Shown here one piece after another: positions 1 to 64,000 of a DNA stretch of 64,000 bases. This DNA is from Macrostomum hystrix (Eukaryota; Animalia; Platyhelminthes), in contig CATNEN010000008.1 in the NCBI GenBank assembly GCA_950097015.1, forward strand, positions 3,968,001-4,032,000, read 5' to 3'. Each line of letters begins with the position of its first letter. The first letter of the stretch is position 1. The notes beneath the pieces were generated by a model. It did not search any database. It had not been told where the DNA came from and worked only from the letters and a program-made list of their open reading frames with translations. Both the position numbers and the translations under genes were made by a program.

Positions 1-237
1 TGTTAATAAATTATGCTAATGACCAAGACTGGGGATGTTTTCACCCAGACAAAGACTGGTCATTACATTATACCTAATATTTGGGATTTGTATTGACCAA
101 TCTAAATGACCAAAGTTGACAAAGAAAATGGCCAAAAATGACCAAACTCAAATTGATTTTGACCTATTTAAATGACCAAAGCTAGAACTAGTATGACCAG
201 TCCGAATGACCTTACTCGGATTGGTGTAGTGAACTAA

Positions 238-378
238 ATGACCAAGACTCGGAGTGGTTATGACCAAGACTCGGAGTGGTTATGACCAAGACTCGGAGTG
301 GTTATGACCAAGACTCGGAGCGGTTATGACCAAGACTCGGAGCGGTTATCACCAAGACTCGGAGTGGTTATGACCAAG
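238..378. repeat. 22-bp minisatellite (ATGACCAAGACTCGGAGTGGTT), about 6 copies
   Basis: Visible tandem units; degenerate ATGACCAA motifs extend to the window start. Confidence 0.95.
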
Positions 379-463
379 TTTATTTATAGTAAACATATTT
401 AATAATATGAGAGGGATTATGACGGAATCGCACAAAAATCAATGAACAATTTTCCCATTCCAG

Positions 464-3400
464 GCAAACCGCTCTAAACGCAATCGAAGCCGAGACAAAG
501 GATTTGCGCGCCGAGAAAGTTGTAGCCGAGCGCCGCCTGGCCGGCCTTCAAAAGGACGCCAACGCCAAGCGTTCGGTCCGAGACTTGGCCCGTACAGAGC
601 TGGACATCCTGCTCAGCGGTCAGACTAGAGCTCTGCAACGCCTGGACGCAGCCAAGCAGGACGCTGACGGTGTTGAACGAGCCCTGGCCGACAAGATCGG
701 CATGAGGGACCGTGCGGCCAAGGAGGCGCCTGAGATGCAGCGAAGTCTGGAGCGGGCCAAGCGCGACTCTGCCGCCTTGGAGCAACGCGAAGCCGGCCTA
801 GCCGAGGAGGCGCGCGGACTGCGAGTTCGAGTCGACGAGGCCAGGCGTCAGCTGGAGCAGCGCAGCCAGAGTCGGGTGCTCCAGGCGCTGCTTGAGCAGA
901 AGAAGAGAGGCAAATTCACCGGCGTGCGAGGCCGGCTGGGCGACCTTGGAGCCATCGATGAGCGGTGAGAAGATTGACTCGGTGGTGGCGACTGACAACA
1001 AAGGTGGTTTGTTGATTGACAGCTGGGGTTGATTGTTGATTGACAGCTGCGGTTGATTGTTGATTGACAGCTGCGGTTGATTGTTGATTGACAGCTGAGT
1101 TTGATTGTTGATTGGCAGCTATTCTTGGAATATTGACAGCTATTCTTGGAATATTGACAGCTAGTATTCTTGGAATATTGACAGCTAGTATTCTTGGAAT
1201 ATTGACAGCTAGTATTCTTGGAATATTGACAGCTAGTATTCTTGGAATATTGACAGCTAAGGTTTAATTCCCAACCAATATCCAACTGTAGATACGATGT
1301 GGCCATGAGCACAGCCTGCGGCCCTCTCGATGACATTGTGGTTGACAACATCGCCACTGGTGAGGCGTGCGTTCGATTCCTCAAGGAGCAGAGGATAGGC
1401 ACCGCCACGTTTATCGCGCTGGACAAGATGGAGCAGTGGTCCACCGAGTCGGCTAAGAAGTGCAACACTCCCATTCCGAGGCTGTTCGACCTGCTGCAGG
1501 TGCCGGATCCCAAGGTGCGGAACGCGTTTTATTACGCAATTCGCGACACCCTAGTTGCTAAGGACCTGGACGAGGCGACCAGGGTGGCCTACGGCACGCC
1601 CAGGTACCGGGTGGTGTCCGAGCAGGGCGGCCTGATTGAACTGTCCGGCACTATGAGCGGCGGTGGTAGGCCCACCAGGTGACATAATTGCTGCAATGCT
1701 GTCTCCCTGATTTAGCATGAAATCCCCGAATGCCATTCGTAACCCACTAATCTACTGTATTTCAGAGGCCGTATTGGCACTAGAGTCAATCTGGACGCCT
1801 CCACAGTCGGTTCCGCGATGGCAGGCGGCGGCGGCGGGGAAGAATCCGCCCAGGAGGCCGAGCGCCGACTAGCCGAGCTCACCTCGCAGCTCAACGCCCT
1901 GCGCGACGAGCGGGCCCGCCTTGGCGAGACCATTGGTGGCCTGGAGCGCGACCTGCGCCAGATGGCTCGCAATTCGGATGCCGTTGAGCGAGAAGTCGCT
2001 CGTCTAGAGGAGCGCCGGCGCGCAGCCCGCGAGGTTCTAGCCGACGCCGAGAGGCGCGCAGCGGAGGCGGAGCCGGACGCCGACGCTCTGGCTAAGCTGC
2101 GAGAGCGCCTTGAATCCGCCGAGATCGAGCAGAAGACCAGCGCCGAGGCGGCCGGCAAGGCCGAGTCGGAGGTGGCCCAGCTGGATAGTCGCATTATGGA
2201 GGTCGGCGGAGCTAGGCTGCAGGTGCGGATGCTGCTGATTTTTTATCGGTGATCCACTGATTATCAGTATATTCCAGATTGTAGTTAGTGGAATCTCTCG
2301 AGGAATAATATTTCCTATATAAAATACCCTGTATAGATAGAGAATTCCCAGGTGGATTTAAGGAATTCCCAGTGTAACTATGGAATTCAATTATTCATAG
2401 GCAATCCCCATTTTAGATTAACAATTCCAAGGGTAGCTAGGGAATTGCACTTGTAGCTAGGGGATTGCCCTTGTTGCTAGGGAATTGCACTTGTAGCTAG
2501 GGAATCGCCCTTGTAGCTAGGGAATCGCCCTTGTAGCTAGGGAATCGCCCTTGTAGCTAGGGGATTGCCCTTGTTGCTAGGGAATTGCCCCTGTAGCTAG
2601 GGGATTGCCCTTGTAGCAAGGGAATCGCCCTTGTAGCTAGGGGATTGCCCTTGTTGCTAGGGAATTGCCCCTGTAGCTAGGGGATTGCCCTTGTAGCTAG
2701 GGGATTGCCCTTGTAGCTAGGGAATTGCCCTTGTTGCTAGGGAATTGCCCCTGTAGCTAGGGAATTGCCCTTGTAGCTAGGGAATTGCCCCTGTAGCTAG
2801 GGAATTGCCCTTGTAGCTAGGGGATTGCCCTTGTAGCTAGGGAATTTCCCCTGTAGCTAGGGAATTGCCTTTGTAGCTAGGGAATTGCCCTTGTTGCTAG
2901 GGAATTGCCCTTGTAGCTAGGGTATAGCCTTTGTAGCTAGGGAATAGCCCTTGTAGCTAGGGAATTGCCCTTTTAGCTAGGTGATTGCCCTTGTAGCTAG
3001 GGAATAGCCCTTGTTGCTAGGGAATTGCCCCTGTAGCTAGGGAATTGCCCTTGTAGCTAGGGAATTGCCCCTGTAGCTAGGGAATCGCCCTTGTAGCTAG
3101 GGGATTGCCCTTGTAGCTAGGGAATTGCCCTTATTGCTAGGGAATCCCCGATATAGTTTCGAAATCTCTAATAATGGCTAGAGAATCCCATTTTACATAG
3201 GGAATCCCTATTGTAGCTTGGTAATTCCCAATGTAGCAAGGGAATTCCAATTGTAGCGAGGAAATCTCCTGGCTAGCTTCGAAATCACTAGGAAATTCCC
3301 TGTGTATCAGGTAAATCCCCATCGTTGCTCGTTAATCCCAGTGATTATTAACTGAGGAACTGGCGAATATTTTTATATAGCTACTGAACAATCCCAAACA

Positions 3401-5906
3401 CAGAGGGGTCGGTGGCAGAGCGGTTACCGCGTTTGCCTCTCGCGCCAAGGTCCCTGAGCTCGATTCCGCGCTGAGGCCACATTTATTTGGGGCGCAGCCG
3501 CGGAGAGAAGGCTTGGGGGCTTGTCGTGCAATTTACCCCCTCCAAGGCACAGTGAAGTGTACACTGACTGACGACGAGAAATTCTTTTTTTGTAGATTTT
3601 TTAACTCCAATGAACAAAACTGAAATTCTCAGGTAATTCAAAGCCGCCTGGACACAGTGCTGGCCGAGATCAAGAAGCAGAAGGCTCTGTCCACCAAAGT
3701 TAAAGTGGCCGCCAGCACGGCAGAACGGAAGGTAATAAAACATTGGCGACAAAGGATTTCCTTCATGGTTTTCTAAGAAAAGCTCGCTTTTTTGTAACCG
3801 CCGGCAGGTGCGCGAATCCGAGGAGCGGCTGGCCCGCCTAGAAACTGAACGCGAAGAATGCAAGAGTCGCTTAGCAACCATCGGCGAGCGCATGACCCAG
3901 CTGGAGGGCGAGTGTCAGGACCTGATGAATCGGCACAAGGAGGCCCAGGAGGAGGTGAAGAAATGGCAGGCGAAGGTTGACGGTATGAAGGCCGAGTTAG
4001 AGGACCTGGAGAAGGAGGAGCAGTCCTTGCGCAAGCTCGAGGTGGAATTGCGTCACAAGCTGCAGTCAGTGGCCGGCGTCGTCGAGGAGCACGAAAGAAA
4101 GCGGCGCGGCTGGGAGCGCGAGCTGCAGCAGCTGCGCCTGCACCGCATTCAGGACGACGAGGAGGAGGCTGCCGAGGAAGCCGAGCGGGAGCGGCGCAGG
4201 CGGGAGGAGGCCGAAGCTGCGGCTGCTGCCAACGCCGCCGTCAATACGGAAGAAGACGAGGACAATGAGGCTGAAGACGAAGACGATGATGGTGAGGAAT
4301 CGTCATCCTCAGATGATGAAGAAGAGGAGGATGAGGAGGCAGAAGCAGCCGAGATGGAAGTCGACCCAAATGAAAGTCAGGAGGAGGAGGTTGAGGAGGC
4401 TTCTGGGACGGAAGAAGATCAGCAGATGCAGCTTGTACCGGTTGATGCCGCTGAAGAAGATCCAGATAAGGCCGAGAGCAGCCACGATGAAGATGACGAG
4501 GACAATGTCACGGTGAAATCTGAGCCGCTGTCGGAGACGGCAGCCGGGCCGCCGCGAAGCAAGCGGAGGCGCACGGATGAAGGCGTCGCGGTGCAGCTGG
4601 ATTCTCCGGCCAACAAGAAGGCGGGAGACAATAAAAAGCAGAAGAATTCTGCTTCGAAAAAGAAGGCCGACAAGAAGCGACAGCAGAAGAGAAAGGAGAA
4701 GAAACCAGCTCAAGCTGAGGAGGCTCAGCAGCAGCAGGCGCAGCCAAAATTCTCAGTTGAGAACATGTGGAAGCTGCCCACTTTGACCGAAGCCGAGCTG
4801 GACGAGCTGCGCAACAGCGGCCTCCGCACCCGGATCCAGCAGCTGGAGGACGAGACTGGCCGGATGCAGCCGGACATGAGCGCCCTGGATGAGTACAGGC
4901 AGAAGGAGGCCGCCTACCTGGCCAAGGTGGCCGAGCTGGACCGGGTCACCGGGGTGCGCGATGAGCAGCGTCAATTGCACAACGACTGGCGCCAAGCCCG
5001 CTTGGCCGAGTTTATGAGCGGCTTCCGGACCATCACCGGCAAGCTGAAGGAGATGTACCAGGTAAGACTGCGTTTTCAGATGCGCGCATCACTCCACTTT
5101 GGTGTTTTTAACTTGGACAGACAAAGTCAAGATTTGTTCTGTCTGAGCTTAAACATATTCTTTTCCCGGAAGATGTAGTATCCCTTTTCCGTGATGCTTA
5201 AAATTATGCATTAATTTACCTTCCCATCACATTCCCCTAATTCTAAAGATCCTGTACATCTAACATTTCAGATTCTCTTCTTCTAATCTTTGAGAGTTCC
5301 CCTAATCCTTCAGATTCTCTTCTTCTAATCCTTCAGATCTTCTTCTAATAATCCTCCAAAATCCTCCTCTGTTATGTTATTTTTCTCAGCACCATCCCTA
5401 GACCCCGCTAACCGACTCTGAACTGCCAGATGATCACCATTGGTGGCGACGCGGAGCTGGAGCTGGTGGACTCCCTGGACCCATTCACCGAGGGCGTGGT
5501 GTTCTCGGTGCGGCCGCCAAAGAAGAGCTGGAAATGCATCGGCAACCTGAGCGGCGGCGAGAAGACCCTGAGCTCCCTGGCTCTGGTGTTCGCTCTGCAC
5601 CACTACAAGCCCACGCCACTGTACTTCATGGACGAGATTGACGCTGCCCTGGACTTCAAGAATGTGTCCATTGTGGCCAATTATATTAAACGCTGCGCCC
5701 GCAATGCCCAGTTCATTGTGATCAGCCTGCGCAACAACATGTTTGAACTGTCCGATAGGCTGGTTGGTATCTACAAGACTGACAACTGCACTAAGAGTGT
5801 CACCATTGACCCTGAACTGGTTGCTAGGGCTGCTCATTGGCTCAATTCCGGTTGCTATGCTAGGCGAGTTGGCGCCGGCAACCCTCTGGCTGGCAGTCAG
5901 CCTTAA
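464..5906 (+). CDS. SMC4: Condensin subunit SMC4, 3' part (hinge, C-terminal coiled coil, C-terminal ATPase head); 5' exons lie upstream of the window
   Basis: Phase-compatible GT-AG exons: 464-964, 1292-1678, 1766-2222, 3633-3731, 3808-5061, 5430-5906 (TAA). Hinge motifs GRLGDLGAID, YDVAMSTACGPLDDIVVD and GGLIELSGTMSGGG. Head motifs GGDAELELVDSLDPF, signature LSGGEKTLSSLALVFALHHYKPTPLY and Walker B/D-loop FMDEIDAALD are SMC4-type. Confidence 0.96.
1006..1259. repeat. Compound 24-bp minisatellite in SMC4 intron (two unit types sharing GACAGCT)
   Basis: TTGTTGATTGACAGCTGCGGTTGA units change into GACAGCTAGTATTCTTGGAATATT units. Confidence 0.9.
2428..3145. repeat. 21-bp minisatellite (GGGAATTGCCCTTGTAGCTAG), more than 30 copies, SMC4 intron
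   Basis: Direct reading; degenerate flanks at about 2290-2430 and 3145-3320. Confidence 0.97.
3403..3580 (+). mobile_element. tRNA-headed SINE family A, copy 1 (3'-truncated), in SMC4 intron
   Basis: A-box TGGCAGAGCGG and B-box-like GAGCTCGATTC. The body is colinear with five other copies and has a small internal deletion. Confidence 0.85.
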
Positions 5907-6860
5907 ATTTATAGGAACAACTTCGGCTTTGTGTTTATAGCGTGTGTTTAATTGTGTACTTTTATTCCAGAATCATTTTCTTTATACGAATGCACGTTTT
6001 AATTAATGTATGTTTAAAATCTCTATTCCCCTTTTTCATTTGTTATAAGTTAAAGGGTGGAAAATTTTGATAGAGATGGTGGACTTTCACGAAACTCGGT
6101 CATTCGGTTTGGGAGCTATCGTGAAGTAGGCAAGTCAGTATTTGAAATAACCCCGAGGTCTTTGTCCAGGGGGGAATAACCTGCTCTTTATTCTGTTGAT
6201 AGAAGCAACCGGCGGGATTTAAAATCGCGATTGGATAAATTTAAGGAACCTTATTAGCATGCATTCTAAGAAACCAAATCTTTTTTTCTATTAGAAGACT
6301 ATACTACTTGTGCAGCTGTGTTCAGTAGTAGTTTAGTTTCTAATCCGGTTTTGAATATCCCCCGTGTTTTTAGCCTGTCGAAATTGTTGTTTTGCTGTCA
6401 CCTGTTCTGTGCAGTTAATTATTTTATTTTCCCTACACTTACGCCATATTTTAGTATTTGAATGTTTTAGCATCACTGCTTGTAAGTCATATCAACTTTT
6501 ATATTTTCATTTTTGCTGTCAAAACTAAATGGCATTTTATAAACCGCAAACTTCTAAGTAACTGGCATTTTATGTAACAAAGCTGTGTTTCTGCTAACAT
6601 TTAAATATATATTCGTTGCACACCGCCTAAATAACCGTAATCTATTGCGAGAAATTTTATTTCATGTTGACTTTGTCCTTGCTTTTTTCGTAACTTGCTA
6701 AGTCTTTTATACTCGTATCCTATTAAATCAAACACCAAGACACAACCACAGTGTGCACAGTGTCAGATAATTAAAAAGTCAGGGCACGTGTACGCCTAGC
6801 CTGTGGGTGTGTGTGCTCAAGTTGCTCAGTAGTCGACCGAACGCACAATTTATATCCCTT

Positions 6861-7316
6861 CCCCATGATTCTTCAGACCCCATCCATATAATTCTTATGA
6901 TCCTATCCAAATGATTCTTCAGATCCCCATCCCCATGATTCTTCAGATCCCCATCCCCATGATTCTTCAGATACCTTTCCCCATGATTCTTCAGATCCCC
7001 ATCCCCATGATTCTTCAGATCCCCTTCCCCATGATTCTTCAGATTCCCATCCCCATGATTCTTCAGATCCCCTTCCCCATGATTCTTCAGATTCCCATCC
7101 CCATGATTCTTCAGATCCCCATCCCCATGATTCTTCAGATCCCCATCCCCATGATTCTTCAGATCCCCATCCCCATGATTCTTTAGATGCCCATCCCCAT
7201 GATTCTTCAGATACCTTTCCCCATGATTCTTCAGATTCCCATCCCCATGATTCTTCAGATCCCCATCCCCATGATTCTTCAGATCCCCATCCCCATGATT
7301 CTTCAGATCCCCATCC
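6861..7316. repeat. 24-bp minisatellite (CCCCATGATTCTTCAGATCCCCAT)
   Basis: Direct reading; source of the spurious WGWGSEES and MILQIPIP ORFs. Confidence 0.97.
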
Positions 7317-8897
7317 GCTGCTCACTCACACAACACGGTGACTGAGGTGTGGTTCTTGGTTCTTGAGTCCGCTTGAGGTTGAGAACAGCTGTGAGCTGTT
7401 GCAGAGCACAGTGAAGTTGACGCTCACTGTATTTATGGTGCCTCAATGATTCTTAAAATTCCTGTGAATGATGTGTCAATGCCCAAAGCCCTCCTGCAAT
7501 TGTTATTATTGTTATCCAGCACACTCGGGCACTAGCTCAGGGCGGTCAGTATGGCCCTCTCAGGGTATGGCAGTTTCTCCCGTCACCGCTTTTCCAGGGC
7601 CAGGCAGCAGGGGAGCGATTAGGGCTCGATTAGAACATCTTGGGCCGAACCCAACGCTCTCTGACTTTAGCAGGCACAAAACACTTCCCGCTGCTTGCCC
7701 GGTAACTTTTAAAGATCAACGGCAACAACACACCACCGGAAGTTGTCTGGTTGCCAGGGGCTATCAGAATGAGCGGTTCCTCCGCCTCCCCGCTGAATCT
7801 GAGCATGAAGTGCCGAGTTATTTATTGCGATGGCATTTGGTTTTAACTTTGAAATTTACAAAGCAGATTATTAAGCACATGACTGATTGTTTCACTCAGA
7901 AGACCAATCGTATCCAGGGTTCACAAGTACTGCAATGTATTGTGTGCAATGGTCCACATTCTAGTAGGTAGTGATTAATGTCTTCCTAAATCATAATTTT
8001 TTCACAGCTAGTGTGGAAAGGGTTTTACCATAGACAGTTTGATTCGTGTGCTCACAATGCGCAGGGTTAAATAGTGACTAAATAGAAGGAATTCAAAATA
8101 TGATTTCAAGGATACATGCAATAGAAAGCTGCTAATGATTTTGTGTAAATTAATCAGAGGGAAGGATTTAGAAGCGCTTTAAAAAAACCCTAGGCTTTCA
8201 AAGTTATTTGTACCGAGATAATTCATCCTATATAATGATATAAATAAAATCTCCTATATAGTGTCTTTAAATAAAATGAACTTATAATTTGACACAGGAA
8301 CTCAAAAAACCAGCGGCATAGAGACAAATCGCACAAATTGGCAATGTAGTTCAGGTAGAAACACGCCTGTCTAACAAAAAAGTATGAGCCGACGAGGAAA
8401 GCAAATGAAAATAAAAATCATGCCAAATAAAATTTACCAACATGCAAGAAAAGAAGAGAAAAAATACAGGAAATGTTTCTTTCGCAATTCGTGAACTTAA
8501 GAATGTGTTTTCATATATATTATGGGAAGTTATGCACTTTATTTAAATTAGTGCCAAAAGTTCAATAATAAAACTAAGATAACTTAATTAAGTTAGCTTA
8601 AGCTTGAAAAGGACTCAATATGATAAGAATATATTCCATGCTGGCAACTCTGAAAAGTAGCCAATGTAATTTATGGCACCAGTTTAATCTCCTGACTTAT
8701 CATAATGGTTCCCACGTGAAAACTAGAGTTGTTATATTCAACTAGCAAACCTAATGAAACAAAATCATAGGTTAGATTAAAAACATGAATAAAATTCTGA
8801 GATAAGGAATGAAACAAACAACAATAACCCAGTTTAATATGAGCCGCAGTTTGCAGCTGATCAACTCAGTTAATAAAATTCTGACAGCCAATCCAGC

Positions 8898-9101
<204 letters not shown>

Positions 9102-10807
9102 TTATATGGAAATTTTATATGTGCTTCACAACTGGCCTGTCAGCTTTCTGTTGAAGATCTGGATGCTTAGGTGCTACAACTGAAATAGTTGTTTCAGATA
9201 GTGTGTCATTTTTGGACTAATTTTACTAAGTTAAATTTAAACTTATTGGTAGGCCTAGTAAAACAGTTGATGATTTTACATTAAAATGTTTAAAATATAC
9301 AAAATAATTTTTATTACTAAAAGTACTACACGGGAAATGTTTGAAAATGAAAGCCATATAAGATGCAATTATATCAAGTCTCTTTTTTAATTTCTAACAC
9401 TGACAAATATACATTAATATTAATTATTTCGATCTATAATATCAAACTTACTATAGTAATTTTATCAATTCAAAACAGGCAACAATTTTTATAGAAAATG
9501 TCTTGAATAATGATTTAATCTATAAAATGTCTATCCCATAGTACAGTTCATGTAGTGCATGCAGGAAAAAATTGGCATGCATGGCTTGTATTTGAATAGT
9601 TATCTAATTTGTTACATGTATAAGCATATATGCATTAGTATTGTCCTGAATTACAAAATAATATAAAAGTAACAGTATAAATCCTATAAAAATTGCAGTA
9701 GGCCTAAACATTAACATTGTTAGATCAACCTTCTAAGAACTGACTTTGCATGACTAAAACAAAACATTCTGTTAGCTGTGTAAAGTTTTCTAGTTTTTGT
9801 AAATTGGACTATAAATACTTGAAATTGAATAATTGTTAATGCTCTATTGCTTAAAGTTAAATTAAAAAATGCTAACAACTTTGCCTTTTAAGCAAAAAAA
9901 TATGGTATGTGGTGGACAATTAGGCCTAACATGCAACTGGCCAGAGCCAGAGCAGTGGCACCAATACTACTCAACCTCAGTTAAGTTGAGGTGGGGTTGG
10001 TGCACCCAGCCAGCTGGCTTGCTAAGCTAGGGGGTTGCAAAGTTGCACCACTTTTTGCACTTCCCTGGGCCTCTCTATCCTGTGCTCTTTTGTTTATATA
10101 AATATAGGTGCAATGCAGCATAAATTTTCAGTACCATCCTATCTTGAAAAAAGGCCTTCCACCTTAGGTACATCTTTTTCAAATTTCTGTGGACTGATAT
10201 GTCATGATGTAGATGTTTCTACATGCCATACTGGAGTGCAATTCAAAAACTGTCTTAGGCCTAGCTTGCCTTGTAAATATAATTTCCCCTTTATATTTTC
10301 TGGTATACACCCCATAGTGTGGACCATGTTGGGTGAACTGCAGAAAGAAAATAGGAAAATATTGATTTTCATGCCCAGGTTGGACTATTTTTTATTATAC
10401 ACCATGCCTATGGTACACCAGCATGGTGTGCAGAAACATGTGCATCAGGACAAAACTAAAAATTGTAAGGACATAGTTGTTTGTATTTGTATTTCACTAA
10501 ATTTTACATATTAACAGTCTAATTGAAAAATTATGAATATTTACATAGCAGACAGAACACTTTGTTTGAGTTACCCAAAGTCTCTAATGATTGATATCGA
10601 ATTTTAAAGTATATTGCTACAGTTCTTACAGTTTTCACTATTTTATTACTATTTTATTGTACAAACTATGACTATCACATGCTGATATTATATACATATA
10701 AACTAGCAGCACAATTGATCACTTTTTTGAAATGCATGAATACACACAATGCATGCTAAGGTGCATGCTGATGCCAACCCCTTGTAATATATATCAATGC
10801 TTGCTAT

Positions 10808-11262
10808 CAGGGTAGCTATTCAGGGAATTCCCGGATTTTTTTTGACAGAAGGCAAAAATTCCCAGGTGATGGAAGAGGAAATGTGATAGGAAAAGTGACA
10901 GGAAAATGAGCCGGATAGTGAAAAAAAGAGGGGGGACTTCCTCACAGACATTTAACTAAGTTAAGGGGGGTTTAACTTTTGTTGGAGCAACCAGGCTCTG
11001 GAGGTTGCGGGAGTTCCTGGTGGCTAGGATGGGTTTGTGAAGTCTGTTTAGACCTCACTTTATATTTTTGTTTGAGTCTAAAATGATGAGAAAACTAATA
11101 TATTGTCATTGAACATGCCATATAATATTTTATGCACTCAGTGATATGTCATTCTAGAAAAATTCCTGGGGATTTCCCGGTTTTCCCAGATCTCCTGGGT
11201 AGGGGTCAAAATTCCAAGGGATTTCCCGGTTTTCCAGGTTTTCATGGCCTGGGGCTAACCTG
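10808..11262. mobile_element. Non-autonomous DNA element (MITE-like)
   Basis: Termini CAGGGTAGC / GCTAACCTG (8/9 inverted match). TGCTAT lies directly outside both ends. Repeated GGGA(A/T)TTCCCGG subterminal motifs. Confidence 0.6.
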
Positions 11263-13254
11263 TGCTATGCACTACATTTATGCCCAAAGTAAATTCACTA
11301 CATGATCTGGGCTAGGCATATGGGACTGTACCCAACATGATCTAGACTATGGTATCTATCAAGTGTATTAGTCTAACTCTTTAAAGTTGAAATAGGCCAT
11401 AGAATATATTGTAATCTGGCAAACTGACACAAATTAAAATAAATAGCTACTAGGCAAATAGAAAAAGGTAGCTAGCAAACTCCATAAAATATGTTCTGAA
11501 TCACTTCTAGTACACTTAACTAGGCATGTATAAAAATAATTGAGATTTGAGTAAATAGTAATAATACATATATGATGATTTGTAAATCCTAATTGTATGC
11601 CATTATATATATGTATATATAACATAAATAATAATATAATATAAATACAACTACTGTTTCAGAATTTTAACTGACTACTAAAAACCAAGTTTTACTTATT
11701 AAAGTTATATTATTATTGCAATGGAAGAGGAAGGGGTATAAGAGCAGGAATTAGAACTCGGCAGGCCTTATCTAAACTTGCCGAGATTAGATAAGCGACA
11801 GCAATATGGAATTAAGCAGTGCAAGTGCAGTAAAGTGCTGATTTAAAAGCAGCACACATGTTGTAACATATCTTGTGTTGTGTTTCGTGATTTGCAAACT
11901 GGATCTTCTATAAATAGGTCTACCTCTTTAAAAAGTATTTACACACTAAGAAAACGCCGAATCTAAGAATTTACTTCACTAGCATTTAATTTTAGCGAAG
12001 GACAGATGTTCAGTTCAGCAAATCTTTAGATCAGGCGGCAGAATTTGAATGGAAAGATCAGCAATCTTTCAAAATGGTTTACAGGAAACATACATCTTGC
12101 TTTTATTAACTATTCGTTAATTTTATTTTAAAAATAGCAGGCATAAAAGCAGAATTATTTTGTAAGAAACGGACTATGCTTTACCTTCTTAATTGCAGAA
12201 GATCCGATACTTTGTTGAAATAATTAGCAAACGAATATTACGAAGATTTCATATTTTTTTCAACTTAGCTCTAATATATTAGAGTCGGTGCGTTATTTGT
12301 TCGAAATATTAGGGGGCTTGCTTTTAAATCAAGACGATAATTCATTACCAGATTAAAATAATTACCTAGCGTATTTCATATGCAAATTTTCTTGAATTTG
12401 AAGTTCGATTTGGACTGTAAGCAATAAATGTACTAATATCACTTCTAGCAGAACCCATGCAATCCCTCGCCCAACTTGAGAAACTTACGTGCAGCTGTGC
12501 CCTGCTGGAGTAGACAGTAATAATTTACTAATGTGTGTCCATTTTGCTCCAAGATATCTGAAAGCTGCTTCTGAATTCAATGTACATAAATCAATTGGAT
12601 CAATGTCCGTCATGACTGTTGCATATATGTAGAATACAATCTACAATTGCATTCGCTTTATTCACACGAACCCTAATTGTGAATTACAGAAGGCCAATCT
12701 TCAGCTTCGTATTAGGTAAATTAATGCTAAATAAGAAATAATTTATGGGGCAATCGGAAGGGTCACGACAATCTCCATTCCCATATGCTTTAAAAGCGAC
12801 GCGTTTCTAAAGAGCAGCTATAGTTCATGCAGATATTGCTCTGCAAAATGCTTGTTGCAGAAAGCACGAAAGCCTCATGACGTGCGCACATGGATGCAGA
12901 AAATTGGTCTCTGTCAGAGGGCCCGGCTTACACACGACGCGAGGGAGAGTGGGAGAGGAAATGAGTGCTAAAGACAAATGAGCGATATAATTCATGGCCG
13001 ACGACATGCACAGCGCATATATATAATGAGTAAATATACATAAGTTTATTTTCCTTAGAACAGGGAGCGCGTTCGAGCCCAGGGCAAGCACCGAGTGTAG
13101 CTGCAACTAAGCTTTGTGAATTGTGCAGCACACGTGTGCTGTAATATCATTCGAACATACCTAACATCACTGTGACATACCTGCTGACATTGCTGTTACA
13201 CACCTGACATCAATCTAACATACTTGACATCACTGCACGGGATTTATCTGACAT

Positions 13255-13408
13255 CCCAGTGATTTACTTGATGTCCCTGTGATTTACCTGGCATCCCTGT
13301 GATTTACCTGTCATCCCTGTGATTTACCTGTCATCCCTGTGATTTACCTGTCATCCCTGTGATTTACCTGTCATCCCTGTGATTTACCTGACATCCCTCT
13401 GATTTACA
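13255..13408. repeat. 20-bp minisatellite (CCCTGTGATTTACCTGTCAT)
   Basis: About 7 visible units. Confidence 0.9.
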
Positions 13409-14014
13409 TGGAAATACAGAAACAAAAATTGAAAGGCCGCTTTTTTATGTCCGATTTCTGTTCTTGAGTGAGTGACTCTTTTGTTACACCCGAGCAGCTA
13501 GCATTCACAGATCACGACTCCCAGCCAATCAGAACTGTTCTCAACGCATATCCTACTCAGGACTCCTCTCGCCATTGGGGGGGGGCTGAAATGCTTCTCA
13601 TTCGGCACTGCTTAGCTCCCCGAATGTAGCTGAAGCTCGCTTTCAGAGAGTCAGAAAAAATTAAAGCATTATTGAAGGAAGGGCAGCGAAAGAGAGAGAT
13701 GGGGTGGGAGGGCAAGAGAAGGGAAGGGGTTTGTTGGGATAAATATCCCCATCTGTCAGTGAATGCGCAACTCACAATAAATGCTACTTTCTTCAAGCAG
13801 ATCCCACGCTTATCCCAGCAAATTCTCAAACAAATTGCTATCAGAATTCTTACAAGTGCGAGTCTAGAAGCCAGCTGTCAATCCCATAGACAAGTCCAAG
13901 CAACTCCCTCTGAGTTAGTGCGCAATGGACAAGATCAACACCGGACAACCAGGGATGTCCAAGCGAAAAACTGACTCCAGCCTCGTGGTGAGTTTCTGTG
14001 GAACTGAATTAAGG

Positions 14015-14457
14015 CACTGAAGGAACTGAGGGACAGGAACTAAAGAACTGAGGGACAGGAACTGAAGGTACTGAGGGACAGGAACTGAAGGAACTGAGGG
14101 ACAGGAACTGAAGGAACTGAGGGACAGGAACTGAAGGAACTGAGGGACAGGAACTGAAGGAACTGAGGGACAGGAACTGAAGGAACTGAGGGACAGGAAC
14201 TGAAGGAACTGAGGGACAGGAACTGAAGGAACTGAGGGACAGGAACTGAAGGTACTGAGGGACAGGAACTGAAGGAACTGAGGGACAGGAACTGAAGGAA
14301 CTGAGGGACAGGAACTGAAGGTACTGAGGGACAGGAACTGAAGGAACTGAGGGACAGGAACTGAAGGAACTGAAGGAACTGAAGGACAGGAACTGAAGGT
14401 ACTGAAGGACAGGAACTGAAGGTACTGAAGGACAGGAACTGAAGGACAGGAACTGAA
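14015..14457. repeat. 23-bp minisatellite (AGGAACTGAGGGACAGGAACTGA)
   Basis: Direct reading. Confidence 0.95.
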
Positions 14458-14994
14458 TATAAAAAAGTTATTAGAGAACGGTCAATTTGAATAAGCTGCA
14501 ACTGCGATTCCCAATTCAGCATTCGGATTATGAATTCAGATCAGTTTGGGCTGTCCATGAGAAAGTTACGCATGGTAGGGCCCGCTCAGTCTGCGATAAA
14601 GGATCTGGGGTTGTGGCTTGCAAGTTCCGCCACTGTCCATGCTAATTTAATTCCGCCGCTCAGCGGTCCTCGTCGACGGGGGAAATTTCGAGCGACGCCT
14701 CGATTTTTATCCTCTGAAAATTTCTGGAATTGCTCCAGCAGTAGCAAGAGGGTTGAAATAGATGTGGCACATGGGAACTTTGCAGATAATTTTTTTTGTT
14801 TGCTGAAAAGTGCGAGACTTCACTTGGCTGAGCGAGAAGCTGGTGTAGCTGTTTCTGACCCTAACGGGACATGAGCAGTAATAAAGCTGCACTAGCTCTT
14901 CTTTTCTCCTGCTACACATTTCTCCCACTCTTCACCTTTCACCCTTGCTCCACCAACTCCCCCGCTGCCTCATCTCCTCTCTGCACCTTCTACC

Positions 14995-15385
14995 ACATCT
15001 CTCCTTCTCCCCCTCTCTCCTTCTCTCCTTCTCACCTTCTCTCCTTCTCTCCTTCTCTCCTTCTCCCCTTCTCTCCTTCTCTCCTTCTCTCCTTCTCTCC
15101 TTCTCCCCTTCTCTCCTTCTCCCCTTCTCCCATTCTCTCATACTTTCCTTCTCTCCTTCTCTCCTTCTCCCCTTCTCTCCTTCTCCCCCTCTCTCCTTCT
15201 CTCCTTCTCCCCTTCTCTCCTTCTCCCCTTCTCTCCTTCTCCCCTTCTCTCCTTCTCCCATTCTCTCATACTTTCCTTCTCCCCTTCTCTCCTTCTCCCA
15301 TTCTCTCATACTTTCCTTCTCCCCTTCTCTCCTTCTCTCATTCTCTCATACTTTCCTTCTCCCCTTCTCTCCTTCTCCCCTCCTG
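14995..15385. repeat. Polypyrimidine (CT-rich) tandem repeat
   Basis: TCTCCTTC and TCCCCTTC variants. Confidence 0.92.
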
Positions 15386-15842
15386 CCCTTCGGCTTTCAC
15401 TCCGTCCTTCAATCTCTTCTAGTCCTAAGCTATACTTTTCTAGTTTCTACCATAATTTCCCCATCGATACCTGCTTCCATTGTTTGAGCCTTCTCATTCC
15501 AATAAAACCTTTCTGTCCTTTTTTCTGCCATGAGGATCTAGAATTTCATTTTAAATATTCTACATGAGCAGAACCAGTGACCATAAAGCATTGAAAGCAC
15601 TCACCTGTGCCTTCAATTTCTCCTGTCATGAGATTTCATTGTGCTCAAATTTTTCAATAGAACAGCTGGGGATTTAGGCCATGCTTGCATAGCAACAAAA
15701 ACACGCTTTTTAGAGAATACATCTCAGTACTATAGACTCGACATGATAGAAAGTAAAATTGTGTTTTTTGAACTCATCAAATTCCCAATCTTTTGTCTAA
15801 TTTGTCAAAGCTGTTATAGCTAGTTAGCCGTGAATAAATGAA

Positions 15843-16190
15843 ATTTTAGAAATGAACTTTTAGAAATGAACTTTTAGAAATTTAATTTTAGAAATTAAAG
15901 TTTAGAAATTAACTTTTGGAAAATTAAATTTAAAAAATTTAATTTTAGAAATGAACTTTTAGAAATTTTTTAAAACTTTTTAGAACTTTTAGAAATGAAC
16001 TTTTAGAAATGAACTTTCAGAAATTAAATTTTAGAAATTAAATTTTAGAAATTAAATTTTAGAAACTAAATTTTAGAAATTTAATTTTAGAAATGAACTT
16101 TTAGAAATAAACTTTTAGAAATTAAATATAAGAAATGAACTTTTAGAAATGAACTTTTAGAAATTTAATTTTAGAAATTAAATTTAGAAG
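15843..16190. repeat. AT-rich 14-bp minisatellite (TTTTAGAAATGAAC / TTTTAGAAATTAAA)
   Basis: Direct reading. Confidence 0.92.
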
Positions 16191-16836
16191 GTTTTGTGAT
16201 GCAGAATTATTTAATTAGTAATTAAAAAATAATTGTGTAATTATACAGTTGCTATGAGTACACGAGTAGCTGATGAGATCGAATTATGGATCGCTTCTAG
16301 CAACTCACTTGGGAAACTTGCGGGTGACACAAAATACCCCCGCCGTGCAGCCAAACAGCCGCTTCGGTGTCTTGTTGCCGGGTGGACTGACAGAAATTGC
16401 GAATTAAGACTAGTCCAGCGTAACCATCTGCTTCCAATGCTTCACATGAGAGCAAATGAATGCAGACAAACTCACAGCAGTAGCTACAAGACAAGACCAA
16501 TTTCATGCTTTACTAGGCAATGAAACAATAACTTGCTTAGTAGGAAAATCTATATTTATGAGCTTACTGGCACTGATGGCTTGTGAGGCTTCTTTTCTAA
16601 ATTTAGAGCAGGAAATTATTTTAACGATAGACTGCATTGTTCAATTGTGTTTTTTTAAACTGAAGCTATACAAAATACAAAAAAACAGTTCAAATTACTT
16701 GAATATTTCAGTACCTTTTGAAGCAAACTAACAAAGCAAAGGGAATTTTCATGAAGCAAGAAAAAAAAATATTCTATGGCACTATGATTTCGTGCTCAAG
16801 AATCACTTTCGTATGATTTCACATTTCTTTTTACTA

Positions 16837-16975
16837 GGTCATCAGGGTGTGAGCAGTGGGTCATCAGGGTGTGAGCAGTGGGTCATCAGGGTGTGAGCAG
16901 TGGGTCATCAGGGTGTGAGCAGTTGGTCATCAGGGTGTGAGCAGTTGGTCATCAGGGTGTGAGCAGTGGGGTCAT
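16837..16975. repeat. 22-bp minisatellite (GGTCATCAGGGTGTGAGCAGTG), about 6 copies
   Basis: Direct reading. Confidence 0.92.
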
Positions 16976-17324
16976 CTATCAGGGTTTGTGTTATCATGAG
17001 GTCGGGCCGTCGACAGTGGGGTCATCTTATGACCATTGTTATTATGGTTAAAGTTATTCTATACTAATGATTGTTTTAAGTGTGGAATTGTAACAGTTGT
17101 GTACAATAAAGAAACCAATCCTGTAATTAAAGAGCGTGTAATTGTGACATTTTAGGAAATAAATTGAGTCCTTAAAAAATTATGCTTTTCGTCAAGAGCA
17201 TCTCAGCGAAAATCCAACCTCGATCTATTTTTAGAATCCGCCCACTCGGTAGCATACAGGTGGGTGAGCACAGTTCTCAGTCTATCCGCACGGCCCCGCC
17301 CATTTCACTTGAAGCCGCCAGCAC

Positions 17325-17496
17325 GTTAGATAGATAGATAGATAGATAGATGGATAGATAGATAGATGGATAGATAGATAGATAGATGGATAGATAGATG
17401 GATAGATAGATAGATGGATAGATAGATAGATGGATAGATAGATAGATAGATGGATAGATAGATAGATGGATAGATAGATAGATAGATAGATAGATG

Positions 17497-17531
<35 letters not shown>

Positions 17532-17684
17532 GGATAGATAGAAGGATAGATAGATAGATAGATAGATGGATAGATAGATAGATGGATAGATAGATAGATG
17601 GATAGATAGATAGATAGATGGATAGATAGATAGATAGATAGATGGATAGATAGATAGATGGATAGATAGATAGATAGATAGATG

Positions 17685-17758
<74 letters not shown>

Positions 17759-17780
17759 GAGATAGATAGATAGATAGATA
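17325..17780. repeat. (GATA)n microsatellite with GATG interruptions
   Basis: Direct reading. Confidence 0.98.
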
Positions 17781-18203
17781 GCTATGCCAGTGCTCAGCAC
17801 AATTAAAAATTCAATTTTCCTGGAAGTGCCCTCAATGTCCCGGCTCCCCCAAAATAGCACTCACAGTGCATTGTGAGTGTGAGTAGGTGAGTAATGAGCC
17901 TGGTCTCATGTGCAGTAATGACTCAGGAACGGACAGCGGGAAGGCTGTGGCTCCCAAGGCTTCCATTTTAGGCGGCATTGCCTGTGGAGCTGAGTACCAG
18001 CTTTTGTTCATTCCTGTACTCCAGTCTCCTCCTTCATCCTTAATGCTTGACGGCCAACTAAAATAGCACGGCGAAAGGGGATTTAAGGATCTGAGGCGGC
18101 CCAGGTGTGTCAGCTTGGATTTCCCATTGCGAAAAACACGAACAAATCATTCTCCCTGGCCTTGTTGAACCAGCTGCTCGGGTTGTTCAGATCGCATGCT
18201 ACC

Positions 18204-20155
18204 ATGCTCAGCCTGACCTCAATGTTTCAGAGTCCGGCGTTCCTCACCGATCAGCAGCTGGCAGGTGAGCAGTTCATCTCAGCAGTCGTTCTATTTTGTA
18301 GATTTTTTAAGAATTTGAGTCCCCTGCCAAATTAGACTCTAGTTAGCCTTAGATTAAAGAAAAATTTCTGTGCAATTCAAGCCAGAAGATCGCTGGATTA
18401 TCCCGCGCACGCTGCGTGAGGATAAATTCCCAGAGGAAATTGTTAGGAAACGTTGGCAAATTTGAAATTGAATTTTTAGCCACGGAAGTCTGATTCAATG
18501 GGCTGAAAATTGAGCTATCGTAACCAGAAATTTTCTGAGATCCTGAATTTCCTAAATTGGATTTTTCATTTTCCCTTCTTTTTGCGGGGATTAAACATTT
18601 TAGGATTGTTATTTTAAATTGCAGATTATAATTAGAAATTTTTTAAATTAAATTTTCGATTTTCACATCGCTTATCACACGCTTATTCCGAAACAAAACA
18701 TCCGCAGAAATTCGCGAATCCTTCGCCCTGTTTGACAAAAACGGCGACGGCAGCATCAGCTCGGAGGAGATCGGCGAGGTCATGCGCAGCCTCGGACAAA
18801 TGCCCAGCCACGCAGAGCTACAGGAGATGGTGCGACAAGTGGACACTGACGGTGAGGAGCGCAGAGATGTGGCTATTTCTTCTCCCTCTCCTTCTCACAT
18901 TCCCTCACCCTCTCCTTCTCACTCTCCCTCACCCTCTCCTTCTCACTCTCCCTCACCCTCTCCTTCTCACTCTCCCTCAACCTCTCCTTCTCACTCTCCC
19001 TCACCCTCTCCTTCTCACTCTCCCTCAACCTCTCCTTCTCACTCTCCTTCTCACATTCCCTCACCCTCTCCTTCTCACTCTCCCTCAACCTCTCCTTCTC
19101 ACTCTCCCTCACCCTCTCCTTCTCACTCTCCCTCACCCTCTCCTTCTCACTCTCCCTCACCCTCTCCTTCTCACTCTCCCTCACCCTCTCCTTCTCACTC
19201 TCCCTCACCCTCTCCTTCTCACTCTCCCTCACCCTCTACTTCTCACTCTCCCTCACCCTCTCCTTCTCACTCTCCCTCACCCTCTTCTTCTCACTCTCCC
19301 TCACCCTCTCCTTCTCCCTCTCCCTCACCCTCTCCTTCTCACTTTCCCTCACCCTCTCCTTCTCCCTCTCCCTCACCCTCTCCTTCTCCCTCTCCCTCAC
19401 CCTCTCCTTCTCACTCTCCCTCACCCTCTCCTTCTCACTCTCCCTCACCCTCTCCTTCTCAATCTCCCTCACCCTCTCCTTCTCACTCTCCCTCACCCTC
19501 TCCTTCTCACTCTCCCTCACCCTCTACTTCTCACTCTCCCTCACCCTCCCCTCTCTTACTCTCGCTCACTCATAAGCCGGGCATTATACTCGTAAGCAAA
19601 CTAAAACAAATAATTCGGCCCGCAGGCAACGGTTGCATCGAGTTCAACGAATTTGTTTCGATGATGGCCGAGCGCTACCTGATGGAGTCCGAGTTGCAGA
19701 AACACGAACGAAATCTACGGAAAGCCTTTGTGGTGAGAAATGTATTACTTTCTCGCTATTACATGATCTATAAATAGCCTATATGTATCGAAAATAATTA
19801 GATTCTCGCCTGTACTGAAACTGCCAACAACTAAAAGGTATTCGACAAGGACGGAAACGGCCTGATTGACAGCTCGGAGCTGAAGCGCGTCATGACCAGC
19901 CTGGGCGAGGACTTGACAGACGAAGAAATCGACGAGATGATTAGAGAGGCCGACAGGAATGGCGACGGCTACGTGGATTACAGTGGTAGGTGTTACTACT
20001 TCTACCCATGCAGTATAACCCTCTCTGTCTACCCATCTCTCTCACATATATAGACTTGCTCGCGTACATGCTAATATTCTCCTAATCAATCCCAAACGTT
20101 ATCTCCGATTTCGACATTTCCAGAATTTTCCAAAATAGTATTTTCTAAACGATGA
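18204..20155 (+). CDS. Calmodulin-like EF-hand protein (4 EF hands, divergent from canonical calmodulin)
   Basis: Exons 18204-18264, 18708-18851, 19626-19732, 19838-19985, 20124-20155 (TGA) join in frame. EF loops [48 protein letters not shown]. The start could extend further upstream (acceptor at 18190). Confidence 0.92.
18878..19550. repeat. 24-bp polypyrimidine-rich minisatellite (CTCTCCTTCTCACTCTCCCTCACC) in calmodulin-like intron
   Basis: Direct reading; source of the spurious SP-repeat and RESEKERV ORFs. Confidence 0.97.
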
Positions 20156-20984
20156 CAATCTTCATATTCGGTCGACTTTCAAAGCGGGCTCGGTTTGAAA
20201 GTGTCTGCTACTAATTGTTTCTGCTGCTCCGTGACTGCTATAAATGCATGTACACTGTATGGCCGAGAATAAAAATGCTTTCTTCCTTTACTCAGTTTTT
20301 AGCTTGTATTGTCTCTCACTTGCGACTATGGAAATATTTTGCATATTCTTTATTTCAATTGTACACTATATCGGTAACCATCATTCACAGCACATCGTAT
20401 GCATAATTTCATTGTCTTATAGTAAGGTTCAGTTTAAATAAAGTTTTAAAAAGTTAAAAAGTAAAACAATAGTAAAAATAAACACTAAATAGGCGCACAC
20501 GATCTTAAACAATTTTTCGGATTTGTTATAGCGTAGAATGAAACGTAAAGGTAATATTGTTGTAATTCTACCCTAAAAGCATACAAATAGCTATTAGTTC
20601 AGCTGTATTTGCTTCTTCAGTTTTTTCTCGAATAACAAATATTATTTTGTTTGTTGCTCTAAGCTTTAATACACACATACACTCGAGTGATTATCTTAAA
20701 TATCGTACATTTCCCTACCCAAGTTCAATATTGAGCACTGATCGTAAATTACAATATTTATTTTAAAATACATTTTAGCTCGTTAATAATCTAAATCTAA
20801 ATTGTAAATCTAAATGTCAGTCGATGATGAAGTGGTAGTAAGACTGCAAAGAAACACTTGATGTTTAGGAAAAAATGAAGTAAGATTATAAATCTTTTTT
20901 TCATTAACAATGGTTCAACAAAAAGCCACTGTAATTTTTAAATCCATGACCGACTGATATTAGACCTACATAGATGATCTAAAT

Positions 20985-21653
20985 CAGGGGTCGGCAAACT
21001 CCGGCCCGCGGGCCAGATGCGGCCCTCGAAGCTCCCAAATCCGGCCCGTTGCCCCTTCTGACATCTACAGTGTCCTGTTTCATGTCTCCCGTGTCTAATC
21101 TCTCCCGCGTCTAATCTCTCCCTATCTTATCTCTCCCGTGTCTCATCTCTCTCGTGTCTCATCTCTCCCGTGTCTCATCTCTCCCGTGTCTAATCTCTCC
21201 CGTGTCTAATCTCTCCCGTGTCTAATCTCTCCCGCGTCTAATCTCTCCCTATCTTATCTCTCCCGTGTCTCATCTCTCCCGTGTCTAATCTCTCCCGTGT
21301 CTCATCTCTCCCGTGTCTAATCTCTCCCTATCTTATCTCTCCCGTGTCTCATCTCTCTCGTGTCTCATCTCTCCCGTGTCTAATCTCTCCCGTGTCTAAT
21401 CTCTCCCTATCTTATCTCTCCCGTGTCTCATCTCTCTCGTGTCTCATCTCTCCCGTGTCTAATCTCTCCCGTGTCTAATCTCTTCCGTGTCTAATCTCTC
21501 CCGTGTCTCATCTCTCTCATGTCCCATATTTCCTGTGTCTCATCTCTCCCGTGTCTCATCTCTCCTATCTCATATTTATACAGTCAATGCGGCCCGCTGT
21601 CGTCTTTTAGGCTCTCTCTTTGGCCCGCCAGCAAATAAGTTTGCCTACCCCTG
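20985..21653. mobile_element. hAT (Charlie-like) MITE containing a 16-bp minisatellite
   Basis: TIRs CAGGGGTCGGCAAACT / AGTTTGCCTACCCCTG (15/16). Perfect 8-bp TSD ATCTAAAT at 20977-20984 and 21654-21661. Subterminal GGCCCG motifs. Confidence 0.92.
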
Positions 21654-22681
21654 ATCTAAATAGAATATATATACGAGCGAAATCAATTAACGTTAAAAAG
21701 CAGAGGCAACAAAACTATATAATCCAAAACTTTTACTTTCTTCGTCAAGTTTAAGCAAATTGTACACTTTTAGAAATTCAGTTTTTATTTTTTAACTCGT
21801 TTCGTTATAAATATATTGTGCTGAGAAGATAAAATATATCAGAAGGAGAGTGTTTTCAGCAAGCTAAACTAATAAACACAAGAGGACGTATAGAGATGTA
21901 TTAATTACACCATAAAATGTTATTAAAGTGAGTGACTCCGATAGATTGTCCAAATTATATGAGACTTGATCGACTCACAATATTTATGTTTTTAAGTGCG
22001 CAGCACATTAACAAGAAGTTAAGAACATATGCAAGCGAAGGCAAACATTCTCGACACCAAAAATACATTCTCGTACCTTATACAGAAAGTTAAATTCAGA
22101 AAGTAAACAGCCTATAGATCAATAATATGATCTTAGTCACGAAAGTAAAAAAGTGCATGCGATCTATTTCAATGTTTAAATGAATTTAGCTAAATTAAAT
22201 CAGAAATCAATAAATAAAGCAATGGAAGAGGTGCAATAAGTTAAGTGTCAAATATAAGCTTGATCTCTTCAGTCAGCAAAATCATACAACCAGGAAAGTG
22301 TCTTAACAGTGACAAGATTTCGGCCACAGAATTAGTTTTCATATTTCTTAACTAATACGTTGCGTGGCTGCCAAGGATACACTAAATCCCAGGTACTTGC
22401 GAGCAGATTGGATTGCTCAATAGCTATTTCCAATTGAAACGTTCTTTTCAATGCAAACTTTTTGGCGGATATCGAAAGTAAATTAAAGATGACAATTATA
22501 ACAGAAAATTCTACACAAGAAGGCTTGAAAACAGATTTAAATTAAAGAAGTACAAAAACGGTATAACACAGTTTTAAATATTTTCTGTAAGGTAATATTA
22601 TGTTCCTGAAGGGGATTTGTAAATTACGCAACTGTTTAAACAATTAATTAAAACAAAATTCGATAATTATGTATGGCCCAA

Positions 22682-25600
22682 TTAGCCCTGGGTGGGGTAC
22701 AGCTCCTTAAAGATCTGCTTGTCGCCTTTGCTTTTAGAGAGCCATTGGTTGCAGTTGAAAACCCAGGATCGTCCGCTGGTGGTGTCCTTGACTGTGACCT
22801 TGGCTAACAACCAATCAGGTCGCAAGCCTGAGTTGTCATGCTCAATTCGGATCTTCTTCAGCTCGCCTGGAGATTGAAGTTCAAGTAAATATATATGATT
22901 AAAAGTATGATAATCAGATGCTTATGTGCGATAAAAGTGGGAGATTTGAAGCAATACTGATCAGAGGTAAGGTTTATACAGATGAGACAGTGAGGGTGGT
23001 TACAGTTTAGACAGTGAGGGTTACAGATGAGACAGTGAGGGTTACAGATGAGACAGTGAGGGTTACAGATGAGACAGTGAGGGTTACAGATGAGACAGTG
23101 AGGGTTACAGATGAGACAGTGAGGGTTACAGATGAGACAGTGAGGGTTACAGGTGAGACAGTGAGGGTTACAGATGAGACAGTGAGGGTTACAGATGAGA
23201 CAGTGAAGGTTCTGCCTCAACGACAGGCGAGGCATTGAAGATTACAGGCGAGGCATTGAAGATTACAGGCGAGGCATTGAAGATTACAGGCGAGGCATTG
23301 AAGATTACAGGCGAGGCATTGAAGATTACAGGCGAGGCATTGAAGATTACAGGCGAGGCATTGAAGATTACAGGCGAGGCATTGAATATTACAGGCGAGG
23401 CATTGAAGATTACAGGCGAGGCATTGAATGATACCAATTTTAGACAGTAATGGTTTAATTTCAGACCAAGAATGCTACAGGTGAGACTGCTAACTCACCC
23501 AGATCGCGGCACTCCATGAAAAACTTGTCAACCTGGTTGCGCTCAAACAGATCCCGACCTTTCTGTTTGAGCGGCGTGAGGCCTAGCTCGCCGAATTCGC
23601 CGAACATGTTCAGCGTAACGTTGGCGTTGGTGCCCGAGCCGAACTCGTCTCCAGTTTGTACCTCCACTTCGTATTTGATTACGCTGAGCTCTGATGAGTT
23701 GAATGGGGGTTTGCAGCAGTTTGAGATACTACCAGCGTATATGCAGTAACGTGCAGCTGTTTAACAATAGAATGACCACGGGGTATTTGAATCTTTTGTT
23801 TTGTATCTTTCTGTATTTAACCAATTGCCATGAATTCAGAAAACTAAAACACAAAAGCTAAAATTTTCCGCTCTATCCGAAGAGTCAACTTCCAAAATCA
23901 CAAAACATCGACATCGTCGAGATATTCAAGGATTATCGTCAGGTGTCTGGTGGCAAAAAAATAATATATTACAACAAAGTAAACAGAAAAACTATTGTTG
24001 ACTATTTTGGATTGATTATATCGATCATTTATACACTTTTGAACCGATGTGGATTCGCCAAATGGGTTTCAACAGAGCAATGTTGGTTTTCCATGTCACC
24101 AGGGTCTTCGACAAGAATCGCTGATTATCTCAACGATGCTGGCTGGCACGGCTTTGAAAGTTAGTTCATCTCAAAGGGTGGAAAATTTTGATTCAGATGG
24201 TGGACTTTCACGAAAATTAATCGGTCATTTGGTTTGGGAGCTGTCGTGAAGTAGGCAGTGGGAAATACCTTTCTGTCGTCTTTCTACTGTTAACAAAAAT
24301 TTTTATAAATAGGAAAGGTGGTAGCACAACAGTTATTGAACTGCGGATTGCAAAATAAACTCGAATAAAATATTATTGAATTGTTGAATTAGTCAGCTTA
24401 GATTGCTAGGCTTCTTATACTGGCTTTTTGTTAATTAAATTAAAACAAAAACTTCTCAAAAAGCTATTTTTCGAAGATTTCTAAGAAAAAAGTATAACTT
24501 AAAGCTACCGTTGAAGCCCTCATGTGAAATGACACAGAAAATTTATAAGAAGAGCTCTATTGCGACCGAGTGTCACCAAGAATATTTGTGGAATCATTGT
24601 CTATCGAACTGTACGCATACCACAGAATTTACCTCGAATTCTCTGACGCATGCAAGAACTCTGTTCTATTGACTTTAAATATTAGGGACTGGGGGACTGA
24701 AGCGCTAATTCGTCACACTCTCTCAAGGTCCTGAGTTCAAATCTGCGTCGAGGCTTAGTTCATGGCCTGACTGCAAGAAAAACATTAACAGCTTGTGTCA
24801 AAATTTTCGCTCATAAAAGGCCATCCCAGGTTTGCGTCTTGTAAGCAGGTGTTGAATTGAGCAAGATGACGTTTCTGAGCACTCACCCCGCTGCTTAGCG
24901 AGTCGTCCTTTTGTTCCTGTCTCCTTGAAGTCTTCAACCTCCACTTCGAGCCCCTCGTCGCGCCGGACCCTCTGTCTGATGGGAATCCACTCGTTGACGG
25001 GGAAGCGATACTCCGTACCCTTGGCGGTGTCAGTCACCAGCACCTGGAAGACGTGCCAGCGGGCCTTCTTGCCGGCTTCCTGCCGCACCGAGCGACCCTC
25101 CTGTTCTACGGCGCCGATGTGCAAAGAGCGCAGCCGGCCCAGATTTTTTGTCTTCAGCTTGAACACGTCGGTATCACCACGCTGAAATACCCGCTTGTCG
25201 CGGCTGTTCTCCATGAGGAACTCGCGGTTCATGGTGTCCGAGTCACCGTCGAGCATGATCCAGGCATTGTGCGACATGCCAGCCTCGGCCTTATCGCTGG
25301 TGGTCACGGAGATCTCGTAAGTTATCTTCTGACCAGTCTCTTCGCGCATCTCGCCCTTGGGCGTGTCGCAGGATAGATCTCGCTTGATCATCTTGTCATC
25401 TTTGCTCAACGAAAGCCACTTTCCGCACTGGAAGTCGTACGAGCGCTTCTTGCGCACGTCCTCCACAACGATGGAGTCCAGCTTCCAGTCTGAGCCAAAC
25501 CCGGTGTCGTCATGCCACACAGAGCAGCGGTAGAGGCCACCGAGGTCGATGAGCTCGAACTCAAACTCGTCCTTCTGGCCGGCTTGGAATGGACGGCGAT

Positions 25601-28600
25601 TCTCACTGACTGCCTTCTTCAATTGTAGATCGCCACTGTCGCCTAATTCACCGAAGAGTCTAATGTACACCTTGGCGTCGGTGCCGGAGCCTCGATCTTC
25701 TGAAGTCTTCACGGTAACGCGATACTTCACCTTGGACAGGACGGATTTGTTGTTGACGCGCGCTTCTAAGTCGACGTAGTCTTTGCCATCCTTGCCGATC
25801 CACTTGCCGCACTCGAATGTGTACACATCGGCCGAGTCGGTGTTTGTGAGGGTCACCCGGTCCACGAGCCATTTCTTGCGATGGCCCTTGCCGTCGTGGC
25901 CCAAGCGGATCTTGTGCACTGGGCCAACGTCTTCAACGTAGACCTGCAACACGTCGGGTGAGTTTTTTGAGTCATTAGCGTGGTGTGTCGAAGTCAGCAC
26001 GAAAAATTGACATCAGAGTAAAAAAGGCAGGGCAGAACTGTTTCATTGTATTGAATACCCTTTCACCTTAATGAGATCCCTGCGACCGCGCTCGAAGCGA
26101 GTCTCCTCCTTGTCCAGGTACAACGGCTCGGACTGGCCTTGCTTGCCGTAGACTGTGAGCATCACGCGACAGTCGGTGCCAGCGTCCTGTTGGTTGGCCG
26201 TCTCAACCAGGACCTCGTAGGGTACCTCTGAAACGTTAATTTTCGGGTTTTTACACTTTCCATTTCGTTGGCTTCGCGTCCAGAGGCTTTGAAGTATTGA
26301 ACGACGAGAAATGCATTTTACTGAACTCACTCGGCTTAAACGACACAATGGAATCTCCGTCGTCCTTCGTGAACTCGAACATGCGCACAGTCTTGCTATC
26401 GTCTTTGTCCTTGGCGAACCAGCATTTGCACTTTTGTGTGTACAACTTGCCCTGGACTGGCAGCTCGAGCCGGAACTCCTCCAGGTACCAGCCTTTGCCG
26501 GGCACAATGCCCTCATTGCCGATCTCCAGCCGGGTGACTTCGGCCAGTTTCAAGGCTTCGAATGAGAACTGCACGGTGCTGCCAGGCAGAAGAGCCTTGT
26601 CGGTGCCTTCCAACGGCAGATCCACCTGGCCCGTGTTCACCTCTTCGCGCTTTTGACGCCTTGACGAAGAGGACGCCGAGAGAGACTGCCTCCTGGACGA
26701 TGAAGTGGCGGAGGAGGACTCTTGCTGAGGCTGGTAGCCGTACAGGCGCACCCAGATGGGGCCTTCAGTGGCGCTGCCGCCCTTGACGCGGCCGGTGGTG
26801 AAGGTGATGTTGTAGTCGCCGGCTGCGAAGGCGGGTCAGATTATTGATATTATTTGCTCATCGAGGGTTTGATCTCCAGGGTTGGTGCTTAACTTAGGAC
26901 CATGATCTCCACCTAGCCTTTTTTTACCGCCTGCCCATATTATCTTACCTGAAGCTTGAGGTCGATAACACAACATCAGATGAGCAATTAGAGGCTAACT
27001 CACACTAACTTGATTGATCTGCAGGGTCATCCGGAGTAGTCGCACGGAAACTGAGCTGGAACATTCACACCTTTTGCTCTGTCTTGCCTTCCAAGCGGTT
27101 GTGTGGTTTTTGCTCACTAACCCAACAATTTTGAGCAAAAAAATGTTTTTTTAGCCATAGCAATTTCTTTCAGATTCTATAACTCGCCATGCACTCGATT
27201 TTAGGCACTTTGACAGACAAAAATGACGGAGTTGTGTGCTCATGCATTAACCCGAAACTGCTGCCTGACCCACAAAATAGTTTGGCAAACACGTCAAACT
27301 CACTCGGCCCCTCAGCGATTTTCTCCAAGGTTGACGAGGCCCTGCGCAGGCTGCCTCTCGGACTCTTGTCCCGCTCGACGCCGCTCAGACTCGAGCCCAG
27401 ACTGCGCATGCTGGACGCAGACGATGCCATGTCGCCTTCGTAGCCCTGAGCGTACACTGTCACCTGCAGCTTCTTGTCCTCCTTCTTCTTGGAGAGCCAG
27501 CGCTCGGCAAAGAAGGAGGTCTTCTCGCCGGTGGCCGTGTCTTGAACCTCGACGCGATCTAGGAACCAGTCAGAGAAGAAGCCTTTGTCGTTGTGCCGAA
27601 TCTTGATCTTGTAGAGCTTGCCAAGATCGATTGCCTCCCAGGTGAAGACATCTTCGTGGCCCTTCTCGAACTTGTCCGTGTAGGTCTCCGAGTTGATGAG
27701 TTCGCGCTCTCCAGTGTCGCCCTTTTCGCCGTAGATCGTCAGGAAGACGTCGGCGTTGGTTCCACCTCCGCTCTTGTCGCCGGTGAACACGTGCACCTTG
27801 TAGTTCTTCTTCTTCAGCGAGCCCTTGATATCCTTCTCGCGCCGCTTGCCCTTGCCACCGATTCTATCGTCCTCCTCAATGACCTTGTTGGGCACGAGCT
27901 CGCGAACGATTTCGCGATCGTCCTCGTCGCGAGCGAGCCAACGACCGCATGGGAATACATAGGTTGCCGAGGTCTGCGGGATTTGATGTCCTAGAAGTAG
28001 AAGAAGCGATAGAAGCGAAGCGGTGGAGCATTGCTAGAATTAAACTCACCTTTCCCTGCTTGAACTTGCGAATCTCCACCTTGTCGAGGTGCCATCCGGC
28101 GCGTAGACCCTCATCGTCGTGGCCAATGCGAATCTTCTCAATCGGATCGTCGACGTCTTCCAACTGTAAAGTTAAATTTATAAACCTTTTATCCAGTACT
28201 GCACCGTCTCAAACACACAGATAAATCATTGACGCACCTCCAAAACAAACTTGTCCACACTGCCTCGTTTGAACTTGCCAGACTTCTCCGTCTTGGGGCA
28301 AAGCTGCTTCTGCTCCGTCTGAGTCTCCTTGCCATAGATCTGAATGAACACGTTGGCGCTGGTGCCTGCGCCACTCTTGTCGGAGGTGTACGTTGTAATT
28401 CTCATAGGGCACGCCTGCGAAATGATTTGTCGTTTCGACATTTACGCTCGTACATTTGCTACTAAAAATAGCGAACGCTAGGCGACTTAAAATTCCCAAA
28501 CTAAATAGCTGCGATATGACGCGACGCATTTAACAGTAGACCACGCTATGGGGAAAGACCACAAGGGGGATATTTCAAATATCCACTGCCTACTTCACGA

Positions 28601-31600
28601 TAGCTCCCAAACCGAATGAACGTTGAATTCCACCATCTGAATCAAAATTTTTGCCTATTTCGATGAAAATACTTTCAAAGCCTCGTATTCGAAATACCCA
28701 CGTGGTCTTTCTACTTCCAGACGTCAGTCTGAAGTAATGAACAATGGGCGCAGACTCACGATTGGCATAGATCCGCGTCGCGCCCTGCTGCGGATAAAGC
28801 GTCTTCTCCAGCTGCCCGTCACCTTTACTCTTGCCGATCCATTCGCCGCAGGAAAACAGCCAGGAGGTTCCGAGTTTCGGACAGTCGATTTCAACCTTTT
28901 CGACGTACCAGTCAGGCCTGGGGTTCGCATTGTCGTGCCCCAGTTTGATCTTGCGCAGCTCGCCAATGTCAACTAGTTCGATTTCGAATTCGTCGCAGTG
29001 GCCGCGCTCGAATTTGTTTGAGTAGGTCTTGCTCTGCTGCAGCGGTATGACGCCAGAGTCGCCCGAGTCGCCGTGAAGAACGATGTGGCAGTTGGCGTCG
29101 GTGCCAGCTCCGAACACGTCGCCCGTGTAAACCTTCACGTGATAGGTCTCGGAAGCGGCTGCGAAATTTAATTTGAAGGGCGGTTGATCAAATAGAGACT
29201 TAAAGCAGGTGTTGCTTGACACCTTTTTGACCAGGTGTGCAGCTGACAGCAGAGCCGCAGCGGCTGAAGCAATACAGAGTTCAGTGTCTTGCTTGTTCCA
29301 CTAAAGTCGAGAATCGAACCTCCGACCTTCAAGTCGTGAGTCCGAACCACTGGCTACAACCCCTACAACTAAAATGAGTGCATTTCAATTTCGATATATA
29401 AGAAGTGTTTCTCGAAACTACATAGTAAATTAGGCCTGAATAATCAACAGAGAATATTAACGGGTAGGCATGCAGATTCCCCCATGCAGAATCTTTCCAG
29501 ATTCATTCTATTTGTATCAATAAAAACTGAACTGCTACTTGCTAATGAACATAAATTAGTGCTCATACAGGAAATGACAATCGTGCTGCCTGATGGTAGT
29601 GAACCATTTTCGTCGAGGCGAATGTAAATAGATGGATGGGGATTTTTTAATGGGCTTCAGGTGCACTTCACAATGTTAAAATTTTTTTCTTGATTTTTTA
29701 ACGGTACAAACAACAGCTTTCAACCTGCAGTGGTTTTGGCTGCGTCCTCCAGATCTGTAACTAAAAATGGGAGAAATCATCCTCAATGCGCCATTATCGC
29801 TTTTCACTTTAGAGAAACTCAACAACAGAAAAAATGCAACAAAAGGATTCAAGAATCAAAGAGTATATTAAAGAGTCGAGTAAAAGCCATTGGCGAAGGA
29901 ACATGTTAAAATAAAAAGCAAAGGAAAGAATGATTCGCTTCGTCTCAGAAAGGAACAGTGTTGGTAATCTCATGTCTAATAAAAATAGTATTTGGTGAAA
30001 CCTCTTGTAGACCCGCAGCCAGCGAGGAGGCAATTCTGCCCATTTCGCTGACTCCTGAGCACACACACACACACAGATACAGTACACTGGCACACGCTCA
30101 CACAGGTGTGTACATCTGCCCGGACTTTCTCATCGTCAGTCAGTGTACACTCTCAATGTGCCTTGGAGGTTGGCCCTCAAGGGCGTAAATTGCACGTCAA
30201 GCCACCAAGCCTTCTCTCCGCGGCTGCGCCCCAAATAAATGTGGCCTCGCCGCGGAATCGAGCTTAGGGACATTGGTGCGAGAGGCGAACGCGATAACCG
30301 CTCTGCAACTGACCTCCCAATCTCATGTCTCATTATCTCATAAAAAGTGAACTCACCCTTCTTCTCCAGCTTGAGCTTCTCATGCACATCCTTTCCCATG
30401 TGCGACTTGTCCATGGCGATGAGATCCCGGGAGATGTGCCCACCGTCGCGCGAGGTCGAGAGCCATTGGTGGCAGGGGAAGTAAACCTCCCGCTTGGCTT
30501 TGGGGTCGACGATGATCACGTGATCCAGGTACCAGTCCGCGCCACCGCCCTTATCGTCGTGCCGAATCTTTACTTTACGCAGCTCGCCCAGCTCCACAGC
30601 TTTCACCTTGAAGATGTCCTCATTGTTGCGCTCGAACTTGTTGCGATGGTTCTCGCTGTGGCTGAGCTCACGCTCGCCTGAATCAGCTTCGGAGCCGAAT
30701 ATTGTCAGGAAGACGTTGGCGTCGGTTCCAGCTCCGAGCTTGTCCCCCGTCTGCACACGGACCTCGTAAACCGATTCGGTGAGCCGAGACAGCGGCTTGC
30801 CATCCTTGGTGGTTGGCAGCAGTTCGCGCACGATTAGCTTGTCGTCTTCGTCCCGAGCCAACCAACGGTTGCAGTAGAACCAGTACTCCTCAACCACTTC
30901 CTCTTCGCCGTCGTCCTCACCACCTCCCACCCGCGTCCTCGCATCATAGTTAACATCGTCATCCTCTTCGTCATCTTCGTAATTGCTGACATCGCGTCGG
31001 GAGCCCCTAACTGACGGCGATCTTGCCGAGGAGCGACGACGAGACGCGGCGCCAACCGAGCTAGCGCGACGCGACTGCACCGATCGACGATCGTCAAAGT
31101 TTTCCTCATCGTCATCGTCCTCTACCTCGTCTTCGTTTGAGTAGCGACTGCCGCGACGGCTTGAAGCTGCAGCTGCGGACCGAACTGACTGGCGTCGCGA
31201 GCTAACACTGGGAGATCTCGAAGAGGAAGCCCCGTCAGCGCCGCGGCGACCTCGCCGATTGCGATTGTCGACCATCATGTCTTCGTCATCATCGTCGTCG
31301 AATTCATCCTCGTAGTCATTGTCAGCACGTTTGCCTCGCTTTCCAGCGACGCTGCCTCTCCCAGCCGCCGATTTCGGTCGGCGACGAGATGATGGTGCGG
31401 TGGCTGACGAAGCAGCTCGACGTGACGAAAAGTCGTCGTAGTCATTCTCATCGTCGCTGCGCCTGTCGTTGCGTGGCGCCAGTTTTGACTTTCGACGACT
31501 ACCACCGGCAGCAAGGCTCGCCCGAAGCCGTTTCGACCCCTGCATGGCGTGGCGTCGGATTACCACGTGATCCAAGAACCAACCGTCACCCATTCCCGTA

Positions 31601-34600
31601 CCGTCGTGGCCAATGCGCAGCTTTTGTATTGGTCCTACGTCGAGCAAGTCCAACTTGAACTTCTCCACTTTGCCCTGCTCAAAATTATCAGAGCGCGAGC
31701 GTAACGGAGTTTGCTCAGTTTTGAGACCGTCCTCGCCATAGATTTGAATGAAAACGTTGGCGTCCGTGCCAGCTCCCCGGCAGTTGCCTGTCTGCACGAT
31801 GATTTCGTAGGGTATTGCTGCAAGTGAAAAATGAAGTATTTTGTTTATTCAAATTGATGCACAGTTTCTAGAAGTTCTGCTGCATTGCGAAATTCTGAAT
31901 CATTATGTTTGATGTCTAAAAGATCAAAAACTACAAGCGTACTTCAAAAAAAGGACGAACTTCCCTTGTTCGTCTGAAAAAACTTTGCTTGTGGGTTTTA
32001 AGTTACAAAGTCTAAGAACTTTGCTACAAAGGAGTTGAATGAGTGCATGCTAGTCCCTACTTTTGTTTCCATTTGAACCGGGGAGCACGTCTTTCATCAG
32101 ACTAAACTTATGTATTACTACTCACTGTGCTCAATGTCCGTGACCTCGCTGACGTCAATATCCACCTCTAGTTTGCGATCCGCTTTGTCCGTGTCAAGCC
32201 AACGATGCGCCGCAAATGTGTACTGCTTGCCCTGCGATGGCACCGCGATGCGAACCCAGTCCAGGAACCAGCCGGCGTTCGGATTTGAGCCATCGTGACG
32301 AATCCGGATGCGCTCGAGCTGGAAGAGCGAAAATGAAATATTGAGATTTTCAAATTCACAAAGACTCAGGAATTTTATTTTTGGGGGACTTTGGTTTTAT
32401 ACTTTTGTACATATTGGTGGGGTTCGGACTACTTTGTAGTATGTTGGGTATCGATTGGTATATTTTGTTATGGTTTGTTAATCTATGGTATGGTTTGGTA
32501 CGGTTTGGTATCTTTCGGTGTGGTTTGGTATGGTTTAGTATGGTTTGGTATGGTTTGGTATGGTTTGGTATGGTTTGGTATGGTTTGGTATGGTTTGGCA
32601 TGGTTTGGTGTGGTTTGGTGTGGTTTCGTGTGGTTTGGTATGGTTTGGTGTGGTTTCGTGTGGTTTGGTATGGTTTGGTATGGTTTGGTATGGTTTGGTG
32701 TGGTTTGGTATGGTTTGTTATGGTTTGGTGTGGTTTGGTGTGGCTTGGTATGGCTTGGTATGGTTTGGTATGGTTTGGTATGGTTTGGTGTGGTTTGGTG
32801 TGGTTTCGTGTGGTTTGGTGTGGTTTGGTGTGATTTGGTGTGGTTTGGTATGGTTTGGTGTGGTTTGGTATGGTTTGGTATGGCTTGGTATGGTTTGGTA
32901 TGGTTTGGTATGGTTTGGTGTGGTTTGGTGTGGTTTCGTGTGGTTTGGTGTGGTTTCGTGTGGTTTGGTGTGGTTTGGTATGGTTTGGTATGGTTTGGTA
33001 TGGTTTGGTGTGGTTTGGTGTGGTTTCGTGTGGTTTGGTGTGGTTTGGTGTGATTTGGTGTGGTTTCGTGTGGTTTGGTGTGGTTTGGTGTGATTTGGTG
33101 TGGTTTGGTATGGTTTGGTGTGTTTTCGTGTGGTTTGGTATGGTTTAGAGAGGTATAAGCTTGTGTTTCAGCTTGGTTCGAAGTCTGATTTAGTTTGTTC
33201 TGGCTTGATCAGGTTTAATGTTGTGCGCCGTGGCTGCAAAGACAATGACACGATGCTGGTATCGATCAGATGCATACCGTTCCGATATCCGGGCTTTCCA
33301 ATCGGAATAGGTCGATCCGGTTCTGCTCGAATTTGTTGATCGCCGCATCGGAGGCTTTCAGTTGGCGTTCGCCAGTTTCACCCTTGTCGCCGAAGATGTT
33401 GATGAAGACGTTGGCGTCTGTGCCAGCTCCTAGCTTGTCGCCAGTCTTCACTGACACATTGTAAGTGAGCTCTGTGGGTGCCGAGTTTTTGGTAATCAAT
33501 ATGAGATCGTCGGGAGTGTCTTTTTTGTAAATAAAAGATGGATTCTTGGTTTTTGTTTCCTGAGCGAAGCTGATAACAATGAGACTCACTGTCTAACAAT
33601 GTGCCCGACGCTGTGAGATCCCGTTCAATGCAGCCGTCATCTGCTTTTGAGTCCAACCACCTGTCAAAGCAGAAGCAAATTTTCTAGAGTTACAAATATT
33701 AGCAAACCGAGTTTTCACTGAATGGTAGCTCGTACTTCGGAGAAAGATTGGGTTCATTGCTTTTAACTGCGCCCTCATCATTTTAAATTCAATGTGCTGC
33801 TGAGAACTGTTCAACTGATTGACTTTGATTATGATGACAAAATTTAATCTACAAATGGCATTTGTTTAACTGCAGTGTAGTTGAATCATTTATGCTTATT
33901 TTTTTCCGATGAATTCAATTATTGTCATGCTTCATTTACGTACGTAGTTATTAGAGAAAGGTGCAAATAAGCTTCGTAAATAGACTTCATCGTATTCAAC
34001 GTATTCAAAATTAGCTAGCCTGTCGATTGTTCCGAAGGAAAACGACGTGTACTTTTGTGTGTACACGGAACTGCTCGTTGTCTTAAGCCGTGTACCGCTC
34101 ACTGTTTTTCGTGCGCTATACGATTTTCTGTTCTTGGCTGTGTACTGCTTTGTGTATAACACTGTGTACAATCCTTTGGACTACACTGTACCCTGTCGTA
34201 TAGTGTACTACGCCATGTTGCAGCAATGTACACCCTGACAACTGTATGCGAAAGAAGCAGTTTTGATCAGAGAAGCCGGACCTGTCGCAGATGAAGTCCC
34301 ATTTATTGTCCGGTTGATCGTCCCTCCACACCGTCACCTTGTCGAGGAACCAGCCGCTGCCGGCATTTTTACCATCGTGCCCGATGCGCACCTTGTCGAT
34401 GCGCTTGCCTAGTCCGACCGCTTCGATGATGAACTCATCCTCCTGCGGAGGGAGACAGGCAGAGTCCGTGGACAATGGCTAGTGTTGGGCGCGTTACTCA
34501 TTACCAATTTTATAACGATCGTTACTTTTCTGCAACGTTTCTTTTTCCCGTTGCCATGGGCTGGTAACGAAAATGATGGTAACGAGTCGTTATCAACAGT

Positions 34601-37600
34601 GTGCATTTCCCGTTGCCAAGGGCTGGTAACGAAAATGATGGTAACGAGTCGTTATCAACAGTGTGCATTTCCCGTTGCCAAGGGCTGGTAACGAAAATGA
34701 TGGTAACGAGTCGTTATCAACAGTGTGCATTTCCCGTTGCCAAGGGCTGGTAACGAAAATGATGGTAACGAGTCGTTATCAACAGTGTGCATTTCCCGTT
34801 GCCTGACCATTTTTCGTTACCAATTTTCCGAAAAAAATTTTATACGACATTACTAGCACTGAAAATTTAATATTTTGCTGCATTTAAAATGTTTAAACTG
34901 TTTATTGGTCAATCAGTAGACTGGCCATAGTCTGTTAGTCTGTAGGCAATATTAGCCTAAGGCCATGATGGCTCAGAGTCGGAGACAGAGTGATAATGAT
35001 AACAATGTTGAAAGTGATGATGCTAACGCTGTAACTGCATCTGTTACTGTAACTGCATCTGTTACTATAACTATAATTGTAAAATTACTTACTTATTATA
35101 CAACTGATAATAAAGCTTTACGTGTTAATAACATGCTAATTTAAAAAAACTGGAGCGGATTTAGGCCTAAAATGTAAGAAAATATAAAGTAATGATTAAA
35201 AGTAACGACAGTAAAAGTTACCGCCTATATCGTTACTTTTTTAGTAACACGTTAATCGCTTTCATCCACCAAAATTTCTTCTCCAGCTAATTCTGATACC
35301 ACTTTTACAGCTATTTGAACTCAAGAAACTGGGAATTAAGTGTCTTGCTCAAAGACACAAATCGATCGATTACCTTTGATTGGGATTCGAACTCTAGCGA
35401 AAATCCGATTTTAGCCCTCGTGAGCTTCGGGAAAATGCTTCTAAAAAGCAGTTTTAAATCTCAAAAAATCTAAATTCAGAATCACAACTAATAATTTTAG
35501 CACTAAAGAGTCGGCCTTTCTAAGCCAATTTACTAGGAAAATTGCTGGCAAATCAAAGTCTAGAGCTTGCCAGAAGCCAGGAGAAGAGAGAAGAAAAAAA
35601 ACAGATGCTGTTTTTAGGGAGCCCACAGGTGAGCAGTTGGGCTGTTTGGATTTTTTTGCGAATCTCAAATTGCGTGCTCTTCTCCTGCTGTTTATCCCGT
35701 GAAAACAAGAAATGAAAAGCAAGCGATTAACTGTATCGAATTGGATGCTTTGATGCTTTGTTTGCTTTTTTAGTTGCAGAGTGAGCAAACAGAATCAGTT
35801 AGCTGCGCTGCAACAGCAGGAAAATGGGATTCAGCGATTCGAGAAGAGACACAAATTACCCCAGCAAGTCCCGCGCTAGAAGATCGCGGCAAAGCAATCG
35901 GCATAGCAGCTTGGAGTGAGACACTGCTGAGAGTAGAATGACCTCGCTATTTTCAAGTAATGCCAACTTCACGATTGCACCCAAACCTATAATGACCGAT
36001 TCTCGTTAAAGTGTTTCGTTCCACGATCGATTTGAACTAAATGTAGCAACTCATCTCCCTCCAGTTGGTTAAAAAATAAAATTCAAATCAACTCACATTG
36101 CCCTTCTCAAACGGGTTCTTATGAGTGAGCGAGTATTTCAGAGGCCGGATGCCCGTGTCGGATTTGCTGCCAAACAGATTGCAGTAGACGTTGGCGTCCG
36201 TGCCAGCGTAGCGGACTTTGCCAGTCTTCACCAGAATGTGGTACTTTTGCACTGAGGTATAGTTAAACGGCTGTTAGAGCTTTCCCAGTCAGCAGACTGC
36301 ATTTGGCAAAAAATTCTTTGAGTCCTGAACAGCTCACCTGGCAGCACATCCCGGATGTCCTTGCCCTCCGCTGGCAGCTCGCGCACCACGCTGCGATCGT
36401 CTTCACTCTCAGCCAGCCACCGGCCGCATCGGAACTCGAAGGTCGCGTCCGGGTTGTCCGCCCCGGCCGCCGTGCGCCTGAGAAGTATTCGCTCCAGGAA
36501 CCAGCCCGCTACGGCGCCGGAGTTGTCGTGACCGACTCGCAGCTTGAACGGCGTGCCAACCAGCGGGGTGTGGATCTTGAAGGTGTCCACCTTGCCGCGC
36601 TCGAAGCTTCCTCGAACGGCGTCAAGAAAGATGTCCTCCGACTTGGCCTTGTCGCCGTAGAGAGCCAAGTAGACTTTGGCATCGGTGCCGGCGCTCTGCT
36701 TGTTGCCAGTGTGCACTTCTACGGACCATTCCTCCTCTGACGGCGGGTGGATGAGATTGGATGGTGCTGGACTGGCTGCGATTCTAACTGGGGCTTCCTG
36801 CTGCGATTCTAACTGGGGCTTCCTGCTGCGATTCTAACTGGGGCTTCCTGCTGCGATTCTAACTGGGGCTTCCTGCTGCGATTCTAACTGGGGCTTCCTG
36901 CTGCGATTCTAACTGAGGCTTCCTGCTGCGATTCTAACTGGGGCTTCCTGCTGCGATTCTAACTGGGGCTTCCTGCTGCGATTCTAACTGGGGCTTCCTG
37001 CTGCGATTCTAACTGGGGCTTCCTGCTGCGATTCTAACTGAGTCTTCCTGCTGCTATTCTAACTGAGTCTTCCTGCTGCTATTCTAACTGAGTCTTCCTG
37101 CTGCGATTCTAGCTGGGGCTTCCTGCTGCGATTCTAACTGGGGCTTCCTGCTGCGATTCTAACTGGGGCTTCCTGCTGCGATTCTGGCTGGGGCTTCCTG
37201 CTGCGATTCTAACTGGGGCTTCCTGCTGCGATTCTAGCTGGGGCTTCCTGCTGCGATTCTAACTGGGGCTTCCTGCTGCGATTCTAGCTGGGGCTTCCTG
37301 CTGCGATTCTAACTGGGCCTTCCTGCTGCGATTCTAACTGGGGCTTCCTGCTGCGATTCTTGCTGGGCCTTCCTGCTGCGATTCTAGCTGGGGCTTCCTG
37401 CTGCGATTCTAACTGAGTCTTCCTGCTGCGATTCTAGCTGGGGCTTCCTGCTGCGATTCTAACTGGGCCTTCCTGCTGCGATTCTAACTGGATTTTCCTG
37501 CTGCGATTCTAACTGGGGCTTCCTGCTGCGATTCTAACTGAGTCTTCCTGCTGCGATTCTAACTGAGTATTCCTGCTGCGATTCTAACTGGGGCTTCCTG

Positions 37601-40600
37601 CTGCGATTCTAACTGGGGCTTCCTGCTGCGATTCTAACTGAGTCTTCCTGCTGCGATTCTAACTGAGTATTCCTGCTGCGATTCTAACTGGGGCTTCCTG
37701 CTGCGATTCTAACTGAGTATTCCTGCTGCGATTCTAACTGGGGCTTCCTGCTGCGATTCTAGCTGGGCCTTCCTGCTGCGATTCTAACTGGGGCTTCCTG
37801 CTGCGATTCTAACTGAGTATTCCTGCTGCGATTCTAACTGGGGCTTCCTGCTGCGATTCTAGCTGGGCCTTCCTGCTGCGATTCTAACTGGGGCTTCCTG
37901 CTGCGATTCTAACTGAGTATTCCTGCTGCGATTCTAACTGGGGCTTCCTGCTGCGATTCTAACTGTTCCTGCTGCGATTCTAACTGTTCCTGCTGCGATT
38001 CTGGCTAGGGCTTCCTGCTGCGATTCTAACTGGGGCTTCCTGCTGCGATTCTAACTGGGGCTTCCTGCTGCGATTCTAACTGTTCCTGCTGCGATTCTAA
38101 CTGGGGCTTCCTGCTGCGATTCTAACTGTTCCTGTTGCGATTCTAACTGTTCCTGCTGCGATTCTAACTGTTCCTGCTGCGATTCTAACTGTTCCTGCTG
38201 CGATTCTAACTGTTCCTGCTGCGATTCTGGCTGGGGCTTCCTGCTGCGATTCTAACTGTTCCTGCTGCGATTCTAACTGTTCCTGCTGCGATTCTAACTG
38301 TTCCTGCTGCGATTCTGGCTGGGGCTTCCTGCTGCGATTCTAACTGGGGCTTCCTGCTGCGATTATAACTCAGGCTGTTCTCTTTAAAACAAGTTGTGCG
38401 GTCACAACAAAGATTTGTGCTACATTAAACAATGTATTGATCAAGAAATAAGAAAATAAATTGGAATAAAATCGAGAATTCATTCTAACAACAGGTTTTT
38501 CACGTGCATGACTTAATGGAATAAGCGGATGTAGATTGTATTGAGATAGCTACACACGACACTTAGTCTAGAAATTGAACATAAAAAAACTGCAGGACCT
38601 CACCTTCTGGAAAATTAATGGCGAAGGGATATAGTTGCTGAGGCTTTTGATTTTATTATCTGATTAAGAAAACACAATGAACTGTCAAAATCAATCCGAG
38701 AATGCTTACGCTGATCTCTCTGCTTTCTCAGAGATTTGTCTTCCGTCAGAGTCCGCTCGCAGCCGTTCTTCTCATTGAGCCAGTCCTTGCAGACAAACGT
38801 CTGCTCGATGCCAGTCAGCGGGCAGTAGATGACCACCTGGAGATGAATTGGTCAGCTTTCTTGATAGACTACTCAGTGTAGTAGCGCGCATGGGTTTCTA
38901 CGAAAAAAATAACTCATCTGAGTCTAACAGAAGATGAGACGGCTAAAACAGACTGCCATTCAGAGTTTTGTCCTGAGTTTTGACATTTTAATATCAGATT
39001 TTTATGGGACAACGATGCGCGTGGGACCTGACACCGCCCCGGCGCTAGCGCTGACCAACATTTTCTTAGAATGGTATTCTCCCGTCCTTCTACTCCCAGG
39101 GGCCCTAGGTTCCCTCATTTCTGGGCCTTCTCTCTCTCTCACACACACACACAAACACACTGTCTCTTTAACCCGGCCAATACAGTAGAGACTAACTCGA
39201 TCTCAAAGGGGGTCACTGGCAGAGCGGTTAACGCTTTTGCCTCTCGTACCTAAGGTCCCTGAGCTCGATTCCGCGGCGAGGCCACATTCATTTGTGGCGC
39301 AGCCGCGGAGAGAAGGCTTGGGGGCTTGTCGTGCAATATTCACCCTTGAGGGCCAACCTCCAAGGCACAGTGAGAGTGTACACTGCCTGACGATGAGAAA
39401 GTCAGGGCAGATGTACACACCTGTGTGAATGTGTACTTTCGTACAGTGTCCGTGTGCGTGTGTGCTCAGGAGGCAGCGAAATGGGCAGAATTGCCTCCTC
39501 GCTGGCTGCGGGTCTAGTAGTAGTGTCACCAAATGATTTGCGATTGCCCGCAGCCCTCCTGCAATTATTATTATTACTATTAACCCGATCTGAAGTAACA
39601 AACCGTTTCCAGGTGCCAACCAGGTCCGGGTCCGCTGTTGTCGTGCCCAATGTCCAGCTTGGTAACCGGGGACAGCATGTCCTGCAGGGTGATGGCGAAT
39701 CTGTCGATGCTGCCACGGTCGAACTTGCCGGCCTTCAGCCAGATTTTATCACTTCGCTTTGGCTTTTTGTCCTTTTTGCTCTCGCGGTGCAGCACAATGT
39801 ACACTCGAGACGACGTGCCGGCGTTGGTTCGATCGCTGGTCTTGACTCGAATGTCGTAAGACACATCGGAGCCCTCCTTGTAGGGACCTAGGCTGCTGCC
39901 GGAGCGAACTGGCAAGTCGCGGCAGAGCTTGCGGTCCCCCTCAGCTAGTGAGAACCACTGATAGCAGGGCACTTCGTACACTTTGGACATGGCCAGGTCA
40001 TCAATGATGAGCTTGTCAAGGTACCAGGATGCGGCGAAGCCAAGGTTATTGTGCCAGATGCGCACCTTGGTCAACGGGCCGAGTTCGCGACCTTTGCACA
40101 TGAACTCGTCCACCTGGATCGATTTTAGAAGGTTGCTATTTGAACAATCACCGATAGTCTATTTATGTACCATGCGAAGACCATTGTTAAAAGCAGCAGA
40201 AAATGAATCTAAAGGTACGGAATTGCGAATGCCTACCTGTCCTCGACCAAACGGTTTCTTATTCGACACTGGAACGCTCAGAGCGTAGTCAACTGACACT
40301 CCGGATTCGCCAAACAGTTTAATGAAAACATCGGCATCAGTGCCAGCTCCAGACTTGTTTCCAGTGAAGGCTGTGATTCGGTACGTTGTGGCCTTGGGCA
40401 CAGAAGCGGGGTCTTTGCCGCCCAGCAGTTCTCGGACCACTTGACCGTCTCCCTGCCTACGAGACAGCCACTGTCCGCATGCAAAGTGATACTTCCACTT
40501 GGGGTGCTTGAGATCCGTCACGACCACCCGATCCAAGAACCAGTCGGGCGACCGGCCGGATTCGTCGTGCTGAACGCGGATCTTCTTCAAAGGCCCCACG

Positions 40601-42521
40601 CAAGGTGCTTTCAAAACGAAGCGCTGCGTTGAGTTTCTGCGAAATACCGGCTGCTCGTCGTCCGGCGACTTCAGCGCCAGCTTCCTGGTGATGCCGGTGC
40701 GACCATAGATGGTGATGAAGGCCTGAGAGTCTGTGCCGGCGCCCTCCTGATCTCCCGTGACCACCACGACTTCGTAGCTGGTCTTTGTGCAGCGTACAGC
40801 GAACAGCTCCCGACAGGTCTGTCCGTCCTCTTTGTAGAGCGACAGCCAATGGTTGTTGAGGAACATCCAGCTGCGCTTGGTCTGCAGGTTGGTGACCTCG
40901 ACGCTCTGCAGCAGCCAACTGTCGCGCTCCTCAATGCCCGTGTGCTGCGTGTGGTCAGGTTCGGATGAAGCTCACTCATGATCCCTGTTTAAAGAATGCT
41001 CAAGACAACTCAAAACAGACTTGACATCGGCTTTACCTCGATGGACACAGACTCCAGGTCACCCAGATCCGGCAGATTAAATCGAAACGTCTGAGTTGAT
41101 CCGCGACTAAAGCGAAACCGGGCCCGCTTCGCTGTGGACGTCTTCTTAGCCAGACGACGACGGGACATGACGCCCAGGGTGCCGCGCATGGCGAAGTACA
41201 CGGGGGCGTCGGTGCCAGACCCTTTCGAGTCGCTGGTTGTGACCGACACCTTGTAGGTGAAGTCTCGGCGGAGTAGGGCCTCGGATCTAGATTGGCGGGG
41301 TTAGTCTGGTCGTCTGAAATCGAGGTCTCAGATGGAGCTCCTTTTTCCTTATTTGGTTTATCTGGACTTTGGTACGATTTACAGACTTCTAACAGAAGTC
41401 TGTAGTCTTTACTTCTTACAGATTTCTAATCAGGAATTTTCTAAAGGGGGTGAAAATGTTGACAATGTGTTGGAATCGTTGAATGTCTGGACATTATAAA
41501 GACGGTTAGTCTCGATAGGCTATCCAAATCACTTCAAATTTGTATCTTAATAATAAGCAAATAATTGCAGGAGGGCTGCGGGCAATGGCATATCATTCGG
41601 TGACACTAGACCCGCAGCCAGAGAGGATGCCAATTTCGCTTACTCCTGAGCACACAGTCACACAGGTGTGTACATCTGCAAGACGAGCCCCAAGCCTTCT
41701 CTCCACGGCTGCGTCCCAAATAAATGTGGCCTCGCCGCGGAATCGAGCTTAGGACATTGGTGCGAGAGGCGAACGCGCCAACCTCTCTGCCAACTGACCC
41801 CCGAATGTGCATCTTTCACGGGTTTATCCCTTGATCCATGCAATACCATATAAATGCCTCACCTGGACCTGGGCCTCAGGCCAAGTTGTTCAGCCTCGCC
41901 GTTGCGTCCAAACTCGCACCTAGTCGAGCAGACTGGCACCGCTCCACCAGCTGAGCTGGTAAACTTCCGATCGAAGTACTCGACAAGGTGCGGATCACAT
42001 AGTGCCGAGTAGTTGGCTAGCGGGGAGGCTGTCTTTGGGTCAGGGCCGAAACCAGCGTCAATGCGATGATTTGTGGACAGCCGCTCTGGGGGAGACAAAA
42101 GCTTATTGTTTAGAAAGGCCTATACTAGTGACTCGATCGTTACTAACTATTTTGATTCCATGCTTGATTGCTCTCACCTGCATACGGTAGCATCTTGCGC
42201 TTCAGAGACGGCGCCGAACCGCTGCGTCGCTGCTGCTGCTGCTGCAGGCTGCCCAGAGAGATGGCCGGGGACTGCGGCCGGAAATTGCTAACAATAGCAG
42301 CGCGACCCGACACCCGATGCTGATGTCCAGGAGCCTGCGGCGGCCGGCTCAGCACGTGACTAGCCCGGATGAGGTCGAACTCGTCAACCCGAGCGGCGGC
42401 TCCGGCCCCGCGGTAGGCCGGGCCAGTCCTGGCGTAGTTGGAATAATCCAGTTCTCGGGCTCCCTGCGACCAACTGGGCTCAGTGGTTGGGTGGAAACTG
42501 CCGTTCCTCTCCAGCAGGGTT
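22682..42521 (-). CDS. LOXHD1: LOXHD1-like multi-PLAT/LH2 protein, 17 PLAT repeats, about 2,740 codons recovered; 5' start unresolved; one apparent 1-nt frameshift
   Basis: Exons (minus strand): 42521-42178, 42085-41863, 41286-41037, 40944-40237, 40113-39604, 38836-38710, 36736-36338, 36251-36097, 34442-34282, 33660-33590, 33471-33278, 32318-32126, 31817-30357, 29158-28760, 28414-28238, 28163-28050, 27973-27304, 26822-26331, 26227-26067, 25943-24887, 23690-23499, 22866-22682 (TAA). All downstream phases are compatible except exon 28414-28238, which is 1 nt too long. Repeated YxVxVxTGDxxGAGTDAxV...IRIGHD...WFLDxV...CxxWL motifs. Confidence 0.9.
22979..23429. repeat. Two abutting 21-bp minisatellites (GATGAGACAGTGAGGGTTACA; AGGCGAGGCATTGAAGATTAC) in the last LOXHD1-like intron
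   Basis: Arrays at about 22979-23206 and 23222-23429. Confidence 0.95.
23800..24270. repeat. Unclassified dispersed repeat (longest copy)
   Basis: Core GGTGGACTTTCACGAAA...GGTTTGGGAGCT(A/G)TCGTGAAGTAGGCA recurs at about 6051-6165 (same orientation), 28565-28665 and 63440-63790 (inverted). The 63.4-63.8 kb copy aligns over about 350 bp. Confidence 0.8.
29235..29360 (-). mobile_element. Decayed second tRNA-derived SINE family (fragment)
   Basis: The minus strand reads TAGCCAGTGG (A box) ... GGTTCGATTC (B box) ... GAACAAGCAAGACACTGAACT. Related fragments lie at about 35325-35397 (-, GTTCGAATCCC...GTGTCTTTGAGCAAGACACTTAA) and about 56335-56375 (+). Confidence 0.6.
29978..30318 (-). mobile_element. 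SINE family A, copy 2, in LOXHD1-like intron
   Basis: Perfect 12-bp TSD AATCTCATGTCT at 29966-29977 and 30319-30330. Confidence 0.92.
32480..33145. repeat. Pentamer-based repeat (TGGTT / TGGTA / TGGTG)
   Basis: Direct reading. Confidence 0.97.
34558..34803. repeat. 62-bp tandem repeat, 4 copies
   Basis: CTGGTAACGAAAATG starts at 34561, 34623, 34685 and 34747; the units are essentially identical. Confidence 0.95.
36768..38366. repeat. 25-bp minisatellite (GCGATTCTAACTGGGGCTTCCTGCT), about 1.6 kb, with 21-bp deletion variants
   Basis: Direct reading. Confidence 0.98.
39207..39580 (+). mobile_element. SINE family A, copy 3 (full length, (ATT)n tail)
   Basis: Degenerate 14-bp TSD TAACTCGATCTCAA (39193-39206) / TAACCCGATCTGAA (39581-39594). 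Confidence 0.92.
41549..41803 (-). mobile_element. SINE family A, copy 4 (internal deletions)
   Basis: Degenerate 12-bp TSD AATTTGTATCTT (41537-41548) / AATGTGCATCTT (41804-41815). Confidence 0.88.
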
Positions 42522-44673
42522 CTATTCAAATTGGTCAGGTAATCGTGAGTTAAAATATTTTCTTTGGGGACTATGGAGTGCGAAATCACAATAAGCAGCC
42601 AATCAATAGATGACGGGCGGAATGGATAATAGAGGTGCAAAAAATAGAAGTACAACACTAGTAAACATCTCAGGACAGTGCAGAGATCACCGAATTCGAA
42701 CATAATTATACTCCGAAGCACGAGAACAGAGATTCTACGAAACTACAGGATAACAACAGGTTGCGATATAAAAAAGATAATTAAAATTATCGCTTACTTA
42801 CAATAGTAGAAAGGTTAATTAGCATTTCATCGTAAATGTACATGGTTTTAATTAAAATAACAAATGCATAACATTTGAGCATGCATTACAAATATACATA
42901 AAAAAACATTGATTTTCTTTGCTTGGCAACGATCGAGTTAATAATATGACTCAGAAGAGGAAGCGGTGAAATGCGTTAGCAGCAATTTACCAGGTGGAAT
43001 TAAAAAAGCATTATAAATATTACAGTGTTTCCATAATGCTACAGAGCACATGGAAAAGACTGCACACTTACATTGGATGGTTATCCATGTCTACCTGTGC
43101 CTTTCAGAAGGTGAAGAAAGTGTAAATGAGTATTATTAGCCATTAAGTAGCATCATTTCCTTTTCCCATGTTTTACTACATGGTTTGTTAGACAATAAAA
43201 ACACTTTTAAAGTTAATTTTCATATTTTCATTAATTAATACACAAATGCGCATCATTACTGTTTCGCGTCAAACAAAAAAATCACTTTCAGTTTAATAAG
43301 ATTATTGAGTTTATGCTATTTTTATTGCATATATTAGGAAAGAGATCCATATTGTAGTAATAAATAACAAGCAGTAATAATAAACATTATAAAATATCAA
43401 GTAATAAACTATGTTTGATGACATTTTCTAGAAATCTTACGTTTTTTATTATATTTTGCGTTTATAAATCATAAACACATCAAACCTAGCTTAGCTTGTC
43501 ACAACAAAAACTAAAGAATTTATAAGCTGAAATCGACTACAGTTATTATTTCCCTTTGAAAGAAGCGTTCTTACCTTTTAATGCCTCAGCAAATACATTA
43601 ATTTTTTGTGTATAATTTCAGACTTTGCCACTTACATTCAGAAGTAGTAAACGGTAAGAAATACGAAATTTTCTTATGTTAAAATAAGTACGTTGTTGCC
43701 TGCATCCTTTGTAAACAGTTGCGCATTAAAACAAAGTAGTAAGAAAACTACGAGACCCGTGAATTTTTAAATGCAAAGTTTATTAAAATGCAACAATATA
43801 TACACAATAAATAGTAATTATATGCGTAATGTGTAATGTACTCAATTACATAAACGACAAGATACCGAAGGCAGTGTTTTGCTTTGATCTAGAACTAAAC
43901 TAAAAAACAAAGAACACTTTTTCTTCTCAAACGTGACTGTGAAAAGAAACGAATGTAAACAAGGAACTAAAACAACCAATCGGACCAAGCAGAAATATAA
44001 TTAGCCTACAGCTTGGCCAACTGATTTATTCATGGAAAAATTATGCATAATTATCTTAATACACTTTAAACTGATTAGAAAGTGACTATAAAATTGAGTA
44101 AGTGACGAGATCACGAGTCATTTGACTGGATATATTGTGCGATCATGATAAATAAATGTAAATAAAAGGAAGATCAATACTTCAGGAATGAAGCTTTCTA
44201 TAATTCGTTGAAGCAACAAGTTTTGCAAGTTATATTAACAGAACAGAATTTGATCTGCTTCCAATAAAAAGTTATCAACAGTTTTATGTGAAAAACGTGA
44301 AAACTTCCTATTCGCGCAAGTGTATTTTCCGTGAAAATCTGCCTTTAATAAATTTTCCAAGAAACGAAGTGTCCCGTCCTTCTTTTTCTAGTGGTCCTTG
44401 GATAAAATGTTTTAACGGTTTTGCGAAAAATTAAATACAAATTTATTTGTAGCATAAAACAACTGCAATATATTGTTAATTAGTAAAATTCGTCATTCGG
44501 TCAATCATCAAGATTAAAGACTTCAATAAGGGGTTAGTTTTAGAATTCCGCTATATAATCGTATATATATTTATATTATAATAATATGTATAAAAAATTT
44601 AATTTATAAGTCAGCTTTAACTACTCAGACCTCGTAAAAAATTTTAAGTTGTCAGAAACTCGGTGGTTGAGGC

Positions 44674-45972
44674 TCAGCCACGGACAAAGAAGTCGCTGCT
44701 GCTGGCACCGACTAGAGCCGTCGGCAACACGGCGAACTCCAGCAGATGGCACACGCCCTGCTCTCAGTTGAGCACCATCGCCTCGCAGCCGACACCGCAC
44801 AGGATAGCGCACTCAGTAAGTCCACGAACCTTCAGACTCCGGAATGCCGGCGCATCCGGCTTGTTGATGCTGACCAGGGTCCGGTTGCCGGGGAGAAACT
44901 CTTCAGGTGGCAATGTTCGGTGCGACGAGACAATGCTAAATACGCTTGTAATTTGGCAACAAACAACACTACTCATTTTGCTGAGACCTGGACGCTGACT
45001 GGGGCGCTGGAGGGACAGCTCGAGGCGGCGCATACGGCTCTGATTCGTGCCGCATTCGGCGCCCGCCGCGGCCCTGGCAGCGAGACGACCGACTACCAGC
45101 GAGCGCGCCTGATGCGGCCTTCTGTCCTGCTGAGCAAGCGACGCCTGCGGCTTGACTGCACGTCGTCCTGCTGTGGACTCCGCAGGGACCGCGCAGGCTC
45201 GGACAGGGGCGACCGTCTCTTTCATTGACGCGCACGAGCACGCAGCCAGGCAGCCGCCATGAAGCATGTCTCAGAGACCTTGCCTTGAACAGCGTGATTT
45301 GACGCCCTCCCCATTTTGGATACTTTTTTGGTGCTTCTACTATTGTAATGTTTATTATTACAATAGACAAAGTTTTGAAAGGCCGCTTATTGATAGACCG
45401 ATCTCAGGCTACAGCTGTAAGCGGCTTTCAATGATTTTTTTCATTTCAATATGTGCCTTCCCTGATGCCTCCCTTCACTAAGTCGCACTCTCGCTGTACT
45501 GAGCCTGGACGCCTCCGATTGAACTCCTATCGACACATGCTTGATTCGGTTTAAATCTCAGCTCACTGTCATTGAAGGCGTAGCTCAGCTTCAGCACGAT
45601 GTTTCGGAAGTTTGCGCCGCACTTCTGGCTGGGATTTCCGCTGCAGCTTCGCAGACAGTCGGCGTCCGGAGCTCTGCCGTGCCTACCATAGGAGTTGCCG
45701 CAGAGGCACCAGTATATGGCCTGCAGACCCATGAACTCGTAGCCTCCCAGAGCGCAGACACCGGCGCAAAGCTCGTGTGTCATGGAGCCACTGGTCACCG
45801 CCGAATCCACCTGCTCCATGCTCGCGTCGCCAAGCCTGTTGAAGCCGAGGCTCTTCAGTCCATTGAGGTCCCTATCGCTCGCGGAATCCACGAAACAGCC
45901 GAGGCTTGTCAGCTGGATCTGGCGGGCGCGTGTCGCGGAGATCAAGCAGCTCCAGAGGACCAGAAGTCGCAT
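44674..45972 (-). pseudogene. Secreted WSC-domain + PAN/apple-like protein with an in-frame TGA (nonsense allele, pseudogene or readthrough)
   Basis: Exon 1 is 45972-45567: signal peptide MRLLVLWSCLISATRA and WSC pattern LGCFVD...MTHELCAGVC...FMGLQ..WCLCGNSYG..G.A..ADC...CSGNPSQKCG..FRN. The probable exon 2 is 44900-44674: ECAILCGVGCEAMVLN*EQGVCHLL...DFFVRG*, with TGA at 44764-44766. The exon 2 acceptor is inferred from phase. Confidence 0.75.
44983..45230 (+). mobile_element. Decayed RTE-like LINE ORF2 C-terminal fragment, antisense within the WSC gene intron
   Basis: ETWTLTGALEGQLEAAHTALIRAAF...RPSVLLSKRRLRL followed, after a frameshift, by VVLLWTPQGPRRLGQGRP. These resemble post-RT motifs of RTE-type LINEs. 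Confidence 0.65.
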
Positions 45973-46129
45973 CTCAGAAGCTACGATGCCAAATACGGAT
46001 ACGTGGTACCGTATAATTGCTAAGAATGGATCACTGCGCAGACAACTTGGCTGTGGTCAATGAAATTGAGTCCAGACAGCTATAGCCGCACTACAAATTT
46101 ACGGCTTGTACAAAAACAATTTCGTCACC

Positions 46130-46330
46130 TACAGCGCCTCTAACTTTTCTATGTGGGTGTAAGGAATCCCGTGGTGCAGCAGAGTGAGTCTGCTGAGCAC
46201 TGCCTCGGCCTCCAGCAGCTCGTCCGGTGTGAGACACTAAGTATTTAGAATGGTCTTGCGCAGTGACAGTTTGATGTGCTTCATCATTGGCCGCTTCCAG
46301 AAGCCGCCTTATTGCCAAGGTGCGCGTTCA
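46130..46330 (-). mobile_element. Decayed BEL/Pao-like integrase remnant
   Basis: The minus strand reads PWQ*GGFWKR then MKHIKLSLRKTILNT*CLTPDELLEAEAVLSRLT, resembling the BEL integrase core PWWGGFWER...LRK.L....LT..EL...EA.LNSRPLT. Confidence 0.6.
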
Positions 46331-47413
46331 GTACGATGCACTGCCAGCGATGATCTTACGTGCTGAAGAGTTTTGCGTGTTGATCAGACACACAAAACTC
46401 CCACTTCTAGAGAATGGGGAACAATTGCCTAGGAATTTATAACAGTCACGTGAGACTTACTGCAATTGCTTCTTGTTCCTTGAGTAGTTTGTAGTCTTCT
46501 GGTCTTCGAAAGCCGGCGGTTCTTATTCTCCTAGTACTGATCGACCGTGAAGTATCGGTTCTGTTGCTTCTTGAGTCTTTGTAGTCTTGTCTTCTTTGTT
46601 TTCTTGGAAGCTACTTGAGTTTGTCTGTTGGCCAATAAATGACGAGAGCGAATCAGATTACTTGTCGGTTTCCTCGAGCTCGGAATTCACAATAGAAACG
46701 TGCGCCCTAGTGAACAATTGAAATCTCTCTTGTGTCTCTCTAATAGGTCTTCTTCGTTACCTCCGAAAGATAACGGATAACTCAAATCAAATCAATCAAT
46801 AATCCTCTAGGAATGTATCCTAGGAAACAAGGAGGCCTTTCTCAAATGTATCGACGATAGGTGGCTCTCGTAAACTTAGTTCAATTCAACAACTATTGCT
46901 AGCAATAAATAACTCGGTCTAGTAAAGCGCTTACCACTTGTCTTTCCCTCAGAGATGAGTCCTCTTCTTCGTAAGATGTTTTGAAGTCCGGTGGACCGCT
47001 CCGAGTCTGAATTTTCAGCTCGGATTTTCGCTTGTATTTATAGTAAAATTTTGGGGAAAAACCGGTTCTACTACCGGGTGTTTACATTGGGCATACATGT
47101 TTGCACAGTGAGGTCAGACTTGTTTGATCAGCTGCGTTTTGGGGGTTTTTCAGGTGAACATTACCATATTTGGAATATTGTGTAAATACAGATGCAGAAC
47201 CCGATGAGTCATAATTGTTTGTTTTACCATATTTGGAATTCAAGCAAATACAGCTGTCAAGAACCGGTTCTCCGGTTTCATGTCACATGACTTGTTTCTA
47301 AAAATAGCGCATGACTCATTCCTAAAAATAGATTAAACGTTGTAGACATTACTTTAAGTAGCGCGTTAAGCAAAAGCACATTTTACAACTCTCTACAGTG
47401 CGGCGCAGAAATC

Positions 47414-49374
47414 TTGAAGTTGTCAACTGTCCGATGCTTGCAGTATTCGCGCAGCTTTTTTGAACGTCCTTGCGTTGTCGCTGTAGGGCAGCGAGTCTTT
47501 GCGGCTGTGGCGGCAACGAAGAGTCCGAGTCCGACAGGACTCGCGGCGACAGTCGCGATTCTGGACGAGCAGTTCGGAGCCAAAGTCAACGTGGTGGCGG
47601 AGCGCCACAAGTTTCGGCAGCGCAGTCAGCGTCCGGGTGAAAAGATTGCGGACTTCGTGGCGGCTCTGTATGCTCTGGCTGGCTCATGTGAGTTCCGTGA
47701 CATGATGGAAGAAATGATCCGTGACCAGATCGTGGAGAAGGTCAGCGACAGGCGAATTCGAGAGCGCCTGCTGATCGAGGTCGGCCTGACGCTGCAGAAG
47801 GCAGTGACGCTGAGCCAGCAATGGGATATCAGCATCGCTGAGGCCAGTGCGATAGAGACGGAAGGCGCAGCCGCGGCCGGAGCACAGCTGGAAGAAGAGG
47901 TGAAGAGAGTCCGACTGCAACCCGACAGGGTTGGAGAGAGCTCCAAGTGCGGAGGCGGGCACAACAGACGAGCCCGGTGTCCAGCTGAAGGCAAGAGTTG
48001 TCATGTCTGCGGGAAGGCGAATAATTTCGGCTGGATGTGCAGGTCGCAGGGCGCCAAGGTCGCCGAGGTCACGGACGAGAGCGGCCAAGCCGTGTACATG
48101 GTGCGCGGCGCCGCCAGTCCCGACATCCGCTGCCGGGAGGCTCAAGAAGATGTTGGTGTCCCCAACATGCTTGCGATTCTTCAGTCCCGACGACAAGATC
48201 ATCGTGGCCTTCGACAGCTCCGCGCACGCTCTGGGGGCCGTGCTGATGCAAGACGACAGCGCCGGGGTTCGAAGACCAGTCGCTTTCGCGTCAAGGACCC
48301 TGTCAGCGACCGAGCGGCAAGTACTCCGCATCAGAGAGAGAGGCTCTCGCGTGCATCTTCGCGTGCGAGAGATGGCACTATTTCCTGTTCGGCCGGAGAT
48401 TCGAGCTGCACACGGACCACCAGGCTCTGACGACGCTGCTGTCGACTCAGGGCAGCGGCCACCGGCCTCTGCGGCTTCATCGATGGGCCGACCGCCTGCT
48501 CGCGTACGACTTCCAAGTCTGCCACGTTCCTGGCAAGAAGAACATCGTGCCAGATTTTTTGTCGCGCCACGGCGCTCTCGGAGCAAAATGTCCAAGGCAA
48601 AGCGAAGAAGACTCGACCGAGCTCCAAGTGAATGCCGTACTGCTGTCGGGCGCGCTGGAGATTGTCAGTCCAAGCGAACTGGCCGAGGCATCCCTGCAGG
48701 ACCCGGTGATCAATGAGGCGGTCACAATGACGCTCCAGGGGTGGTCTAACTCCATCAAGCAGCTGAAGCGGAGCAGCAGCCGTTCTGGAGGATGCGAACG
48801 CAACTGGCGCTCTGGAATGACGGCAAGTGCCTGGCCAGCGCCGGCTCCCAGCGCAGCCGCGACAGCCGCGGAGGCGGCGACGGCGGCAGACCCAGCGAGA
48901 CAGCAGCAGTCAGCCCAGACGGCGATCCGAGAGAGCTCAAAGCTGCGAGCGCCGCCGCAATGGTACGGTGAAATCGTGACTCACTGACTCGTTTATTAGT
49001 GACGGTTATTCGTGGCAGAAGTGTCATCCGGACGAACATTGCGTACTGGAGATCTGATTAGTAGTTGGATCAGCTGTTTCGATTTAATTCTCTTTGAAGT
49101 ACCTGATGCGAAAAAGATCATTTTACTCCTTCGTTGCTTTGCAATGCGCTTTTATTTGCTGCTCAATATTTCCATAATTCATTTTCGTTGTTCTATCATT
49201 TGAAAGGGAAGGTGAATGTTGTACAGTTGATTAATGCACGTACATAGTTCGTACATGGGTACATGTTCTCTGATAGCGATTGGCGCAGAATATATAGTCC
49301 AATAACTGAGAGCCAACTTGGCGTGAGAGTTTCGGCTACTAACTTGGCTGACTAGCTATTATTCATTTACAACA
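47414..49374 (+). mobile_element. Internally deleted Ty3/Gypsy LTR retrotransposon (Gag + RNase H remnant + PPT + 3' LTR)
   Basis: Gag ERHKFRQRSQRPGE...DFVAAL..LA..CEF...EEMIRDQIV with a degenerate zinc knuckle CHVCGKANNFGWMC. RNase H DSSAHALGAVLMQ...PVAFASRTLSATER, frameshift, then ALACIFACERWHYFLFGRRF...TDH...RW..RLLAYDF...PGKKNIVPDFLSR. Protease, RT core, integrase core and 5' LTR were not found. Confidence 0.9.
49217..49374 (+). repeat. 3' LTR of the Gypsy element (158 bp)
   Basis: Begins TGTTGTA and ends TACAACA (perfect 7-bp inverted termini). It is immediately preceded by the polypurine tract AAAGGGAAGGTGAA. Confidence 0.8.
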
Positions 49375-50200
49375 AACCGCTCTTGTCCAGGTGAGCTGAG
49401 ACAAGACCTGAGCTGCGGGATGTAGCAGGATGTAGAGGATGAGAAAGTCGGCAGCTGTGCCAACACTTGACTTCCTCAGACGACCCTGGATGACTCGAAG
49501 CAGTCGAATTCACTTGAAGAAGACCATAATTCGGTTACTTTGTGAGATCGTTGTCGCTGCAGTCGACTTCTCAGGATGAACTATTTTAGCTAGGAAACTC
49601 CGCCGTTGCACTTCTCTTCAGCTTCTGACACTTCTGCAGCAGACGCAGTCAATTATGATCGTTACCAAAGACAACTAAGAGTAGAAGGAGGCCCGCTTGA
49701 TCGTTTCGTATCTACTCCTTGAATCCTACTCGATCCTCAGCTGCAGAAGTTCGAGCTTTTAGTTTGTTATTGACGAATTGAAGAACGAAGGCCGTCGTAG
49801 GAATGAGCTGATGCCATAAGGAAAATTCAAGTCCTGAAGAACTGACGGAAGACCGAAGTAAGGGCGAACGGACCAGCTTCAGCGAACAATTACGATATAT
49901 TTGTTAACAATATATTCTGGTCTTCTTCAATCTCGGCTATCAATCAATTAAAAAACGCAGCTTTTTTTCGAATCGAAAAATTTCGACAATTCGCTTTTCT
50001 TTTTTACGTATGGCATAATTATTACCACTTTGAGATAAGAAATACGAACAGACTCTTAACGACTTATTTCAAAATTTAACTTCTGAAAACGCGAGTTTCA
50101 CAGAAAATATTAACATCATACATTCATTTCATTGTTATTTGTACAACTTCGTATATTCTTTACATATACTTCGCACTACATTTGTTTGCGCTTTGCTTAA

Positions 50201-53200
50201 ATGGCTGCCATGGCATCTGCTGTGGTAGAGCAAATGTCTTCATTTTTTAAAGTACATCTTGGAAGTGAAGTTGCTGCTGTTTTTATTTATATAAGTAAAT
50301 ATAGCAAGTCAACATTACCTATGATTGTTCAGCAGTTTAAAGTTTCAAGTGATAAAATTTCATTCTTTCCAGCAGAAAACATGGCAATAGCTTCCACTTT
50401 GAAACTTCTAAAATATTTTGAAAGGGGTAGCCATTCAAATCTATTTGAAACAATGACATCCAATTCTCAGGTTTTTCAAATGGTAAGCAAATTTATCATT
50501 ATATTTTTTGTAATATGTTTGACTCAAAATTGACTTTCAAGCTTAGTGCTGCAATTATACGGTAAGCCTAGCTGGATACAAAAATGATTGTATAAGCAGG
50601 GAAGTAGCTAAAACAAGTTTTTGTAAGTTTTTAAGCTATTGGTATTGCAGTATCTTAAGTGATACTAACATTACATGAGGCATTACACATATGTTATTAA
50701 GTATTGTTATTTGAATATTTAATTAAGTAATAGTTCCATAAAATTTGGCTCATAAAAAACTACAACTATGGGAAAAATAAATTATTTAACACTGCTAATA
50801 GAAAATTACAGTTTATTAATTCCAAAATATTTGATAATGTCAAAATATTTTGCTTTTTTTTCTATGCATAAAGTTTGATATAGGCATAAAAAGATATATT
50901 GTGAGCATAATTGTTTTTTAGAGTAGCTAAGTAGATAACTTCAATAACAAGGTAGCTATTTTAGCAAAGGCATTTGTTTGTAACACGTTGATTCGGTGGC
51001 TTACAATTTAGTGATTGATAACAAAGGGCTTTTGGCCCTATATAAAATAAATTAGCTATTTTTAGAAGACATATTTTTTACAAAGTTATAACATTTATGT
51101 TGTTTAAAATTTAAACTATGATCATTATCTTATTTCTACTTACCAAGTTAGTAACTAGTAGTTAGTAAGGTAAGATAAAAGGAGCAGGAATATCACAAAG
51201 TTATTGTTAAAAGTTTCATTTTACTTTAGAGTCAAATATGAAGCACTTCTCAAATGCTTTTATTTATTTACTGAGACTATGTTTGTGATTTGTGATTCAG
51301 CAACATGTATAGAATGTTTAATGTTCTAAAACATATCTTGAACATAAGTTTACAAAGTAATTAACCTAATTTTCATAAGTTTGGATTTTACAAAGTATTC
51401 ATATTTTTCTGTCATCTGTGTGTATTATAATATATTAATTCATATAGTGCCTTGATATCTGTCAGTAGTATGTTGATATCTGTCAGTGCTATGGACTGTG
51501 AAATGAATCAAACCCGTGTATTGTTCCACAATCCACCCAGGTGCAACAGTGCCTGACATTGTTACTAATGCATGACTTAGTCAGCCTAAGCCGTCGCAGA
51601 GATGGGGCCATTGAGTACTCGATTAATTGGTCCCAAGCTCGAGTCCTCATTCGCGCTCCAGCTTATCTCTGCCTGGTGCGAACCCAACTCGGCCACTCCG
51701 CCGAACTCCTAGTAGAAGAGCTAATCTACAATGGCCGCCTGGGACTGCTGCCTCTCCTAGAAACTGTTGCTAAGCGGCTAGCCGAGGAAGACGACAACAA
51801 TGGCGCGGGTGGCGCGGCATTAAGCGAGGATCCCGGCTTGCGCGCATTGAACGCATTCGCCGATCTTCTAGACCGTCGGTTTGTCACGCGTCGCGGCTCC
51901 GTTGTTCCTCCGCTGCCAACTGCTGATCGTCCCGACGCTGCTCAAGACGATGACGACGATGACGAGTATGACGAAGATCGCGCCGATGGTAGCGGCGTAA
52001 AAATCTATCGCGTTGATAAGCCGTTTGCTCCTTTGAGTCGAGCCGAGAAGGACACTGTTCTCAAGCACCTGCGGAAGACTCTAAAGCTCGGCGCCGACTC
52101 CCTGGAGCCGCCGGCCAAGCGTCCTCGAATAGCGGCCGATGCCGCCACCGCAGCCGAACTAGTTGAAGACACTCGCCGGCCAGACGAAGCTGTTCAGGAA
52201 TTCTCAGTCAATGCTCAACACCTGCGCTATCGATGGCGTGACTCCATGCTGGTCAGGGCGGCCTCCGCGGCCCTTGGCCCGCCCGCCAGCCGGGTTCTAG
52301 CCGCCATGCTAGAGATCATCGACGAACGAGTCCGACTGGGCCACGCCCAATCCCCAGAGTCCGAGATACTGGCCCATGCGGACATTGTTGCTCAGTTGGC
52401 AGCCAGCTCGAATTCCGCTAATCCTGGCGGAAGCGATGCGAGATCCGGGGTTCGTTTCTTTTGTTTTGTTGAACCATGTCAGCGGGAATCAGTGGATATT
52501 ATCAGATCACATTCGTTGTCTTTGTTTCGACACTGAAGATCTTTTTGTGCGAATTAACCAGCAAGCCCAGCAAGTTTCCCCTCCCCATCTCCTCTGTCTT
52601 CTCTTTCTTCTCTTTCAACCCTTTCTGCCCTCTATTCCTTTTATCCCTTTCCACACTCTCATCTTTATCCCTTTATCCCCTCTTTCTCCCCTCTATTCCC
52701 CTTTTCCCTTTATCCCCACTCTCTCCCCTTTAACCCTTTCTCCCCACTCTCGGCCCTTTATCCCTCTCTCCCCTTTATATTTTTCTCCCTTCTCTCCCCT
52801 GTATTTCTTTCTTCCCTCTCTCCCCTATATCCCTTTCTTCCCACTCTCCCCTTTATCCCTTTCTTCCCACTCTCACCTTTATCCCTTTCTTCCCACTCTC
52901 CCCTTTATCCTTTTCTTCCACTCTCCCCTCTATCTCTTTCTTCCCACTCTCCCCTTTATCCCTTTCTTCCCACTCTCCCCTTTATCATTTTCTTCCACTC
53001 TCCACTTTATCTCTTTCTTCCCACTCTCCCCTTTATCCTTTTCTTCCCACTCTCCCCTTATCTCTTTCTTCCCACCCTCCCCTTTATCCCTTTTCCCTCT
53101 ATCTGAAGGCATCTGCCCTGCCTGCTCCCAGCTCTCATCTAATTTGTTGTGTCTGTCTCCAGGTGCAAACTAATCCTTTCAGATGGACCAGCACCTGACC

Positions 53201-54452
53201 GCCCTGTCCGAGGACGGCTTCATCGAGCGTCAGTCGGGAGTGGCCGGCGGTCAGTTTCGCGTGTTGTACAGGCGCGCCATCTTCAGCCTCACAAAACAGT
53301 CGGTAACTGCAATCATTCGTCAGCGCCTCGGCGATAAAGCCGTCCGGGTGTTCAACGCCCTATTTGAGGAGCCGAACCTCACCCAGCAGGAGCTGGAGTC
53401 GCTGACCCTGCTGGCTGGACGGGACTGCAAGGAGCTGCTCTACCGCCTGCTGGTTGACGGCTTCGTTCATTGCGCCGAGCTAAGCAAAGCCGCCGATTTC
53501 ATGAATCCAAGGCCTAACACGGCTTATTTTCTGTTTCACGTGAACTTGGAGCAGGCAACCAGGAAGCTGTTATTGAGTATGCACTCTTATCAGGTGAGAT
53601 TCAGCGCTTTAAAAATAGTAACGAATATCTATAGCCAGATATTGAAAATCTAGAAAATCTGCCTGCTTAGAAGGGTGTTAGAGGGGGTCGGGGGCAGAGC
53701 GGTTAACGCGTTGGCCTCTCGCACCAAGGTCCCTGAGCTCGATTCCGCGGCGAGGCCACATTGGTTCGGGGCGCAGCCGCGGAGAGAAGGCTTGGGGGAT
53801 TGTCGTTCGTTTTACGCCCTTGAAGGCCAACATCCAAGGCACAGCGAGAGTGTACACTGCCTGATGATGAGTAAGTCAGGACAGATGTACACACCTGTGT
53901 GAGCGCGTGCCTGCGTACGGTATCTGTGTGCGTGTGTGCTCAGGAGTCGGCGAAATGGGCAGAATTGTCTCCTTGCTGTCTGCGGGTCTAGTATTAGTGT
54001 CACCAAATGATGTGCCATTGCCCGCAGCCCTCGAACAATTAATAAAAAAGGTTGTTTGAGTGCCTATTAGTCTATCAGACCTAACAGGCTTCAACTAATT
54101 AGATGACGAGTCATTTATCATTGGTTCTTAATTATCCACCTAGGATCACCTGTTAACTCGTCGGTTAGCCCAATCGGCATCGAATCGTCGCCTGTTGGAG
54201 AAGCGTCAGCGAGTGAAGGAGCTGCTGAAGAATCTGGACGCCCAGATACAAGCGGCCGCCGCTGACGCCGAGGTGTCCTCCGAGCTGGCCGAACAGAGAT
54301 CTCAAGCTGCTCAGCTGCTCACACCGCCTGAGCGTGAACAGCTGGAATCTTTGAAGCGAGCTCGCACCGCCCTCAGAGCCGGAGAGCTGCTGCTGGAAGA
54401 GAACATTTTCTTGTTTGAACTGTTTCTCGAGTTTGCCAGCCAGCGATCTTAA
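50201..54452 (+). CDS. POLR3C: RNA polymerase III subunit RPC3 (C82/RPC62 family)
   Basis: Exons 50201-~50341 (donor uncertain), 51541-52449, 53183-53593, 54144-54452 (TAA). Motifs VHLGSEV, CLTLLLMHDLV, ELLVEELIYNG, MDQHLTAL, IIRQRLG..AVRVF, CKELLYRLL..GFV, NRRLLEKRQRV and LLTPPEREQLESLKR follow the RPC3 winged-helix/coiled-coil layout. Confidence 0.9.
52600..53100. repeat. Degenerate polypyrimidine minisatellite (about 25-bp unit) in POLR3C intron 2
   Basis: CTTTCTTCCCACTCTCCCCTTTATC-like units. Confidence 0.88.
53684..54047 (+). mobile_element. SINE family A, copy 5, in POLR3C intron 3
   Basis: Full head, body and tail. Degenerate TSD AAGGGTGTTAGAG (53671-53683) / AAGGTTGTTTGAG (54048-54060). 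Confidence 0.9.
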
Positions 54453-54489
54453 ATCGAAAAACCTATCCACTCTTTCCGAAGCACAAGTA

Positions 54490-54840
54490 TCAATTGGATT
54501 CTCCCGGAAATCCTATTTGGATTCTCCTGGAATTTCTATTTGGATTCTCCCGGAAATTCTATTTGGTTTCTCCAGAAATCCTTTTTTGAGTCTTCAGGAA
54601 ATCCTTTCTGGATTCTCCCGGATATCCCGTTATGATTCTCCCGGAAATCCCGTTTGGATTCTCCCGGAAATCCCGTTTGGATTCTCCCGGAAATCCCGTT
54701 TGGATTCTCCCGGAAATCCCGTTTGGATTCTCCCGGAAATCCCGTTTGGATTCTCCCGGAAATCCCGTTTGGATTCTCCCGGAAATCCCGTTTGGATTCT
54801 CCCGGAAATCCGGTTTGGATTCTCCTGGAAATCCCATTTG
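54490..54840. repeat. 23-bp minisatellite (TTTGGATTCTCCCGGAAATCCCG) downstream of the POLR3C stop
   Basis: Direct reading. Confidence 0.95.
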
Positions 54841-55163
54841 TGTTCTCACCGCCACATCCTTCTTTAAACTATCTAACAAGGCTTTCCTAGAAATCCCACC
54901 AATATTCTCCCGAATTATCCAAATCTTATATTCATATTATTCTTTCATTGTGTTAAAAATAATTTTCTGAAAACTCCATCCATACAGACACGCTGCTTGT
55001 GGAGGTATTTACTGGTGGAAATTTATTTCTTTTCTAGCCTCGATTAGCTATTTCGTTGGTTTTGGTTGCTTACGCTTTTTATATTGTGTTTTTCTCTATA
55101 GAAATTGTACAAATATTGTTCAACATGCATCGCTTGTGTTTTGCAGTTGCTTGCTTACATAAA

Positions 55164-55169
55164 AATAAA
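55164..55169 (+). promoter_or_regulatory. Candidate POLR3C polyadenylation signal AATAAA, about 140 nt upstream of the CHCHD1 acceptor
   Basis: AATAAA followed by U-rich sequence and the acceptor TTTGTTTTCAG ending at 55311. Confidence 0.5.
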
Positions 55170-55359
55170 TAGTTGTAAGCGATGCTTTTTGCGATAGAAT
55201 CTGTGTTTCAGATTGTTTTTTTATATTATAAATTATTAATATTGTTTGCATTGCACAATGCGTAACAATTGCTTTGTTCAGCTGTCATTCTCAATGAAAC
55301 TTTGTTTTCAGATTGTCTCCGCCAACTAGACACCGCTAAAGTACAACAGACAGTTGAAG

Positions 55360-55935
55360 ATGTCTTCGGCCGCTTCCTCCGGCGGCAAGGCAGCTGCCAG
55401 CGTCGGTGGCAAGCTCTTGAAGAAGACAGTCGAGCAGACGCAGGCCTCATCATCGTCAGCGGCTTCTGCGACGCCGTCGTCTAGCGGCGGATTGCACTCG
55501 CTGCCTTCAGCCCTGAACTGGAACGCCGACTTGCTGGCTAAGCGGCGCAGGGAAGAGCTGGCTAAACTGTACCCAGCGGTGTTCCTGCGGCATCCGTCGC
55601 TCAAGAATGTGGTGTCGGGCCGCGGCGAGAAGGGCCTTCGCGCCGTCTGCGTCTCCGAGATGCTCAGCCTTCTAGAGTGCCTTAACGGCGCCGATTATAA
55701 TCAGCGACGCTGCGTCGGCCAGATTGGCACCTTTCAGCGCTGCGTTGAAGTTGAAGAGGCCAAGCGACGGAGGCGCAAGGAGCTGATTAAGAACCCGGAT
55801 CTGGGCCGCAGCGCCGGTGGCCGACTTGCTGCGCCGCAGATCAACGCCCTGCTGGCCCGGTTTCCGACGCCGCCTAGGGCCCCCGGTCAGCCGGATATCA
55901 ATCGGCGAGGTCGACTTGTGAAGCCGGATGACTGA
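55360..55935 (+). CDS. CHCHD1: CHCHD1 / mitochondrial ribosomal protein mS37 (twin CX9C), single coding exon, Ser/Ala-rich N-terminal extension
   Basis: LKNVVSGRGEKGLRAVCVSEMLSLLECLNGADYNQRRCVGQIGTFQRC has two CX9C motifs. It is followed by LGRSAGGRLAAPQINALLARFP, matching the CHCHD1 C-terminal LLxRFP. The ATG is at 55360; the ORF track starts at an upstream TTG. Confidence 0.85.
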   Translation: MSSAASSGGKAAASVGGKLLKKTVEQTQASSSSAASATPSSSGGLHSLPSALNWNADLLAKRRREELAKLYPAVFLRHPSLKNVVSGRGEKGLRAVCVSEMLSLLECLNGADYNQRRCVGQIGTFQRCVEVEEAKRRRRKELIKNPDLGRSAGGRLAAPQINALLARFPTPPRAPGQPDINRRGRLVKPDD

Positions 55936-56379
55936 CTTCAGCTTGGCGTCTAGATTAGAACTAAAATTATTGGCTTAAGACTGGGATTTTAGCCGAGATC
56001 CTGTCTGTATAGCAGTGCTGAAAATTCATAAACAACCATCTATAGCAGGCATCGAGTCTTGCAACTGTTGTCATCAAATAGTTTTTTATTTAGTAATTTT
56101 TTAGCTAGTAGAATGTACGGCTGGTTGATATGTTCATGTTGTTGAATGCAAAGTATACTGTTGCATTATATCCTCGCTTCACACGACTTTCTCCTTTGAA
56201 TTGTGAAGCAAAAAAATTTATTTGCTCTACTTTTTTTAAACATCTTGCTACCTTATTTAAGAGACATTCTTAGTTTGTGACAAGTGGATAGTTTTAGTAG
56301 TGTTTGTTTGATTGAGTGCAGATTGTTAGGAGTTTTAGCCTAGTGGTGAGAGCGTCCGACTCTCTACTTGAAGGTCTCC

Positions 56380-57075
56380 TGGAAATCCAAAAAACCCCGT
56401 ATTGATTCTTCCAGAAATCCCCATTTGGATCCTGCCATAAACTCATTACAGATTCTCCCGGACATCCCGTATGGATTCTCCCGGAAATCTTATTTCTGTC
56501 TGTGCTATGGACTGTAGAACTAATTTAACCCGCAGAATTAAAAAATTTAATTCTTCCGAAAATCCTATTCAGATTTTTCTAGAAATCCTCTTTGGATTCT
56601 GCCAAAAATCCTATTTGTATTCTTTCGGAAATCCCATCTGAATTCTCCCGGAAATCCCATTTGGATTCTCCCGGAAATCCCATTTGAATTCTCCCGGAAA
56701 TCCCATTTGGATCTCCCAGAAATCCCATTTGCATTCTTCCAGATATCCCATTTGGATTCTCCTGAAATCCCATTTGGATTCTCCCGGAAATCCCATTTGG
56801 ATCTCCCAGAAATCCCATTTGCATTCTTCCAGATATCCCATTTGGATTCTCCTGAAATACCATTTGGATTCTCCCAGAAAATCCATTTGCTCTTCCAGAA
56901 ATCCCATTTGCATTTTTTCAGAAATCCTATTTGGATTCTCCCGGAAACCCCATTAGGATTTTCCCGGAAATCCCATTTGCTCTTCAAAAAATCCCATTTG
57001 GATTTTCTCAGAAATCCCTATTTGGATTTTCTTAGAAATCCTGCATGGATTCTCCCAGAAATCTTATTTTAATTC
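56380..57075. repeat. Degenerate array of the same 23-bp family downstream of CHCHD1
   Basis: ATTTGGATTCTCCCGGAAATCCC-type units. Confidence 0.92.
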
Positions 57076-57190
57076 TACCGAAAATCCTACTCTCTTTTCT
57101 CCTCTTTGAATTCTGTTAAATTTATTTTTTCTTTTTCAAAAAGTCCCATGAGTTTGCCAAATGGTCACTTCTCGTTATTTCCTCTTTCAG

Positions 57191-60100
57191 GCAGCCGCAA
57201 TCGTCGATAAAAACAACAGCGGCAGTAGCCTGAAGCTGCGACTTGAACGTCTACTCAAAGCGACTGAGCTGGCGCCAAAGCTGACCGCGAACAATCATGA
57301 AGAAGAGGCCAGTCTATTTAGAAAGTATTATGAAAATATGACAGGCGATTCGACAGTGTTTAGTAAGGCTTCTTTGTGCAAGCTTCAACCATCCAGATTT
57401 AGATTCGGCGCCGAAGTCAAACAGCGCGGCAGCTCTGTGAGTGATTCGACCGCTGCATCGGCGGAGACTCAACTGCTGAAAGAAGCTCGAGCTGCGTTAT
57501 TGCAGCGCAAATCTCGGCAGCTGCTGAACAGCTCGGAGATGCAGGTTAGAAACCTACTTATTTATTCCTCATTCAGAGTAGGAAAGGAGACGTGGTAAAA
57601 TCACGACACACCCCACTTTTCTGCCACCGACACCACACAAACCCTTATTTCTCTGCCACCGACACCCACCCCATTTCTCTGCCACAGACACCAAACCCAC
57701 TTCTCTGCCACCGACACCAACCCCATTTATCTGCCACCGACACGACACCCACCCCATTTCTCTGCCACCGACACCACACCCACCCCATTTCTCTGCCAAC
57801 GACACGACACCCACCCCATTTCGCTGCCACCGACACGATACCAACCCCATTTCTCTGCCACCGACACGATACCAACCCCATTTCGCTGCCACCGACACGA
57901 TACCAACCCCATTTCTCTGCCACCGACACGATACCAACCCCATTTCTCTGCCACCGACACGACGCCAACCTCATTTATCTGCCACCGACACGACACCCAC
58001 CCCATTTCTCCGCCACCGACACCAATCCCGACACGACACGACACCACCCCACTTCCTTGCCACCGTCATCCACCCAATTTGCTTTGGACAAAGGCTTTGG
58101 CCAGATTTTTAGAAACCTGTATGTCGATCACAATTTTTTCTACAGTACACCAACTCTAAACCGCAGGCAATCTGGCACCTCTTGGTGGCTCATCGAACTC
58201 CGCCCGACAATCCAGACGGCGAGCGCCTAATTGACTACGAGGGCTATCAGAAGGTGCGCCAATTGGCCAGTCCGAAGTGCGTTCACCTGCTCTCGCCGAG
58301 ACTATTCTTCAAGCTGCTTCAGGCTGGCGATAGGCCGGATCCGCTGGGTCGCGTTGGCACCGACTCTTTGTACACTTACATTCTGAAGAAGAACTGGCTG
58401 GCCCAGACTCGCATTTACATGTCTCTGTACGACTTCTCAGGCCATGGCTATCTGCGCCGATCTGATTTGGAGAATTACATCACCGACCTGATGCCAACCC
58501 TGCCCCAGCTCAGCCAGTTAGACAAATTGTTTCACGGCTACTATGTGTGCAATGTTGTGCAAAAGATTCTATTCTTTCTTGATCCGCATCGTATTGACCG
58601 AGTGAAAATATGCCACATTTTGACCAGCTCACTGTTAGACGACCTGACGGAGCTGCAGGACAATTCAATGCCCCCTTCTAGAAGCAACTGGTTCAGCGCT
58701 GCTAAGACCCAGTCAGTCTATGGCATGTTTCTCGATCTGGACAAGGACGCCAACGGATTGTTGAGCAAATCTGAGTTTGCAGCCTACGGCGCTGGATCGC
58801 TTACACAGGCCTTTCTTGATCGCCTGTTTCAATCAAGCGTCACCTACGACGGCGAGATGGACTACAAAGCCTTCCTGGACTTTCTCCTGGCCGTGGAGAA
58901 TCGGACTTCTCCGCAGTCGCTGGCTTATTTCTTTCGCATTCTAGATATCGATGACTGCGGGGCCATCACGGCCTGGACCGTCAACTATTTCTATCGCGGC
59001 CTGGAGCACCGACTGCGGCAGCTAGGCGTAGCTGCGCCAACGCTGCGCGACTTCCAGGATGAGATCTTCGACTTGGCTAGGCCTGCTGATCCGTTCAGGT
59101 GCATGAGATTGGTGTCAGTTGTGACTGAGCAGTGTCAGTTGTGACTGAGCAGTGTCAGTTGTGACTGAGCAGTGTCAGATGTGACTGAGCAGTGTCAGTT
59201 GTGACTGAGCAGTGTCAGTTGTGACTGAGCAGTGTCAGATGTGACTGAGCAGTGTGAGTTGTGACTGAGCAGTGTCAGTTGTGACTGAGCAGTGTCAGTT
59301 GTGACTGAGCAGTGTCAGTTGTGACTGAGTAGTGTCAGTTGTGACTGAGTAGTGTCAGTTGTGACAGAGCAGTGTCAGTTGTGACTGAGCAGTGTCAGTT
59401 GTGACAGAAGTGTCAGTTGTGACAGAAGTGTCAGTTGTGACTGAGTAGTGTCAGTTGTGACTGAGTAGTGTCAGTTGTGACTGAGCAGTGTCAGTTGTGA
59501 CTGAGCAGTGTCAGTTGTGACTGAGCAGTGTCAGTTGTGACTGAGTAGTGTCAGTTGTGACTGAGCAGTGTCAGTTGTGACTGAGCAGTGTCAGTTGTGA
59601 CTGAGCAGTGTCAGATGTGACTGAGCAGTGTCAGTTGTGACTGAGCAGTGTCAGTTGTGACTGAGCAGTGTCAGATGTGACTGAGCAGTGTGAGTTGTGA
59701 CTGAGCAGTGTCAGTTGTGACTGAGCAGTGTCAGTTGTGACTGAGCAGTGTCAGTTGTGACTGAGTAGTGTCAGTTGTGACTGAGTAGTGTCAGTTGTGA
59801 CAGAGCAGTGTCAGTTGTGACTGAGCAGTGTCAGTTGTGACAGAAGTGTCAGTTGTGACAGAAGTGTCAGTTGTGACTGAGTAGTGTCAGTTGTGACTGA
59901 GTAGTGTCAGTTGTGACTGAGTAGTGTCAGTTGTGACAGAAGTGTCAGTTGTGACAGAAGTGTCAGTTGTGACAGAAGTGTCAGTTGTGACTGAGTAGTG
60001 TCAGTTGTGACTGAGTAGTGTCAGTTGTGACTGAGCAGTGTCAGTTGTGACTGAGCAGTGTCAGTTGTGATAGATGTGTCAGTTGTGATAGATGTGTCAG

Positions 60101-60445
60101 TTGTGATAGATGTGTCAGTTGTGATAGATGTGTCAGTTGTGATAGATGTGTCAGTTCTGATAGATGTGTCAGTTGTGACTGAGCTGGCATGAGATTGGTG
60201 TCAGATTTGGCTGAGCTGGCATGAGTTCAGAAATAATTTTGTGTCACAAACATTTTAGAATTAAGCTAAGCGATCTGATTGGTTGCGGTCGCGGTGACGT
60301 CATAGTCAGCATTCTAATCGATGCCGGGAGCTTCTGGAAATTCGAGAATCAACCCGCCTGCTTGTCTGAAGAGGAAGAAGGGGCCCCATTAATGGATGGT
60401 GAAGAGGATGTAGATCAGGAAGCTGAGGTGGAGTTTCTGATTTGA
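57191..60445 (+). CDS. PPP2R3C: PP2A regulatory subunit B'' gamma (G5PR); start codon not resolved
   Basis: Exons 57191-57544, 58167-59098, 60259-60445 (TGA). Motifs EEEASLFRKYY, RAALLQRKSRQLL, WLAQTRIYMSLYDFSGHGYLRRSDLENYITDLMPTLPQL, NWFSA, LDLDKDANGLLSK, VTYDGEMDYKAFLDFLLAVENR and DEIFDLARP. Confidence 0.95.
57600..58065. repeat. About 30-bp C-rich minisatellite in PPP2R3C intron 1
   Basis: CCCCATTTCTCTGCCACCGACAC-containing units. Confidence 0.9.
59112..60185. repeat. 20-bp minisatellite (GTCAGTTGTGACTGAGCAGT), about 1.07 kb, in PPP2R3C intron 2
   Basis: Direct reading; contains a 436-bp higher-order duplication. Confidence 0.98.
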
Positions 60446-60789
60446 CATTGAAGAATCGGCGTACTGTGGTATAACATTATCTTTTTGTGCAAGATCAAAA
60501 GGCATTGCTCTCTGCAACCTTTAAAAGTGCATTTCCACTTTGTTTTTTCAAGCTACCTAAATAAGTAATTTTTCAATGGTATTAGATTATTTTATTAACT
60601 ACAATTTTAAATATTACCCGTGTTATGTAGGTGTTTATTGTTTACTATCTGAAGAGGAAATGAACAGGAAAAAGAATAGTAATATCAATTTTAATTGCAG
60701 TTGCATTTTTTGTTGTCTTTGGCTTTTTAAAAGGTTAAAAAAGCTATTATCATGTTTACTATTATATTTTTGCTTTGATTGCTGAATAA

Positions 60790-61866
60790 TACGAGTACAT
60801 AGGTGTCACAGATTCGCTGAAAACTGCAGATATCAAAGAAACAAAACAAAGAACAGCTAATTGTCAACATTGCACTTCTTAACATAGTCACCCCCAAGCT
60901 GCACACATTTGTGCCATCTCTCTGGCAGCTTGCTGATGCCCTGGGCGAAGAATTCGGTGGGGGTCCCTCGTACCCACTGGCTGATGGCCGAGCTGAGTGC
61001 AGAAAGGCTTCCATAGCGATGGCTTCAGTTCTGCCTTCAGGTAGCCACTCGATCAGCAAGATGCCTTCTCTGTCCCAGAACACGGTGGCCATGCGCTTAC
61101 CTGCTGACTGCACCGCCTTGGCCTTGACCGGTGGGGGTTCGTGAGTAGCCTTCCAGACGCTGCTCTGCCGTTTCGTTTCTGGTTCGTAGAAGTGAAACCA
61201 CGTTTCATCACCAGTCACCAGGCGGCCAAGAAAGTCGGGCTCGTTTTGATAGGCGTTGAGTAGGTGGCGGCACATCTGGACCCTCTCTTGCAGTTGGACA
61301 GGAGTCAGCAGTTTAGGGACCCATCGTGCAACAACTCGTGTCATATGCAGATGGTCGGAGATGATGCGATGAATGCTCTTCATTGGTATCTCCAACAAGT
61401 CCTCTAACTGCCTCAGGGTTGCTCCACGATCATCGTCCAGGGCATGCTGCACACGCTGGATGTTGTCACTGGAAGTGGATGACCGCGGTGCACCTGGGCG
61501 TGGAGCATCATCAACTGTTTCCCAGCCGTCCTTAAAGCGCTGCACCCACTTTGACACAGTTTGTTTCGAAGGTGCATCCTCGCTAAAGATTTGCAGCAGC
61601 TCGCGGTAAATATCAGCCTGCTTCTTCTGCTGCTTCCACAACGACCAAATGACAGTGCGCTTGGTAGCTTCACTATTCTCCATACTGGCTAAAAGGGTGG
61701 TTTGAGTCCCACTCGATTTCTGCCGTGTCTCAAAAGCCGGAGGGAAGATTTTCCATAGACAATAAGATCGATGGTGCCTTAGTCTGTATAAAAAAATCTG
61801 CCCTAAAGTACAAAAGAAACAGACGCTATGTAAGTTTGTCAGCGAATTTGCGATTCTTGCAGTAGG
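60790..61866 (-). mobile_element. Internally deleted mariner DNA transposon
   Basis: TA + CGAG terminus at 60790 and a degenerate inverted copy at about 61836-61866 (TCAGCGAAT(C/T)TG(T/C)GA). Contains the transposase remnant. Confidence 0.8.
60857..61683 (-). pseudogene. Mariner transposase with the catalytic core deleted
   Basis: Uninterrupted ATG through the HTH domains, WVPKLL, TGDETWFHFYEPE and ATVFWDREGIL to EGRT. At about 61027 it jumps, out of frame, to the C-terminus HRYGS...EFFAQGISKLPERWHKCVQLGGDYV. The second and third catalytic Asp motifs are missing. Confidence 0.88.
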
Positions 61867-61929
61867 AGACGGGACGTCAAATCAAATGGAGTTATTGATC
61901 TAGAATCTTTAATCAAGGAACACAAAAGC

Positions 61930-62300
61930 GGGGGTTGATTGGCAGAGCGGTTAACGCATTTGCCTCTCGCACCAAGGTCCCTGAGCTCGATTCCGCGGTG
62001 AGACCACATTGGTTCGGGGCGCAGCCGCGGAGAGAAGGCTTGGGGGCTTGTCATGAAACTTACGCCCTTAAGAGCCAACCTCCAAGGCGAGTGAGAGTGT
62101 ACACTGCCTGACGATGAGTAAGTCAGGACAGATGTACACACCTGTGTGAGCGCGTGCCTGCGTACGGTATCTGTGTGCGTGTGTGCTCAGGAGTCAGCGA
62201 AACGGGGCAGAATTGCCTTCTCGCTAGCTGAGGATCCAATAGTAGTGTCACCAAATGATGTGCCATTGCCCGCAGCCCTCGAAATTAACAATTAGCAATT
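61930..62300 (+). mobile_element. SINE family A, copy 6
   Basis: Colinear with copy 5 over about 360 bp; no clear TSD. Confidence 0.9.
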
Positions 62301-62332
62301 AACCTGCAATAACGTTCACCAGCAAGCCAATA

Positions 62333-63035
62333 TTTTCTAAACTGAAGTTGCTAGAAAGGCCTGTTTAATAGGCGATTTAGTTGGCGTTGGATTGACACTT
62401 AAGCAACAGGTGCCGGGTGTCCTCAGTGGCGTCAGGCTCGAGCCAATTGGAGCCGAGTATCAGCGAGTGGCCGTTGCGGAGCCGGGCAAGCAGGACTGCT
62501 CTGCTGCTTGTCGGCGCGGCTGCTGACGTTGTTCTGGCGTGGGCCTGTTCTAGCGCCGCGTTGGGTGGCGCTGTGTCGGCGCACGCCTCATAGTCCCTGC
62601 TCTCAGTGGCTCTCAGAGGTCTCAGGTAGCTAAATCTACGTAGATAAACTCAATTTAGTGGGTTTTAAAATTTAAATGTTGCTTAATTTCGAATTTTTTC
62701 TAAACTGAAGTTGCTAGAAAGGCCTGTTTAATAGGCGATTTAGTTGGCGTTGGATTGACACTTGAGCAACAGGTGCCGGGTGTCCTCAGTGGCGTCAGGC
62801 TCGAGCCAATTGGAGCCGAGTATCAGCGAGTGGCCGTTGCGGAGCCGGGCAAGCAGGACTGCTGCTTGTCGGCGCGGCTGCTGACGTTGTTCTGTCGTGG
62901 GCCTGTGCTAGCGCCGCGTTGGGTGGCGCTGTGTCGGCGCACGCCTCATTGGCTCTCAGAGGTCTCAGGTAGCTAAATCTACGCAGATAAACTCAATTTA
63001 GTGGGTTATAAAATTTAAATGTTGCTTAATATCGA
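62333..63035. repeat. Tandem duplication (period 363 bp) carrying a decayed LINE 3' fragment on the minus strand
   Basis: Units start at 62333 and 62696. The minus strand reads AVLLARLRNGHSLILG...EDTRHLLLKC, like the LxRLRTGH...ETxxHxLxxC motif of RNase H-bearing LINE clades. Confidence 0.8.
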
Positions 63036-64000
63036 AAATTCTTTAAATTTAAAGTGCAGCTTTTGATTGGTTAAGCTAAGCTGAGATTTAATACTGACTG
63101 GAACTACCATTATCAGCTTGATAAATATCGAAAACTTCCTTAACGGTTGCAACAATTTCAATGTCATGATCAAACAACCGAGTATTAGAATCCGTGCTAA
63201 ACCTGTCAGCTAATGCGTTGACGGAATTGCCATCACCTTTGTGCAATTTAAAGTCGCTTGTAGAGCTAAATATAGCAACCAATCAGATTTCGGCACTGCC
63301 TAGCGAGATTTCTGGCCTGACCAAGTGAGTGTCTGACAACAAATGAGGATCCAGGAAAAGGATAGGGTGGAGAGTGGGGTGGCTTTTGGAGTGGGGTAGT
63401 TGCAAATGTACGTTTTAACAGTAGAAAGATCACGCTATTCTCCCCTGAGGAAAGACAACGGAGTGTTTCAAATACCTCATGATACCTATTGCCTACTTCA
63501 TGATAGCTCCCAAACTAAATGACCGATTTTCGTGAAAGTCCACCATCTGAATCAAAATTTTCCGCCCTTAACGTTGGGCTAACTTTCAAAGCCGTACGAG
63601 CCAGCATCATCGAGATATTCAGCGATTCGTGTCGAAGACGCTGGTGACAAGGACAACTAACATTGATTTGTATAAACCTCTTTGGCACCCACTTTTACCA
63701 CCCGACACCACCACAAGAATCGTTGAATATCTGGACGATGCCGATGTTTTGGTTGATTAGTTGAATGTTTTGGAAGATACAGAAAAAATTTAATGTGTCT
63801 TTCTAATACCCATTTGGTCTTTCTACTGTTAAGGCTTTCTGTCTACACTTAACTTTGCCACTCGAATCTATACGAGCGTATATTCTATCATCGTTTGTGT
63901 TGCCTCGCACTTCCTAAAGCTTGCGCCAAACAAAGTCACGGTACAACACTTAGCTAAATCTTATTTTAGGATTTAAATTTGCCATAGACATGCGGATGCT

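What the first reader, a model, noticed from the sequence alone, without database searches (positions are those of the whole stretch)
57161..57340. PPP2R3C may borrow its start codon from a trans-spliced leader ending in AUG
Seen: a strong acceptor (CTTCTCGTTATTTCCTCTTTCAG, ending 57190) is followed in phase 0 by an open frame GCA GCC GCA ATC... (AAAIVDKNNSGSSLKLRLERLL...EEEASLFRKYY). The first in-frame ATG inside this exon is 57338. It lies after the conserved EExxLFxKYY segment and after an out-of-frame ATG at 57297. No upstream ATG exon was found between CHCHD1 and this acceptor. Established: flatworm spliced leaders end in AUG, and that AUG can act as initiator Met. Inference: SL addition gives M-A-A-A-I-V-D-K..., a full-length protein of about 490 aa. 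At the CHCHD1 and SERP1 acceptors, which have their own ATG, an SL AUG would hit a stop within 1-5 codons. Caveat: an in-frame ATG at 57161, inside the pyrimidine tract, could be used if this AG is not spliced.
Basis: partly seen in the sequence, partly recalled or inferred. Interest (0 to 1): 0.8.

Follow-up and report, generated by a model that had tools for sequence, protein, structure and literature searches.

The report
Spliced leader supplies PPP2R3C start codon
In this Macrostomum flatworm, one copy of the phosphatase-regulator gene PPP2R3C has no start codon of its own, and RNA assemblies show the AUG-ending spliced leader joined in frame directly in front of its first codon; this is a well-supported new example of a mechanism already known from schistosomes.

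Summary
A TTTCAG acceptor ends at 57190, and a frame opens at 57191 that has no in-frame ATG until 57338. The genome matches the published Macrostomum hystrix assembly in size and contig count. It carries at least 23 exact copies of the 35-nt Macrostomum spliced leader, which ends in ATG followed by GTAAG. Contigs from three runs of one study read ...GCGAAGACTCAATTTATTGCATG joined directly to 57191, then jump from 57544 to 58167. No contig lies upstream of 57190. The leader's AUG is therefore the first AUG of the mature mRNA and is in frame with a 491-aa PPP2R3C protein. Seven residues that are invariant from vertebrates to flatworms lie before the first internal Met (codon 50). The M. lignano orthologue has the same layout: a TTTCAG acceptor in frame, no genomic ATG, and proteins deposited as "partial". 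A second, more conserved paralogue keeps its own ATG. That translation starts at the leader AUG is inferred, not shown. The mechanism is known (Cheng et al. 2006), and this scan has already noted it for other genes of this genome, including a followed-up CHMP6 case. Verdict: real, well supported, and a new member of a known kind.

The parts
57161..57163 (+). In-frame ATG inside the outron's pyrimidine tract. It is removed by trans-splicing and is absent from the mature mRNA seen here.
   Evidence: Searches give the sequence. One search shows no contig depth upstream of 57190. The M. lignano orthologue has no equivalent ATG.
57168..57190 (+). Trans-splice acceptor: pyrimidine tract plus TTTCAG.
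   Evidence: It matches the [T/C]TNCAG motif reported for Macrostomum trans-splice acceptors (PMC8629364). The leader-bearing contigs join here.
57191..57544 (+). Exon 1: 118 codons, phase 0 at both ends, and no initiator codon of its own before codon 50.
   Evidence: Contigs of X3, X4 and X5 cover 57190-57545 with no differences.
57297..57341 (+). Out-of-frame 14-codon ORF. It holds the first AUG a ribosome would meet if it skipped the leader AUG, and it overlaps the internal in-frame ATG.
57338..57340 (+). First in-frame genomic ATG in the mature mRNA (codon 50). It lies after the conserved LKxxL and EExxLFxxY motifs.
57545..58166 (+). Intron 1 (GT...AG), which contains a 31-bp tandem repeat at 57602-58022.
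   Evidence: the loose end after 57545 reads CAATCTGGCACC..., which matches 58168 onward. One search shows the repeat and the splice dinucleotides.
58167..59098 (+). Exon 2, the EF-hand core of PPP2R3C.
   Evidence: Pfam EF-hand_13, EF-hand_7 and EF-hand_6. There are 612 homologues with E <= 1e-10, most of them named PP2A B'' gamma. The 3' boundary is inferred from the frame and a GT donor.
59099..60258 (+). Intron 2 (GT...AG, inferred), filled by a 20-bp repeat of about 55 copies at 59112-60184.
60259..60445 (+). Exon 3 coding part, ending in a TGA stop at 60443-60445.
   Evidence: The C-terminal segment IKLSDLIGCGRGDVIVSILIDAGSFWKFEN resembles the corresponding segment of the homologues printed (compared by eye, not formally aligned).
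55360..55935 (+). Upstream same-strand neighbour, a twin-CX9C (CHCHD1-like) ORF with its own ATG. It sets the 1255-nt gap in which no ATG-bearing exon is used.
   Evidence: Pfam gave no hit, so its identity is not confirmed here.

Best explanation
The locus is a three-exon gene for a PP2A B''-gamma (PPP2R3C) paralogue in a Macrostomum flatworm whose assembly statistics match M. hystrix. Its primary transcript is trans-spliced at the TTTCAG acceptor ending at 57190. The 35-nt spliced leader, which ends in AUG, is joined directly to GCA GCC GCA. The leader's AUG becomes the 5'-most AUG of the mRNA, about 32 nt from the cap. It is in frame with the whole conserved reading frame, so the protein starts M-A-A-A-I-V-D-K and is 491 aa long.

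Shown: the leader gene, the leader-exon 1 junction, the exon 1-exon 2 junction, the frame, the conserved N-terminus, and the same genomic layout in M. lignano.

Inferred: that ribosomes start at the leader AUG, and that the exon 2-exon 3 junction is as modelled.
For:: the genome holds at least 23 exact copies of the published Macrostomum leader (sequence from PMC8629364), including arrays with an 11.6-kb period.

in the gene, the leader is followed by GTAAG.

one contig in each of X3, X4 and X5 carries GCGAAGACTCAATTTATTGCAT, then the G at 57190, then 57191-57544 with no differences, then CAATCTGGCACC (exon 2 from 58167). No depth lies upstream of 57190. Holding 0.66 of the sampled words fits exon-only content.

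the frame is open from the junction for 490 codons. The leader has a single ATG at its 3' end. The next AUGs downstream (57297, 57330) are out of frame.

K15, L18, E38, E39, L42, F43 and Y47 are invariant across 8 animal and flatworm sequences, and all precede Met50.

the M. lignano orthologues are deposited as 'partial'. P0121 begins TLLSSYTDCSSLKLRL, immediately after ...ccaatttcAG. There is an in-frame stop 45 nt upstream and no genomic in-frame ATG before codon 21, so the leader AUG is in frame there too.

use of the flatworm leader AUG as initiator is established (Cheng et al. 2006, as cited there); the M. hystrix genome paper itself calls the leader's final ATG a translation start codon.
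Against: There is no direct evidence of translation: no ribosome footprints and no N-terminal peptide.

The RNA evidence is assembled contigs from three runs of a single study, whose library type is not on record. Contigs drop rare isoforms, so a minor unspliced transcript starting at ATG 57161 cannot be excluded.

The leader AUG has U at position -3, which is a weak context by the standard Kozak rule (my own knowledge, not a tool result). This is only partly offset by G at +4.

The species name rests on matching assembly statistics, not on a label.
Confidence: 0.87

Rival explanations
1. A fraction of transcripts is not trans-spliced, and translation starts at the genomic in-frame ATG at 57161. 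This gives the same protein with the N-terminal extension MVTSRYFLFQ.
For: The ATG at 57161 is in frame, and no stop lies between it and 57191. Contigs cannot exclude rare isoforms (the tool's own caveat).
Against: None of the three RNA runs has any contig upstream of 57190. The ATG lies inside the pyrimidine tract that is removed with the outron. The M. lignano orthologue has no in-frame ATG between its upstream stop and the acceptor, so the feature is not conserved. An out-of-frame ATG at 57148 lies upstream of it.
Confidence: 0.05
2. The leader AUG is skipped and translation starts at the first internal in-frame AUG (57338, Met50). This gives a 442-aa N-terminally shortened protein, as in the UniProt-style models of the M. 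lignano orthologue that begin at an internal Met.
For: The leader AUG has U at -3. Database models of the M. lignano orthologue start at an internal Met (P0123).
Against: Scanning ribosomes would first meet two out-of-frame AUGs at 57297 and 57330, and the first of these ORFs overlaps 57338. Seven invariant N-terminal residues, including the LKxxL and EExxLFxxY motifs, would be lost. In other animals the start Met lies at or before the LK motif. The internal-Met models arise from gene callers that require an ATG.
Confidence: 0.06
3. A cis-spliced upstream exon that was not found supplies the ATG in the main isoform, and the leader-bearing form is a minor one.
For: The 1255-nt gap after the CHCHD1-like ORF is repeat-rich and could hide a short exon.
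Against: The only assembled form in three runs carries the leader directly at 57191, and no other joint or loose end was reported at 57190. The M. lignano annotation also starts the transcript at the equivalent acceptor.
Confidence: 0.02

Closest known systems
[quoted passage not shown]
   Same: A flatworm leader ending in AUG is trans-spliced in frame to an ORF that has no AUG of its own, and so supplies the start codon. [quoted passage not shown]
   Different: The host is a free-living macrostomorph and the gene is PPP2R3C. Translation from the leader AUG was tested experimentally in the schistosome work but not here.
slORFs, open reading frames created by spliced-leader addition (slORFfinder, PMC9851317)
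   Same: It is the same concept: the leader provides the start codon of the translated frame.
   Different: Those cases were found with ribosome footprints in nematodes, Oikopleura and trypanosomes, many of them using non-AUG codons or shifted frames. Here a canonical AUG opens the conserved main frame.
Other genes of this same genome noted by this scan as lacking a genomic start codon (CHMP6, s1-408126, followed up; also NDUFA5, SFMBT, DPH7, NSA2, HYI, NUDT12-like, ECD)
   Same: The same genome, the same leader, and the same proposed mechanism.
   Different: A different gene. Here there is also evidence from an orthologue in a second species, and a contrast with a paralogue that keeps its own ATG. 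I did not re-test those notes.
The second PPP2R3C paralogue of the same genome (G000:C25, about 4990370-4993040, minus strand; 90-96% identical to M. lignano P0002)
   Same: It belongs to the same protein family. Its first exon also opens just after a TTGCAG acceptor.
   Different: It has its own ATG 2 nt after the acceptor, and a leader AUG would be out of frame there (a 13-codon overlapping ORF). Whether it is trans-spliced was not tested.

Membership tests
Flatworm mRNA whose initiator AUG is donated by the spliced leader (Cheng et al. 2006 type) | The organism has an SL RNA whose leader exon ends in AUG, directly followed by a GU donor. | tested here: met
   There are at least 23 exact 35-nt copies plus variants, and none for the reversed control pattern. 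The gene reads ...TTGCATG|GTAAG.
Flatworm mRNA whose initiator AUG is donated by the spliced leader (Cheng et al. 2006 type) | The leader is joined to this particular mRNA at the proposed acceptor. | tested here: met
   Contigs of X3, X4 and X5 carry 21-22 leader letters, then the G at 57190, then exon 1. This is one study, and the data are contigs rather than raw reads.
Flatworm mRNA whose initiator AUG is donated by the spliced leader (Cheng et al. 2006 type) | The leader AUG is in frame with the conserved ORF, with no stop between them. | tested here: met
   ATG|GCA GCC GCA runs open for 490 codons to the TGA at 60443.
Flatworm mRNA whose initiator AUG is donated by the spliced leader (Cheng et al. 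2006 type) | The mature mRNA has no other in-frame AUG upstream of the conserved N-terminal residues. | tested here: met
   The first in-frame AUG is codon 50, and the invariant residues K15 to Y47 precede it.
Flatworm mRNA whose initiator AUG is donated by the spliced leader (Cheng et al. 2006 type) | Ribosomes actually initiate at the leader AUG. | not testable with these tools
   No ribosome-profiling or proteomic data were available.
PPP2R3C / PP2A regulatory subunit B'' gamma | An EF-hand core of the B'' family (EF-hand_13 plus an EF-hand pair). | tested here: met
   In exon 2, PF17958 scores 28.6 bits (cut-off 22.6), PF13499 30.1 (30) and PF13405 27.2 (25).
PPP2R3C / PP2A regulatory subunit B'' gamma | The closest relatives across animals are named B'' gamma and align over the full core. 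| tested here: met
   Among the 120 best hits listed, query coverage is 99-100% and identity 48-68%, with E from 1e-92 to 1e-130. Most of the named hits are called B'' subunit gamma.
PPP2R3C / PP2A regulatory subunit B'' gamma | The N-terminal LKxxL and EExxLFxxY motifs and the KLREE-RA-FLQRK segment are conserved. | tested here: met
   Alignment A1 has 17 invariant columns in exon 1.
Downstream gene of an SL-resolved operon (with the CHCHD1-like gene) | A same-strand upstream gene lies within 1 kb after subtracting repeats (the M. lignano criterion of PMC8629364). | tested here: inconclusive
   The distance from stop to acceptor is 1255 nt, or about 741 nt after removing the 514-bp tandem repeat. 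No polycistronic RNA was examined. In M. lignano the orthologue instead has a divergently oriented neighbour.

The most novel reading that the evidence does not exclude
After PPP2R3C duplicated in the Macrostomum lineage, the faster-evolving copy lost its genomic start codon once, before M. hystrix and M. lignano split. It has since been maintained as an obligately trans-splicing-dependent gene, while the conserved copy kept its own ATG with the leader AUG out of frame. On this reading, dependence on the leader AUG is a stable, heritable gene feature that ties this paralogue's translation to trans-splicing, rather than a sporadic accident of annotation.
Probability: 0.45. Interest if true: 0.4.

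Novelty: new member of a known kind. Interest (0 to 1): 0.3.

Why it matters
It gives a documented case, at the RNA-junction level and in two species, that Macrostomum genes can lack a genomic start codon and take it from the spliced leader.

This has a practical consequence for annotation. Gene callers that require an ATG either truncate such proteins or flag them as incomplete. The M. lignano orthologue shows both outcomes: UniProt-style models start at an internal Met and lose conserved motifs, and the NCBI entries are marked "partial".

It also matters for transgene and knock-in design in these model flatworms. Altering the acceptor or its phase would remove the start codon.

It does not change the understanding of the mechanism, which has been known since 2006.

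Tried and rejected
- I first placed the start of exon 2 at 58146 (ctacAG). The RNA contigs put it at 58167, so that model was dropped.

- I first took the genome for M. lignano because its leader matches exactly. This was rejected because the best M. lignano protein is only 68% identical, and the assembly size, contig count and N50 equal those published for M. hystrix.

- The leader was not found in the window itself, as expected for a trans-acting RNA.

- The M. lignano locus L007 (P0001) seemed at first to start 9 nt after the acceptor, with nearby AGs out of frame. The sister copy L015 (P0121) resolved this: its annotated start lies exactly at the TTTCAG acceptor and is in frame. P0001 and P0122 are simply 5'-shorter models.

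- Run X1 (a second study, organism A) gave only one 184-nt contig inside exon 1 and says nothing about the 5' end.

- Pfam did not confirm that the upstream ORF is CHCHD1. ARAGORN found no tRNA in 50000-64000.

- The exons were searched separately by reference, and a script computed only lengths and phases. The joined step was left out.

The exon 2-exon 3 junction and the CHCHD1 and SERP1 acceptors therefore remain unverified by RNA.

Full report
**Observation.**
- A pyrimidine tract ending in TTTCAG stops at 57190.
- GCA GCC GCA ATC opens at 57191 and reads AAAIVDKNNSGSSLKLRLERLL...EEEASLFRKYY.
- An in-frame ATG lies at 57161 inside the tract, bounded upstream by an in-frame TGA at 57149.
- Out-of-frame ATGs lie at 57297 and 57330.
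- The first in-frame ATG of the exon is at 57338, codon 50.

The two side claims also hold at the sequence level. A leader ATG at the CHCHD1-like acceptor would read five codons and then TAG. At the SERP1-like acceptor it would read one codon and then TAG.

**Which organism, and does it have an AUG-ending leader?** The 35-nt Macrostomum lignano leader, taken from PMC8629364, occurs at least 23 times exactly in the window's genome. The reversed control pattern gives no match. Some copies sit in arrays with an 11.6-kb period on contigs C15, C17 and C42. In the gene, the leader is followed by GTAAG.

The genome has 220,453,370 bases in 42 contigs, and contig C7 is 13,505,968 bases long. These are exactly the total length, contig number and N50 published for the M. 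hystrix assembly (PMC10468722). I therefore take the host to be M. hystrix. This is an inference from matching numbers, not from a label. That paper states that the Macrostomum leaders are highly conserved, and that the final ATG is likely a translation start codon.

**RNA evidence.** The run search returned four runs of one study that hold 0.66 of the sampled words of 57100-59100. That is almost exactly the exonic share of the stretch.

I laid three of them, plus one run of a second study, on the repeat-free stretch 57064-57601.
- Each of X3, X4 and X5 gave one contig of 1516-1671 nt covering 57190-57545 with no differences.
- The loose end before 57190 reads GCGAAGACTCAATTTATTGCAT. Together with the G at 57190, this is the 3' part of the leader.
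- The loose end after 57545 reads CAATCTGGCACC..., which is the sequence from 58168 onward.

The G at each boundary is shared between the two sides of the joint. The junctions are therefore leader...ATG|GCA at 57191, and 57544|58167 with GT and AG intron ends. An acceptor at the next AG (57194) does not fit the contig sequence.

There is no contig depth upstream of 57190, and no other joint or loose end at that position. The presence of a leader and a removed intron shows that these runs are cDNA, although their library type is not on record.

**Gene model.**

| Part | Coordinates | Size |
|---|---|---|
| Exon 1 | 57191-57544 | 118 codons |
| Exon 2 | 58167-59098 | 932 nt |
| Exon 3 (coding) | 60259-60445 | TGA stop at 60443-60445 |

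The total is 490 codons plus the leader Met, giving 491 aa. The exon 2-exon 3 junction is inferred from frame and GT/AG ends. It is consistent with the contig lengths.

Exon 2 carries EF-hand_13, EF-hand_7 and EF-hand_6. It finds 612 homologues with E <= 1e-10. The 120 best hits listed cover 99-100% of the query, and most of the named ones are called PP2A regulatory subunit B'' gamma.

**Is the N-terminus real coding sequence?** I aligned exon 1 with the N-termini of two M. lignano paralogues, the second M. hystrix paralogue, and four other homologues from the search. Two of these are named, an oyster and a vertebrate sequence; the other two carry no source name. The alignment gives 17 invariant columns. 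Seven of them (K15, L18, E38, E39, L42, F43, Y47) precede Met50.

In the four other homologues, the initiator Met lies at or up to 12 residues before the LK motif. A start at 57338 would therefore remove conserved sequence. It would also be preceded by two out-of-frame AUGs, and the first of these opens a 14-codon ORF that overlaps 57338. The leader has a single ATG at its very end, so it is the first AUG of the mRNA.

**Orthologue test.** The best hit, at 68% identity, is an M. lignano protein deposited as "partial". Its 90% cluster holds four versions.
- One begins TLLSSYTDCSSLKLRL.
- Two begin further in.
- One UniProt-style model begins at an internal Met and lacks the LK motif.

At the locus of the longest version, the annotated start follows ...ccaatttcAG directly. 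The frame has a TAA 45 nt upstream and no in-frame ATG until codon 21. A leader AUG there would read M-T-L-L-S-S-Y in frame. The absence of a genomic start codon behind an in-frame trans-splice-type acceptor is thus shared by two Macrostomum species. The ATG at 57161 is not shared.

Both acceptors fit the [T/C]TNCAG motif reported for Macrostomum trans-splice sites.

**Paralogue contrast.** The genome has a second PPP2R3C copy on C25, which is 90-96% identical to the other M. lignano paralogue over its last two exons and 73% over its first. Its first exon opens after cattgcAG, with its own ATG 2 nt later. A leader AUG there would be out of frame. Whether that copy is trans-spliced was not tested.

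**Comparison with what is known.** That all reported flatworm leaders end in AUG, and that this AUG can serve as the initiator, was established for Schistosoma mansoni by Cheng et al. 2006. PMC9851317 summarises that work: 28% of trans-spliced transcripts are in frame, and more than 40 cDNAs need the leader AUG. PMC12582326 makes the same point.

A search for Macrostomum papers on the topic found only the passing remark in the M. hystrix genome paper. This scan has already noted the same pattern for at least eight other genes of this genome, and one of them, CHMP6, was followed up and confirmed. I did not re-test those notes.

**Verdict.** Initiation at the leader AUG remains an inference from mRNA structure, conservation and precedent. 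This is a new, well-documented member of a known kind. Its main value is for annotation and for designing constructs in Macrostomum, and interest is modest.

Noticed in passing
L005:1838-2000 (minus strand), next to the SL RNA gene at L005:1501-1535 (minus strand); G000 contigs C15, C17, C42: A full-length U1 snRNA gene (Rfam RF00003, 151.7 bits) lies about 300 nt from the SL RNA gene, inside a unit that repeats every 11.6 kb. The leader and U1 genes therefore appear to be co-amplified in one tandem array.
   Followed up: partly
G000, many contigs (list): Besides the exact copies there are about 26 scattered leader copies with 1-2 mismatches. Several end in ATA or otherwise lose the ATG. They may be decayed SL genes or retrocopies of trans-spliced mRNAs.
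   Followed up: no
G000:C25, about 4990370-4993040 (minus strand); L012:1501-1827 (minus strand) is its exon 1: This is a second, more conserved PPP2R3C paralogue, 90-96% identical to M. lignano P0002 over most of its length. It has its own ATG 2 nt after a TTGCAG acceptor. A leader AUG would open a 13-codon out-of-frame ORF across the true start.
   Followed up: partly
L007, L015 (M. lignano GCA_002269645.1 contigs NIVC01000632.1 and NIVC01000665.1): In M. lignano the orthologue's upstream neighbour is a divergently oriented RIMBP2-like gene about 1.2 kb away, not a CHCHD1-like gene. The proposed POLR3C-CHCHD1-PPP2R3C operon context is therefore not conserved.
   Followed up: partly
P0123, P0125 (UniRef A0A1I8I2S0, A0A1I8HDG0) against the NCBI 'partial' entries P0001, P0121, P0122, P0002, P0124: Public M. 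lignano models of both paralogues are either flagged as 5'-partial or cut back to an internal Met. This looks like a systematic annotation artefact of leader-donated or leader-adjacent start codons.
   Followed up: partly
window 56550-57063 and 54494-54847; 57602-58022; 59112-60184: There are three families of tandem repeats around and inside the gene. A 23-bp unit occurs in both intergenic regions flanking the CHCHD1-like ORF. A 31-bp unit of about 14 copies fills much of intron 1. A 20-bp unit of about 55 copies fills most of intron 2.
   Followed up: no
window 60880-61686 (minus strand): An open frame shows Mos1/mariner transposase features (HTH_48, HTH_32 and a partial DDE Transposase_1 domain) just downstream of the PPP2R3C 3' end. 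It looks truncated.
   Followed up: partly
window 61921-62230 and 53675-54020: A repeated element of about 300 nt has a tRNA-like start (gggggttgattggcagagcggttaacgc...). It occurs on both sides of the gene pair. ARAGORN calls no tRNA there, so it may be a tRNA-derived SINE.
   Followed up: partly
window 62330-62640 and 62695-62975: Two direct copies of a segment of about 300 nt (ctaaactgaagttgctagaaaggcctgtttaatagg...) lie 365 nt apart. They were not examined further.
   Followed up: no
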